Shown: one piece after another, positions 1 through 64,000 of the stretch
Numbering within the stretch: the first letter of the stretch is position 1
Layout: each line of letters opens with the position of its first letter
Assembly: GCF_021869535.1 (NCBI RefSeq)
Contig: NW_026262690.1
Span: 15,438,001-15,502,000 of the forward strand
Reading direction: 5' to 3'
Length of the DNA stretch: 64,000 bases
DNA from: Mytilus californianus
Lineage: Eukaryota
Notes under the pieces: generated by a model
What the model was told of the DNA's origin: nothing
Databases searched by the model: none
What the model saw: only the letters and a program-made list of their open reading frames with translations
Made by a program: the position numbers and the translations under genes

Positions 1-312
1 TAGTATAATTTCAGAGAGATCCATACACCGTTCCACAGTTATTGTCTGGAAACTAGAAAATGCTCATTTTTGGCCACTTTTTGGCCCCTAATTCCTTAAC
101 TGTTGGTACCATAACCCCCAAAATCAATCCCAACCTTCCTTTTGTGGTATTTAACCTTATGGTCAAATTTCAAAAAGATCCATTCACTTAAACTAAAGTT
201 AGAGTGCGAAAACCAATATGTATTCGGACGACGACGCCGGACGACGACGACGACGACGACGCCAACGTCATACCAATATACGACCACAAAATTTTTTTGC
301 GGTCGTATAAAA
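1..312 (+). mobile_element. 3' end of a Helentron/HINE-like non-autonomous element
   Basis: (GAC)n microsatellite followed by the hairpin atacgacc...ggtcgtat and an A-run; homologous to 10190-10510. Confidence 0.65.
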
Positions 313-2270
313 ATGTGAATATTATTGAAATTTTAGGAAAACTGGTTTGCAGATATATGTATCGGATATCAGAATGCAAGTTCTTATTATTTAATATTGT
401 GATATTCAACCAGTCACATTATTTGCAATAATTTCTGAGTTTACAGTACACTGATTGATTAAACCTACATACAAGGTACATTACCATGCAGTTTAAACAT
501 GTCACATTGAATATAAAAATGTCAAAAGTATATCAATTTATTTTCATACAACAATTATTTACTGTAAATGAACATTGAGCCTGATTACAATACAATCTAG
601 TTATAATTATATCACATTTACATACCCAGTTATACTAACACAGTATTACAAGAACCATTTCTCGTTCTTATATAATATATCACGGATCAGGATTTACTTG
701 TTTGGCTGTAAACCCATGTAATGCAGTATATATGACCAATTTAATGTTATGTGTTCTGAAAGAAAGTTTTTTTTTTTTAAAGTGCCATGACAAGGGACTG
801 GTATAAAAGAAAGGGAGGTAACAAGACAGAAATCAATGTGATAATATTCTCTTTTTAATTATTTGCATCATAATTTGCTGTTTCAAAATCTAAAGGACAA
901 TGTTTGTAAAATTATCCAAAAACAAAAATATATCTGATATATTATGATATATGATTCTTTCTCTTATGTAACAGATAGTCACATAATCACAATAAAAACT
1001 ACATGATAATGCTAACGTCTTCTCTCCTTACATATTTGTAATCATTATATAATGAATGAAGCTCTCGATAACATAAAATGATCTCTTATTAAGGATCGCT
1101 AGTTGTATCATCTGATGAAACATTTCTTCTGACCGAAAAACTTTAGAATTTCAAAATATATTTCAAATTTTGTCTCTAATTTCTCCTCACAACAGTAATT
1201 TAAACATTAAGAATGCGGGAGGTACAATGATGTAATAAATTTCCACCTCTCTACTGAAAAATCTTATATTTGTTCACAAATCAATCTACAGCAGAATTTG
1301 TTCATTTATCTTACTGAAATAATATCTAAAGAGATGATAGACATAAAAAACTATGCCATGAATTCTTATTTCAAATTTTACTTTAAAATTTATCTGGAAA
1401 ATATATAAAAATCAATATAAAATCAATGGCAACTTATTTCTGAAATTAAGGTATATCATTTGTATATGGAATGGTAAAGAGTAAAACAATCAAGTTTTCA
1501 TGAATGACACCAGAACTTGACTAGTTTAGAAAAACATACCCACATGTAATCATTAAATCAAATGCATATTTGAACACCATGTATACACCACAATACAACT
1601 TCTCAGCAAATAATATAACATCATGAAATTCATTTCAATACAAAAAACACATTTACATCATATCAAGACAAAACAAAATGTAAACAATGTACAGACATCC
1701 GTTTATATAATATATGCAGTAAATAATTATTAGTTTATACTAATTTTTAGCATTGACAGCTGCAATAATAATGAATTTAATGTAGAAATTTCCTGTTTAA
1801 CAAAGATTGATTGGTTGATTGTGTTAAAGCCTCTTTCATCACTCTAGGCTATATATATATACATGTACCATGGAGGCCAGTTTTTATTGGTGGATGAAGC
1901 CAGAGTGCCCGAGAGAACCTCTGACCCATTTGACAAAGATAAAACCTTGGAGCTTTCATTTAGTACTCATAAATAAGAAGATGTGGTATGAGTGCCAATG
2001 AGACAACTCTCCATCCAAGTCACAATGTATAAAAAGTTAAAGAAGACTTTACTTAAACACAGCATGTTGCTGTTAAATTCTAAAACCTTTATTTCTAATC
2101 AATAAAAACTTGGGTGTTGTTAGATTAAATTCAGACAGGGATATGTCAGTTTTAAGAACATGTTGTGGAAAAAGGATATGACATATGGCTTTGTATTCTC
2201 TTTGTATTAGAAAACTTGACATTTAGAAAAGAAAGAAGCAAGAACTCAAGTTCACTTTACAATACACCTT

Positions 2271-2435
2271 ATCGCTATTTGTCCGCCATTACTGGACATC
2301 ACAAAAGTTCCCGTAAAATTTTGACGTCATAATAGAAAATATCTGACGCCACAATGGAAAAGTGATTGTTGTATGACGTCAAAAGTTCAAGCGGGACAGA
2401 TTTTCGGGTCAAGCGGGAATAGCGATAAGGTGTAT
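2271..2435. mobile_element. MITE with terminal inverted repeats
   Basis: tacaccttatcgcta ... tagcgataaggtgta. Confidence 0.75.
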
Positions 2436-3022
2436 GCAAATCACTTTCAAAAGAATTCAAATACATTTATTTAGATTTCTTTGTGTTAATCTTTAGCATA
2501 GTATACCTTCCTGATTTCAAGATACACAAATTCTGAAAAAAATTATATTTAGAGAAGAAAGAAAATTTTTGAATTTAAAGACTAAATGTTTTATTGACAT
2601 GTCTTCTTGTCTTTTTGATATTTTCAATATCTATAAATACAATTGATATAAATAACAACTGTTCATCTACCCATTAAATATCATGCAAAAAAAGTTCACT
2701 AATGAACCTTTTTTTGTTGATAACAGTTTGAGTTTATGGTACAAACACATTTTGTTAACTGGTATGTCATCTGTAGTTCTTTTTCAAAGACATAAAATAA
2801 GATTGATTTAAAAACAAATGAAATTAGGAACAAATATATGATCATATTTTACAGATGAACCAGTAAAAGAATGTTGGAATATTGTAAAGCTTTGATGTAA
2901 AGGATCTCATCACAGAATAATCAAAAATCATATTTACATAAATATACAAATATGGACAATCAGTTTATAAGTAAACAAACAAAACATTATCAGTGATTGG
3001 CTAACTGTAAAACAACACAGCT

Positions 3023-3090
3023 TCTGATTGGTTGATCCAGTTAGGTACCAGCAACATGGCTGCTTTCAGTACCAACCTTCATTAGTCAGA
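3023..3090 (-). promoter_or_regulatory. SECIS element (type II) in the SELENOT 3'UTR
   Basis: Minus strand reads TCTGACTA-ATGAA-GGTTGGTACTG-AAA-GCAGC-CAT-GTTGC-TGGTACCTAACT-GGAT-CAACCAATCAGA. This gives the UGAA/GGAU quartet, an 11-bp helix II with one bulge, unpaired AAA, an apical mini-helix GCAGC/GTTGC and helix I TCTGA/TCAGA. Confidence 0.92.
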
Positions 3091-4466
3091 TTTGTGATGT
3101 GCTGCAGTTGGTTCCTCTTCATGACAAACTTTATTTGGCTGCAAATGTTGAAAAAATCTGGTCAATATGCTGTGATTGCATTTATTTACAAAACAAATAA
3201 ATTCAAATAAATCAAGACAAGTCTTTACCACTCAAATTTCTTTACATCAGACTACAGGCGATATATTGTTATGAAATAGCAAAATATTATTGTGAGATGT
3301 TCAGAAACAATTTTTAATTACTAATTAACCATTTGAAAAGTGCTTGAAATATTTGGGCTGTTCATATTTTTGACATAATGAGCTTCTGCTATTACACCAG
3401 TTTTAAGGTCTCTGATGACAAATTTTAACTTTGGATAGTAAACATCTGAGAAATGACATCACAAGAACTTTTACACCATGATGTTTTCTTTAAATTTGGG
3501 TCAATAAACACCTGATAAATCAAAAGAAAACCAACTTTACAACTATTACGCAATAGTGTGCTTTACATTTGGTCAATAAACACCTGACAAGTCAAATGAT
3601 AAACTGTTGGCACAGAGATATGTCTCTCCTGTATGTTATTTTGTTAGTAAAATGCAAATGTTAAAATTAAAATAGCAATAATTTAACATGTAAACTATGC
3701 AAAACATTCAAAGTCAATGAACCATTACAAAAGAAACAGGGCCAAATAATCTTTGTGGAAATGATATATGCTAATGCTAAAACAACTGTATACCATACAT
3801 GTATATTATTGTATTCCCTTTAACTGACTTACTCACAAACTTATACATGTAAACTATGCACAGTTCCAAAGTCAATGAATCATGACTGAGTGGAGGAATC
3901 ATATCAATTCCAAAGAAATAAGATGTACTAATGTAAATGCAACTCAGCAACTGCATACCAAAATCATTGACTAACCATTAGTATAGTTTATCCTAAACTG
4001 TCCAACATGACCTAATCACAAACTTTTACATGTAAACTATGCAAAAATTTCAAAGTCAATAAACCATAACTGAGGGGGCATGGACGAATTATCTCCATTG
4101 ATATGAGAGTTTCAAAACAGGCAGATTTAGGGGGTCTAGGGGGGCTTAGCCTCTCTTTTGGAGCTTCATACATGATAAATGCATAGACTTTTTACAAGTA
4201 TCACTCCAAACATTGGCTTGCCTGGCCCCCTCACCCTTTTCAAATCCGGGATCCCCACCTGGCTCATGCTAATTCATCTGGGGTGGGGGGATGTTTCCTT
4301 ATTTTATTTGTTGTTTTTTTTAGGGGGGGAGGGGGGGGGGGGGGGGGTATTGTTTCCCTGTTTTAATTGTTTTTCTTTTCACATAACAGTAGTATAACTC
4401 TACTGAGGACTAATTGTACTTACTTATTTATAAACCATAGAACTATGATTACAAATACCAGTAATG

Positions 4467-4573
4467 TTATTTCACACCATCTGATTTAAATTTCATTTGA
4501 TTTTCTATAATTTGAAATATTTCTCCTGGCTGCGGTATTCTTCCTGTTTCTAACTTTGACCAAACTGGAACAT
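4467..4573 (-). CDS. SELENOT: SELENOT exon 4 (C-terminus, stop TAA)
   Basis: ggcacag|AT GTT CCA GTT TGG gives DVPVWSKLETGRIPQPGEIFQIIENQMKFKSDGVK*. Confidence 0.95.
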
Positions 4574-7500
4574 CTGTGCCATAAAAAAAGATGATACATG
4601 TATATGTTAATTGTTAGTTTCATCGTCATGTTCATACAAAGTCATTTATGTTGATTACTCAGAAATCACTAAATCATTTTTTTTCCAATTAGTCAGGAAT
4701 GTTATGGAACTTTATATGGAACAGCAAATACAAAATTTGAAATTTTTTTGCATTTCCAGAAAATGATCATATGTATCCACTTTAATGTAGATTAGGATTA
4801 CATTGTTTTTAAAGAACATAATGTTGTAAGAATCAGATAAGAAGTAATTATAAGTAATTATCACATTGGCTGCAATGACATATTGATAACTTGATTTTAC
4901 AGTCAAATAAAATCGATATATAACAAATAAAATAAATCTTTTTACTTTTACTCCTATGACATCATACAACAAGATGTGTTATCAAGATGTCAAAGAAGTT
5001 GAATTGCATCAAAATAAAATGAGAATGCACAGAAAATGATACAGTTCCTAGCATTTTTACTTTAACAAAAATAAAAGTTAATGTAATAAAAAATTATTAA
5101 TAAATCCAAGAATTTGAAATCAGTTATAAAAATATTCATCTTGTGACCAAAAAACATTGAAATGACGTAATATAAAGATAAAGGAAGAATGTGTCTGAGG
5201 ACACAAATGCCCCCTCTCAAGCTTGCTTATATTATAATATGTGAAAATACTTTTGGGACAGACAGAAGGAAGAACAGACAAAAAGACGAAAGGAAAAGGG
5301 TAACACTTAATGCCCCCTTCACCTAGCAGTGAGGGCATAAATATATCTTATAAAAATTTACAGTTAAAAGAGACATCAAATGCACCAATGGATATCATAT
5401 GTCCTTCTACATGTTCTATGGAATAGATAAAAATATTCAAATGTTACGGCAGCAATAAATTTGACTGTCCTAACTCATATGTAAAAGTTACCATAAAAAG
5501 AGACTTCAAAGAGACCATTTAATATCTATCCTTTATTACCCAGTATACAAAATCATTCTATTCATAGGAACTCCAACAAACCAACTTCAAACGTTTAAAG
5601 TGTGATGCCGCAAAATCATTAAGTATATGTTAATTAACTAGATATGTCAAATCGATGCATGGGTTCAATCAAATTTTTTGGAACTCCTTCATTGATTGTA
5701 TTTACAAAATATACTGAAATAACCAGATGTGTACTTAATTGTCAAGGAAATGACATTTAAAGACCATGTCACTAAATGGCAAATTTGTTAGTTTTTAAGT
5801 GTTTTACTGTGTTAAAAAAATACAAAGGAAGACAAGAAAACTCAGAGAATGTTTTCACCAAAAATCTGAAGATTGAAAATACTCTCAAGTCATGAACATT
5901 TCAGCTTAAGTTACAATCAATGTTAATCGTAAAGATTTTTTTTCATGAGAAGGCTGCTGTCTATTGTATACTGTCATATTTGTTCCAGTGGAAATAATAT
6001 TCTAGAATATTTGTTCCATTTGGAACTTATATTATGAAGGAACTCATATATTCTATGACAGCAGAATATTCATTTTCATCTTGTCTTGTGCCAAGTACTT
6101 CTTACCAGTTGGTTATTCATTTTCAAAAACCTCCTGCCCCAAAAATAAATATAATCTTACCTTCCTTCCAATACAATTCATTTCATTTTCGTTTATTCTA
6201 TTAAATCTTGACTGATTTTTTAGATCTTTTCTACTTTTGCCTTTGTTTATTGAAATGATGCAAGTGTTGTCATTCATGTAGCGATCTACACATAAACATG
6301 GGAGTTTTCCTGTTTAATTATATTGGTAGGTAGGTAATACATTCGATACAAATCACTTGATAAGATTAGCTCCAGTTAACAGAACAAGCAAAGGCAGCAT
6401 CATAGATCCCCCCCAAAAGGAATTATCACGTACTTGACAAACTGTGTCAAACCTTTCATTTTCTAAAGAAATCAGTGGAGATGGGAATGTGCTCATTTTT
6501 TGTTGGAGTTCCTGTCAATATAATACTTCCATGTCAAAACTTACAAGAAGACTTCAAAGGCACCAGAAGATATGATTATATAAATCTTAACTTTGAAAGA
6601 GACTTCAAAGGCACCAGTGGATATTATTTGTCCTTCAATGGCTAAAATATTAAAAACTTACCTTTAAAATGTTGAGAGACTTCAATGGCAAAAAAATCAC
6701 TAAATATCAAAAACTTACCGTTAAAAGAGACTTCAAAGGCACCTGTGGATATCATCTGTCCTTCAATAGCATTACTGATAAAAAATATCATTAAACAAGC
6801 ATAAATCTGAAAAAGAGAAAAATACAGTATTTCTATATTTATCATATTTCTACTGTATATTATACCGTATATCGTTTTTTTACATGTGTGTTTAATTTTT
6901 GCTTTGTTTGCGGCAGAAAGAAACACAAAAATTTGACCCCTTTTAAATTACCCTGCATATTCCAAGATTTATAGTTGTTTGAAAGTTTCATACATAATAC
7001 TGTCAAGTTATGAGTCTTTTGTTGTGTTTTTTGACAGATCACAAGCATGTGCATACTTAATTAAGATCACTGTTTTCATAATAATTAAATTGGCTAATCA
7101 TACATGTCACACTTTTGACAACACAGCAATCAGTGGCATGTTAAAAATGTTTTTTAGCCACAATCTATTGATTGGTGTCATCACCCGAATCTTTTGCCTA
7201 TAATGTAAAATTTAAAAAAAAAAATCACATTTACACGAATATTGGTATTTATCTGTAACGATTAAAACCTTAAATTTTAGCATGCCCTAATATTCATAAT
7301 TTACAATCCATGAAAGTTCTCTCAATTATTTGTATTTTCCTCTGTAGTACTCATATTTATTTGCAATCGATTAACTGTCATTTAATAAAAGTTCATGTTG
7401 TTTACATCTGTAAAAAAAAGATACAATTCTTTTTTTGCGTGTATTTTCCCAATCAGCGAAAATTATACACAGTGAAAATTTAACCTGCCCATTTTGTAAT

Positions 7501-10500
7501 CAAATCGTGAAAAAAAGTTGACGCAAAAAAGTTGATATACGGTATTAGGTATATGTTATTCATGCAGGTTTCAGACAGTATATATAATGTGACATTTCCA
7601 GCTTATGGTTTATATTCCCTGAGCTGAAGACGAAGGGAATTTAAACCCTAAGCTAGAAATACTATATATAGTAACCTAAATTACACTTGTATCACAGATT
7701 ACCCCTGTCTCAATCTTACCTGAAAACTATGTATAGTTACCCAATCACAACACTCAACACATTTGTAATCCAGTACACTGATCCAGTATATAGATGGATG
7801 TCTTTTTGGTTTTTTTTGTGTTCTTAGGTTGATTTGTATAACCCCAAATTTCCTCTTATTTCTGTTTATGTAGATTAATTTTCTTCATGCCAAATTTTTT
7901 ATTTTAGCTCTCAAACCACCACAGTGGATGATGCGTTTACAATGTTATAAATATAGTTTTGTTATGTTTATCTTGATAAAGGCAAATCTTTTCATTGCAT
8001 CCATTGGGAAAGTTTAATTTCCTTGATTCCATAAACATGACAAAATAAAAAGTACAAGATGTCTAGTGTTCATTGTCTTACATAAGCTAGGGTCAAACTA
8101 AAACTGCTATCATGTTAGTTTGACCCTAGTTACTCTCATGACTATAGACTTAACAGTTTGTTTGAAATGGCAATCAATGAACTTTTTCACTTGTCTGTTT
8201 AACTTCAATGATCATGATGATAGGAACCTGAATCCATTCAATACCGGCTGTAATACACATTTGTGTATCAGTTCACACAAATACTTACTTTATTTTCTTG
8301 AGCCCAGGTAAAAACACTAGGCGTATCCATATTGAGAAGTGTAAAAGGGTTCTGTCCACTAACAATCATTACTATCACAACTAATTTAAATATGCTGAGA
8401 AATTGAGCAATGGCAGAACGAGTCGGAGGTGGAGGATAATTATCTCCCTCGATGCTCAGTTCTGGGAACCGCTCATGTAAAGCATGAGCGTATTGCTCAA
8501 AAACTTTCTTGTACCCTCAGGAGTAACTGCAAAAAAAAAAAATTAAAACAATTTAAAGAATACATTTCAAGGTTTAGCTTATCCCTTTCTTTTTAAAATA
8601 TATAGTTCACTTTTCCCAGCCTTTGCATTGTTGAAAGTTCAGTTACTATTTATCAAATAATATATAAATGCAACACAAAGTAACACTCTCAAATGTGTCC
8701 CTCCCCAAAAGCATGTTTTATATATATTTTACTCAACAATGTCATTATGTCCTTAAAACTACATCTTTCCAAAACACTGCATTTTTCATCCTCTCATACA
8801 TTATACGTATCTCCTTATTTTTTCTTCCCTAAAACTTTTTTATTTATCTCTTCAAATATGCTGACAAATGCATCGCTGTTTAACTCAAATCGTGACAACT
8901 GAAGCAACAAATCATTAAGTCTGATAATTTGGAAAGTTCTTTACAGCCGCCAAAATATGGGGGGGAAACATTTCGAAATTACAAGACTTCATGATTCATT
9001 CCTTGCATTTGCAGTTATACAGTGCATGCATTTGACAACAATGTCCATTGTCAGTAATACACTAAATAAGAAATAAAAGCTACTAATTTGAACTTTTTAA
9101 TTTCTGGATGAGTTTAAATATTAAGGAATATTTACTAAATTTTTGTTTTAAATATATATATAGAAAAGGGGGAATTCCCCAAGCACCTGTGATAGGATCC
9201 TCTATGAGGTCAGTAAGGTTGAGAGCTATTGCAATCAATAATGAGAAACAAAATTGAAGAAACCAAGTTTCTGCTGTAGTACAAAGACAGGAAAAGATCA
9301 AAACTACCTTCCAAGTACATCAATCATTGTCAATACTGAAGAATTCAGTGAATATTTCGCAGCAGAGAATAAAAGATTTACAGAGTTAAAATGGAAACTT
9401 TGAAATAGGGACCTTGTAAAATTGCTGAATGTATTGAAAGGATGGCTGTTGTATTTTTTGCCAAGGAATCCAGGTACAAATGTTAATTGAATAAAAAAAT
9501 AATTTTTCACACAGACACAATTAAATATATACAATAAATTGCTTCGCTGAGCGCAGCTGTATACGACCGCAGATGTCCAACCCTGAAAAGTTGCGGCCAA
9601 AATGGACACAATATTCATGCTTGATACAGGTCTGAATTTGGATTGTAATTAAATTTTTTACACATAATAGGTTTCTGACACAGAATAACTGTAGACAAAG
9701 AGCATTTATATTCAATTTTTTGCTTTTGTGCAATACACTATGCAAATTGACCCCCCCCCCAAAAAAATAAAATTTTACCCCGTATTTTGCGTTTGTGCAA
9801 TACACTATGCTGTTGAATATTAACCCCCCAAAAAAAAATATATGAAGAAATTTTCTTTTAATTTCTGAAATCTGAAATGAGAAAAATTGCCCCCCTCCAA
9901 TTTTTCACCTCCCCCCTTTCCCTTATTCCAAAAAATAATTCTTTCCCTCAAGTTATGGTCAGTATCTCAGACAGTCATCATTTCTTAATACATAATTTAC
10001 AAGCAGTGTAAGGGAGGTAATCAAACATTGTTATTTAAATTGATTTGGATTTTGATTTGGATTACCTCCCTAACACTGCTTTTAAATTGTCTCAATTGTC
10101 CTTTAACCAGAAAAACCCTTGTTTTTCCCCTTTTTTTGCCCCCAATTCCTAAATGGTTTGAGCCATAACCCCCCAAATTCAATCCTAACCATCCCTTTGT
10201 AGTATGGAAACTTGTGGTATAATTTCAGAGAGATTCATACACTTTAACACAAGTTATTGTCTGGAAACTACAAAAATGCTTATCTGGGCCCCTTTTTTGG
10301 CCCCTAATTCCTAAACAGTTGGGACCATAACCCCTAAAATCAATCCCAACCTTCCTTTAGTGGTTATAAACCTTGTGTTAAAATTTTATAGATTTCTATT
10401 TACCTTTACTAAAGTTATTATCCGGAAACCTTCTGTCTTCGGAAGAAGTCGACAACGTGATACCAATATACGACCAAAATTTTTTTAATTTTTGCGGTCG

Positions 10501-13500
10501 TATAAAAAAGTAACACGTACATAATACTTAGACTTTTGAGATGAAGAACAGTAATAAACGCACTGTTCCTTTGCTTTATGTGCGTTTTTTTCTGTGCATG
10601 TACATTTGTACTAATTTTGTGTTATGGATGAATACCCCATATCCTTTGTTTTTCTATTATAATGACAATTAGATTTTACTTTAGTGGCCCAACCTATTTA
10701 CAGCTACGAAATGTATACTATATTTAAACTATCCTTTACCCTATTGGCCTTAACCTTATGGTACCCTAACCCATGTCTAACCATAACACAAGCCCTAACC
10801 TAACCATAGATGAACCCTAACTATTAAGCATGTTAAGTAAAGGGACCCTTAGCTAAGTACACATTAAGTAAAAGAAGGCCAAAATTATTTTAAACGGGAC
10901 ACAAAAAACATCTTAAACACACATAGCAATCCAATCTGTACTGAGAAGTTACTAGATTCTTGGATAGAAATAATGTCATACAGTTGTGTAACTACAGGTT
11001 GTAATGATCTCATGACTTAGTTTAATGGGAGATTGAAAACAGTGCATTACATTTGTACGCAAAAAACATTACGTTTGCATGCAGCTTTTGATTACATTTG
11101 CGCACATTCATTTTACAGGTAAACTTGGGTAATTACAGGTAAATTATACTTATTTATTTATTTAACTATTATTTTCCAGCAGGATAAGTCGGTTTTATTA
11201 TGCATAAGCCTTTAGTCCTGGAAATATATACAGATAAAAATGTAAAAACATTGCAAATCTATAAATTGAAGTACTGATTTTACATGTCGTAACGTGCTGA
11301 ATATTTTGAAGCCCACTAATGTACTGCTTTCAGGAAACACAAAACACAAAAATACATGGATTTGCTGAATACAATTACTCATTGTAGTGAGCATGGAATG
11401 ATTCCAGGCAGTTTGTAGTACGCCTAGATTCTGCTTATGGTAGTGATGCCCAAAGACTTGGAGGAAATAGGGAATCTGGTGAAATACCTTTGCAATTATT
11501 TACGGTGCATCGCCATGAAATATCCTCTCAAGTGCCTTGACGCAGCTTTAAAACTGACAAATTATTTACTAAAGCGATCAGTTTTCTGTAAAATTCTGTA
11601 AAAATTACTATTTACTCTGAAATATTCGCAATTAAGATACATGTATGTCTTAACTATTACGGGATTTCTCATGATCCTTTCTTTTAATTTTTAGAATTCA
11701 ATATGAAAAATGTATAATTTAAATTTATAAATATGTTCAAAATTCATAATTACTATAGTTATATCTTTTATGAATTATCTTCATTTTTACCTGTGTTACC
11801 TGTGAAATGAATGCGCGCAAATGTAATCAAAAGCTGCGCATAAACATAAAAAATTTAATCCCCAAATGCACGCAAATGTAAAGCGCCCATTGAAAAGGTA
11901 TCAACAGTTTACCTGACAGTAATTAGTTTAAAGGTTATTAAAAAGGTATGGAGAGTACATGTGCTAGTAATTAGTTTAAAGGTGATTAAAAAGGTGTCAT
12001 GAGTACACATGGCAGTATGCACCTGTAATGATAGGTCATGTTCATTCAAATAAGTCATGTGTATATTTACATATAATTAAAAAATGAAATAAAAACTATT
12101 GAATATTAACTGAAGTAGTTTAATTTTCTTTTATCATTTGTTTATATCTAGTTAATGTAATTCAAATTTCTTTGTTGTAACACTAAATTGGTGTAATATA
12201 ACTAATTTTATTATTTTAATTGATAAATACATGTACATTGTAATTTCAATTAAAATAAATAGCATTAATATTGTTTATCTTACTTAAATTCTTCTAGAAC
12301 AGTAGTCCAAGGTTGTTAAAGGCAGAGTTTGTGAGGCCAATTTTGTTGTACACCAAGTTTGTTATCATGGTTATAGTCTGAATTTATTATTGGCCAAGAT
12401 ATCAGGGAGTCAAAGCAAAGTTGTGATATTTAAAAGAAAATAGAAGAAATGTCTCTAATCAAAATACTATTTGAAAAATTGCATCATATCGTCCACCATC
12501 ATGACCATTGATATTATAACCTGTATTTACTACACATGCAACAAGTCACTATACATCCCTTTTAGATAATTTTCTAAAAGCGGATGATCATGGATTGACC
12601 TAAAAAAAACATGGGCAGTATTAACTGAGGTTGTTACAACTTGTGCTGGATCTAGATTTTGTACTTGGGGCTGTTACAACTTGTGCCAGATCTACTTGGG
12701 ACAGCAACAACTTGCGCAGGATCTACTTGGTGCCAGAACTTTATAAAACTCCCTACACAAGACATCCAAATTACCGTCAAAATTTCGACCAACCATTCAT
12801 GTCTGTGTATGCATATTAGTTTTTGAAGTGGCTGTGCACTGCATCTCAACAGCCTCCTAATAACCACTTTAATTTTTGTTTGACCTCTTAACAATCCTAC
12901 GGCATAGGAGTTTCTGGATTAGCCCCGGTCAGATTACAAGGTATACAAATAAGGAATACATCAAGACACAAAAAGATGTGAGAAGAGCAACAAATTAAAC
13001 AAGATAAAATCAAAGAAGTGCAGGATATGGAGTGTTGTATATATATTTGATGGCACTTTGTCTTGTACATGGGGGTTTGAACGTTCAACCATTTCACATT
13101 TTAAACTATCCCATGTATATAGTAAACCTTTATTTTTTTACTAGTCTAAGTCTAAGATGAGATAACCGCTGTTTAGCCAGACAATCTGGGGCCGAGGGAC
13201 GTCAGACCTCGTCCCATATCAAAAAGTGGATATTTGCCCGTCCAAAATCGATGCGCCGCTTTGTTGCTTCTGGAGCCGACTGACGGCCTTGGATCCATAT
13301 AAATCGGGCCTCAGTTTGTTCATTTTTCATTTATCTCTTCATTTATGCAAGTTTCACCTACCTGCCACCCTTTATTTTCTCATATTTGGACAGTTTTTAC
13401 AGTGACCCATCGATTCCTGCATTTTAACTTTTATTTTCAAATGGACGTCAAGTTACGAGAGACTTCGCGGCCTCGAGACTGAGACCACTTTTCTCGAACT

Positions 13501-13710
13501 ATTTTTTTACTTGGTCACCTGGAGGGGCATAATATAAGAAGTGGACGCTTACCAAAAAAGGAATCTGATTGTGGGAGTTGCTAAGGCTAATTTTGGAGCT
13601 TTAATATCTTTATGTACGTCAGCTTGTTCAGTCTGTGAGAGATCTCTCCATGTAAGGAATATAAATGCAGCAAAAACTGCAACCATTGAAAATTGAGCCA
13701 TATCGGCCAT
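4467..13710 (-). CDS. SELENOT: Selenoprotein T (thioredoxin-like ER selenoprotein); whole gene join(13553..13710, 8289..8526, 6719..6806, 4467..4573), 196 aa
   Basis: Four exons with GT-AG sites and matching phases (158+238+88+107=591 nt). Translation: MADMAQFSMVAVFAAFIFLTW...IRFLFCYSUGYKKVFEQY...YPPP...WAQENKIYACLMIFFISNAIEGQMISTGAFEVSFNDVPVWSKLETGRIPQPGEIFQII...*. The CxxU motif and the STGAFE..NDVPVWSKLE.G motif are SELENOT hallmarks. Confidence 0.97.
6719..6806 (-). CDS. SELENOT: SELENOT exon 3
   Basis: ttttcag|IYACLMIFFISNAIEGQMISTGAFEVSFN G|gtaag. Confidence 0.96.
8289..8526 (-). CDS. SELENOT: SELENOT exon 2 containing the Sec (UGA) codon
   Basis: Acceptor ttttttgcag|T TAC TCC TGA GGG TAC AAG gives C-Y-S-U-G-Y-K, with TGA at 8519-8517. 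Ends AAT AAA|gtaagt. Confidence 0.96.
9535..10510 (+). mobile_element. Full-length Helentron/HINE-like non-autonomous element in SELENOT intron 1
   Basis: tatacgaccgca (9560) is the inverse of tgcggtcgtata (10493-10504); a subterminal tatacgacc at 10467 forms the 3' hairpin. The 3' region is shared with 1-312. Confidence 0.65.
11024..11891. mobile_element. MITE with long imperfect inverted ends; a related copy lies at about 42901-43768
   Basis: gcagcttttgattacatttgcgcacattcattttacaggtaa (about 11080) is the inverse of ttacctgtgaaatgaatgcgcgcaaatgtaatcaaaagctgc (about 11797). Confidence 0.7.
13553..13710 (-). CDS. SELENOT: SELENOT exon 1 (start codon, hydrophobic N-terminal signal segment)
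   Basis: ATG at 13710 in context GCAAATGG. MADMAQFSMVAVFAAFIFLTW...TIRFLF ends TG|gtaag (phase 2). Confidence 0.92.
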
Positions 13711-13859
13711 TTGCTTTTTCTTCTTTCGATTTACTCTAGACTTTCCTATCTCATCCGAAGTCAATGGTATTATTCGCAAGCAACTTCCTTATCGTCAGAT
13801 TGTTTCCTCTCCGAATCATTTGTAATAAGACTACTTTTTTTTTAATAATGTGAAAAGAG

Positions 13860-15000
13860 GATCTTACTAATCTGAAATATAATATATAGATGTCAGTATA
13901 CTATCCCCAGCACTAATTCACGACGATAAGACTAATCTAGCGTCATGAAGCGACAAGAAAACAAATTTAGCATGAAGAAATTTATATTTCAAATAAATAG
14001 ATATAGAAACATGAGACAATGGCGAATATATTCTAGAGCTATAAAGACTGTATAATAAATGTTTATAGTGATAAACCTATACCTCCATCAAGTATCAGGC
14101 AATGATTCAAGGAAATAGATAAACAAACTCCAAGTTTTATAAGTTTTTAAACCTCTATCCCATCGGAATACAGGTATTAAACTGGCTGAGATTCTATATG
14201 TATATATATGTAAATATGCATTATGTAAAAAAATTCACTCGCACTAATAGGTGTAAATAGAATTCAATTATGGTTTCTACATCTCTGTATATTTTTTTAG
14301 GACATTAATATCTTATGAAAGACTGTATACAACCCTTTTTATCTTACAATTTTAATTCTTAATAGTAAAACTAAGGGCTTTTAATACAGTGTGATACGGA
14401 TGCTCCGATAACGGAGGGATCTACTAAGAGAAGAAGAAGCATTTTGTTTATTTGTGCCACATGTGCATGATGTGAGCAGGATCTGCTTAAACTTCCGGAG
14501 AAAATGAAATCAACCCCGTTTTTTTGGTGGGATCGAGTCATGTTGCAGTCTTTTGTTTTATATTTTGTGATTTGTGTACTGTTGTTCGCTCCCGTTTTTT
14601 GTCATGGAATTGTCAGTTTGTTTTCGACTTACGAGTTTGAAAATCCCTTTAATATCGTTTGCCTGTCTTGAGTTGTACATTAACGAGGCCGTTAGTTTTT
14701 CTCGTTTTCTCGTTTTCCATTTAATCATGTCTTACTCTTTTTAGCCGTGACTATACGGTATGGGTTTTGCTCAATGTTGAAGGTCGCGCGCCGGTTACCT
14801 ATAGCCCTTTTCAGAATCATGTATTTTGTTTATAAGTTTTATAAGATCTTACTAATCTGAAATATAATATATAGATGTCAGTATACTATTCCCAGCACTA
14901 ATTCACGACGATAAGACTAATCTAGCGTCATGAAGCGACAAGAAAACAAATTTAGCATGAAGAAATTTATATTTCAAATAAATAGATATAGAAACATGAG
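13860..15000. repeat. 156-bp near-perfect direct repeat (13860..14015 and 14845..15000)
   Basis: gatcttactaatctg...atagaaacatgag occurs twice; one mismatch seen (atcccc/attccc). Confidence 0.93.
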
Positions 15001-15861
15001 TAAATCGTACAGAGTAAACTAATGAAAGATTATACTCATTAAGTTAAACGAACACTGTCGAAATAGCGTTTCATAGCAGATAAGAGTTATCTGAAGTTAT
15101 TGAATAAGTTTTTGCTCATATCTCGCATTTTCTATTCTTAAACTATTAACGAAGTTTAAATTCTTTGGTTGTAAAAGTTGTTCACATTGAGACATCTTTT
15201 GTAACTGAATGCAGATTTGAATTGAAGACATAGACCCCTGAGAATTAGTTGCTGCAGTCGTAGAAAAAGGCACTGATAAATCAAAAGTATGTAAAGAGGT
15301 CACATGAAAAAGACAGGGAAAAGTTATGAATAAGAAAGTCACATGAAAAACCCTACTGTGATATGGGATATTCACTGAACACATTGACTCCGAAAAAATT
15401 GTCTGTAATAGATGAAAACCTGCGAAATATAGGTTTAAATGCAAATGGAATCAAATTTTGTAGATTCTACTATCCTTGCTATAGGTGATTTTTTTTACTC
15501 AAGCTGCAAAGCAAACATTTGGCACCGCCCCTGACAATCCCTATAACAAAGAAAGGAACCATGCCGAATGTAAAATAGCTAAAAGAAAACTGAGTAAATG
15601 TAAACGACTCTTTTGCAAACTCAAACTGTTCAAACTTTTAATTTTGATAATGAAGAAGTCGAAATAGTAAAAAAAAAAATAACTACTTAAAACTGGTTCT
15701 GAACAGATCAGGCTCCTTCGCGTAAACCAAGAAAAAACATGCTATGTACAGCATACTGAAAAGAGATGGAAAGGGGAGGGGGCGGGAACCAGGATCAGGT
15801 CAATCCCCCCTAGTAGCACGAGCAGCTCAATTTCCCCCTTGCAGTAACGTCGACGGACAAA

Positions 15862-16300
15862 TAGACACATACACAGACTGGTAGACCCGTAAACAGACTT
15901 GTGGACATTTAAACAGACTAGTGGACACATAAACAGACTTGTGGACATATCGACTGCCTAGTGGACACATGAATATAATGGTGGACATGTCGATAGACTA
16001 GTGGACACATAAAATATAAACAGACCGTGGACATGTTGCCAGACTGGTGAACACGTAGACAGACTAGTTGACAAGTAAACAGACTAGTAGAGAGACTTGT
16101 GGACACACACAGACTGACTGGTGGACATGTAGACAGACTTGTGGACATGTCGACAAACTGGCGAGTATACATACAACCTGGTGAACATGTAGACAGATTT
16201 GTGGACATCTACACAGATTAGTTGACATGTTAAAACACTGCTGGGTATGAAGATAGACTAATGAACATTTAGACAGACGAGTTGCCATGTAGACATGCAC
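15862..16300. repeat. About 20-bp minisatellite gtggacatgtagacagact(a/t)
   Basis: Many degenerate units; this explains the overlapping minus-strand STCP/VH ORFs. Confidence 0.85.
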
Positions 16301-17891
16301 TCAAGATTTGTAGTTATGTAAAGAAGTCCCCATATTATCTGGCATGCACATGCTAGTGGACACAGACAGCTGCACACACATAGAGATATAAACAAAGTAT
16401 GGGTTAGGTAAAGCCAATGAAAAATGAAATATATAGTAGAAAATGAGATATTATTTAAGTAGACTGGTTAATGGACAAATAACAAACTATTGGAGTCATC
16501 AAAATATACAGGCGCACACAGAACAGTAGAGCCAGTTGATGCTTGCAAATATTAGAGAAGTTCAGTTTCAGGCACCACATCAAAAGTTTAATGTATAATG
16601 AAAAACCTAATTCACATAGTTTTTTTTCCATTGACGACCCTTTGACACACACACGCCCCTTTTAACTTAACTTGAAAAAAAGGATTGATCGATATGATAC
16701 GTATTTCTACAACCAGAAAAGCAATGCAGGATAACAAAACATATAACTATTTCCACAACGCCCAAACTATGTAAATTAAGCTTTTTTTTTTTTTATCTTG
16801 CATCGATCTTTGAGGCTGTCCTTGAGATAAATTAGTGGAATATTATTGAAATAAAGGAGGATATTTAGACAGGCAAACCAACGGGTGAACATGCAGACAT
16901 TGCGTTGCCATGGAATTCGGGTCTAGTGGAGACACGTAGACTATTAGATACATTTAGTAGACGCACAATAGTGAAAATTTTGATATAAAATATGTTATCA
17001 GTGTATATCGAGTTCGACGGGCATGCTTTGTATATCTGACCTTTTTATCTGTTCATTCGTGAGTGCCCTTGGATATGCATTCTTATATACTTTTTGGGAC
17101 CGCCCGAAGATGACTGCTTAATATTGTAGGAGGGATCACATCACATCGGATATAATGAAATCAATTGATGTCTTGTTTGCGTGTTGCATTGGATAATTTT
17201 GTACAGTCTTCCGGTACCATGGCCCCAATCCATACCATTTCGCATTTGACCAGCAAAAAAATGAATTGATATTTAGCGTAATGACTGAACGACGTCATGA
17301 AATGTAAGTTCAAAAATATCGTTTATTTTAGAAAAAATTAAATTTAAAATTTAAACTCATCAAAGATGATTTCGTTTGGCATGCCCTTTATAATCGTGTC
17401 ACTAAATACTTAGCAACTATAATGTGTACCTCGCGTAATGTGTTTTGCTGCAACCACAGGGGTCACTTCCTTTAAATCAGATATACCGATGTCCATTTTT
17501 TTCAGGATGTTAGATATATACGAATGTGTGGAAAATTTCATCCTATCATATGCCAATGGGTAGCAATTTTATTAAACAATTTATCAATGTGTCAAATATC
17601 TTTATGAATTTTAAATAATTTTTTTTCCTGCGGTGAAAGCGTTAATCTCCAATGTTTACAGTAACATTGTATCATCCACAGTAAATATGAATAGGAAGAC
17701 ATTTTCGTGTAAGCCATACGAATAGGTCGGATTTTTGGACAAAGTGTATTCTTTATTTTGAATGGATGTATTCTTTCGAATGCAAACGGCATCCCTGTAA
17801 CAAAATAAAGGTTTCCCACACCGTGGGAAAAATGAGATCATGCCAGTTTATTCCCCGGTTCATGGGGAAAATGGCTATAAAACACGTGTTC

Positions 17892-18961
17892 GGGACGTTT
17901 GCGCTTTTTTAAATGGTCATTTGCGCTTTTTAATGTTTAGGGCATTTGCGCTTAAAAAAGGACATTTGCGTATTTTCTATCGGACATTTGCGCTTTATAG
18001 AATTACATGTGTTATGGTTAAAAATTTAAAAATCATGTTACATCCAAAACATAACACATTCATATATTTATATACAACTAGAATTAATAGCATCTTTTAT
18101 TGAAAAAAAGTAACTTTAATAAGTGTATAAAATTTTTAAATGAAAAGAATCTACATATATAGCCAAGGACTGTTATAGTTACCGTTGTACTTTTAAAATG
18201 ATCGGTATTACTGCTTATAAAAATAAGATATGATATGATTGAAAATGAGACAACTCTCCAACAGAGACCGAAATGACGTAAAAATTAACAACTATAGGTC
18301 ACCTTCAAAAATAAGCAAAACCTATACCGAATAATAAGCTATAAAAGGCACCGAAATGACAAATGTATTTATTTACAATTCAAACGAGAAAATTAACGGT
18401 TGAATTTATGTACAAAGCAATAAACGAAAAACAAATATAATATATACAGCAACAAACGACAACAACTGAATTACAGGCTCTTGAATTGTCAAACAAAAAT
18501 GATAATTTTAAGTATTCACAAAGATATATATGTATATATAAATTAATTCTTAAAAAAAAATGAAGGATAATGAAATTTCACTTCCGACACCTAGAATGAC
18601 TGAATCTTTCGCCGCCATGCTTGTGTTAGATGAAAATGGCAAAGCTTTAAGAGGTCGGATAGAAGTAAGTTCCTAAATAAACCACGATTCTTTCCTCAAA
18701 AACGATATGAAGAGCAGGTGGTTAAAAATCAAATTTTGGTCATAACAAATTAAAACAAACTAGAAAAGTTTCTTAACTTTCAAAGAATGTACGAACATAT
18801 TCCCTTTACTTTGGTAAATTTAAAAGTAACCTTTCATAGATAAAAAAGCGCAAATGTCCAATCAATTTAGTTCAGGTGTATCAAAGTTTAAAGTGCAAAT
18901 GTCCGTAGTGTAAGAAGCCCAAATGTCCTTTCATTTTACAGGTAAAAAAGCGCAAACGCCC
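17892..18961. mobile_element. MITE with tandem subterminal ggacatttgcgc repeats (Mutator-like), containing a nested repeat copy at about 18220-18490
   Basis: gggacgtttgcgcttttt versus aaaaaagcgcaaacgccc; subterminal repeats are in opposite orientation at each end. Confidence 0.7.
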
Positions 18962-20248
18962 TGCGCCTATGTGCGACGTATGGGGTGATGGAAAAAATGA
19001 TATAAAATGAAAAATTCTTTCGAAATTCTTGAAACATCTTGTCCCTATGAAAACAAGTACTCCGAAAGTAATTGTTTATGTTTCACCCATGCATTAACAT
19101 TTCGATAAAAACTATAATTTCTTAATAATGTTGAAAGCTGGTTTCTAAAAATGTTAAACTTTCCAGAATAACTTAATTTCAAGTTAGCACTTCACTACTA
19201 CACGACTAATATCCAAGAAATGAAATTGGATGAACAATTGTGAATGAAAATGACAAATTAAATGATTTCGGTTTCTCAAGTATTTTCCTGATACAGTATG
19301 GTAATTACCCAAAATGGTTAGTTGTAGCTGTAACACTTTGACTAGCAGATCAATAAGCTATTTTAGACTTATAAACTTCAAAACACCCCAAAATGTTTGA
19401 ATTATAAAATCTTCAAGAAAGTTTAAACATGTGAAGATTTTTTACAAATACTTCCAAATAAAGATGTTATAGCTTTTAGTAAATTTAGAACACCAAATCA
19501 CAATTTATCAATCGAAAGAGGTCGATGGACACATGTAGAAAATGTGCACTTTGCAATGGTGACCTATAGTGGCCAAGGTCTACGTTATTTGTCTCTGGTG
19601 GATAGTTGTCTCATTGGCAATCATACTACATCTTCTTATGTTATATATTATATCTGTAGGTACTCTTAAACAAGTAACAGGCATCATATCCGATATGTGG
19701 AGATTGTTGTATGCATTTGTGCAATCTGCCTCCAGCTTTTCTAGTTTAAACGAAATATATTTATAGATATAAATACACATATTGAATGTGCATGAGTTTT
19801 GTGATTCTACTGTATGAAATCGAAGCATTTTCATTTTATGCAGGAATCATGAATTCAATGGCTATAAATAAGAGGTTTCTTGTTTTTTAAATAGTCCACA
19901 ATGATTATCACAGCAGGTTATTTTTTTAAATGAAGTTTGCTGATTTGATGTGAAGAGCCATTTTACAGAATATGTTAAAGATCCACTCGTATTTGACACA
20001 TAAATCTGGAACCCTGAGTTTTTCATTCCAAGTTCTGTTGTTAACTCTATGTTGTTAATTTTTGGAATTTTCTTCCATTTCCAACTTCGAGATATTGACC
20101 TTAATTCCTTATTTAAAATTTTGGGTACACATTATTGATTTTTATTTTACGCATGGAGACTCCACGACAAACACATGAGCTATCATGACATCAGCTGCTT
20201 GAGCGAACTATAAAAATGAGCAAAAAGCCTCTGATTTCTGGCTAACAT

Positions 20249-20511
20249 TTATTTGCCAATTACTTCATTACCAAACTCATTTGGTATTGTTTCACAGATA
20301 AAGTTTCGACGTTCTTCGCAGTTGTCATCACTCCATTTGTATCCCCTATGTAGATCAATAAGAGCACAGTGTTCATAGTAATTTGTATTGTCTGGTTCTG
20401 TAGATGCCCAGTTCGAGTAAGAAAACTTGTGCTTGCTTGGTAACCATAACCAGTTGCCCTCACTGGCAAGATCGGATGCTCCTATCCAAAATAACCCAGG
20501 ATTATAGTTTC
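20249..20511 (-). CDS. C-type lectin domain C-terminal exon
   Basis: gttttcag|..NYNPGLFWIGASDLASEGNWLW...YSNWASTEPDNTNYYEHCALI...WSDDNCEERRNFICE...*. WIG, EPD, WSD and FICE motifs present; AATAAA at 20146-20141. Confidence 0.93.
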
Positions 20512-23500
20512 CTGAAAACAAATATTTAAAAGTAAGCTGTTTATCTCTCGTAAACCAGCAATTGAAAAGCAAGAAGTCAATTCAGATGGCATTCTTTATC
20601 TTATTTTAAACTGTAAGCCTGTTTACAAATTTATTTTTCTTATAGTATATGCATACTAAAGTCAATCTTAACATTGTGTGACAATACCTTAATTTTACGA
20701 ATGAAATGAGATACTTGGACGTAATTTATAGTTCTTTATTTGAGAGTCTGGATGGGGGATCCTTCAATTCTGTATTCTTTAATTTTTAAAGCCATTTTTC
20801 TCTATTCTGTAAAAAAAATTGCCTGCTATACTCTATTCTTTATATTTTAGCACCCCATTATTCTCTATTCTTTATTTTCTTGGCCTATTTTTCTCTATTC
20901 TTTATTTTGTTAGCCCTTTATTCTGCACATTTTGTCCATTATTCTCTGTTCTATAAACCCTATCCACACCCTCTTATCTGCTAGTATAGAAATCATATCT
21001 TCTTGCATTCTAAATCTGACATTGCGCTGACAAACATATTTCATACAAAAAGTGCTGAAAGTTACGATCATGTACAATACCCAAATTAACGTATATATTA
21101 CAAAATAAAAATATGTAACATATCAGTCTTATTACAAAGTAATCACGTAACCCAACCTGGACAACATTTAAATAAATCACGTGATCCAACCAGGACAACA
21201 CGACATAATTATAAATCCCTAGTGCGGTAAGTAGGTTAAATTGCGTGGTCAGTCTTTTGTTTTTTAAATTGTTCTGGAGCAAGAAAAATTTTAAACAGGA
21301 GATGTCTTATGGAGAAAAAAAAACCATAATTTTATGGGCTTTTTTAAATTACACTTGCCAAAGCTGAATAGTTTTGTTGTTTTTGTGTACTTGTCATCTT
21401 TGATGCTTGTTTATTTTTTACAATGAAAATCACTTATTATAATAATACTGAAAAAAAAACATGGGAAAACGTTCTACTGCTAGTAAGAAGAACACAATAG
21501 GAAATCATTATAAATCAAACATTGGAAAACGTTCTACTGCTAGTAAGGAGAACACAATGGGAAATCATTATAAATCAAACATTGGAAAAAGTTCAACTGC
21601 TAGTAAGAAGAACACAATGGGAAATCATTATAAATCAAACGGTTAACTGACCACAATATGCGATTCAGAACTGTAAGAAAAATGGCTTTAATAATTTCTT
21701 TTAGTTTTAAAAAGAAATTTTGGAGAATACTACTGTATAGCTACACCAAGGTTAATTGACGGACAATTTTATTAAGTAGAAAAATTGTTTTACGAGGTTG
21801 TGTTTGGTATCTAATAAAGAGTTAGTCACAGTCATATCAAAATATCAATTCTACATAAATGACCACCTCTTTTCACTTTCCATTTTCCTGTAGCTCCAAA
21901 ACCAGTGGAAAATGCGACATAGTTGACATTATGTGGAGCTGTGTCGTTCCAAGTGAGAAAGGTCTGCTTGCCGACGTCATTTCCTTTTCCAACCTTAATG
22001 ACATTATTGGTCCAGCTGACCCAAAATGACGAATAGTTCTTACAGTCTAAAGGATGCTGTTGTTGAACGTTTGTGTCCATGTGTGCACATTGCTTACAGT
22101 CTGTGAAATAAAGCAGTACGTACTACTTAAACAGGAAACCTTTTATTTAGTATGTGTGTGTCGATCATAGAGATAATAATAATAATAATAATAATAAAAA
22201 ATAATAAAGAAACGAATTTTGTATGCACTTTTGATAATTAAATTCTTTCATTTTGATAAAAGATTATGTTTTTAAGGTTTTCTGTAGCAAAAATATGGGG
22301 TCTTATACCTGTTCTGAAATAAATGGAGATATGGTTTTGTAAAAAAAAAACAATAAAAAATCTGCGTTGGAACTGTCAAAATGTTTTTATTGTTTGGTTT
22401 GTGTATGATTCTACAGATTTTTTTAAATGGGATGTGCAAGGTGTCTCACATTTTTCACAGATGTTACTATGATAGCATCTACACTGCAGTAAGATTATTT
22501 TACTGAAAATAGGTTATAACCTTTTTATGATCGGGCTGCTTTCTCATTGACATATATGCCACAACTCTGTAAATGCATAGACTACGGGTATAATCTATAG
22601 AAAGTCCATAATAAACATCAACGATGGTCGTTTAAATCGTTACCAGTAAATTCATTCAAGATATAAAAATTCAGAAAAAAGAAAACGTTGATCCACGGTT
22701 TTTTTTTCACAACCAGGCCACCCAACTCCATAGCAAACAGTTTTGCTGGATGCAAAAACCCATTACTTTTTATCAATTATTGCACATCATGAATCTCACA
22801 TGACTCCACGTACCTCTAATTACAGATTGATGGTCTCCCCAACCACCAATGACAATCTCATACGTGTCACGTGAATCCACTCCTTTGTCTTTAGATAGTG
22901 CAATATGGGCATCATTACAAGCCATAACTTCGAAAGATATCGATGTTTGACCTCTTACATCAATTCCGTTATCCATGATGTAGTGGTAGTGATAATTATT
23001 CTCAGTAGATATAACATAGTTACTTTCTAAAAATGAAAATACAGATCAGACAAATATAAATGATAAAATTCAGTTTATGGTAGATGAACACTGAAAATAG
23101 ACAAATCTACTTTTTACCCAAATCTATGCCAAATAGAGATGTCGTTTCATGTCATGTCATGTAATTGCATAGCATTAGCATACTATTAGCATATTAACTT
23201 ATCATGTCATAGCATAGAATAGCATATCATAGTATAGCATAGTATACCATAGCATAGTATAGCATATCTGTCATGTCATGTCATATCATATCTTGTCGGA
23301 AAATTGAATGCTTTGTAAATGAATAATTATAACTACTTTTAGCTATCCATCGTATTACCTGAAATAAATGATCTCAATTTTTCACTGTTTGACTTTCCCA
23401 AATCTTGCTCTACAGTGTACCTGGTGACTTATTTTAAAAACACACTTTTTGTGCCTACACAAATCATATCATACTTTTTTGAACCACCACTGGGTCGGTA

Positions 23501-26500
23501 CCACTGCTAGCTAACTGTCTGTGGTTTTGATTGTTTGGTTTTATATTTAACTTGCCATACTTTTGGTATTGAGCGCACCTGATGAAAGGTTATTTCAGAA
23601 ACTGTGCGTACATAAATCATATTATACATTTTACCGTGATAGCGACTAGATATCTGAGCTTCAAGGAAAGCTTGTATGTCGGCGTCAGTTATTTGAGGCA
23701 ATGTTCCGCCAACTATACTACAATATTCCTAGAATGTATAACATAATACTGTAAACAAAACAAAAGATTAAAAAAAAACCAAAACCCTATCGTCTCATTA
23801 AGAAGAAAACATAGTGAATGTATCATGAAAACTAAAAATTAGCGAATGAATAGTTACTATCAAAAACTTTTGATATCCTGTGTATCCGATGAAGCTAATG
23901 TTAGAAACTTTTGATATCATGTGTAACCGATGAAGCTACTGTCAGAAACTTTTGATATCCTGCGTACCGATTAAATATTTTCAGAAACTTTTGATATCCT
24001 GCGTAACTGATGAAACTACTGTCAGAAACTTTTGATATCGTGTGTACCGATTAAATACTTTCAGAAACTTTTGATATCCTGCGTAACTGATGAAGCTACT
24101 GTCCAAAACTTTTGATATCGTGTGTACCAGATGAAGCTACTTTCGGAAACTTTTGATATCCTTTAAGTACCCGATCAATCTTCTATCAGAAACGTTTGAT
24201 ATCCTACATAACCGATGAAGCTAATGTCAGAAACTTTTGATATCGTGTGTACCAGATGAAGTGACTATCAGAAAAACAAGTGTCATGACATGCATGAGAA
24301 CTGAAATTGGTGTTATACGTTTTTTTAAGGAAAATATTTGATACATCTGCCTTAATCCTAGCCATGCAAATCAATGGCGACTACATGATTGATGCACAGC
24401 AGCTATAATCTCTAATTCAGTATAACTATACAACAATTGAAAAGGTTTATATCACGTAACCATCCACTTAAGACAGCTATATATGCATGTGTATAGATTT
24501 ATATTGTTTCCAATATTTCCGTCCTCTTTTTATAGAATTCAAATAGAGTTAGGTATATATCACTTGTGTTTTTTTTATTCTGTTTTGTTTTTATTTTGTT
24601 GTTTATTGTTTTTTTAAATTTGTATTTCCGCAAACATATATGCTGTAAATGTTTAATGACAATAACATTGATTTGCTTCATGATTACAAATTTATCCTCC
24701 GATGACTTCAGTCGAATTCTTTATGAACCCTTTTTCTAATTTATTTTGATATATAAATCGCTCTACACTATACATTACTATTTGATGTATTAGCAATGGA
24801 CAGTGTTGCTGTTGTTGCATACCTCAATGACAAATACCTGCATGGTATTCATTTACATAAGGAAATGCCTGTACCAAGTCAGGAATATGACAGTTGTTTT
24901 CCATTCGTTTGATGTGTTTGAGCTTTTGATTTTGCCATTTGATAAATGACTTTCCGTTTTGAATTTTCTTTCGAGTTCGGTATTTTTGTTACATTACTAT
25001 TGACACAACGAGTATTGCGCGATAACTATAATTAGGTTAGACAAATTGAGTTCACGAAGTTAATGATTTTAACTCTACTCATTGTATTTATTTTACCCCT
25101 GCAAAGGGGAAGTATTCCTTTATGCTAGACGTGTGTTATATTTTTTGAAACTCTTGTTTAGTATATGTATTTATATTACTCTCGATTGGTGAATATATGA
25201 ATAAGAAGATGTGGTATGATTGCCAATGGGACAACTCTCCACCAGAGACACAATGACATAGACGTTAACAACTACAATATGTATAGGTCACCCTAAAGCT
25301 AATCTATTCCTGGGTAAGAAAATCCTAAGTATTTAAAAAAAAAATCAAAGTATTGTAAACAGTTTATTTATAATTATGACCATATCAATGTTGACTACTG
25401 GTCTGGTGATACCCTCGGGGAGATAAAACTCCACCAGCAGTGGCATCGACCACCCAGTGGTTGTAAATAAACTCATCATAGATACCAGGATTAAAATTGT
25501 ATCTGCCAGACTTGCATTTCGTCTACAAAAGACTCATCAAAGACGCTTGAATCAAAAAGGTTAAAACGGCCAAACAAAGTACGAAGTTGAAGAGCATTGA
25601 GGACCAAAAAATCCGAAAGGTTTTGCCAAGATTGCTCTCCCTGTCGACTGCCTTATCTCACATCTGTATGGACGATTGTTCTTCCTAACAACTACTTGAT
25701 CTCATGTCTGTATGACGTAAAGCGTTGACCGAATCACATTTGAATGAAGGCGGCGCTTCATACTAAAGATGTGCGCAAGAACAACACTTTTACAACCAAA
25801 TAAAATTATAAAAAAGAAGCATTCAATTCTTATAACTGTTCCATTTTTTGCTACAACCATGAAATTAAATTTTATCATATACTTATAGAAAATAATGGTA
25901 TAATTGTACCCCATGATAAAACTAATTTGTACATATATTTGTTCATTAAATTTGAAGAATTGCTTTAGCCGTGTGATATGACTTTTGTTATCACCTGCTT
26001 CCGCTTTATATCAACTGCTTCCGTTTTATATCAACTGCTTCCGGTTATTAGCGCATGCTTTTCTGTAACGTTATCGTATGACAATTCGACGTCATTCGGC
26101 AAATTCCGGAAAATACACCTCAATGGTACGTATTTTGTGTAAAACATAACAAAGTTGGATGAAAAAAATATAAGGAATCAAGAAAATATATTATTAAAAA
26201 ATTCAAAACAAATATTACAACAAATGCATTTTTTCAAAGTTTTAAAAGTAGTTTTTGTCTGTATGTCTTCTGCTGAAGTATATATGATAAAAAGAACATA
26301 ACATGTCATTTTTCATATCAGACCCCTTATCAGCCCATGGTCAAAATCATCCCTCGAGCCTGTCGGCTCTCGGGCTGATATCATGACCTAGGGCTGATAA
26401 GGGGTCTGATATGAAAAATGCCATGTTATAATCTATATATTTCAAGCTTTTCGAGTGTTTTTCTATGCATTGTTTTAACACTGTCACGGATAGCACGTGC

Positions 26501-28442
26501 AGTCATAGCTGTTGTATTTTATACGGAGATAAGTGTGATATTCTAATAGCATGCAACGCTAATTTTGATTGGATGACGTCTGCCATCAATTTCACCGTTG
26601 GTGGTCGGAGTCATTGGCAACAACGTTGCGCAATCGCAGTCGACATTTACGGGGTATTTGGAATGTTTAAATTTGAGCATTTTAAGAGTATTGCATTTTA
26701 AGAATTGAATGCTTCTTTTTGTAACTTCATTGGGGTGTAAAAGCGTTGACCGAAGTACATTTTGTATGAAGCGCGGAAGCGCTTCATTCTAAAAATGTGC
26801 GAACGGTCAACGCTTTTACAACCCTATGAAGTTACAAAAAGAAGCATTCAATACTTATAATTACATTTTTTAGCTAGGATCATTAAAAAACACGATTTTT
26901 ATCAATTTTTTATTCAATTTACCTGTGCACTTTATTGTGGGACCTCGTGTACTCATGAATGATAAATTTCATTGTGTAATGAAGTTGATTAAGGAATAAC
27001 GCGAGATTGCAGTTAGCCAATCAGAATAACGTATTATAATGAAACATACATCTAATGTAATTATTAGAATAAGGATAATAGTACTGTAGTTAAAGAGTTT
27101 TGACATTTGCAAATGCAGATTGTCGAGTTATCAACCAGAAACACGTTTTCTGCAATTATTTCTGTCTATATATAGTATCTTAGGCCTTTACCTCGGACAC
27201 AGAGATCCAATAAGGGTAGGATTCTTTCACTCATTATATATGACAATACATGTATATTAAAGATAAAAAAGAAGATGTGGTATGATTGCCAATGAGACAA
27301 CTCTCCACAAGAGACCAAATGACACAGAAATTAACTATAGGTCACCGTACGGCCTTCAACAATGAGCAAAGCCCATACCGCACAGTCAGCTATAAAAGGC
27401 CCCGAAATAACAATGTAAAACAATTCAAACGAGAAAACTAACGGCCTAATTTATGTACAAAAAATGAACGAAAAACAAATATGTAACACATAAACAAACG
27501 ACAACCACTATATTACAGGCTCCTGACTTGGGACAGGCACATACATACAGAATGTGGCGGGGTTAAACATGTTAGCGGGATCCCAACCCTCCCCCTAACC
27601 TGGGACAGTGGTGTAACAGTACAACATTAGAACGAACTCTAAAAATCAGTTGAAAGATTTGTTTTAATCCAAAGTCAGGTTCTAGAGATCCGGCTAATCC
27701 TTAAAATTTTCTGCATTATTTCGGGCGATTTTTGGTTCAATTACTTTAACCTCCGACGTAATGACCTCAAAATCAATATAAGTTTCTTCTTTTATTATAT
27801 GTGACCATTTATCAAAGACTTTGTAAGGATGGTGTTGGATAGAAGGTATTTGATAGCAAAAATAAAGATGACTTAATACGGACAGACGAACGTATAGACG
27901 GACTGACAAACCACAGAAGGGACGCCTAAAAATTATACACCTACTCCATCGTTGCTTTGAGTATAAAAAAAAATTGTAGTATTTTTATATTACGTGTTTA
28001 TATGCACAAAATACACACATCGTAAATTCGTATAAGTATTATTATACTTTCGCAGCAAGGGTTTGGTCATGCAAATTTAAACTCATTGTTCGTTTGCAAA
28101 CATGTGTGTTAGCGCTAACATGCACGTTTTACACCTACATGTATGTCTACATACATATGCACACAAGCATACACGTGTAAATGTGTGCATGTGAACGGAG
28201 CTAAAATATATGTGTTCTCTTGCCTATTAAATGGTTGTTAAAAAAATTCTTCTTCTAAAGGCAAACACTTAAATTCTGTCGGGTGATCACAATTATCCGA
28301 AGTTTCTGGGTAAAACTAAATAAGAACAATTGCAAATAATGTTGCCTCACCAATGCTGACGCCCATGTTGTTTGAGACCCAACAAAACCATAGCATTTCT
28401 GGTTACCATTGTACTTAACAAAACCAGAAGGACATCCTGATC
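20249..28442 (-). CDS. C-type lectin with an internal farnesoic-acid-O-methyltransferase-like (Methyltransf_FA) domain; partial model, exons 28351..28442, 22814..23026, 21867..22100, 20249..20511
   Basis: The exons encode CTLD N-terminus, FAMeT part 1, FAMeT part 2 and CTLD C-terminus in that order. A bridging phase 0-to-1 lectin exon and a first exon were not found intact, so the locus may be a pseudogene in this haplotype. Confidence 0.75.
21461..21640. repeat. 60-bp tandem repeat, 3 copies, in the lectin gene intron
   Basis: Units at 21461, 21521 and 21581. Confidence 0.9.
21867..22100 (-). CDS. Methyltransf_FA (FAMeT-like) domain exon 2
   Basis: tatttcacag|DCKQCAH...PLDCKNYSSFWVSWTNNVIKVGKG...NVNYVAFSTGFGATGKWKVKR. 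FWVSW and FSTG.G..G.W motifs present. The phase-1 donor (gtggtc) is weak, so the 3' boundary is uncertain. Confidence 0.85.
22814..23026 (-). CDS. Methyltransf_FA (FAMeT-like) domain exon 1
   Basis: ttttcatttttag|..SNYVISTENNYHYHYIMDNGIDVRGQTSISFEVMACNDAHIALSKDKGVDSRDTYEIVIGGWGDHQSVIR G|gtacgt. FxVxACNDAHI and YEIVIGGWG motifs present; phase 1-1. Confidence 0.92.
23571..23610 (+). ncRNA. Degenerate hammerhead-like motif of a second family
   Basis: gcgcac-CTGATGA-aaggttatttca-GAAAC-t-gtgcgt. Helix I strands (gcgcac/gtgcgt) are complementary; the helix III/cleavage region appears deleted. Confidence 0.45.
23855..24277 (+). repeat. 39-43 bp minisatellite, 9 full plus 2 partial units, one EcoRV site per unit
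   Basis: Unit ctgcgtaaCTGATGAagctactgtcaGAAACttttGATATC; lengths 41/41/39/41/39/41/41/43/41. Confidence 0.92.
25503..25548 (-). ncRNA. Degenerate hammerhead ribozyme, same family
   Basis: Minus strand gcgtct-TTGATGA-gtct tttgt agac-GAAA-tgcaag-TC-tggca. Helix II intact; C3 and helix III mutated. Confidence 0.5.
26700..26865. mobile_element. Hairpin MITE; truncated copy at 25715-25835 and another hairpin at 26303-26428
   Basis: attgaatgcttctttttgtaacttcat...atgaagttacaaaaagaagcattcaat. Confidence 0.7.
27265..27655 (+). repeat. Near-complete copy of the most abundant interspersed repeat (agaagatgtggtatgattgccaatgagacaact family)
   Basis: Fragments also at about 1975, 18225, 19560, 25200, 34745, 39400-39770, 40480, 43310, 49190 and 59210. 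Confidence 0.8.
28351..28442 (-). CDS. C-type lectin domain N-terminal exon
   Basis: ttctattttgtag|GA-SGCPSGFVKYNGNQKCYGFVGSQTTWASAL|gtgagg matches the CTLD start pattern CPxG..CY.F....W..A. Confidence 0.88.
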
Positions 28443-28817
28443 CTACAAAATAGAAATGCAGGAAGTTGTGGTGAATACGTCAAGTAAAGGTATTTATGAA
28501 CAATCTTTCTGTTATCTACTCGAGCTTAATCGTGTTAGTTGTAAAAGACAAAAACAGGTAACATTACCGTGACATAAAAAAGAATGTTTCGATTACACAA
28601 AAAAGTAAATTTTTCGTGACACCAAATAGTAAGGACCACTGGGGTTGATCGATGAATAGAAATTTGGTCATGCGGCAATAAAATCCATGCTGAAGAGGTG
28701 CATCTGTTTGGTTGTGCGGGATGTACATCGCAGCCGCAACCGATTAAAAAAACCGATTGATCAAATTTTCAGAGCATTCTTTTTTTTCATTCTGAATGTG
28801 CCTGAAATATTGGCCAC

Positions 28818-29222
28818 TAGAAGAGAGGCGAAGGATACCAAAGGGACTCATAAGTCGAAAATAAACTGACAACTCTATGGCTAAAAAAGAAAAAAGACAA
28901 ACGGATAAACAGATAAACAACAGTACACAAAACACAACATAGAAAACCAAAGACTGAGCAACACGAACTCCACCAAAAACTGGGGGTGATATCAGGTCCT
29001 CCGGAAGGGTAAGCAGATCCCGATCGCCACATGTGGCACCCGTCGTGTTGCTCATGTTAGTACAAACCCAGTGATAAATCTAATTCGGTAGGTCACATTT
29101 TGGGAAAAGGGGACGGGATTGTAGTTACAACAATTTGAACATATCCGTTGTCATCTTTGAAATGGAAATTCCTTAACGTCAACCAACTAGTAATGGCGTC
29201 CGTAAAATTTGCGAAGGGACGA
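28818..29222 (-). mobile_element. Non-coding 3' part of the same PLE-derived repeat as 52640-52960
   Basis: Reverse complement of ...cccttccggag...atcacccccagtttttggtgg...ttttcgacttatgag. Confidence 0.75.
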
Positions 29223-30008
29223 TTTAGAAGTTAGGTTAACAACAATTAATCAATCTAGAAGTAAAATTGTCGTGCCATCAGAAAATAACAATACAATGAA
29301 ACAACTTCAACATCAGTCACTGTACCACTAAAAATAGTATAATAATGACATCAAAGAGTATAACATATATCGTGTCGTCAATAAATAACATAACTTTGAC
29401 ACCAAATAGTGACTCTTTCGCCCCGTCAATATGCACCATTACAGCGACATCAAAGTGTAAATCCATCGTGCCGTCAGTCCACATCAAAAAGTAAATAATC
29501 GTGCCGTAAATGAGACACAATATCACTATTGATTTTTTGCGTGATAATTTTCCAACTACAGCTACTCAACTGATAATGTTTTTTCCTTCGCCCTTTGATT
29601 AGCTTGTAGCTGAACAACTTTCTTCCGGTTTCAAAACCATAGATAATCTTTTATCTTGCCTCCTATACTTTTCTAGGAATATGATTGGAGACCGTGTATA
29701 TTCCATATTGGGTTAGTAGGCGGGGCTTATTTCAATACACGGTTAGTAGTGGTGTTACGTCCCTTTATAAAAACAACACGGCGTTGAGGAAAAATCTTTA
29801 AGGTTTCAACAGACGAAGAAATTGATGATGAACGATTGAAATAAATTCATAACACACATTTAAAGCTAACAAGTTGTTATTGTTGGCATTTGCTTTTGTA
29901 TAGACCAACAGAAGTAGGTTCTTTATACTAACGGTATTGATGACTTGATCACTTTGATAGGCCACTAGTCTAAATACCACATGTTAAGATAGTCGGTAAG
30001 ATAAATTC

Positions 30009-30148
30009 GTTACATAGTGTGTTAGTGACCTAATACGATATATATGGGGCCAGTAAATTCCATATGGGGATTCGAGCTTCGCTCTCACCCCATATGGAAT
30101 TTACTGACCTCATATATATCGTATTAGGTCACTAGCACACTATGTAAC
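30009..30148. mobile_element. Short hairpin MITE with arms of about 60 bp
   Basis: gttacatagtgtgttagtgacctaatacg...cgtattaggtcactagcacactatgtaac; a related hairpin lies at about 46315-46420. Confidence 0.8.
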
Positions 30149-30374
30149 TAATAAAATTACACCAAAGAATAAGTTTGTCATGGCGTCAATATATTTCATT
30201 AAAACGACATCAGAGTAAATTTACTCGTGCCGTCAGAAAATAACGTTATGTTGACATCGATGAGTAATTCTATCGTGCCGTAACATTACAGGGATATTTT
30301 CAATACTAATCAATAAGTAAGGCATTTATCTTTTGCAATCATATACTAGTAACTATCTTAAAACAAAAACGTGA

Positions 30375-31333
30375 TACTGTGACTTGACTGTAAGTGTTGC
30401 TCGCAACCTATTGCAACTTATTCAAAATTCTGACCAAATTGCAATTTGTTTTATAAAACCAAACTGTTCAACTGGTCAGAAATTTGAACAAACTACTGTA
30501 GAAAACCACAGTCAAATCGTGGAAGTGCAAGGTGATAAAATAAAGCATACTTACAATCCTATAAGACTTTAATTCCACTTCAATGTTATATTGAAAAATC
30601 AGTCTAACAGTTTGAATAAATTTTTTATTGTTATTGTCATGCTAAAGGTGATGGGTAGTAATTTTGAATTGCTATAAAAATGTCCAAACTAAGCTTTCAT
30701 ACAATTTTTCTTTCGAAAAGTCTTCTATATTCATAAGAATCAGACATCATTTGAATTAAAACATTTTATATTCAGTAAAATATGTGTAAAATTACAATAC
30801 GTGTTTAGTAAGTTTCCATGGGAGATAATCAATTTTTCTTTCGAAAAGTCTTCTATATTCAAAAGAATAATGTTTTAGGTTATCTCCAAAGGAAACTTAT
30901 TAACAACGTATTGTAATTTCACATATATTTTACTGAATGTAAGATGTTTTAATTCAAATGATGTCTAATTCTTATGAATATAGAACACTTTTCGAAAGAA
31001 AAATTGTATGAAAGCTTAGTTTGGACATTTTTATAGCAATTCAAAATTACTACCCATCACCTTTAGCATGACAATAACAATAAAATTTCTATACAAACTA
31101 TTAGACTGATTTTTCATAATAAAATTGATGTGGAATTAAAGTCTTATGGGATTGTAAGTATGCTTTATTTTATCACCTTGCACTTTCACGACTTGACTGT
31201 GGTTTTCTACAGCAGTTTGTTCAAATTTCTGACCAGTTGAACAGTTTGGTTTTATAAAACAAATTGCAATTTGGTCAGAAATTTGTATAAATTGCAATTG
31301 GTGGAGAGCAACACTAACAGTCAAGTCACAGTA
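30375..31333. repeat. Large foldback: two 455-bp inverted arms with a 49-bp spacer
   Basis: 30375..30829 is the reverse complement of 30879..31333, with scattered mismatches. The mirrored ORFs 30384+ and 31136- reflect this. Confidence 0.93.
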
Positions 31334-31974
31334 ACATTAGATCGTTTTGCGTCGATTCATCTAAAATATGAATGAAAAGATTCAAGCAAACTTGTGTTTA
31401 ACTCTTAGTTAGTGTAGTCTTGACAAGCTTATAAGAAATGACTTATCAACAGAAGTGGACTTTAGCATGTATTATTTAAGACGTACCTAATTGTTGGGTT
31501 GACGTCTGGACTGTAATGAAAGTTATAATAAACCAAGTCTTCCACATAATCAAGTGTATTTGTCTTATCTTATTTAAATTCAAATATATAAACGAAACGT
31601 GATGTCCATAGATTATCGCATTGTTCAGAAAATAGAGACATACAATCTAAATGGTTTTGAAATCAACATTCTTCACACTTATTTTTGACATTTTAACCTA
31701 TTATGTCTGTTTGTTTTGTTCACACATTGTTGTCAATATAATGGAATTTTAAGCGACTGTCATACAAGTGAGAGGTTTAGCTAGCTATAAAACCAGGTTT
31801 AATCCACCATTTTCTACATAAGAAAATGCCTGTACCAAGTCAGGAATATGACAGTTGTTTTCCATTCGTTTGATGTGTTTGAGCTTTTGATTTTGCCATT
31901 TGATAAGGGACTTTCCGTTTTGAATTTTCCCTGGAATTCGGTATTTTTGTTATTTTGCTTTTTTCCATACAAAC

Positions 31975-32672
31975 GTGAGATCTGACAGTCGACAGACAGA
32001 TTATCTTCCATACATACTTGAGACCAAATAGTCGACAGAGAGAACAAACTCCCACACAGACGTCAGATCATACATCCAGCAGGGAGAACATTTCTACATA
32101 CAAAACGTCTACCTACAAACGTAAGATCAGATAGTCATCAGGGAGAACAATCTTTCATGTAGTTGTGAAATCAGAAAGTCGACAGGGAGAAAAATTCTCC
32201 ATACAGACGGGAGATCAGATAGTCGACAGGTAGAAAATACTTCCATACCGACGCGAGATCAGATAGTCCACAGGTAGAAAATACTTCCATACCGATGTGA
32301 GATCAAGTAGTCGACAGGAAGAACAATCGTCCATACAGACGTAAAATTAGGTAGTCGACAGAGAGAGCAGTCTTCCATACAGATGTGAGATTAGAAAGAC
32401 GACAGGGAGAACAATCGAAAATATTCCAGAAAAACATGTGAACAAATAGTTGACTGGGAGAACAATCTTCCATACCGACATGAGACCGTGTCATTCAGTC
32501 GTAAAACTTACTCGGTACTCGGAGTACAACATTTGAATTGATTGGTTGATTTCTGAATCTGAGTACGATAATCGTACTCAAAATGTTTATGACTGAAGCC
32601 ATGTAGTCGATAGAGAGTACATTCTTCCATACAGACACTAGATCAGATAGTCGACAGGGAGAACAATCATCC
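31975..32672. repeat. About 45-bp minisatellite with gtcgacagggagaac core
   Basis: Recurring gatagtcgacagggagaacaatcttccatacagacg; a reverse-oriented fragment lies at about 25635-25690. Confidence 0.85.
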
Positions 32673-32674
32673 AT

Positions 32675-35665
32675 GCTATATGACAACATACCATGAATGG
32701 AGGATAGGATTGATGGTTTGTTAGACACGCTAGTATGCTATATGGTGACATACCATGGGTGGATGATAGAGGTGAGGTGTATGAAAGATTAACTGGTATT
32801 CTATATGGCAATAAACTATGGATAAAGAATATGGTTGAATTGTTTGTAAGACTCACTGGTATGCTATATTGCTATAGATGCCACTGGAACTAGTCAATAG
32901 GACTAATCGCTATCATATATATATATACAAGTCTAAATTGAAAACAACGTTCAAACCTACGATTGCGTTGGATAAAAAACGCAATTTTTATACGTGTGCA
33001 TGCAAAACAAATTTTTGGTAGAGGGGTCTTAATACAGCACAAACAACATTTTCCAAAATACAAAAAAAAAAAATGCATTTGACTAGCAGGTCGAACAACG
33101 GATGTTCTTAAACGCTGCTGACTACAATGGCGATTGCCAAATAAACGGATCACCAGATGTAACAAAAGGATCTTAATTGTTAATTTAATACCAAACAGAA
33201 AACAATAAACTTGCGGAAAAGATGATATACCGCAAACATGAGGTGCAAACATTGGTACACCATATCCGGATTTCGACAATTAATGTCTCGTCAGTGATGT
33301 TAGGAATCGAAACGGTATTTGGAAGGCAATATTATTTACCTCAATTTAGGATTGACTCTTGAATTTTGAAGAGTCGGAATAGGATGAACGGATTATATAA
33401 ACCCGAAGGCAAATATGATACAAGCCCAAACTAAAAATATAAACAAGTCTAAATTGAAAACAACGTTCAAACCTATGATTGTGTTGGATAAAAACCGCAA
33501 TTTTTATACGTGTGCCTGCAAAATAAATTTCTTGGTAGAGGGGTCTAAATACATATATAAGTACGTCTAAACAAGTGACAACTCTACGACAAATCCATCC
33601 ATTGGATCACCAGTGAAGGTGATACACGGCTGAAAACGCATATTATATTCATAATTACTCTAAATATCAGCACAACAATGTTAAATCTGCAAATTTGCGG
33701 AAGCAAATTTTTGTTCTTCCCTCGCCGGGACTTGAAATCATGCTATTGGGATATCGAAAAAACACCGCCTGCACTGTGTCCAGCGCTCTAGATCACACGG
33801 CCACCTAGACTGAACTAAATATATATCTATATATGGCGACATACTGTATATAGAGGACAGTGTTGAGGGTTTGTAAGACTAATCAGTATAATATATGACG
33901 ACATACTATAGATAGAGAATATGGTTGAGTGTTCGTTAGACATACCATGGTTGGAGGATAAGGGTGACGGGACTTTGCAAGACTCACTGTTATGCTATTT
34001 AGCAACATATCTTAGGTGGAGAATATGGGTGAGGAAATTTGCAAGACTCACTGTAATGCTGTATGACAACATACCGTAGGTGGAGAATACGCAGTGAGGA
34101 GTTTTTAAGACTCACTATGATGCTATATGGCAGCATACCATAGGTGGGGAATAGGGGGTGAGGAGTTTGCAAGACTCACTGTAATGCTATATGGAAACAC
34201 ATCGTAGGTGGAGAATAGGGGATGAGGAGTTTTTAAGACTCAATGGTATGCTCTATGGCGACATGCCGTAGATAGAGAATAGGGATGATCGGTTTGCAAA
34301 ACGCACTGTATACTACGTAAATGGCAACAACCTGAAGGTGGAGAATAGGGGTGAGGGGTTTGCAAGACTCACTGTTTTGCTATATGGCAACATACCGTAG
34401 GTGGAGATTAAGGTTGAGGAGTTTGTAAGGCTCACTGTTATGCTATATGGCAACATACCGTAGGTGGGGATTACGGATAAAGAGATTGTAATACTCCCTG
34501 GTATGCTATATGACAACATGCCGTAGATTGAGTTATGCTATATGACAACGTGTCAAAGATGGAGAATAGGGATGAGGGGTTTGCAAGACTCACTTGTACA
34601 CTATATGGCAGCCTACCGTAGGTGGATAATAAGGGTGAGAAGTTTGTTAGATTTACTGTTATGCTATATGCCAATATATCGTAGGTGGAGAATAGGGTTG
34701 AGGAGTTTGTAAGACTCTCTGTTGTGCTCTATGGCAACATTGAATGTTTCATATATTTCATGTCGGGGACTATATGGTATTGGTTTTTCTTATTATTGAA
34801 GGCCGTACGGTTGACTATAATTGCTTACATCCACTTTATTTAACTTTGTTGGATAATTGTCTCATTGGAAATCATACCACATCTCCTTATTTTTATTTGT
34901 ATATGCTATATTGCAACATACCGTAGGTGGTGAATAGGGGTGAGGAGTTTGTTAGACTCACTGTTATGCTATATAGCAAAATACCGTAGGTGGTGAATAG
35001 GGGTGAGGAGTTGGTGAGACTTCATGTTATGCTATATAGACGACATACCGTAGGTGGTGAATAGGGGCGAGGAGTCTGTTAGACTAACTGTTATGCTATA
35101 TGACGACAAACCGTAGGTGGTGAATAGGGGTGAGGAGTCTGTTAGACTCACTGTTATGCTATATGACGACATACCGTAGGTGGTGAATAGATATGAGGAG
35201 TCTGTTAGACTCACTGTTATGCTATATTATGACATACCGTAGGTGGGGAATAGGGGTGAGGAGTTTGTGAGACTTCATGTTATGCTATATGACGACATAC
35301 CGTAGGTGGTGAATAGGGATGAGGAGTCTGTTAGACTAACTGTTATGCTATATTGCAACATACCGTAGGTGGGGAATACAGGTAATGAGTTTGTTAGACT
35401 TACTGATATGCTATATGAAGACATACCTTAGATGCAGGGTAAGTTTAATGAGTATGTAAGACACTGTATGTTATATGGCAACATACCGTAGGTGGAGAAT
35501 AGGGGTGAGGAGTTTGATAGACTCACTGTGTTGCTATATGGAAACATACCGTAGGCGGGGAATAGGGATGAGGAGGTTGTGAGACTTACTGATATGCTAA
35601 ATGACGACATACCTTGGATGCAGGGTAGGTATGAGGAGTATGTAAGACTCACAGTATGCCATATA
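32675..35665. repeat. About 61-bp minisatellite, interrupted at about 32890-33835 and 34742-34905
   Basis: Unit atgctatatggcaacataccgtaggtggagaataggggtgaggagtttgtaagactcactgtt. Confidence 0.9.
32915..33812 (-). mobile_element. tRNA-derived SINE inserted in a minisatellite
   Basis: Minus-strand head has an A-box-like tggccgtgtgatcta (33803-33789) and a B-box-like tttcaagtccc (33738-33728). Internal direct repeat of about 115 bp (32927-33040 / 33443-33555) and an (AT)n tail. Confidence 0.65.
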
Positions 35666-36021
35666 GCGAAATATCATCAATGGAGGAAAGGTGTTAAAAA
35701 AGGGGGGCTAACTTGACTTACAATATGTAAGAATTAATCTTGCAACTAAATATTTCATAAAACATCAACATAATATACTTGCAACGTGGGAATCATATTA
35801 TATTATTTGTGATTCTCCTGTGTTGACATGAAATATCATTGATGCAATCGTCTTCTGTAAGTTTACGGTTTATAAACATGATAAATGTAGAAGTATTCTT
35901 ATCCCTTTTTTAAAGGTTTTCTACCTCAGGCCTAGATGTCCGTAGCCGTATTTGGCAACTTTTATGGTTTTCAATGCTCTACAACTTTGTCATTGATTCG
36001 CCTTCTTACTGGTTATGATTC

Positions 36022-36066
36022 GAGCGCCACTGATGAGTCTTATATAAAAGAAACGCGCGTCTGATG
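36022..36066 (+). ncRNA. Degenerate minimal type I hammerhead ribozyme in a PLE-associated repeat
   Basis: gcgcca-CTGATGA-gtcttatataaaa-GAAA-cgcgcg-TC-tgatgt. All core nucleotides and the palindromic helix III are present; helix II is weakened. Confidence 0.65.
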
Positions 36067-37509
36067 TACCAAATTATAAGCCCTGGTATGTTTGATGAAT
36101 TTTTATCATATAGCTCTTTCCAAAACTCATTTCCGGAATCACGAATTTTTACTCTAAAATTACAATTTGAAGTTGGTAATCTCCCTTTACGGGTAGAAGA
36201 ACTGATTCGCGGTGACGAATTAGCGGGTTTTAATCCCTGTTGATTTAAAGATAATATTTGGTTTATATAAATATAGAAATTATTTATAGAATTTTGTTTT
36301 ACAACAAACTCGTTATCAAAAACGATTACAATGCTGGAAATGTTTGTAAACTAAAGAAAAACATTGTAAGACTCACCGTTGCTCTGCACTGCCCCGAACC
36401 AATATTCATACCAGTATACTTCCCAACAAGGGAAAGCACTCGTATTTAATTGTAATTTCAAATCAGATTCGGGCTTTCGGAGATAAGTTTCTAGAAAGTC
36501 CTATACATGATGAGCTAAACAGATCATCAGAGAATTCTACAACAGCCATTCCGCTGTAGATGGTAACTAGCAGCTATGCATTTATTTGTACTTAATTTGA
36601 ACACAAACGTTTTGATAGTAATGATGATTAAATCACAAAGTTTCAAGAACAAAAGGACAACCACAGGTAAAACAAACACATAACGATTCTTAATCACTCG
36701 TGGGAAGATACTGATTCTGTATATTTAACTTTTTAACTGGCAAATACAAAGGGGGTCGACCAAGTTCAACCCCGAGATTATACAGAACATTTAAAGTAAA
36801 ATAACACTTTAATTTATAAATTTCGTGCACAATTTTTAACAGACGGATTTGCAGATTTCATATCTCTATAGTGCTTAAACCAGGCTTTTAAGATCGAATT
36901 TATGGAGTTTCTTTATAGCTTCATTCAAGTTCCAAGTATATTCAATACCCATGTAGTCTTCGATACCCTTTAATGTTGTTTTACACATTCTAACGTATTA
37001 CAGACAATATTGGAAACTGACATTAATAGCCTTCCTCCCAAGTTAAATACAACTATTGTTTCGTTTTTGTTTATGCTTATATTTTGTTCTTTGTTCTGTT
37101 AACTTCAATACCCATGCAGTCTTTCATACCGTTAATTTTGTTTTACACATTCTAACGTATTACAGACAATATTGAAAGTAACATTAATAGCCTTTCTCCC
37201 AAGTTAAATGCAACTTTTGACTTGTTTTTGTTTGTTTTAAATTTGTTCTTTGTTCTAGTTTCAACACACAACTCCTTACAATATTTTTAAGCCTAGTAGT
37301 CAGCACTTCTGTGTTGACATGAATTATCATTGATGTGGTCATAATTAAAAATTAACTGTTCACAAAATTTTGAAGTTTCGAAATTCTGCGGATTTCCTAC
37401 CCCAGGAATATATAACCTTAGCTATATTTGGCAAAACCTTTAGGAATTTTGGGTCCTCAATGCTCTTCAACTTCGTACTTTATTTGGCATTTTTTCATTT
37501 TTCGATTCG

Positions 37510-37555
37510 AGCGTTATTGATGAGTCTTTTGTAGAAGAAACGCGCTTCAGGCGTA
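37510..37555 (+). ncRNA. Degenerate hammerhead ribozyme, same family
   Basis: gcgtta-TTGATGA-gtct tttgt agaa-GAAA-cgcgct-TC-aggcgt (C3 mutated). Confidence 0.5.
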
Positions 37556-38671
37556 CACAATTTTAATCCTGATATCTGTGATGAGTTTATTTACATATAT
37601 TGTTTTCTATGTTGAACACCCCATTAAGTATCAGATTACACACAAGGTTTTCTGAATATAATATCGTGGGTGCTGTGATCCAGCCATTTTTTAGCTACAG
37701 GTAGTCGGACATTTTTTTTAAAGCTGATTTTCAATGTTTATTCTTTATACAAGCTTCTGTAAATAAAGGCAACAGTAGTATACCGCTGTTTAATAGTCAT
37801 AATTCGATTAAGCAAAAACAAATCCGAGTAACAAACTAAAACCGAGGGAAACACATCAACTATAAGAGATAAACAACGGAACTACAGAAATACTGAACTA
37901 CAACAAAAGCAAACGCCAACATACATAGAAACGGACTGTCTGATAACAACTGCCATATTCCTGACTTGGTGCAGTATATTTTAAGAAAACAATGGTGGGT
38001 TAAACCTGGTTTTATGGCTAGCCAACTCTCTCGCTTATATGGCAATGTTAAAAAAACCCGCTAAAATGACATCACTACGTGACAGGAATACAGTACAAAC
38101 AAACGCAAGAACACTCAGCACAGATAAATACATAAATAAATAAGACAATAGTACATTACAACATGTAAACCGCAGAATAACAACGGACACCTCCCATAAA
38201 TTTACGACAGCACACCAGGACACCACAAACGAAATATAAACTTCGCGTCACATGAATGGATTTATATTGAGAAAACCATCACAAGTTTGGATAAGTGATT
38301 TTAGCTCAACATGCTAACTTGTGTTTAAATATTTTTAACAGAGAAGAAACCCAGGGACATAAGTTTAAAAAAAAGCAGACAACACAAGGATTGAAATGTA
38401 GAGCATCATAATTTTTAAAATCACCACTTTTCAGTTCATCAAATTCTCAGAAAAAAGTGTACTTCTTCTATGGCACTTCTGATAATCAAAGTAATCGAAA
38501 TCACTGAAGGAAAGGCTAGAAAAGGTGTGTGCATAATTTCAAATAATATTCTCAGGTATCGAGGTGAACAAAAAAAAAACGTCACTCTTGCATTAAAATC
38601 AGAAAGATAATTGTTGTTTCCCGTTGATGAAAGCAAGCTTGTCTACCTATTTTTTTATACGTTGATAATAC

Positions 38672-39770
38672 AAATCCCAACTCGTTCGCTATGCTCGTGT
38701 CTGTAGTGACGTTTTGGATTTCAATGAGCGTAATCTATGTATTACTAGTAAATTATTAAGTAAGGGATTTCGTTACCACAAATTATTTAAAACCTTTACT
38801 AAATTCTTCCATAGGTACAAAGATTTGGTCTGCATGTTTGGCTGTACCTGTAGAAAACTTATTTCAAACGGAATAGCGCATCCTAAATTTTACGGTGATG
38901 TTGTAAACCGAGCCCAGAAATTTAGATACAATCCTGGTAAACTATCAATCCTTTAAATAAACTTATTCTTAAAGGTTACCTATTCAACACTGTAATCAAA
39001 TCTTTAAATATTATTTTTATTGGTATAAATATTGATTTTGTTATCAGTAAATTAAAACCATACTAAATATTACACATATGTACTTTCACGGTTCTACAAT
39101 CAGTCGATACCTATATTTTGGCATTGCACAAGGTCATGTTTTTCTCTGACTGTTAATGACGTCTTTACACTAAACCCATTGGATGTTGGATGTGTACTGA
39201 TTGTCATTTTAGTCTTAGATACATGATTTATTTTATTAGTTGTTATTGGCTTTGAACAAGCTGACAATAACTGCCAGTACGCTCAGATCTGTACTTAGTA
39301 TCGTTTTGTTGTGGGGATGTATAAGTATCCGTCCACGTCCATTCTGTGTTTTTGTTAGATGCATTTTTATCTGTATCCATGTGATGAGTTAAACATTTTT
39401 GGACTGATTTTTATAGTTATTGTTCTTATGTTGTACTGTTACACACCGGTCCCAGGTTAGGGGGAGGGTTGAGCGCTCACAAACATGTTTAGCCCCGCCA
39501 CATTCTTTATGTGCCTGTCCCAAATCAGGAGCCTGTAGTTCAGTGGTTGTCGTCGGTTCATGTCTGCCATTTTTGTGTTTCGTAAATTGTTTTGTTATAA
39601 ATTAGGCCGTTAGTTTTCTCAATTGAATTGTTTCATATTTTTCATGTCGGGGCCTTTTATAGCCGACCATACGGTATGGGTTTTTCTCATTGTTGAAGGC
39701 CGTACGGTTGCCTATAACTGCTTACATCCACTTGATTTGAACTTGGGTGGATAGTTGTCTCATTATTATT
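38672..39770 (+). mobile_element. Penelope-like retroelement 3' fragment followed by the window's most abundant repeat
   Basis: SQLVRYARVCSDVLDFNERNLCITSKLLSKGFRYHKL is a PLE-type RT C-terminal region. It continues into the ubiquitous ggatagttgtctcatt repeat. Confidence 0.7.
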
Positions 39771-40239
39771 TCAACGAGAAACACTTATGAACCACATCAA
39801 CAAACGACAACTACTGAACATCAGATTCCTGACTTAGGACTTAGGACAGGTGCAAACAATTGACGTATACATCTGTGTATATCTGTTAACGGAAAGGATG
39901 ATGATATTTAAAACAAACATGCACCAATAATTTTCGGGAGCTCTTCAGGTTACAACGTCCTCATATCATACGGATATTAAGTGATGCTTATATAAATAAA
40001 ATATATAATTTATGCTTAATACCAACATTTATAACATTTCAAACTGCTAAGCGGAAATCCGCAAGCAAACATAATTATAAAATTTTCTATATTACATATC
40101 TTAAAAGAAACAAAGTCTTTATTTGGGGAATTTCATCTGATAAAATTCTTTAATAATAATTACAGTGTATGTTTGAAAGAAAAGAATAAAAAACATATTA
40201 GAGGGAACTACAAGTATCAGATAAACTTTACATTATCAA

Positions 40240-40965
40240 TGATCCATGCATGAAAATGAAGTCTTGGTCAGATAAACCATGTCAGAGAGACTGTTAGACA
40301 TGTACACCTTACAATCATTCCACATTTAATATAGTAACTGAGAAATAGACTACACCCCAAACAGTAAACGTTGTCCAATGAACCATAAATATGAGATCAA
40401 GGTCAGATGAAACATGGACATGTACACCTTACAATAATTCTATACGCCAAATAAAGTTGATCTACTGCTTATAATGTTTGCGATACAGTGGTTGTCGTTG
40501 GTTCATGTCTGATATATTTGTTTTTCGTAAATTCATGTTTTGTTATAAATTAGGCCGTTAGTTTCCTCAATTGAATTATTTCGTATTTTTCATGTCGGGA
40601 CCTTTTATAGCCGACTATACAGTATTTTTTTTCTTCTCATTGTTGAAGGCCGTATAGTTGTCTATAATTGCTTACATCCACTTGATTTGAACTTGGGTGG
40701 ATAGTTGTCTCATTGGCAATCATACCACATCTCCTTATTTTTATATTAATCACGTAATTTTAACCTTGATCACTATTCCATGAAAGAGGTCGATGTAAGG
40801 TGAGCTATACCTGACGGACATGTAGACATTGCATCCAGTTCTTCTAGTTTCTGAAATATATAGCTTTATACAAAGGTTTATGCTGTCGCTGCTGCCGCCG
40901 CTGCCGCCGGATTGTAGTCCCTATGTCTCGCATTCTGCGACTTTCGTTGCAAGCGAGACAAAAGT
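40240..40965 (+). mobile_element. HINE-like element interrupted by a copy of the abundant repeat (about 40480-40745)
   Basis: aaggtca motifs, (GCC/GCT) microsatellite and terminal hairpin tgtctcgc...gcgagaca followed by an A-run. Confidence 0.55.
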
Positions 40966-41084
40966 TATCTGAAACGTATTGTTACACAAATGAAGCTGCT
41001 ATATACCTCTGAATTTTAATAAAGATTGTAAAACCTTTTGAAAATGTCCTTTTCGTAAATTAAGTAATAGTAAATTATGTTCAA

Positions 41085-41891
41085 TCAATAGTTTAGATTA
41101 AGATTTCCAAACAAAGAAGTAAGTTCGTCCTTTCTTTCTGTTGGTCTTAGTTTCTTTTTCCATAATTTTCCTCCTAGATCCGCCTCATTATAGATTCGTT
41201 TTCCACTTCGAATATCAAACAGATGTTCAAATAGCTCTTCTTCCTCATGGATTATATCTTTTATCTTTACATCTACATCCAAATCATCTTCAATAAGGCC
41301 AAGTTTCTCAGCTTTCTTTAGAATCCATAACTTAGAAAGATTTCTGAGGACATAATACCTTGAATCTTCGTCTTTGTCCTCAGGCAAATATTGAACAACA
41401 GGAAGTGCTGGAACATCTGATATATCTGCACCCCCCTTTAATAAGGTATCTAATTCATACCCGGGAGAACCACGAATAATTTTCCTTGAATATCGAAGTT
41501 GTGATAGACATACACATTTTTTCTTGACTGTATTCATTTTGTGCAGATTTTTTTTCCAGTATGTACCCCCAGGATCACCACGAACTTCAACAAATTTTCC
41601 TCTGCATTCAGTTGTAAACTTTCGTTCTTCGATGTCATCAGTCTCTTCTACTTCAATCACATCGCACTTCCCAAACTGTTCTGCTTTTCTGAAAACCCAG
41701 AGTCGTCTGTTATCCAATGTGTACCAACGGGATCCTTTACGACAAACTTTTATAGTTCTTATATCATCAACATCCAGTTCATCTTCTAATATTTCATCAA
41801 GAGTTTCACCAATTTGATCTCCGTTAAAGAAGATTGGTCTGATAGAACTCTGACAATATCGAATTTCCGAAGGCTTCAACTCATCCACCAT
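41085..41891 (-). CDS. Uncharacterised 268-aa protein with two tandem ParB/sulfiredoxin-like domains; uninterrupted CDS
   Basis: 807-nt ORF with an in-frame TAA just upstream of the ATG (context AAAATGG) and ATTAAA about 65 nt after the stop. Domain 1: LKPSEIRYCQSSI..F..G..IGETLDEI......IRTIKV.....WYTLDNRRLWVF. Domain 2 aligns to it (LSQLRYSRKII...VPALPVV...YYVLRNLSKLWILKKAEKLG...GGKLWKK). The ORF is well supported; the fold assignment is from memory of the motif. Confidence 0.85.
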   Translation of the reverse strand: MVDELKPSEIRYCQSSIRPIFFNGDQIGETLDEILEDELDVDDIRTIKVCRKGSRWYTLDNRRLWVFRKAEQFGKCDVIEVEETDDIEERKFTTECRGKFVEVRGDPGGTYWKKNLHKMNTVKKKCVCLSQLRYSRKIIRGSPGYELDTLLKGGADISDVPALPVVQYLPEDKDEDSRYYVLRNLSKLWILKKAEKLGLIEDDLDVDVKIKDIIHEEEELFEHLFDIRSGKRIYNEADLGGKLWKKKLRPTERKDELTSLFGNLNLNY

Positions 41892-42462
41892 TTTTTAAAT
41901 CTGGAATTTTCTATTTCGTCATCCACTTCTATAGAAATGAAAATGAAAGTAAAAGTATACGGTGAGTGTATATTTCCTTGATATATTATATTATATTAAT
42001 GTTTAATGTTTATAGAAATATAATATAATATATCAAGGACAAGATGGCCTGAATTTTGACAAATAACTTATCTCGCCTAACAACCAATGATGAACAGCAT
42101 CTGAACAAAAAACATCATTTTTATGTTTTTTTTTATATATTTAATGAATTTTCCAAAAAAAAAAATTTTGGGCTACATTTCTTTTCCGATTTTATATATG
42201 GTCAATAATAATCTCAGAAGTATTCGCATGTTCTTATGGTTATTGTTAATGTAATTTTCATTTTCACGGGTTTATGATTTAATTGGAAAAGATATATATA
42301 TCCAGTAACTTGTGACGTCAAAAAGTTAAGTTCATATTTTACTTTTGAATTCGGGAAAAGTAGTATGTAAACTGTGAACACAATAGATATTTCTGAGTTT
42401 AAAAATGAGAATATCATGAATTTTGATTGGGAAATGAGTTCAAAGTATTTTAATTTTTTTTT

Positions 42463-42682
42463 ACATATTTGTATAAAATAATAGGGAAAATATTGAAAGG
42501 GAATGACTTTTGTCCAAGTACTGTACAAGGTTTATTTTGACATATTTGTATAGAATAACAGAGAAAATATTGAAAGGGAATGACTTTTGTCCAAGTACTG
42601 TACAAGGTTTATTTTGACATATTTGTATAGAATAACAGAGAAAATATTGAAAGGGAATGACTTTTGTCCAAGTACTGTACAA
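42463..42682. repeat. 77-bp tandem repeat, about 2.9 copies
   Basis: gaaaatattgaaaggg recurs at 42486, 42563 and 42640. Confidence 0.9.
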
Positions 42683-42729
42683 CATGTACAAGGGTTATGA
42701 TAAACTTCCATGCCAGCAAGTAACTTTTC

Positions 42730-45420
42730 TAATAAACATCTATTATGTCTGTAACGATAAATAACTTTACTCAAACATGAACGCTTGTCTACCAGGATTA
42801 ATAACCTTACAATAGCATGGTTACTTGTGTAGGACAATTAGTAGCCGAACATTAATAACCTTACACATAGCGTAGACTCTTGTCTAGAACGACTCATTAC
42901 CTTCGGTGCTTTGCTTTTGTGCCAATTGGCATTTCATTTGCGCAAATAATACAGGTAAATACAGGTAAATAGTATAAAAAATAGATTTCTTCAAAAGAGA
43001 CTTTTAAACACGGTTTTTGATTGCATAATAATACATATTCCTCCGAGATCAGTCATCGTAATTATATTACGAAAGCACTATACACTGCTACGTTCTTAAT
43101 AGGAGACTTTTCATAATAATGTTAAAACACAGTTCTGTTATAAATTAACGAGATCATAAAACCTATAAGAAAGCACTATACACTGGAGTAAAACCAAAAG
43201 TTTGTTCTGACACAAAGACTTGTAACCAACGGCTCGGATGTATTCATGTACACTGTATAACCTATATGCGTTGTCATAAAACATTACAGACTTATTTCCT
43301 CTATTTAAAAAATAAGAAGATGTGGTATGATTGCCAATGAGACAACTATCTACCAAAGTTCAAATGAAATGGATGAAAGCAATAATAGGTAACCGTACGG
43401 CCTTCATAAATGGGGAAAACCCATACCGTATAGTCGGTTATAAACAGCCCAGACATGAAAATAGAAACAATCCAATTGAGAAAACTAACGGCCTGTTTGT
43501 CTCAGACTTGACAATGTCCATCTTTACATCTCAAACATGTAAACACTATATAGTTTTAAACCTAAGTGACTATATCGGTTTTATATTAGAAATGAAAAAA
43601 AATCTTATTCACGATGAAACAATGAATATTTTAAACTTTTCAGTTATATGTTACCTGTAAAATGACGCAAATGAAGTTTTTATTTTTTGGCGCAAATGTT
43701 ATATAACCTTGTGGCGCAAATAAAACATTGGATTTTGTAAAAATTGACGCAAATGCAATGCGCCCATTACCTTACACATAACATGCCGGGTCGATTAATT
43801 AACCAACACGTGGCATATGTGCGTGTCTATGAGATTAACCTCGTGGCATTGACGCTTGTCTAGTACGATAAATTACACAACTCATGACATGGACGCTTGT
43901 GTAGAATCCCTGGTCTGTGGCCATTATTAACCTAACTTACGACATTGACGCTTGTCTAAAACGGCTAATGACCTAACTTATGCAAAGACCATTTGTCTAG
44001 TATGGTTAATAACTGTACGCATAGCATGGGTATTTGTCTAGGACGATACATACCATTAAGCATAGCATGGACCTTGTCTAGGACGATTAATAACCGTACG
44101 CATAGCATGTATAGTATGGTTAATAACTGTACGCATAGCATGGGTATTTGTCTAGGACGATACATACCATTAAGTATAGCATGGACCTTGTCTAGGACGA
44201 TTAATAACCGTACGCATAGCATGGGTATTTGTCTAGGATAATTATTAGTCTAACTCCTGTGATGAATGCTTGTCTAGTAAGATTAATAACTTTACACATA
44301 GCATGGACGTTTGTTTAGGACGATCAATAACCGAACCCATGGCATGGACGCTTGTGTAGAACCACAGGTTTGTGGCTATTATTAACCCAACTTACGACAT
44401 GGACGCTTGTCTAGGACGACACATAACCTTACACGTAGCATAGACACATATCTAGGACGATTAGTGACCTAACTTATGCATGGAGCTTGTCTAGGACGAT
44501 TAATAACCGTACGCATAGTATGGGTACTTGTCTAGGAGTAAGTAGCCTAACACCTAGGATGAAAGTTTATCTAGTATGATTAATAACTTTACACATAGCA
44601 AGGACGTTTGTTTATGACGATCAATAACCTAACTCATGGTACGGACGCTGGTCTACGACATTTGTATTCTAACTCATGGCATGGACGCTTGTGTAGAACC
44701 CCGGGTATATAGGGATTATAATCACCTATCTTATGACAAAGATGCTTGTATAGGACGATTAATAAACGAAATCATGGCATGGGCGCTTGTCTTGGATGAT
44801 TAACAACCGTATGCATATCATGGACGCTTGTCTTAGACAAAGAATAACCGTACGCATAGCATGGGTACTTTTCTGGGACGACAAATAACCCAACTAATGG
44901 CATGTACGCTTGTCTAGGACGATTAATAACCAGGTCGTGGCACGACTCTTGTAATCGTTCGCTTATCATAGGTGCTGGTCTATCTAACTCGTGACATGGA
45001 CGCTCGTCGAGGACGATTGATAACCTTACTCATGGCATGATCGCTCGTCTAGCCGTCTAGGACGATTAATAACTTACTCATGACATGAACGCTTGTCTAG
45101 GACGATTAATAACCGTACACATAGCAAGGGTACTTGTCTAGGACGACTAATAACCTAACTCGTACCATAGCCGCTTGTCCAGGACGATTAATTACCGAAC
45201 GCATGGCAATGGTACTTATCTAGGACAAATAACTTAACTTATGGAATGGACACATTTCAATGACGAGTTATAACCTACCGCATATCATGTACACTCATCT
45301 AGGACGATTAATAACCGTACGCATAGCATGGATACTTGTCTAGGACGACTAATAACTTATGACAAGGACTCTTGTGTAGAACTCCTGATTTATGGCGATT
45401 TATAAACTTACTAATTAACT
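42730..45420. repeat. About 42-bp minisatellite interrupted by a MITE (about 42901-43768)
   Basis: Unit cttgtctaggacgattaataaccgtacgcatagcatggacg on both sides of the insertion. Confidence 0.88.
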
Positions 45421-48374
45421 GGACACTTTTTTTCTTATTAAAGACTAAAAATTAGTCTTTATATCCCGTTTTATTCTTCACTTTTTTTCACGGAAAAAAA
45501 CCCCCCAAAAAAATCAGTCAAAAGTTTTTATTGCCAAACTGAAACATATCTGCCAAATGTAGTTCAAATGACCTATAAATAATACTCTTATCTGCGAAGG
45601 ATATTCTATTTATTTTTATAATTATCCTTGTCCATTTTAGTTGGAGAAATGTAATGAGAGTCAGTTTATTTACATGTACTTTGCAAATCTGAAACAATTT
45701 CATTATTTCTAGATTATGCTTTTTTATAAATAATTAAACATATAAGCTGTTCCTGTTAATTTCTGCATTCTCGTACCTACCAAAAGAATGGGGATTGTTT
45801 GTTATATTAAACAAAATGCATACCCTGATCATAACATTTCGGTACACTTTCAGCTGAATGATTTTAGGAATATGAAGCCAAACATTTATTTACCTAACTA
45901 TGTTTGTACGCCAGATTTGAAATAAACAAGTTATTCACAATATTTTACGTTTTAATGTCGTATCGCCCCCTTAAAATAAACTAACATTTGTTTTGTACAT
46001 TATATGGTTCTTTCAGTGGCGGATCCAGGGGGAGGGGGTTGTCCGGGGGTTGGAACCCCCCCCCTTTTTTTTTATAAATGGCTGGATCCGCCCCTGCAAG
46101 AAGCATTGCAGTTAATTTTTTTTCATGTTTAGGCAATATAAAACACTTTATCCTGATTTAGAGTAATTTCTCGCAATTTGATTGGCTGATATTGTCCTAA
46201 TAAATTTCAGTGCATTTTTTTATTAAGTTAATTCGAATTATCTCCCTTATACCATTGACTTAATAAAAAAAATAGTGGTGTGATAACAAAATCAGGATAA
46301 ATCGTTACACAGTTTGCAGTTGTCCTAATACGGAATTTATCGGGTTTGGCTTCGCCTCACCCGATATGAATATTATTGACCCGATAAATTCCCGTATTAG
46401 GACAATTGCACACTGTGTAACTAATATTATATCTATATATTATAGAAAAAAAAAATGAAACACTATTTTTAAAACAAAACAAAACCATGTGGTCGTTTTA
46501 AACCAATTTCGTGTACTTTTATAAAATCTGGTTACGGCACTATAATTGTATAAAACCCGGTGTAATCACAAATATCATTCTTTAGCACTTCAGGTAGAAT
46601 AATAACTTGTAATTTATTATTTTATCGCTTTTCAATCATAGGCACTGCGTATACCTGTCTACTTTTTAGTATGATATCAAATGTACCGAGATACTTGTGT
46701 ATTAAATTAAACAACAACAAAAACTCAATAAAAATTAAAATAAACACAAAAACCTGAAAAATAAATGTTTACTATCTAAGAGTACAACACATAAAACCAG
46801 GTACATGTATAATTTACATATCAATTTCATTTTGTATACAAACCATAGATATCTAGTGGGTAAGTAATGATATGTGATGTCCGTACGACGCACCCATCCA
46901 CAACTATATAATATATTGAAAGGGAGTGTCCTGCCGTCCAACCTCCAGTGGCCTATCTACAACTTCTACTCAACCAGTGGATTTCTATTGAAAATCTCAC
47001 AGCTTATACAGTACATAATAATGTGGTGATAATTGTTTTTTCAAATTATTACAAAAATGATATTAAGGTTTTCCATCGCAAAACATAAGACTTCTTAATT
47101 TTTCCGAATAAGGTTTGACACCAAATTCTTTTTCGTTCCCTAATAAAAAAACACTCAGCTTTGATGCGAAAGTATGAATTTGTGTGAGATCATATGAAAC
47201 AGACCAATATTAGTTCATGCATGAGGTTTTCTAAATGTGTGCTTATAATTTACAAATGCATGTGCTTTCCTCCCAATAAGGTAATACAATTATTCGCTCT
47301 TGACTTCTGACATTTAAAAACAAATTTAGTGATGTATTGGAAACGAAGAAATAGACACAAATCACCGTCACCATGAAGATGTAAAGGATCTTTCGACGGT
47401 GGATCTATTCGAAATGTGGACAATTACATGCAGGTGCTTGACTTATAGAAATGACAGTTGAATTGTTTTCAAATTTTTATAAGAGAATTTTCTCTTTTAA
47501 CAGGATTGAAATACTTAACATATAAATACGGTTTAAAGAGGAAGCTACCTTCATTCCCTAGTGAACAACATGAAATTTAGAAGATTAGATCATGTCTGCA
47601 CAATTCTACACGACAACAACACATTATACACAATAATATCACATGATAATAATATATTAAACCTTAGACTTCGATTAGGCTTTTAACCTTTGATGAGTTA
47701 TAATTAAAATGTTCAGAGAGCACCACGGGTATCATTACATTATGTTGACACTCGTTATCTCAATATTAGCGGACTGACACAAATAATGAAGAGGAATTTT
47801 GAGATAAATTATTTTGAAATAACGAGAGACAACTGCATCTGCTAAAATCTTCTTGTCCAATGGAAAACCAGAATTTCTCCTCCATATTTTATAATGAATG
47901 TGACTTTTTCCTTTTAGATTCATCACAATAATGAACTGTGAAGAACTACAAATAACGAAGTGTATAAGCACGAGCAAATACTGTCTATACCGCAAACAGA
48001 ACATATTATTTGAAGCCGAAAAAATCAAATAGCGTTAAAACAACTGTGACAATAATAATAAGCTAGTGCATTGTGAATTGTCAAATCGATTTTGTTATCA
48101 AATATGAATCCTTCAAATATTGCAAACATATACATGATATCTACAAATCACACCATCGATATGATCATGGAAATATATTAGATGGAAAAGAACCAGCATT
48201 CATTGGATCAATTGATCAGGTTGATTAAGATAGATGACTCGACTAACGTCATACTTCCGCCTTCTACCCGACCGTTTATCTATATGAAGCGCCTAAATAA
48301 GTTCTGATTGGTGGAATAAAAGAACGGGGGACGCTCCTCATGGGAATCAGCACCAAACTCAATGGTTATATGCT

Positions 48375-48757
48375 TCACCACAATTCCCTTATACCCATGA
48401 ACGTGTCATGACTATTTACGATATGTTGTGGATGTGAATGAACCGCATATAAAACATCCCCTTCTTTCAAAGAATATGCAGACCCTACATAATGAGCTCG
48501 CTTTCCAGCGGCACTTATCATTATACATTGGGCAGAATCGCTTTCAAGTATTGGCTGCGATTTTCCATTACTCCCTAGGAGAAAAATTTGAAGTGCTGTG
48601 CCATTGTGCATTCGATTTTCAGCCATTTCTGTGATCTGGCTATAAATAAAATACATCCTGTCTTTCATTATTGTAAATGTACCATTTGTAGGATCATAAC
48701 TTAGCGAACTATTTCCTGTTTTATTGATTTCTGTGTTTTGATTCCATCTGATACTGC
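48375..48757 (-). CDS. TNF-like ligand exon 4 (TNF homology domain)
   Basis: ggtttctttacag|..SIRWNQN...YDPTNGTFTIMKDRMYFIYSQI...YVGSAYSLKEGDVLYAV...HDTFMGIRELW*. Confidence 0.92.
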
Positions 48758-51700
48758 CTGTAAAGAAACCAAAAACAAAATTACAATATTTTTCGGCACA
48801 TACTGTTGAAATAATCTTGACATAACAAAAAACTTTCAGCTTCAGTAGCGGATCCAGGAAATATGTGAGTTATATAAATAAACCAGATATGTGGATACAT
48901 GTTCCTGAAACAGAATACTATACCTGATAGGCACTATTACCACCAGACATCCATTGATAATTTATAGATATTTAATGAGACACTAGATTCCATGATTATA
49001 CACAGAGCGACCACGAGGCAGTTGATATTTTTCATTACCCGTTACAAATTGATCTATAAAGCCAGTCGGTTATTGCACACTTCAGTTTTCTTTTAACTGT
49101 CTATAATATCAATTTTCGACATTTTTTTAATTAAGTACAGTCCAGTAGATATCGATAAACAGGGTGTTACCTAAAATTAAACCAAAGAAATAGGAGTTAA
49201 TTGCCAATGAGTCAACTATCAACCATAGACAAAACAAGACGTGGATGTAAGCAACTATAGGTCATCATCAGGCCTTAAACAATGAAAACCCATACCGTAT
49301 AATAAACATATAGCGTATCGCCTGTCAACAGAACCAACAGTAATGACTGTAATCGTATCGTCCAGTAATCTAACGAGATTTATAGCAATAGTTCTTTGGC
49401 ATGGACCTAATGAATAGTGTTAAAAAGGACGTTTTAGAACATTGGACAAAAGCATTATCAATCATTATGGCAAATGGCAGACGTCGTAAAACATACAGAA
49501 GCGCCATTGCTGCATTAGCCAAGTTGTGATCTTTATAGATTTGTAATAGAAAAACAGTATTTGGTATTTTTCGTTTGTTTGGTTTTAGTGATGTAGACTG
49601 TTAATGTTGTCCCAAGTTAAGTCCACCAACTGCCTCTGTGATATTAACATTTGACATAGTAATCTTAAAACCTATAGGAATCTTTTTCACCATCATATCA
49701 TACCATATATAGTATTTAAGAGTCCTGCAGCAGTAAAAATGTCTGTCACCCTGACGAGACCGGTTTCGTATTTTTTCTCGAATTTCTTACAAACGTATAG
49801 TTGTTTACATCCTTTTCTTTTTGTCTTTGGTGGATAGATGTGGTTGTCTCATTGACATTAATAACAAATCACCTTTTTTTTAATATTAAAGAGTTAAATT
49901 TTAGTACTGATACCCAAAAATTAGTGATTCCATTATCAACAGGGTATTATAATGTTGCAGGATGTATATGGTAGTTCACTGATGGCATCAGTCATGCAAA
50001 TATTTGTGTCCTTCGTCATTTTTGTTGCCCTGGTTTTGTCTGTTTTTCCTTGACTTATCTTTTTGATTTGTTGGTATTCAACTTGTCTCAGCTATGACAT
50101 CATTTATATTGTTTATTGGAAACTTCAGGGTACAGAATTATCCCAGCCATGTCAGGTACAATACTCTTTGTTATCTTCAATGGATTCTAGCACAAGGCTT
50201 CTTAATCGTCTTTGGTCTAAGGACTTCGTGTGTAGTATCCAATACCATTCTTGTCTATACATTCTCTGGCTTTGAAGCTAGTTTAATTTAATAATTTTAT
50301 TAAAAAAGGTTCATCACATAACATAGATGAGCATTCAAAGTTAAAACATTTGCAAGTGTTTATGCCATGGGATAGTCCACAAAATGTCTTTTTTTTTAAA
50401 CTCTAGTTAACAAAACCATTTCATCCGATACAAATTTTGCTGATACTTTCAAATCTTGAAAACACAACATTATAACTACTATACCTGAAACTTACAGATC
50501 CTTTTGTTCTCTGGTACCGTTAAATCAGACTGCATTCCATGGTATTCGTCAATATGTTTGGCATTTTTTGCTGCTGGAAATTGTATTTATTGAAGTATAT
50601 TTCATTATGTTCATAAAATACCTCTTTTTCTTTAGATCCCTTTTGCTATAATGTACGCAGATCTATATCCACAACATTGGCTGCAATATGTTATATGTGC
50701 TTTCGTAAATGCATCACAGTGTTCTTACTAATCTATTTATCCAAAGTGTTGTCAGGTATCTATTATCTGTGGCATTAGTATAATGCATTCAGACTTTTAT
50801 CTAAAGTGTTGTCAGTAATCTATTATCGATGGCTTTCGTATAATACATTAAGACTTTCATCCAAAGTGTTGTCAGTAATCTATTATCAATGGCTTTCGTT
50901 TAATGTATTCAGACTTTCATCCAAAGTGTTGCAAGGAACATATTATCTATGGCTTACGTATAATGCAATCAGATTTTTATCCAAATGTTGTCAGTAATCT
51001 ATTATCTGTGGCTATCGTTTAATGCATTCAGATTTTTATCCGAAATGGTATCAGTAATCTATTATGTGATGCTTTCGTATAATACATTCAGAATTATATC
51101 ATAGTGTTTGTCAGTAATCTATTATCTGTGGCTTTCGTATCATGCATTCTGACTTTTATCCATAGTGTTTGTCATCAATCTTTTATATGTGGCTTTCCTA
51201 TGATGCGTTCAGACTTTTATCAAAAGAGTTGTCAGTAATCAATTATCTGTGGCTTTCGTATCATGCATTCAGACTTTTATCCAAAGTGTTTTCAGTAACG
51301 TATTATCTATGGCTTTCGTATAATACATTCAGACTTTTATCCATAGTGTTTGTCAGCAATCTTTTATCTGTGACTTTCGAATGATGCATTCAGACTTTTA
51401 TCCAAAGTGTTGCCAGTAATCTATTATCTATGGCTTACGTATAATGTATTCAGAATTTAATCCAAGGTTTTGTCAGTAATCTATTATCCGTGGATATCGT
51501 TTAATGCATTCAGACATTTATCCAAAGTGGTATTAGATCTGTGGTTTTCGTATAATGCATTCAGACCTTTATCCAAAGTGTTCTCAGTCATCGTTTATCT
51601 GTGGCTTTCGTATAATGCATTCAGACTTAAATCCGAAGTGTTTCCAGTAATCTATCATCGGTTGCTTTCGTATAATACATTCAGAATTATATCATAGTGT

Positions 51701-54700
51701 TTGTCAGTAATCAATCACCTGTGGCTTTCGTATCATGCATTCAGACTTTTATCCAAAGTGTTTTCCATAATCTATTATCTATGGCTTTCGTATAAAATAC
51801 ATTCAGACTTTTATCCATGATAGTGTTTGTCAGCAATCCTTTATCTGTGGCTTTAGTATAATGCATTCTGACTTTTATCCAAAGTGTTGCCAGCAATCTT
51901 TCACTGTGGCTTTCGCTAAATGCATTCAGATTTGTATCAAATGTGTTGTCAGCAATGTTTAAACTATGGCCAATTGGATATTGGGGGCTTTCGTATAATG
52001 TCTTGTCAGTTGTAATATCTAGTTGTAGTTTAAATCCTCAGTAAAGATAGTAAAGATAGAGATAAGGGGAAGATCAAATATGTTACTGTGTCTTCTTAAG
52101 CGGCATGTTTTCGCGATCTTAGATCTTTAGCAGTTAGCAGTATCCTTTTACTTTACTTTCCGCTACGAAGATGATGTTCTCTCACTAAATAATTCAAAAT
52201 TTGGTGACTATGTTGAACGCATCTATCCCATCGAACTTGAGATAAATCATACAAGTTACAACAGATACAGTTAAATCATCTGCCTCATATCTTGACTTAC
52301 ATCTAGAAATTGACAATGAGGGTCGGTTGAAAACAAAACTTTATGACAAAAGAGATGATTTCAGCTTCCCAGTTGTGAACTTTCCATTTTTATGTAGCAA
52401 CATTCTAGCAGCGCCTGCATACGGAGTATATATCTCCCAGTTCATACGATACCCCACGGCTTGTATTTCCTATCATGATTTTTTTGACAGAGGTTTGCTG
52501 CTCACAAGGAAGCTATTAAACCAAGACTTCCAAGTGGTGAAGTTGAAATCATCCCTTCGTAAACTTTACGGACGCCATCACGAGCTGGTTGACCGTTACG
52601 GAATATCCGTTTCACAGATGATAGCGGATATGTTCCTAATGTCGTAACTACAATCCCGTCCCCTTTTCCCGAATGTGACCTACCGAATTAGAACTATTAC
52701 CGGGTTTGTACTACCATGAGCAACACGATGGGTGCCACATGTGGAGCAGGACCTGCTTACCCTTCCGGAGCACCTGAGATCACCCCCAGTTTTTGGTGGG
52801 GTTAGCGTTGCTAAATCTTTAGTTTTCTATGTGGTGTTTTGTGTACTATTTTTTTGTCTGTTTGTCTGTTGGTGTTTTTCTTTTTTAGCCATGGCGTTGT
52901 CAGTTTATTTTTCGACTTATGAGTTTGAATGTCCCTTTGGTATCTTTCGCCTCTCTTTTAGATACAAGTATAGTAGTCTGATCTGTAGTTTTATCGATTG
53001 TGTCCAATACCCGACCGTGACATTTTTACTGAGTGTAAATTCGCATGGCGGTGATGCATGTATAGCAGGAGACGCTTAACCTGTGGACGATCTCGATCCT
53101 CTTAGGCTTAGAGTTCATGAGATTACCTCCGTTTTTGTTTGTCGCCTTAATTTTTTCGATTTAGAACATCGAGAAAATACTGTCGCGTTAATTTAAGTCA
53201 TTATCTTAAGTTGTAGCGTAAAGGAAGCGCCGTAAAAATATCGGCAAAATTTGATTTTTATATTTTACAAAGAAATCTACATGAAACATTTGATATTATA
53301 CTATAAAAATATTCATATTTTAATGGCCTTCATGTATTTGTTTAAAATACATATTGTACCCACCTTTAAAGTGTTACCTGTATAAAAAGCATTGGACCAG
53401 GGACAGGTGACTATATAGAATTAATTTAAAAAGAAAAGATCCATTCTTTTGGAACAAACACATCTTTCAATTGTTATGATTATTCAAAAAAGAACTTATA
53501 GAAGTGTACATGTATATATATATATTCGTTCTAAAGAAGTCGAAGAACATGACGAAGACACACTTCATCAATATCAATACATTTCAGACTTTACTCAGGC
53601 TGTTTAATCGTAAGGGTAATCGGAAGCTGTCAAAAATTTGTATTCATCTTTCAGGAACTCAAGTTTGTGAGCAAATTGATGAACAGAAAACGAGTTTTCT
53701 GAACATTTTAAAATTACTTTGTTCTGAAATAAGTTGCAACATAGCCATTCTAGATAATGAATTCAACCACGTCAGCAGTCACATCTTTATTATCAATTAC
53801 TGCATTGTTATAATAAATATATAAATTGAAAACTCTTCCGCTGATAACTTGGATTTAGCTTAAACCTTTATTTATTGTACAAATTTAAGATTTTTAGGAT
53901 CTTCGCTACTCTTGTTTCAAAATAACAAGCTTTTTAAAAGACTGTTATAAATTTAAAGTATATAAATAAAGGAACCAAAAAAACAGAAAAAAATGAAGGG
54001 GCTTTTAAAACTATATGAAACAAAATTATGAAAAGAAAAGTAGGGGTTAGTGAACAAAATTATTTAATGGCAAAACATGGATAAAACCAGAGGATTCCGA
54101 AAATCTGGCAAAAAATTCAATAAACAAGAGGAGCGAACATCCTTAATGTATTTGACAGTAATCAAAACCAGTCTAATATGATCGAATCTCGTCTAAATCA
54201 TTCTATACAAATATATATGACCTCCAAATTATTCCTATATATATATATATTTCTCTAATTCTTCGATTTATCTGTTTCCTGACCTGTTGATTATTTTGAT
54301 TGAATCAACGTGTGGTTCTCAGTTTTTCATTGGTCAAAATTCAATTATGACGTCAAATTTTCTTGCTTTCCTATGAATTTCCTGTGTTTGACTTTCGTTC
54401 TTGACTAATGAAAACATGCTTGGCAAATGCTTTCGCAGTAGTTCGTCTTACGGCGATCCAAGATTTCACCTCTAACACCGTAAAAAGGCGACCATGTCTG
54501 ATGACGTTACATAGAAAGATCACATCTTTTTGGAGATCATTGGAAAAGAAGGATAACGTTTGTCTGCATATCGTATAAAAATCTTTAAAGAAACACATCC
54601 TACCTATCTCATGCAATACTATATTTCTCCACTCGCGACATTTAAAGGAGAAGGTCCGGTAACGGCTTAATTTGGCCTAAATGTACATGTACTAATGTCG

Positions 54701-57700
54701 AAGACTTACCACTAGCTTCAATACTTGTGTGTATGTCGTCGACTTACCACTAGGCTCAATACTTGTATTTATGCCGTGGACTTATCACTAGGTTTCATAA
54801 CTTGTATTTATGCCGTTAACTTACCACTAGGTTCAGCACTTTTATTTATGCCGCGGAATAAGTATACAGATGGCGCAGTTTTCCGACAAACAACGTTAGC
54901 ATAATTAAGTTTTTCTGAAAAAAAAAGAAAAAAAAATTATTGAGTTTATCAGTTATACTGTATAGAAACAACTTTCTTTTCTGAAGTTCTTGATTTTGTT
55001 ATTCAAAGGATTGAGATAAAGAGAAAAGCCCTATTACCAAAATAAATGTAACTGTTAAAGTGTGTTACGTCAGGAAGCTTGTAGGTGGTTGTGTTTTACG
55101 TCAGTAACATTGTTTTTGGTTGTGTTCTACGTCAGAAACCTTGGGAGTGGTTGTGTTTTACGTCAGGAACGTCAAGAACATCGTTAGTGGTTGTGTCTTA
55201 CGTCAGTAACCTTCTCAGTGGTTGTATTTCTACGTCAGGAACCTTGTCGGTGGTTGTGTTCAATGTCTTGAACCTTGTCGACGGTTGTGTTTTACGTCAG
55301 AAACGTCAGGAACCTTGTCGATGGTTGTGTTTTACGTCAGGAACCTTGTCGGTGGTTGTGTTTCACATCAATAACCTTCTCAATGGTTGTGTTTTACGTC
55401 AAGAACCTTGTAGGTGGTTGAGTTTAATATCAGGAAACTTGTCAGTGGTTGTGTTATACGTCAGGAACTTGTCAATAATTAAGTTTTTCTGAAAAAGAAA
55501 CAAAAATTCATTGAATATATCAGTTTCATAGAAACAAATTGCTTTTCTGAAATTCTTGATTGTATATATGTTATTCAAAGGATTGAGATAAAGAGAAAAG
55601 CCCAATTACAAAAAAATGAATTGTAACTGTTAATGTGTTTTACATCCTTCTCCATGGTTGAGTTTTACGTCAGGTACCTTGTCGGTGGTTTTGTTTTACG
55701 TCAGGAATCTGGTCGGTGGATGTGTTTTACGTGAGGAACCTTGTGGGTGCTTGTGTCTTACGTCAGGCACCTTGTCGGTGGTTGTGTTTTACGTCAGGAA
55801 CCTTGTGGGTGGTTGTGTCTTACGTCAGGCACCTTGTCAGTGGTTGTGTTGTACGTCAGGAACCTTGTCAGTGGTTGTGTTGTTCGTCAGGCACCTTAAT
55901 TGTCGATGGTTGTCGTTGTTTATATAAGTGCAGCTCTTCTTTGAGTCAGGAACCTTGTGGGTGGTTGTGTCTTACGTCAGGCACCTTGTCAGTGGTTGTG
56001 TTGTACGTCAGGAACCTTGTCAGTGGTTGTGTTGTTCGTCAGGCACCTTAATTGTCGATGGTTGTCGTTGTTTATATAAGTGCAGCTCTTCTTTGAAGAA
56101 TTTAATATGAACGTAGTCAAATTCAATCACTTCACATTTTGAATTCTTAAATCCATTAAATCTGGACGATGTTGTATTTGCACATTCCCTTTGTTGAAAA
56201 TCGTATTTGACCTCTAACAGGGGTGCGTTCAATATCATAGCTGCTACGTCGATTTCGACTACTGAACGTATAGCTAGCCTAGACGCTTAAAATAGATCTA
56301 GATAGCCTAAAAAATTCATTATATCTAGATAATCCAATTGGCGTCCGATAGGTTATTATTAATGACGTCATTTGGATAGCCTAGCTTTTTAGCATATCGT
56401 TCAACATAGATAGATATCTATGACATATCGGCTATCTAGCTGCTACGGCATTGAACGCAACCCTGGTCTTCAATTCTGGGTTAGTTACATTTTTGGCTGC
56501 TGTCACACTGTATCACTGTTCCACATTTTCTATTATTCATATTAAAAAAAACATAAAAACCAGCGTTGTACAACTATTGATCACATATATAATTATATAT
56601 AGCACTCAGGATCCCGTTGCTGTTGGACTGCCCGTCATCGATGGCTCAGTAGTCAATGTTGTGGTAATGACATGCTTTATAACAAACATTTTTAAATTAT
56701 CCTTTAATAAATTAAGTGATCATTAAAAAACTCAGGTTCCGACTCCAGCAGGCAACGTTGACCTTAGGTGGATTTGGCGTTTCCTATTAGTTCAACGTTG
56801 GACATATAGCTTCTCAAGTATTACAGTATAAATACACAAACGATTGGCTTTCATTTCAAATTTTTGGGGTCAGTGAGCGTTCCTATAGCTATTGAAAGTA
56901 TATCACGAAAAGCTCAGTCACAGAGCTATGCACTTGTATTTGAATTCACTTGCTTTAATTGAATATTATGCCATTTTATGTTATAAATATGTTTAGTATT
57001 CATTAGTGTACTGATCAATAAATCGGGGGATTTATGATAATGAAGGGGAGGGACTATGAGGGATCAACACAGGGTCCCGGCTGTCCTCAACTGAGCACCT
57101 ATGGTACTGATAAGCATAATGTGCTTAAAGTAATAAAGAATTGAATTATCAATTTTAAAATATTCATTAAAATGTTCAACTTATTATTTCAACCCTTTTT
57201 TTTTTAATTTCCTATATGGACTTTGGACAACAAGTACCTGGCATTATCTAGGCTACATACCTGCCATATATTGCATTTGAAGTTTTCTCATGTTCTGGAA
57301 AATATTCAAAATAAATGCAAATTAAATGCAAATTAAAGAATATTCAAAAAGGATGTATTTCATTTCATTTCTCTTTTGTAGTAAATTTCTCTTCTTTACT
57401 TTTGATTTTTATTGTGTTACTTTAGTTATGATGGCGGCTGCAGAATGTGAGTTTATTGCATACTATCTAAAATAGATTTCATATTTACTTTTACTTTCGG
57501 TTTTGATTTCTTAAAAACCCGTAACCACTGCCGACTTCAAAAACATTAAACATGTTAAATTAAAAAAATAAATTTAATATCATTGGACAAAAAACCCAAG
57601 AGTAATCCAAATATAATAAACATTTAAACTACTAGACACAAAGGACGAGATAACTAGGTCATAAACTGGGTTAAATCAATATATAACACTTACCTTATCA

Positions 57701-57957
57701 ATTTCGTCTGCAATATATTTTTCTGGCTTTATTCTATCGCATTGTTTTGTTTGGTCTGTTTTAACACACAATGAACGGTCAACATTAGGGGCAGGTATCA
57801 TATCCTTTATTGGCCCGTTTCTTAATGCAGTCCATGAAACCGAAACTGCAAAAATTGCAACTATCAACAAAATATTGAGTACTAACAACAGTAACTGAAG
57901 AATAGTCACACAATTGTCACTTCTTTCTGTTACATCCTGTTGTTTGGTTTTATCCAT
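48375..57957 (-). CDS. TNF-superfamily ligand (type II membrane protein); join(57694..57957, 57261..57294, 50496..50573, 48375..48757), 252 aa
   Basis: GT-AG exons with compatible phases (264+34+78+383=759 nt). Short cytoplasmic tail, one TM segment, stalk, then a TNF homology domain with AKHI, IRW, YFIYSQI, GDVL and TFMG motifs. Confidence 0.88.
50496..50573 (-). CDS. TNF-like ligand exon 3 (probable strand A)
   Basis: aatttccag|..AAKNAKHIDEYHGMQSDLTVPENKRI T|gtaagt; phase 1-1. AKHI resembles the AAHL strand-A motif. Confidence 0.72.
50740..51960. repeat. About 61-bp minisatellite in TNF-like intron 2
   Basis: Unit ttatccaaagtgttgtcagtaatctattatctgtggctttcgtataatgcattcagactt. Confidence 0.9.
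52158..52960 (+). mobile_element. Penelope-like retroelement fragment (degenerate RT plus 3' repeat)
   Basis: FRYEDDVLSLNNSKFGDYVERIYPIELEI, then (frameshifted) KTKLYDKRDDFSFPVVNFPFL..SNI..PAYGVYISQ. The 3' part matches the reverse-oriented copy at 28818-29222. Confidence 0.8.
54895..56096. repeat. Higher-order repeat: two blocks of (AT-rich spacer of about 165 bp plus 29-30 bp array), including a 152-bp tandem duplication
   Basis: Spacer at 54895-55060 and 55470-55640; unit ggttgtgttttacgtcaggaaccttgtcggt; 55793..55944 matches 55945..56096. Confidence 0.88.
56218..56465. mobile_element. MITE with 16-bp TIRs
   Basis: caggggtgcgttcaat / attgaacgcaaccctg (1 mismatch). Confidence 0.7.
57261..57294 (-). 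CDS. TNF-like ligand exon 2 (34 nt)
   Basis: attttccag|NMRKLQMQYMA G|gtatgt. Supplies exactly the phase 0-to-1 change required. Confidence 0.75.
57694..57957 (-). CDS. TNF-like ligand exon 1 (cytoplasmic tail, TM helix, stalk)
   Basis: ATG at 57957 (GAAAATGG). MDKTKQQ...CVTILQLLLLVLNILLIVAIFAVSVSW...EIDK|gtaagt. Confidence 0.85.
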
Positions 57958-58256
57958 TTTCACTCGGATACAGGGAAACGTTAATACAGGTTTTCACTAT
58001 TGCGCACCAAGGAAGTATAGTGCTTGTACACTATCAGTTGTAAATATTACCCTGTGTTGATAATCTAAAAATAGACACACATAATACATGTACAACAAAG
58101 CCTTAGATAACTGTAACACACAGTTACACAGAAATGTCGTAATCTATTTGATAATTAACACCCCGTACCATACAAGAGCAAAAATGTGTATACTATGTAT
58201 TTAGGGACGACCGTTTGATTATCTGGAGGTATTCATTTTCATCTGTTAATTTCTGC

Positions 58257-58286
58257 ACCAGGGGCGGATCTAGCCATTTATTAAAT

Positions 58287-58321
<35 letters not shown>

Positions 58322-58412
58322 CCACCTTTATGTCCCCATTCAAATGCATTGATCGTCAAAAAAAGGGGGTTCCAACCCCGGACCCCCACCCCTTTTGGAT
58401 CCGCCACAGTGC
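58257..58412. mobile_element. Short MITE (ggcggatc...gatccgcc) with a 33-G run; related copies at about 46015-46097 and 4118-4262
   Basis: Inverted ggcggatc/gatccgcc ends with G-rich and C-rich halves. Confidence 0.65.
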
Positions 58413-59350
58413 ACAGTGCAATCATGATTCATGATGTTTGCGTTTTGAGTTGCAAAATTTGCATTTTCATCCTGTCTTCGACGAGATTATTTTTTTGCAG
58501 TTTTCGCAAGCCAGTATCATGATTTTATTCATTTTAAAATCCTCCCCACCACCTGAAACATTATTTTTCATTTTTTAGGAGGGAGTCTTATAAATTCAGG
58601 ATATCCAATTACAAGTAATGACATCTTGTTGTAAATATATACATGATGACATCAACAATAAATCCATTTATGGAGCCCTTGTGGTTAATTTGGAATTTAA
58701 ACAATTTGTTAAATTTCATATTATGCGTATTTAACAAGTCTTTGATTAAGCGTGACATTCCTGTGGTTTTCGAAAATTATTCATACATGATTTCGGGTGA
58801 GTATTGGGTCTTCTGGGTGCAGCTCCGTTCTTGTTGACTGGATTGCACTTCCTTTCAATTTTGGTTGATTTCTTCCCGTAAATAGTCTCGAGCTGATACA
58901 ATTGTAAATGCCCAGAATAACCTAAAATACCAGGTTCAATCAAAGCTTAAATAAACTATAGTAATCGTTATCCCCTCCAACTAAAGTTGTGAAAAATTAA
59001 AGAAAAAGTTACTCCCCGTCTGTGTGATCTTGGCACTTTTGCAGCATCAATTACCAATCCGCTTTTGTGAAAAGCCTTATCAACGGGTTTGAGTCATTAA
59101 GGTATTTTATTTTCGAATGTTTTGGCCTTACAATTTTAATTGGTTAGTCAATGTTATTACCAGGAGTAACACGGCTGGTGTCATTAAATGAACAGGACAG
59201 AACAGATTTTGTAATGCCGGGATATTTTATAGCTTACTATACGGTATGGGTTTTAGACAATGCTTACATCCATTTTGTCATTGGTGAATAGTCTCCATGA
59301 TTGGCAATTATACCATGCACATCTCCTTATTTTTACAAAAATGTTTTCCC

Positions 59351-61532
59351 AATGAGTACCAATGAGTACCCATCAACAAGAATTAAACAGATGTACACAC
59401 AAGGTTCAAATGTTCAAGAAATGAGTGACACGTTCAAGAAAGAGTTATTCCAAAGCATGGACAAACATATACCATCCAAAGAAATCCGCTCAAAAAACAG
59501 CCTTCCCTGGATAACACACAAAATAAGGAAGATGTTCAAAAAGAAAAGCCGATTATACCAGCAAGCTAAAAGAACAAAAAATTGGTCAAACTACAGGCAC
59601 TTCCAAAAAGAAGTCAAAAGTCAAATAAGGAAAGCCGAATGGTCATATATCAACGACACCATACTAAAGGGCATAGAAACAAACAATACCAAGCCATTCT
59701 GGAAATACATCAAATTCAGAAAAAATGACAACATTGGAGTAGCCCCATTAAAAAACAAAGGGAAACTCATCAGCGACAGCAAAGGGAAAGCTGAAATCCT
59801 AATACAACAATTCAAATCGGTCTTCACAATAGATAAATCCACATCAATACCAGACACAACAAAACATATTGAGGAATCTATACCAAACCTCATAATAACA
59901 GAAAAGGGACTAGAAAAACTGCTGAAAGATGTCAACCCATCAAAAGCTTCTGGACCAGATGGATTTCCAAACAGAATTTTGAAAGAATGTGCAAGTCAAA
60001 TTACACCAGGACTGACAGCAATCTTCCAAAAATCTATAGACACTGGAACCCTTCCACAAGACTGGCTTAACGCAAACATATCATGCGTTTTCAAAAAAGG
60101 CGATAAACATACTGCTGAAAATTACAGACCTGTATCGTTAACATCAGTACCATGTAAGATCCTGGAACATATAATATGCAGGCACATAATGAAACATCTA
60201 GAAAAGCATGATGTTTTAACATCTTTAAACCATGGTTTTAGATCCGGTTACTCATGTGAAACCCAACTACTTGTCACTATGAACGACTTCATGAAAGCAT
60301 ATGATGCCGGACTACAAACCGATATTGCCATACTAGACTTCTCAAAGGCTTTCGACACAGTACCCCATAAGAAACTACTATCAAAAATGGGCGATTATGG
60401 AATCCGTGGGCCAATAAACAACTGGCTGAATATGTTTTTGACAAACAGGAAAATGAAAGTGGTAGTGGAAGGAGAACAATCAGAAGAAGTAACGGTGGAC
60501 TCTGGAGTCCCACAAGGCACAGTCCTGGGACCGTTGCTATTCCTTTGCCATATAAAGGACCTCCCAGACGCCGACAAATCTTCAGTCAGACTTTTCGCTG
60601 ATGACTGCCTTCTTTACAGAACAGTGAAATCTCAGAAAGACCACGACATACTTCAAGAAGACCTCAAAAACCTAGAAGTATGGGCAGATAACTGGGGAAT
60701 GCGGTTCAATGCCAAAAAATGCTACATCCTAAGCATCAGAAACAAGAGCCATAAATTCTACAGTTTAAATGGACACATACTACAGCAAGTCCAGCATAAC
60801 CCGTACCTAGGCCTACAAATTTCGGAGGACCTCAAATGGACCACCCACATATCAAACGTGGCAAAGAAAGCAAATTCAACACTAGGCTTTCTAAGAAGAA
60901 ACTTGAAATACTGCCCACAAGATTGTAAAAAAACAGCTTACATCTCGCTCGTCAGATCAACGATGGAATATGGAGCCATAGTATGGGACCCCTACACGGT
61001 AACTAACATAAATAAACTTGAAAGGATACAACGTCAAGCGGCAAGATTTATCACCAGAGACTACAAGTCAAGAGAGGACGGATGTGTCTCCAAAATGCTT
61101 GCCCAACTGGAACTACAAGATCTCCAGACAAGACGAACAAGCCAGAAGTTAATATTTATGTACAAAGTGGTTGAGGGACTGGTTCCCGCTATTGAACCAG
61201 ACGAATTCCTCAAAAAAGCACGTCCGAAGAGAACCATAACTGCCAAGAAATTCGAAGAATACCACGCAACAAATATTGTGGAAAAACAAGTAAAAAATCA
61301 CTCTAAGTGTTTTGACATTCCACCAAGCAAAACACCACAATATACAAACTCATTCTTTGTAAAGACAGTGATCGCGTGGAATCAGCTAGACGACACTGTA
61401 GTGCGCGCATCAAGCGTAGAGAGCTTCAAATCTGCTCTCACGCCCCGTCAATAAATCGGCGGCGCTCTCTCAAACCGTTGTATTAAAGCCAGTATTGGTA
61501 TCGACAACGTATTCATACAGATACAGATACAG
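59351..61532 (+). mobile_element. 5'-truncated non-LTR retrotransposon (LINE, most like the CR1/L2 group) with an open reverse-transcriptase ORF
   Basis: ORF to 61454 has KASGPDG, YRPVSL, QHGF-like NHGFR, LDFSKAFDTV, GVPQGTVLGP, FADD and YLG motifs. No endonuclease domain present. 3' tail (ATACAG)3 at 61515-61532. Confidence 0.93.
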
Positions 61533-62123
61533 AATGATCGGCTAGCACAATCACTGATCGCCATCCATCGAAGTTGAAAATTGATATGATACACTGAGTT
61601 TATCCTTTAGCCCAATATGTAAAATATTAATATATCAGTGTTTCTAAATTGTTTCAACTTATAAATCCTCTCCTTCACCCTTTTATATTTTGATAAAACC
61701 CCTTCCCTTCAAAAAATACTTAAAAAAAACATCACTCTTACTCCCCTTAAAGCGTTATATATATAATTAAAAACCAATTGTTCAGAGAACAATTGAAGGT
61801 CTTTCCACTCATAAAGATCTATTTTGAAATAGAACTATTAAAATTTGGTTTAAAATATCATATTCAGCGTTTAATGATAGTTTATTGTACACTGATTCCA
61901 AAAATACATGATTTCTATACATTCTTTTCAAAATAAGGGAGATAAATTGTTACTTCCGGTTTGAAAGATGTCACTTCCGGTTTTATTTGATAGTTTACTT
62001 GATACTGATTCCAAAAATATATGGTTTAATATACTTTTACATTAAATAAGTACAAAAAATAGCTACTTCCGGTTTACACAAGGTCACTTCCGGTTGGCTT
62101 TTCCATGGTCAAGTGCCTTGCAA

Positions 62124-63345
62124 GGTATCCGGTCGTTCCGTCCCCAAACCGATCCGGCCCCAAGTCGATCCGGCCCAAAGTCGATCCGTCCCAAGTCGAT
62201 CCGGCCCACGTCGATCCGTCCCTACGTCGATCCGGCCCCATAATAAAATATGAATAAACTATATTGACTTTGGAGGATTTTGTGACAAATTTTAACAGTG
62301 TAAATGGAATTTGTAAAAAGTATCGATGATGGATGACAACAGGTAAGTGAAGTATTGGAGTACCAGTCAAAGAATTATTTTAAATCGATACGAAAATGAG
62401 TGTGATTGTGTCTGTTTGTATAGCAGCTTCAACATATTAATATGAAGTTATTTTCCATGATAACTTTGAACACTGTGCGGGACAAATTTGCAATTCCAGA
62501 ATTGGCAAATCTGACTTCGTCGGTTTACAAGATAACACAAATATTTTTTTGGTCAAGTGATAGATAATCAAAAAAATTTAATTTCCTCGTATGTCCCAAC
62601 ATGTCACTGGTGTCACTGTTGTCACCACAGCTGATTAAAAGTATATTTCCCATGGGAATTTAAAAAAATTCCCATAAGAATATTAGAAGTTCCCATGGGA
62701 AAATTTAAAGTTCCCATCGGAAAAAGTACTTTTCCCATGGGAATTTTATAGTTCCCATCGGAACTTTATACTTGGTGCATTGCAAACGGGCAAGACTCTG
62801 TTCATCTACCAGACGCACTTGCCTCGAAACAGTTTTGGCTTCCTTGATGAGCGCTGGAACCATCTTGTAGAAGTGGAGTTTGTATGTATCAGCTTGGGGA
62901 TCGGCTTGTACCGTTGTGTATGTAACTATTTGTTATTACACAGGATGAAAGACTTGTTAAGATCACAGTCAATTGAAAGAAAATGCTAATTACTGATGTC
63001 TGTTGATTGTACTAAATTCTGTTATATACGTTTTTATTATAATTATACCCAATAATCTTGAAAACTTGTAATGAAAACATAATCAACAAAGTTGTTTTAA
63101 ACTCATCTAAAGAAAATATTTGTCAAAGGCTAATTTTTTTTACCGTACACCTTTTACGTTATAATAAAATTCATAAACATTTATGAATTACAATTAATAT
63201 ATATCTTTATTTTTATTCCTTATAAATATATTTTTTTATTGGGCCGGATCGACTTTAAATATGGGCCGGATCAGCGTTGGGCCGGATCGACGTGGGACGG
63301 ATCGACTTGGGCCGGATCGACGTGGGGCCGGATCGACATGAAACC
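62124..63345 (-). mobile_element. Mutator (MULE)-derived non-autonomous transposon with a transposase remnant
   Basis: 15-bp gtcgatccggcccaa arrays are inverted at the two ends. Flanks ccttgcaa/tcttgcaa form an 8-bp TSD with one mismatch. Internal minus-strand peptide KLHFYKMVPALIKEAKTVSRQVRLVDEQSLARLQCTKY resembles MULE transposase C-terminal regions. Confidence 0.7.
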
Positions 63346-64000
63346 TCTTGCAACGTAATGCAAAAATTCCTATGGCTTTATCACGTATACTAACGAGGAA
63401 AAAGCAAAGGTCAAAATCTAGAACGTCAAATTTACCTATGACCTTTAGCTCAATTTCAAGGTCATAAACCGAGGGCTTCAAATCAAAAGACCATAGGTCT
63501 TAATTATATATGGTTAATGAGTTATATCACTTTAGGCCTAATTTTTAACATAAGAGGGGAGAAAACTCCAATTTAATGTTAGCGTACCATTTCAACCAAA
63601 ATTTAAGTGTTACGACATGTCGCAACTTACAATTTAGTAAAAATATCTTGTCGATATCTTATACGGTTTTTGAAAAGAAGTGAAAATAAGCCAAAATCAA
63701 AATTTAAAATATGACCTTGACCTCTGACCATGACCTTATTTTCTTTTTTTTGGACCAAGGACCTCAAATCAAAAGATCCTAGGTCTCTTTCACTTATGGT
63801 TTACAAGATAGAAATGCATATCACTAATAACAAACGCATAAGGGGAAATAACTCTCATATGGAGTGTTCATAACGCTTCGGTCAAAATAGGACAAATCAT
63901 GCGAAGGTTATAACGAGCAATTTTATAAAATAAATTTGTCGCTTTCTTTTATGGTTACAGAGGAGATGCAGTCACAAGGAAAACAGTGTTCGGGGAGATA

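What the first reader, a model, noticed from the sequence alone, without database searches (positions are those of the whole stretch)
20249..28442. C-type lectin domain split in two by an inserted FAMeT-like (Methyltransf_FA) module
Seen: along the minus strand the exon order is CTLD start (CPSGF..CY..TWASAL, 28351-28442), FAMeT exon 1, FAMeT exon 2, then the CTLD WIG..EPD..WSD..FICE exon. No second CTLD N-terminal exon was found between FAMeT and the last exon. The FAMeT block starts and ends in phase 1, the same phase as the acceptor of the last lectin exon. Inference: a symmetric 1-1 module was shuffled into the intron between helix alpha2 and the WIG strand. This gives either a nested domain-in-domain protein or a cassette that can be skipped to restore a plain lectin. 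Methyltransf_FA domains usually sit beside other domains, not inside them.
Basis: partly seen in the sequence, partly recalled or inferred. Interest (0 to 1): 0.7.

Follow-up and report, generated by a model that had tools for sequence, protein, structure and literature searches.

The report
Mussel lectin with nested FAMeT-like domain
This is a real, intact six-exon mussel gene for a secreted C-type lectin whose lectin domain is interrupted by a complete FAMeT-like beta-sandwich domain; the layout is conserved across bivalves and matches the scallop lectin AiCTL-6, so it is a genuine domain-within-a-domain but not a new protein family.

Summary
However, exon 28351-28442 ends in phase 0, so it cannot join the phase-1 FAMeT exon directly. 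A missed lectin middle exon (23635-23728, phase 0 to 1) and a signal-peptide exon (31487-31547) complete a 957-nt, 318-codon reading frame.

A 982-nt spliced transcript contig from a related Mytilus maps without gaps onto all six exons, with pN/pS of about 0.15. Proteins of 304-321 aa with the same layout occur in mussels, oysters, scallops, ark clams and venerid clams. [quoted passage not shown]

The introns flanking the insert are phase 1 in mussel and oyster. A plain lectin paralog has a phase-1 intron at the same position.

An AlphaFold model of the M. coruscus ortholog re-forms a complete lectin fold around the insert (Z about 20, rmsd 1.5 Å). The insert alone folds as a concanavalin-A/galectin-like sandwich and is the most conserved part of the protein.

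I found no skipped isoform. The one true RNA run showed no expression. The same scan noted WSC-in-lectin insertions elsewhere in this genome.

The parts
31487..31547 (-). Exon 1 coding part: ATG at 31547, 20 codons of signal peptide plus 1 base (ends in phase 1). The 5' UTR reaches at least 31561.
   Evidence: The cDNA contig L025 aligns to 31561-31483. Sequence and GT donor were read. It is 100% identical to M. coruscus P0185 residues 1-22.
28351..28442 (-). Exon 2: lectin N-terminal part (long-form cysteine pair, strand beta1, start of helix alpha1). 92 nt, phase 1 to 0.
   Evidence: Splice sites and frame. cDNA L025 positions 73-168 align here.
23635..23728 (-). 94 nt, phase 0 to 1.
   Evidence: ORF listing and sequence with ag|GAA ... 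CACG|gtaaaa. cDNA L025 positions 167-257 align here.
22814..23026 (-). Exon 4: first half of the Methyltransf_FA (FAMeT-like) insert. 213 nt, phase 1 to 1.
   Evidence: Pfam PF12248 positions 1-63, E 6.3e-15. Splice sites. cDNA alignment.
21867..22100 (-). Exon 5: second half of the FAMeT-like insert. 234 nt, phase 1 to 1.
   Evidence: Pfam PF12248 positions 72-137, E 8.5e-16. Splice sites. cDNA alignment.
20249..20511 (-). Exon 6 coding part: lectin C-terminal part (WIG strand, EPD and WSD motifs, cysteines C2-C4) and the stop codon. It starts in phase 1. The 3' UTR continues below 20249.
   Evidence: Pfam PF00059 positions 42-107, E 1.6e-10. Acceptor cag|GA read. cDNA aligns down to 20240.

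Best explanation
The region encodes one six-exon gene for a secreted protein of 318 aa. The protein is a signal peptide followed by a single C-type lectin domain, with a complete FAMeT-like (Pfam Methyltransf_FA) domain of about 150 aa inserted between helix alpha2 and the WIG strand.

Origin. The insert sits exactly in the phase-1 intron that plain mussel lectin genes carry at that position, and it is itself bounded by phase-1 introns. It therefore most likely arose by exon shuffling into that intron before the bivalve lineages diverged.

Splicing. The insert is included constitutively.

Predicted structure. The two lectin pieces pack into a normal Ca-type lectin fold with EPD and WSD motifs. 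The insert forms a separate concanavalin-A/galectin-like beta-sandwich whose first and last strands emerge from the alpha2-beta2 connection.

Function. The gene is the Mytilus ortholog of scallop AiCTL-6, a hepatopancreas-expressed, infection-induced, Ca-dependent bacterial agglutinin.

Inference (not shown): the lectin part supplies Ca-dependent sugar binding, and the highly conserved sandwich supplies a second ligand-binding or assembly surface, giving a two-module pattern-recognition protein. The insert is not a methyltransferase.
For: - Exons, phases and splice sites.
- Pfam on single exons. Pfam on the ortholog P0185: Methyltransf_FA at residues 92-231 covers profile positions 1-138 of 140, and Lectin_C is found in two stretches. 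All 30 family members carry both domains.
- Spliced transcript: the Logan contig L025 (982 nt, one 318-aa ORF) maps colinearly and without gaps to all six exons at 92-96% identity. It has 48 mismatches over 957 nt and pN/pS of about 0.15. The FAMeT exons carry 4 nonsynonymous and 15 synonymous differences.
- Orthologs with the same layout: Mytilus trossulus, M. coruscus, M. edulis and M. galloprovincialis; Saccostrea and Crassostrea; Pecten, Argopecten and Ylistrum; Tegillarca; Mercenaria (full-length, 304-321 aa). Pinctada, Mizuhopecten and Mactra models carry both Pfam domains but are N-terminally truncated (242-259 aa). Many are carried on roughly 1-kb transcript-sized contigs.
- Intron positions and phases: identical in oyster, and they match a plain lectin paralog.
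- AlphaFold model of P0185: pLDDT 81.6, pTM 0.76.
- Whole solved lectin domains superpose over model residues 23-309: 2ox9_A Z 20.4, rmsd 1.5 Å, 126 of 130 residues; codakine 2vuv Z 19.9.
- Insert alone: pLDDT 95. Best fold matches are CBM66 (Z 13.4), galectins, legume-lectin-like and SPRY domains.
- Mean pairwise identity across bivalves: insert 0.59-0.62, lectin parts 0.37-0.50.
- AiCTL-6 properties come from the review PMC12842671.
Against: - The only definite RNA run of the window's own study (X21, about 6% of reads sampled) showed zero depth on every exon between 20001 and 26000. Expression in this species is therefore not shown.
- The RefSeq model for this species (XP_052058950.1, 269 aa) omits exons 1 and 2.
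- The fold evidence comes from predictions on an ortholog that is 94-100% identical per exon, not on the window's own joined protein.
- The role of the insert is inferred from fold and conservation only.
- I could not read the AiCTL-6 paper itself.
Confidence: 0.85

Rival explanations
1. The two FAMeT exons are an alternatively spliced cassette. A substantial share of transcripts skip them and encode a plain 169-aa lectin, so the gene switches between a plain and a nested form.
For: Both FAMeT exons are phase 1-1 and the flanking exons are phase-compatible, so skipping keeps the frame. The resulting junction would resemble that of plain paralogs, which show the same residues around the intron.
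Against: A word search with the first 100 residues of the Mytilus protein, sized so that a 169-aa form was in range, found nothing. None of the 13 members of the Mytilus cluster, and no other listed cluster member, is a skipped form. The insert is the most conserved part of the protein. In oyster it is a single exon with the same constitutive layout in RefSeq models.
Confidence: 0.08
2. In this particular species the locus is silent or decaying, and only its relatives keep a working gene.
For: There was no RNA coverage of the exons in run X21. The species' RefSeq model is truncated at the 5' end.
Against: All six exons are open with canonical splice sites. Comparison with a congeneric cDNA gives pN/pS of about 0.15 with no indels. 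Only about 6% of one run, of unknown tissue, was read, and AiCTL-6 is strongly tissue-biased and inducible (PMC12842671).
Confidence: 0.05
3. The nested layout is a gene-model artefact that fuses a lectin gene with a separate FAMeT-domain gene lying in its intron.
For: FAMeT-only genes are very numerous in this genome. Annotation pipelines do make chimeras here; for example, the M. edulis 429-aa model fuses the upstream TNF-like gene to lectin exon 2.
Against: Transcript-sized contigs of about 1 kb carry the uninterrupted full ORF in several species. AiCTL-6 is a cloned cDNA. The FAMeT exons have no start or stop codon of their own and are in phase with the lectin exons.
Confidence: 0.02

Closest known systems
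AiCTL-6 of the bay scallop Argopecten irradians (ADD64826.1 / D7NLL2; Zhang et al. 2011, Fish Shellfish Immunol 30:17, PMID 20045059)
   Same: It has the same architecture: signal peptide, lectin N part, Methyltransf_FA, lectin C part. It is 307 aa against 318 aa, about 55% identical to the Mytilus ortholog, and carries EPD and WSD motifs (PMC12842671).
   Different: It is the orthologous gene in another order of bivalves. [quoted passage not shown] I could not read the paper, so I cannot say whether the insert was recognised there as a separate domain. The biochemical properties (Ca-dependent agglutination of E. coli, M. luteus and S. aureus; hepatopancreas expression) are known only for the scallop protein.
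Plain three-exon C-type lectins of the same genome (e.g. paralog locus L020)
   Same: They have the same intron positions and phases (1 | N exon | 0 | middle exon | 1 | C exon) and similar residues on both sides of the last intron.
   Different: They have no module in the phase-1 intron. They are at most 46% identical in the C-terminal exon.
Methyltransf_FA (PF12248) domain proteins: arthropod FAMeT, CPAMD8, mollusc shell-matrix and FAMeT-only proteins
   Same: There is a full-length profile match. The domain is extracellular and non-enzymatic-looking, as in CPAMD8 and abalone shell proteins (PMC9363628, PMC6003135, PMC8194122).
   Different: Here the domain lies inside another domain rather than beside it. 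This subfamily also has an invariant extra CxxC pair at the exon 4/5 boundary that generic FAMeT domains lack.
Concanavalin-A-like lectin/glucanase fold (CBM66, galectins, legume-lectin-like domains, SPRY)
   Same: The predicted fold of the insert matches: 4b1m_A Z 13.4, rmsd 2.7 Å, 133 residues aligned; galectins Z 10-12.
   Different: Sequence identity is only 4-14%. No galectin sugar-binding motif was tested. A shared fold does not show sugar binding.

Membership tests
C-type lectin-like domain (Pfam PF00059 Lectin_C) | Profile match above the curated cut-off | tested here: met
   Window exon 6 alone scores 42.1 bits against a cut-off of 22.6. Ortholog P0185 scores 51.9 bits in two stretches.
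C-type lectin-like domain (Pfam PF00059 Lectin_C) | Four core cysteines (C1-C4) plus the long-form N-terminal pair, and the WIG strand | tested here: met
   Read directly from the sequence. Exon 2 has two Cys, exon 3 has one and exon 6 has three. FWIG is at the start of exon 6. The cysteines are invariant or nearly so in the 30-protein alignment.
C-type lectin-like domain (Pfam PF00059 Lectin_C) | Ca-site-2 sugar-binding motifs (EPN/QPD type tripeptide and WND) | tested here: met
   The variants EPD and WSD are present in exon 6, as reported for AiCTL-6 (PMC12842671). Actual Ca or sugar binding was not tested.
C-type lectin-like domain (Pfam PF00059 Lectin_C) | The double-loop alpha/beta fold forms as one domain | tested here: met
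   This was tested on the AlphaFold model of the ortholog P0185. 2ox9_A gives Z 20.4, rmsd 1.5 Å, 126 of 130 residues over model 23-309. It is a prediction on an ortholog, not a solved structure.
Methyltransf_FA (Pfam PF12248) | Full-length profile match above the cut-off | tested here: met
   Exons 4 and 5 score 55.6 and 58.4 bits against a cut-off of 24.2 and cover profile positions 1-63 and 72-137. P0185 scores 116.5 bits covering 1-138 of 140.
Farnesoic acid O-methyltransferase (enzyme) | Methyltransferase activity or a methyltransferase fold | tested here: not met
   The confident model of the insert (pLDDT 95) is a concanavalin-A-like beta-sandwich. All of the top 50 matches are lectin, CBM, SPRY or glucanase sandwiches. 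Activity itself cannot be tested here.
AiCTL-6-type 'long CTLD' lectins of bivalves | Signal peptide, lectin N part, FAMeT-like domain, lectin C part, about 305-320 aa | tested here: met
   The six window exons total 957 nt. Both domains are present in all 30 aligned members, including AiCTL-6 (P0208).
AiCTL-6-type 'long CTLD' lectins of bivalves | Ca-dependent bacterial agglutination and immune induction | not testable with these tools
   Known only for the scallop protein, from the review PMC12842671.
Alternatively spliced cassette | Symmetric phases, plus observed transcripts with and without the exons | tested here: inconclusive
   The phases are symmetric. Only inclusion forms were seen. 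No skipped form was found. The RNA run gave no coverage.

The most novel reading that the evidence does not exclude
The phase-1 intron before the WIG strand of bivalve C-type lectin genes may be a recurrent landing site for symmetric 1-1 modules. FAMeT-like domains land there in this gene. According to two unchecked earlier notes of this scan, WSC modules have landed in other lectin genes of the same genome. This would make a class of 'lectin-within-lectin' receptors. In the AiCTL-6 family, the concanavalin-A-like insert, which is more conserved than the host lectin domain, would be the main ligand-binding unit, with a specificity nobody has assayed.
Probability: 0.3. Interest if true: 0.6.

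Novelty: new member of a known kind. Interest (0 to 1): 0.42.

Why it matters
Insertion of a whole domain inside a C-type lectin domain is rare. Here the gene structure shows how it happened: a 1-1 module in a pre-existing phase-1 intron. The layout has been kept since before the main bivalve lineages split.

[quoted passage not shown] That domain is a normal lectin domain carrying a separate concanavalin-A-like sandwich. The so-called FAMeT domain in secreted mollusc proteins is therefore likely a binding module, not an enzyme.

Practically, the RefSeq model of this gene in this species lacks its first two exons. A Mytilus edulis model fuses the gene to the neighbouring TNF-like gene. Both can be corrected.

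Tried and rejected
- **Strict motif search.** Regular expressions for a lectin middle exon found nothing, because this exon has LPQI where most lectins have LA.I. A plain listing of minus-strand ORFs found it.
- **Reads.** The one definite RNA run had no depth on the exons. The 'RNA?' contig runs look genomic or unspliced: X1 contigs run from the exons into the flanking introns. Two contigs end within 2 nt of the exon-6 acceptor with 70 and 20 unplaced letters (X10 record 8, X3 record 16). This is compatible with splicing, but the partner was not shown. No splice junction could be read from this call, and only 20001-26000 could be laid (6,000-letter limit, one call).
- **Skipped isoform.** The search found nothing. 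This is weak negative evidence.
- **PDB sequence search with the insert.** No relative was found.
- **Membrane-anchored isoform.** This was suggested by the 429-aa M. edulis model and rejected. Its N-terminus belongs to the neighbouring TNF-like gene.
- **Own-genome searches.** No close paralog exists. The best hits are 41% identical for FAMeT exon 5 and 46% for lectin exon 6. The gene is single-copy here.
- **AiCTL-6 paper.** It is not held in the library.
- **Window's own joined protein.** The exons were searched one by one, and the M. coruscus ortholog P0185 stood in for folding.
- I re-ran it from files only.
Full report
**1. What is in the sequence**

The window is AT-rich eukaryotic DNA. 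It is 100% identical to two Mytilus californianus RefSeq proteins wherever they map. XP_052058950.1 maps to exons 3-6 of the gene discussed here. LOC127737548 maps to 57694-57957. The window is therefore that species or something very near it.

Each was scanned on its own against Pfam:

| Exon (window) | Pfam match | E-value |
|---|---|---|
| 22814-23026 | Methyltransf_FA positions 1-63 | 6.3e-15 |
| 21867-22100 | Methyltransf_FA positions 72-137 | 8.5e-16 |
| 20249-20511 | Lectin_C positions 42-107 | 1.6e-10 |
| 28351-28442 | none (30 codons, too short), but it has the CP.GF...C.Y...TW pattern of a lectin N-terminus | - |

**2. The correction**

Exon 28351-28442 is 92 nt and runs from phase 1 to phase 0. 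It ends in helix alpha1, not after helix alpha2. Joined directly to the phase-1 FAMeT exon it would shift the frame into a stop. About 30 residues of lectin domain were also unaccounted for (profile positions up to 41).

A listing of all minus-strand open frames between the exons showed the missing piece at 23635-23728. It is 94 nt, with boundaries ag|GAA ... CACG|gtaaaa, phase 0 to 1. It encodes the C1 cysteine and helix alpha2.

A signal-peptide exon lies at 31487-31547, with the ATG at 31547 and ending in phase 1.

The six exons add up to 957 nt, that is 318 codons plus the stop.

**3. Transcript and orthologs**

A profile-free search with exon 5, a word search and cluster look-ups found full-length proteins of 304-321 aa carrying both Pfam domains in these groups:
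- Mytilus trossulus, M. coruscus, M. edulis and M. galloprovincialis;
- Saccostrea and Crassostrea;
- Pecten, Argopecten and Ylistrum;
- Tegillarca;
- Mercenaria.

Shorter, N-terminally truncated models (242-259 aa) with both domains come from Pinctada, Mizuhopecten and Mactra.

Many of these sit on contigs of only about 1 kb, the size of a transcript. One such contig is L025 (982 nt, run SRR26849180, one 318-aa ORF). It aligns colinearly and without gaps to all six window exons at 92-96% identity. It shows 48 differences over 957 nt: 30 synonymous against 18 nonsynonymous, pN/pS about 0.15. In the two FAMeT exons only 4 of 19 differences are nonsynonymous. The inclusion form is therefore a real mRNA in a close relative, and the gene is under purifying selection.

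[quoted passage not shown] According to the review PMC12842671 it has EPD and WSD motifs. It agglutinates E. coli, M. luteus and S. aureus in a Ca-dependent way. It is about 500-fold higher in hepatopancreas than in hemocytes and rises after bacterial challenge. The window gene has the same EPD and WSD motifs.

**4. Origin of the layout**

In Saccostrea echinata (locus L024) the gene has the same intron positions and phases: 1 | N exon | 0 | middle exon | 1 | FAMeT | 1 | C exon. The insert there is a single exon. The oyster locus carries two such genes in tandem.

A plain lectin paralog of the window's genome (L020) has 1 | N | 0 | middle | 1 | C, with similar residues on each side of the last intron. 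The insert therefore occupies exactly a pre-existing phase-1 intron. This is what exon shuffling of a 1-1 module predicts. The extra intron inside the insert is specific to the mussel lineage among the loci I read.

**5. Structure**

The M. coruscus ortholog P0185 (94-100% identical per exon) was folded with a 30-sequence family alignment. The result was mean pLDDT 81.6 and pTM 0.76.

Complete solved lectin domains superpose on model residues 23-309, spanning the insert:
- mouse scavenger-receptor lectin 2ox9_A: Z 20.4, rmsd 1.5 Å, 126 of 130 residues;
- the clam lectin codakine 2vuv: Z 19.9;
- lithostathine 1lit: Z 20.0.

In Foldseek these hits have target TM-scores of 0.83-0.88 over alignments of about 287 columns. 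So the lectin fold is predicted to close around the insert.

The insert alone (residues 83-233, 51-sequence alignment) folds with pLDDT 95 and pTM 0.90 into a beta-sandwich. Its best matches among 48,161 solved chains are CBM66 (Z 13.4, rmsd 2.7 Å, 133 residues), galectins (Z 10-12), legume-lectin-like domains, ERGIC-53 and SPRY domains. This is the concanavalin-A-like fold, not a methyltransferase fold. No solved structure is related to the insert by sequence.

**6. Which part matters**

Mean pairwise identity across 26 full-length bivalve proteins:

| Region | Mean pairwise identity |
|---|---|
| FAMeT insert, two halves | 0.62 and 0.59 |
| Lectin N-terminal part | 0.41 |
| Lectin middle part | 0.37 |
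| Lectin C-terminal part | 0.50 |

Some lineages have lost the EPD motif while keeping the insert nearly unchanged (Tegillarca, and one oyster paralog). The family also has an invariant CxxC pair at the exon 4/5 boundary that generic FAMeT domains lack. This argues that the insert is functionally central rather than optional.

**7. Skipping**

Skipping both FAMeT exons would keep the frame. I found no evidence that it happens:
- No protein of 55-175 aa shares words with the first 100 residues of the Mytilus protein.
- No listed cluster member is a skipped form.

The reads experiment was uninformative. The true RNA run X21 had zero depth on the exons in the roughly 6% of reads sampled. The other runs look like genomic or unspliced material. 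Expression and splicing in this very species therefore remain unshown.

**8. Verdict**

The exon list needed two additions, and the finding is not a new kind of protein. It is the mussel ortholog of a known, assayed scallop lectin, and it is annotated (under misleading names) in many bivalve genomes.

In the searchable literature I found no paper that describes the insert as a Methyltransf_FA or concanavalin-A-like domain nested in the lectin domain. I could not read the original AiCTL-6 paper.

Two earlier, unchecked notes of this scan report WSC modules inside lectin domains elsewhere in this genome. They are a lead for a more general pattern, not evidence for this report.

Noticed in passing
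window 48378-48761, 54823-54924, 57262-57303, 57694-57957 (minus strand): The upstream neighbour is a TNF-superfamily (THD domain, PF00229) type II membrane protein gene. It is 99-100% identical to M. californianus LOC127737548 at its first (57694-57957) and THD (48378-48761) exons. Its third exon ends in phase 1 with G|gtaagt, so it is phase-compatible with lectin exon 2. The M. edulis RefSeq model XP_071165394.1 (429 aa) fuses these TNF exons to the lectin. It is probably a read-through or chimeric model.
   Followed up: partly
window 23635-31547 (minus strand): The RefSeq model of this gene in this species (XP_052058950.1, 'ladderlectin-like', 269 aa) starts with two residues from elsewhere and then exon 3. 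It lacks the intact signal-peptide exon and lectin exon 2, which orthologs in four other Mytilus species include.
   Followed up: partly
window 20600-21000 and 24800-25800: Intronic stretches have very high depth in all four runs laid (up to hundreds of reads in the RNA run, with many mismatches and loose ends). They are dispersed repeats or transposon fragments, not exons of this gene.
   Followed up: no
window 21440-21650 (plus-strand frames): There is a short tandem repeat in the intron between exons 5 and 6. It is visible as repeated open-frame peptides of about 19 residues in the ORF list.
   Followed up: no
locus L024 10001-14903 and 19178-23352: Saccostrea echinata carries two tandem genes, each of 310 aa, with the same nested lectin/FAMeT layout. 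Crassostrea angulata likewise has adjacent loci LOC128180738 and LOC128180739. The window's genome has only one copy.
   Followed up: partly
I did not examine it.
   Followed up: no

What the first reader, a model, noticed from the sequence alone, without database searches (positions are those of the whole stretch)
41085..41891. Intronless gene encoding two tandem ParB/sulfiredoxin-like domains, the second apparently lacking the active-site motif: candidate innate-immune nucleotide-processing effector
Seen: an 807-nt uninterrupted ORF in an otherwise intron-rich region. Residues ~4-112 and ~127-246 align with each other (SEIRYCQSSI/SQLRYSRKII; WYTLDNRRLWVFRKAEQFG/YYVLRNLSKLWILKKAEKLG; GGTYWKK/GGKLWKK). 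Established: ParB-N/sulfiredoxin folds bind nucleotides through a GxxR-type motif, and ParB-like domains occur as toxin tips in bacterial polymorphic-toxin systems. Inference: the P..IR.sQ.SI...DNRRL pattern matches my recollection of that toxin-like family, with DNRR equivalent to the GxxR site. Domain 2 has lost it (RNLSK) and could be a pseudo-enzymatic regulatory or decoy copy. The gene lies between a C-type lectin and a TNF ligand and has an IRF-like motif upstream. An active-plus-dead ParB-like pair acting as an animal immune effector is not a system I can name.
Basis: partly seen in the sequence, partly recalled or inferred. Interest (0 to 1): 0.78.

Follow-up and report, generated by a model that had tools for sequence, protein, structure and literature searches.

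The report
Mussel gene from bacterial ParB-like toxin
This mussel gene encodes two tandem copies of a ParB/sulfiredoxin-like domain that in bacteria forms the killing tip of contact-dependent toxins; the first copy keeps the conserved motif residues, the second has lost them, and what the protein does in the animal is still untested.

Summary
An uninterrupted 268-codon ORF lies at 41085-41891 on the minus strand. Its two halves are homologous (BLASTP E 2e-9).

AlphaFold2 models are confident for both halves. Every leading match in three structure searches belongs to the ParB/sulfiredoxin superfamily. The sequence signature is a conserved N-terminal Ser/Thr, an invariant Gln and Asn-Arg-Arg at a helix start. 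This matches Tox-ParBL1, a family named by Zhang et al. 2012 and already reported in metazoans.

I found bacterial homologues at the C-terminal tips of RHS, PT-TG, PT-HINT and MafB toxins. In the four loci read, each is followed by a DUF7660 gene, a candidate immunity protein.

Domain 2 has lost Gln, Asp, both Arg and Lys. It evolves faster than domain 1 (dN/dS 0.55 against 0.20). An intact first copy followed by degenerate later copies recurs across the family.

The family is greatly expanded in bivalves, with at least 36 matches in this genome. It also occurs in an annelid and a tunicate. This scan found it earlier on another chromosome of the same genome (s1-318092).

The immune-effector reading is untested. 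The only hints are a conserved ISRE-like promoter motif and a neighbouring TNF exon.

Verdict: a real gene and a new architectural variant of a known, uncharacterised domain family.

The parts
41085..41891 (-). Complete coding sequence, 268 codons plus stop, single exon
   Evidence: An ortholog with 83% aa identity and an intact frame occurs in two other assemblies. Overall dN/dS is 0.38. The ORF DNA is single-copy in the genome.
41541..41891 (-). Domain 1 (residues 1-117): intact Tox-ParBL1-type ParB/Srx-fold domain
   Evidence: AF2 pLDDT 90.8, pTM 0.86. Foldseek top hits are ParB-CDP 6sdk (E 6.5e-4), ParB-CTPgS, Noc, Srx, SbnI and PadC. VIA-align top 8 are all ParB/Srx superfamily, Z 5.1-7.6. 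dN/dS 0.20.
41841..41873 (-). N-terminal conserved block PSEIRYCQSSI (residues 7-17), with near-invariant S8, invariant Q14 and conserved S16
   Evidence: Alignments A2 and A3. It corresponds to the conserved N-terminal [ST] of Tox-ParBL1. The equivalence of Q14 to the catalytic Gln of ParB is inference only.
41703..41714 (-). D60-N61-R62-R63: predicted phosphate-binding motif at the N-terminus of helix 61-72
   Evidence: Invariant in 32 animal domains and in 4 bacterial toxin tips. DSSP places it between strand 55-58 and helix 61-72. It matches the [NT][RT][RT] signature.
41610..41621 (-). K91-F-T-T block; K91 is conserved between animal and bacterial members
41133..41528 (-). Domain 2 (residues 122-253): degenerate copy with the same fold
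   Evidence: BLASTP to domain 1 E 2e-9. AF2 pLDDT is 78-93 over 121-220, with the same strand/helix order. VIA-align on residues 122-237 gives Z 8.8 to Atu1540 and Z about 7 to sulfiredoxins. dN/dS 0.55.
41331..41345 (-). R183-N-L-S-K187: degenerate counterpart of DNRR, with Asp and both Arg lost
41088..41132 (-). C-terminal tail (residues 254-268), predicted disordered, with no CaaX box
   Evidence: pLDDT below 50 for 252-268. Many paralogs end instead in CCTIL or CCIIL.
41934..41957 (+). GAAA-rich ISRE/IRF-like block 43-66 nt upstream of the ATG
   Evidence: GAAANNGAAAST occurs at 41939-41950. The window has 4 such sites against 0.64 expected. The block is identical in the ortholog's upstream region. 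There are 3 GAAANNGAAA sites within 400 nt upstream, against a background of 0.09.
41015..41020 (-). ATTAAA, a possible polyadenylation signal 65 nt after the stop codon
   Evidence: Read directly from the sequence. Not tested.

Best explanation
This is a real, single-exon mussel gene for a cytosolic protein made of two tandem Tox-ParBL1-type domains, a divergent branch of the ParB/sulfiredoxin fold.

The domain descends from, or shares ancestry with, the C-terminal killing tips of bacterial RHS, HINT and MafB polymorphic toxins. In bacteria a small immunity-like protein (DUF7660) is encoded directly downstream.

Inferred mechanism: domain 1 binds a nucleoside triphosphate at the N-terminus of helix 61-72 through N61-R62-R63, helped by Q14, S16 and K91. 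It then either hydrolyses the nucleotide or uses it to modify or cleave a target, as other members of the fold do (ParB/Noc/KorB use CTP, sulfiredoxin and the SbnI/SerK kinases use ATP).

Domain 2 keeps the fold but has lost these residues, so it is a non-catalytic partner, either regulatory or target-binding.

Shown: gene integrity, the duplication, the fold, homology to toxin tips, motif loss in domain 2, and purifying selection.

Inferred: nucleotide use, catalytic activity, and any role in defence or stress. The defence reading is suggested only by an IRF-like promoter element, the large lineage-specific expansion, and the toxin ancestry.
For: ORF and duplication.

Ortholog and selection: an intact ortholog exists; dN/dS is 0.20 for domain 1 and 0.55 for domain 2.

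Fold: AF2 pLDDT 90.8 for domain 1 and 84.4 for the full length. The 50 Foldseek PDB hits listed (of 192 at E <= 10) and the top 8 VIA-align hits are all ParB/Srx superfamily, many bound to CDP, CTPgS, ATP or ADP. Domain 2 matches separately, Z 8.8 and about 7.

Signature: S/T, then Q, then N-R-R, invariant across 32 animal domains and shared with bacterial tips. It equals the published Tox-ParBL1 signature, and metazoa are listed as hosts.

Bacterial homologues: profile-profile E 2.6e-22 to a Thermomicrobiales ORF. tblastn E 3e-18 to 4e-21 links that ORF to plasmid loci. The Bacillus toyonensis copy is the tip of an RHS fragment. The Haliovirga copy carries a sub-threshold PT-TG match (E 6e-4, 20.1 bits against a cut-off of 23.5). 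All four loci are followed by DUF7660, E 1e-24 to 1e-28.

ESM Atlas shape search: nearest non-animal clusters are PT-HINT, RHS and MafB class 3 toxins, TM 0.68-0.75 and rmsd 1.8-2.3 over about 100 residues. A ParB_N/ParBc_2 cluster scores TM 0.63.

Motif census in 202 family proteins: NRR is kept in 150 of 157 single-domain proteins and in 41 of 45 first copies, but in only 13 of 61 later copies.

Localisation: no signal peptide or TM segment (maximum KD19 0.64).

Promoter: the ISRE-like block is identical in the ortholog.
Against: No Tox-ParBL1 domain has a measured activity that I could find, so nucleotide use is extrapolated from the wider fold.

Sequence profiles give no signal to canonical ParB (hhalign E about 0.6), to Pfam or to PDB sequences. 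The ParB link rests on predicted structure, and the Z scores (5-9) are in a range the tool calls middling.

This gene deviates from the family consensus YSQDS, reading YCQSS.

I obtained no transcript evidence. The contigs carrying the ortholog look genomic.

The relative placement of the two domains is not confidently predicted (pTM 0.57).

The ISRE-like motif lies in AT-rich DNA, and the whole 160-nt upstream block is about 90% conserved, so its conservation is not specific to the motif. Only 2 of 11 paralogs examined have such a site near the ATG.
Confidence: 0.6

Rival explanations
1. The protein is a non-enzymatic nucleotide-gated switch or scaffold. Like ParB, it uses NTP binding only to change conformation or oligomeric state and to assemble a signalling complex. 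Paralogs would do this at membranes through their CaaX-like tails. Domain 2 would serve as a built-in pseudo-dimer partner.
For: The best PDB matches are CTP-switch proteins: ParB, Noc, KorB and PadC. Many single-domain paralogs end in CCTIL or CCIIL. Long disordered tails in other paralogs suggest scaffolding. Tandem copies with one intact site recur.
Against: Bacterial homologues are toxin tips with dedicated downstream immunity-like genes, which argues for a damaging activity. Neither model gave a confident domain 1-domain 2 packing (pTM 0.57).
Confidence: 0.2
2. The gene has an ordinary housekeeping or redox-repair role like sulfiredoxin, unrelated to conflict or defence.
For: Sulfiredoxins are among the structural matches, especially for domain 2 (Z about 7).
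Against: The catalytic Cys motif of sulfiredoxin is absent; the equivalent position reads DNRR. The family has at least 36 divergent matches in this genome (including some with stop codons), in tandem clusters, and more than 3,000 50%-identity clusters in public data. That pattern is not typical of a housekeeping enzyme. The nearest non-animal relatives are toxins.
Confidence: 0.04
3. The ORF is non-functional: a decaying duplicate, a chance ORF, or cargo of a mobile element.
For: The gene is flanked by inverted copies of a high-copy ~260-nt interspersed repeat. Several paralogs carry stop codons. No transcript evidence was obtained.
Against: An intact 270-aa ortholog exists at dS 0.23 with dN/dS 0.38, and 0.20 in domain 1. 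Every residue that is invariant in the 32-domain animal alignment is kept in domain 1. The ORF DNA itself is single-copy, and the flanking repeat is ubiquitous in the genome, with more than 10,000 first-look candidates. No transposase or RT homology was found.
Confidence: 0.06

Closest known systems
Tox-ParBL1 toxin domain of bacterial polymorphic toxins (Zhang et al. 2012, PMC3482391; type member Neisseria gonorrhoeae MafB NGK_2271)
   Same: Predicted ParB fold, a conserved N-terminal Ser/Thr, and an [NT][RT][RT] motif that is mostly N-R-R. Bacterial relatives found here sit at RHS and PT-TG tips, and structural neighbours are PT-HINT, RHS and MafB toxins. Metazoans were already listed among the hosts.
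   Different: The mussel protein has no trafficking or pre-toxin module, no signal peptide and no adjacent immunity gene. It carries a second, degenerate copy in tandem. It belongs to a very large animal expansion with an added C-terminal PGG-x-W block not seen in the bacterial tips.
ParB / Noc / KorB / PadC N-terminal CTP-binding domain
   Same: Best solved-structure matches (Foldseek E 6.5e-4 and TM 0.51; Z 6-7). Both have an arginine pair at the start of the helix that follows the central strand pair, and a conserved Gln shortly after the first strand.
   Different: No HTH or dimerisation domains. No detectable sequence-profile similarity. Asn replaces the Glu of GERR. No link to DNA partition.
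Sulfiredoxin (Srx)
   Same: A compact single-domain ParB/Srx fold of similar size, found in eukaryotes, and ATP-dependent. Z is about 7 to both domains.
   Different: The catalytic Cys of the GGCHR motif is absent. Zhang et al. consider the two to be independent acquisitions by eukaryotes.
Atu1540 (PDB 2hwj)
   Same: Highest Z score for either domain (7.6 for domain 1, 8.8 for domain 2).
   Different: No sequence match in Pfam, including ParBc_2, at E up to 10. Atu1540 itself has no known function.
Tandem cluster of ParB-like genes with Ser/Lys-rich repeats elsewhere in this genome (earlier scan note s1-318092)
   Same: The same head domain and the same Tox-ParBL1 assignment. I saw paralogs with 543-990-aa open frames and disordered repeats.
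   Different: The present gene is solitary, has no repeat tail, and instead carries a degenerate second domain.

Membership tests
ParB/Srx fold superfamily | Alpha/beta core with the order strand, strand, helix, strand pair, helix, strand | tested here: met
   AF2 models. Foldseek, VIA-align wide and VIA-align second-look searches return ParB/Srx members as all leading hits for both domains.
ParB/Srx fold superfamily | Phosphate-binding motif (GxxR type) at the N-terminus of the helix after the central strand pair | tested here: met
   Domain 1 has D60-N61-R62-R63 between strand 55-58 and helix 61-72, invariant in the family. The positional equivalence is inferred from secondary-structure register and aligned ranges (model 2-93 against M. 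xanthus ParB 38-121), not from a residue-level superposition. Domain 2 does not meet this feature (RNLSK).
ParB/Srx fold superfamily | Nucleotide binding or hydrolysis | not testable with these tools
   Requires biochemistry.
Tox-ParBL1 (Zhang et al. 2012) | Conserved N-terminal Ser/Thr | tested here: met
   S8 is near-invariant in animal members. The Ser/Thr of the Q-[DES]-[ST] block (S16) is shared by the animal domain-1 sequences and all 4 bacterial tips in the alignment. Which of the two is the published residue cannot be told without the paper's alignment, which is not held.
Tox-ParBL1 (Zhang et al. 2012) | [NT][RT][RT] motif, mostly N-R-R, equivalent to DGHHR of classical ParB toxins | tested here: met
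   N61-R62-R63 in domain 1. Domain 2 fails this feature.
Tox-ParBL1 (Zhang et al. 2012) | Bacterial members are C-terminal tips of polymorphic toxins (MafB-N, RHS, HINT, LXG/WXG) | tested here: met
   RHS tip in Bacillus toyonensis p246. Sub-threshold PT-TG match in Haliovirga. Atlas structural neighbours are PT-HINT, RHS and MafB class 3 clusters.
Tox-ParBL1 (Zhang et al. 2012) | Direct homology to the type member NGK_2271 | not tested
The nearest test is the structural match to a 'MafB class 3' cluster, TM 0.68 over 98 residues.
Tox-ParBL1 (Zhang et al. 2012) | Cognate immunity protein (Imm-SUKH or Imm44) encoded next to the toxin | tested here: inconclusive
   All four bacterial loci have DUF7660 directly downstream. 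Whether DUF7660 corresponds to Imm44 is unknown. No DUF7660 match was found in the mussel genome, but the control genomes also gave no match, so absence is not shown.
Sulfiredoxin | Catalytic Cys in the GGCHR motif | tested here: not met
   The equivalent position reads DNRR in domain 1 and RNLSK in domain 2.
Chromosomal/plasmid ParB CTPase clamp | GERRxRA box plus HTH DNA-binding and C-terminal dimerisation domains | tested here: not met
   No Pfam ParB_N or HTH hit at E up to 10. hhalign against a 25-sequence ParB_N profile gives E about 0.6. The protein consists only of two N-domain-like modules.

The most novel reading that the evidence does not exclude
Marine invertebrates have turned a bacterial contact-dependent toxin tip into a large family of intracellular, IRF-inducible, NTP-dependent effectors. 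In the multi-domain members the catalytically dead downstream copy acts as a built-in regulator, taking over the role that the separate DUF7660 immunity protein plays in bacteria. It would hold the active domain in check until infection or stress releases it.
Probability: 0.1. Interest if true: 0.8.

Novelty: new variant of a known kind. Interest (0 to 1): 0.45.

Why it matters
Tox-ParBL1 was named in 2012, and I found no paper in the library that measures an activity for it. It is one of the bacterial toxin domains that eukaryotes have taken up repeatedly.

This gene gives a compact natural pair, one intact domain beside one degenerate domain, on which the proposed nucleotide-dependent chemistry can be tested.

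The bacterial loci found here supply a candidate immunity partner (DUF7660) for the same experiments.

If the animal proteins prove to be inducible effectors, they would add a further case of bacterial conflict machinery reused in invertebrate immunity, and would help explain the large gene-family expansions in bivalves.

If they do not, this remains a well-delimited orphan family that Pfam does not yet cover.

Tried and rejected
Sequence searches that gave nothing useful:
- Pfam scans of the whole protein and of each half found nothing at E up to 10.
- PDB sequence searches with the protein and with the family profile gave only chance-level hits: a J-chain, a sulfotransferase and 2ewc, a conserved hypothetical protein.
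- hhalign of the family profile against a ParB_N profile built from 25 Chloroflexota-side genomes gave no signal in local or global mode (E 0.6-0.9). The ParB link therefore rests on structure and on the published HHpred result.

Domain 1-domain 2 contact: complex prediction on the two domains as separate chains returned 'no answer' (ipSAE 0.00 in both runs). This is not evidence either way. The full-length AF2 pTM of 0.57 likewise leaves the inter-domain arrangement open.

Other dead ends:
- The first related-loci run failed because the alignment had no conserved stretch. It worked after the degenerate copies were removed.
- Transposon origin is rejected. The ORF DNA is single-copy, and only the flanking ~260-nt repeat is multi-copy.
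- The contigs carrying the ortholog match the window only over the ORF plus about 160 nt upstream. They look genomic, so they give no evidence of transcription.
- Long paralogs carry no extra Pfam domain.
- The supplementary alignment of Zhang et al. is not held.
- Literature searches for DUF7660, ParB-like toxins or effectors, and bivalve polymorphic-toxin domains found no characterisation.

Full report
**Observation**

The window holds an uninterrupted 268-codon ORF at 41085-41891 on the minus strand. It is the only long ORF within several kilobases.

Its two halves are homologous. BLASTP of residues 1-117 against 118-268 gives E 2e-9 at 28% identity. A family HMM calls two domains, at 4-116 and 125-247.

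The protein has no hydrophobic segment that could serve as a signal peptide or membrane span (maximum 19-residue Kyte-Doolittle mean 0.64).

**Is it a real gene?**

A 270-aa ortholog with 83% identity and an intact frame occurs in two independent assemblies of a related mussel. Those contigs match the window only over the ORF plus about 160 nt upstream, at 88% nucleotide identity.

Nei-Gojobori estimates against that ortholog are:
- whole gene: dS 0.23, dN/dS 0.38
- domain 1: dN/dS 0.20
- domain 2: dN/dS 0.55

Both halves are therefore constrained, the second less so.

The ORF DNA is single-copy in the 1.65-Gb genome. Only a ~260-nt interspersed repeat in the flanks is multi-copy. This removes the 'transposon ORF' refutation. 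I obtained no transcript evidence.

**The family**

Pfam finds nothing. The word-based protein search returns 59 relatives, all unnamed or 'uncharacterized'. They come from Mytilus species, Potamilus, Tegillarca, Mya, Dreissena and Crassostrea.

A profile of 50 domain copies scored against 1.84 billion cluster representatives finds 3,324 proteins at E <= 1e-3 and 1,112 at E <= 1e-10. Named members include further bivalves (Mactra, Pinctada, Saccostrea), the annelid Dimorphilus and the tunicate Styela.

The window's own genome has at least 36 matches, several in tandem clusters on other chromosomes. Some carry 543-990-aa open frames in which the head domain is followed by long disordered Ser/Lys-rich repeats with no Pfam domain. 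Many single-domain relatives end in CCTIL or CCIIL, a CaaX-like prenylation signal. The present gene does not.

It calls the species the California mussel, which I did not check.

**Fold**

AlphaFold2 with the 50-row alignment gives a domain 1 model with mean pLDDT 90.8 and pTM 0.86.

- Foldseek against the PDB returns ParB bound to CDP (6sdk, E 6.5e-4), ParB with CTPgS, Noc, sulfiredoxins, SbnI, PadC, KorB, Atu1540 and pNOB8 ParB. All 50 listed hits belong to the ParB/Srx superfamily.
- An independent all-against-all VIA-align search of 48,161 chains puts eight ParB/Srx members on top (Z 5.1-7.6). Osa and Spo0J, also ParB/Srx-type, follow at Z 3.6-3.7, and unrelated chains score below 3.
- The full-length model has pLDDT 84.4, and both domains show the same order of strands and helices.
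- In the second-look alignment, domain 2 (122-237) matches Atu1540 at Z 8.8 and sulfiredoxins at Z about 7. Domain 1 matches M. xanthus ParB residues 38-121 at Z 6.8.

The Z values are individually middling. What carries the fold assignment is the exclusivity of the hit list across three searches.

**Link to bacterial toxins**

Zhang et al. 2012 (PMC3482391) defined Tox-ParBL1 as a predicted ParB-fold toxin domain with these features:
- a conserved N-terminal Ser/Thr
- an [NT][RT][RT] motif, mostly with two Arg
- carriage on MafB-N, RHS, HINT and LXG/WXG polymorphic toxins
- presence also in several eukaryotic groups, including metazoans

The mussel family has that signature. P7, I10, Q14, D60, N61, R62, R63, L64 and W65 are invariant, and S8 is near-invariant, in 32 animal domains.

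A scan of bacterial genomes with the family alignment found a 101-aa ORF in a 70%-GC Thermomicrobiales contig, next to two long ORFs that I read as respiratory-complex genes but did not scan. Its profile-profile match to the mussel family is E 2.6e-22 over 95 columns.

That ORF in turn finds plasmid loci in Sinorhizobium, Bacillus toyonensis, Streptomyces and Haliovirga (tblastn E 1e-14 to 4e-21).
- In B. toyonensis p246 the domain is the C-terminal tip of an RHS fragment, in a cassette array beside an RHS core protein and an AHH toxin.
- In Haliovirga it follows a sub-threshold PT-TG pre-toxin match.
- In all four loci I read, the next gene starts within about 20 nt, or overlaps the toxin ORF's end by up to 19 nt, and is a DUF7660 protein (E 4e-24 to 6e-28). 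This layout is that of a toxin with its immunity protein.

A shape search of the ESM Atlas closes the loop. Besides mollusc, cnidarian and diatom clusters, the nearest models are PT-HINT toxins (TM 0.75), RHS toxins (TM 0.70-0.72) and 'polymorphic toxin MafB class 3' (TM 0.68). A ParB_N/ParBc_2 cluster scores TM 0.63. An alignment of animal and bacterial members shares Q14, I17, D60, N61, R62, R63, L64, K91 and G98.

**The active site and its loss in domain 2**

In the model, D60-N61-R62-R63 lies between strand 55-58 and helix 61-72. That is the position where ParB carries GERR and sulfiredoxin carries GGCHR. This equivalence follows from secondary-structure register and aligned ranges, not from a residue-level superposition, which the tools do not return.

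By the same reasoning, Q14 may correspond to the Gln that ParB needs for CTP hydrolysis. I treat that as inference only.

Domain 2 keeps the hydrophobic core, L-W after the motif and the GG-x-W block. It has R for Q14, I for S16, R for D60, and L/S and K for the two Arg. It also lacks K91.

This is not peculiar to this gene. Among 202 family proteins in hand:
- NRR is present in 150 of 157 single-domain proteins
- NRR is present in 41 of 45 first copies of multi-domain proteins
- NRR is present in only 13 of 61 later copies, which often read N-E-[IKLM] instead

An intact head followed by degenerate copies is thus a recurrent architecture.

**How the two domains relate**

I tested whether domain 2 packs on domain 1 as a pseudo-dimer.
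- The full-length model's pTM of 0.57 shows that the relative orientation is not confidently predicted.
- The complex test on separate chains gave no answer.

The idea stays open.

**Immune context**

A GAAA-rich block at 41934-41957, 43-66 nt upstream of the ATG, contains a 12-mer fitting the ISRE-type pattern. The window has 4 such sites against 0.64 expected, and 1 shuffle in 100 reaches 4.

The block is identical in the ortholog, but the whole 160-nt upstream segment is about 90% conserved. The 400 nt upstream hold three GAAANNGAAA sites against a background of 0.09. Only two of eleven paralogs examined have one near the ATG.

A TNF-family exon lies 6.5 kb away.

These are hints. Gene neighbourhood carries little weight in an animal genome.

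**Mechanism, with odds**

Most likely (about 0.6 for the package; about 0.85-0.9 for the identity part): a cytosolic Tox-ParBL1/ParB-Srx-fold protein whose first domain binds an NTP at the NRR helix cap and acts enzymatically, with the second domain as a non-catalytic partner.

A pure nucleotide-switch or scaffold role is the main rival (about 0.2). A sulfiredoxin-like housekeeping role (about 0.04) or a dead gene (about 0.06) is unlikely.

A defence or stress role is plausible, about 0.3 in my estimate. It is supported only by toxin ancestry, the lineage-specific expansion and the promoter motif.

**Novelty**

I did not find the following described in the searchable literature:
- the scale of the bivalve expansion
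- the recurrent intact-plus-degenerate tandem architecture
- CaaX-tailed members
- the DUF7660 partner in bacteria

I rate this a new variant of a known kind, of moderate interest.

Noticed in passing
L013:4318-4557; L016:4321-4575; L017:4297-4548; L018:4307-4558: In four bacterial loci (a Thermomicrobiales MAG, Bacillus, Sinorhizobium, Haliovirga), each Tox-ParBL1-like toxin gene is followed at once by a DUF7660 (PF24693) gene of 79-84 codons. DUF7660 has no assigned function and looks like the cognate immunity family.
   Followed up: partly
proteins P0013, P0017, P0019, P0020, P0024, P0030: Many single-domain paralogs from several bivalves end in CCTIL or CCIIL. This is a CaaX-like prenylation signal preceded by extra Cys, and it suggests anchoring on the cytosolic face of membranes.
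   Followed up: no
protein P0102 (Mactra antiquata, 784 aa): One family member is annotated as HSP70 12A and has an Hsp70 match at residues 337-623 after the ParB-like head (E 4.9e-13). This may be a true fusion or a merged gene model.
   Followed up: no
window 40486-40750, 39541-39764 and 43308-43494: Copies of a ~260-nt interspersed repeat, with about 90% identical copies on many chromosomes, flank the gene. The nearest pair is in inverted orientation, 2.5 kb apart. This is probably coincidence given how abundant the repeat is.
   Followed up: partly
window 42454-42684: Three head-to-tail copies of a 77-nt unit (91-94% identity) lie about 560 nt upstream of the gene.
   Followed up: no
window 41975-42039: A perfect 23-nt inverted repeat with a 19-nt spacer lies just upstream of the conserved promoter block. 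It is only partly conserved in the ortholog.
   Followed up: no
window 60449-60460 and 57836-57847: Two further ISRE-type 12-mers occur in the window. The one at 60449 is identical to the one upstream of this gene.
   Followed up: no
window 48378-48668 (-): An exon encodes the C-terminal part of a TNF-homology domain (PF00229, E 6e-5, just above the curated cut-off).
   Followed up: partly
protein P0003 (Mytilus coruscus, 184 aa): The annotated ortholog lacks the stretch from about residue 57 of domain 1 to about residue 138 of domain 2. Most likely a spurious intron was called inside a single-exon gene.
   Followed up: no
G000:C143:59.78-59.89 Mb and 71.24-71.36 Mb; G000:C154:101.73-101.97 Mb: Further tandem clusters of short (about 100-260 aa) family members, some with stop codons, lie on other chromosomes.
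   Followed up: no
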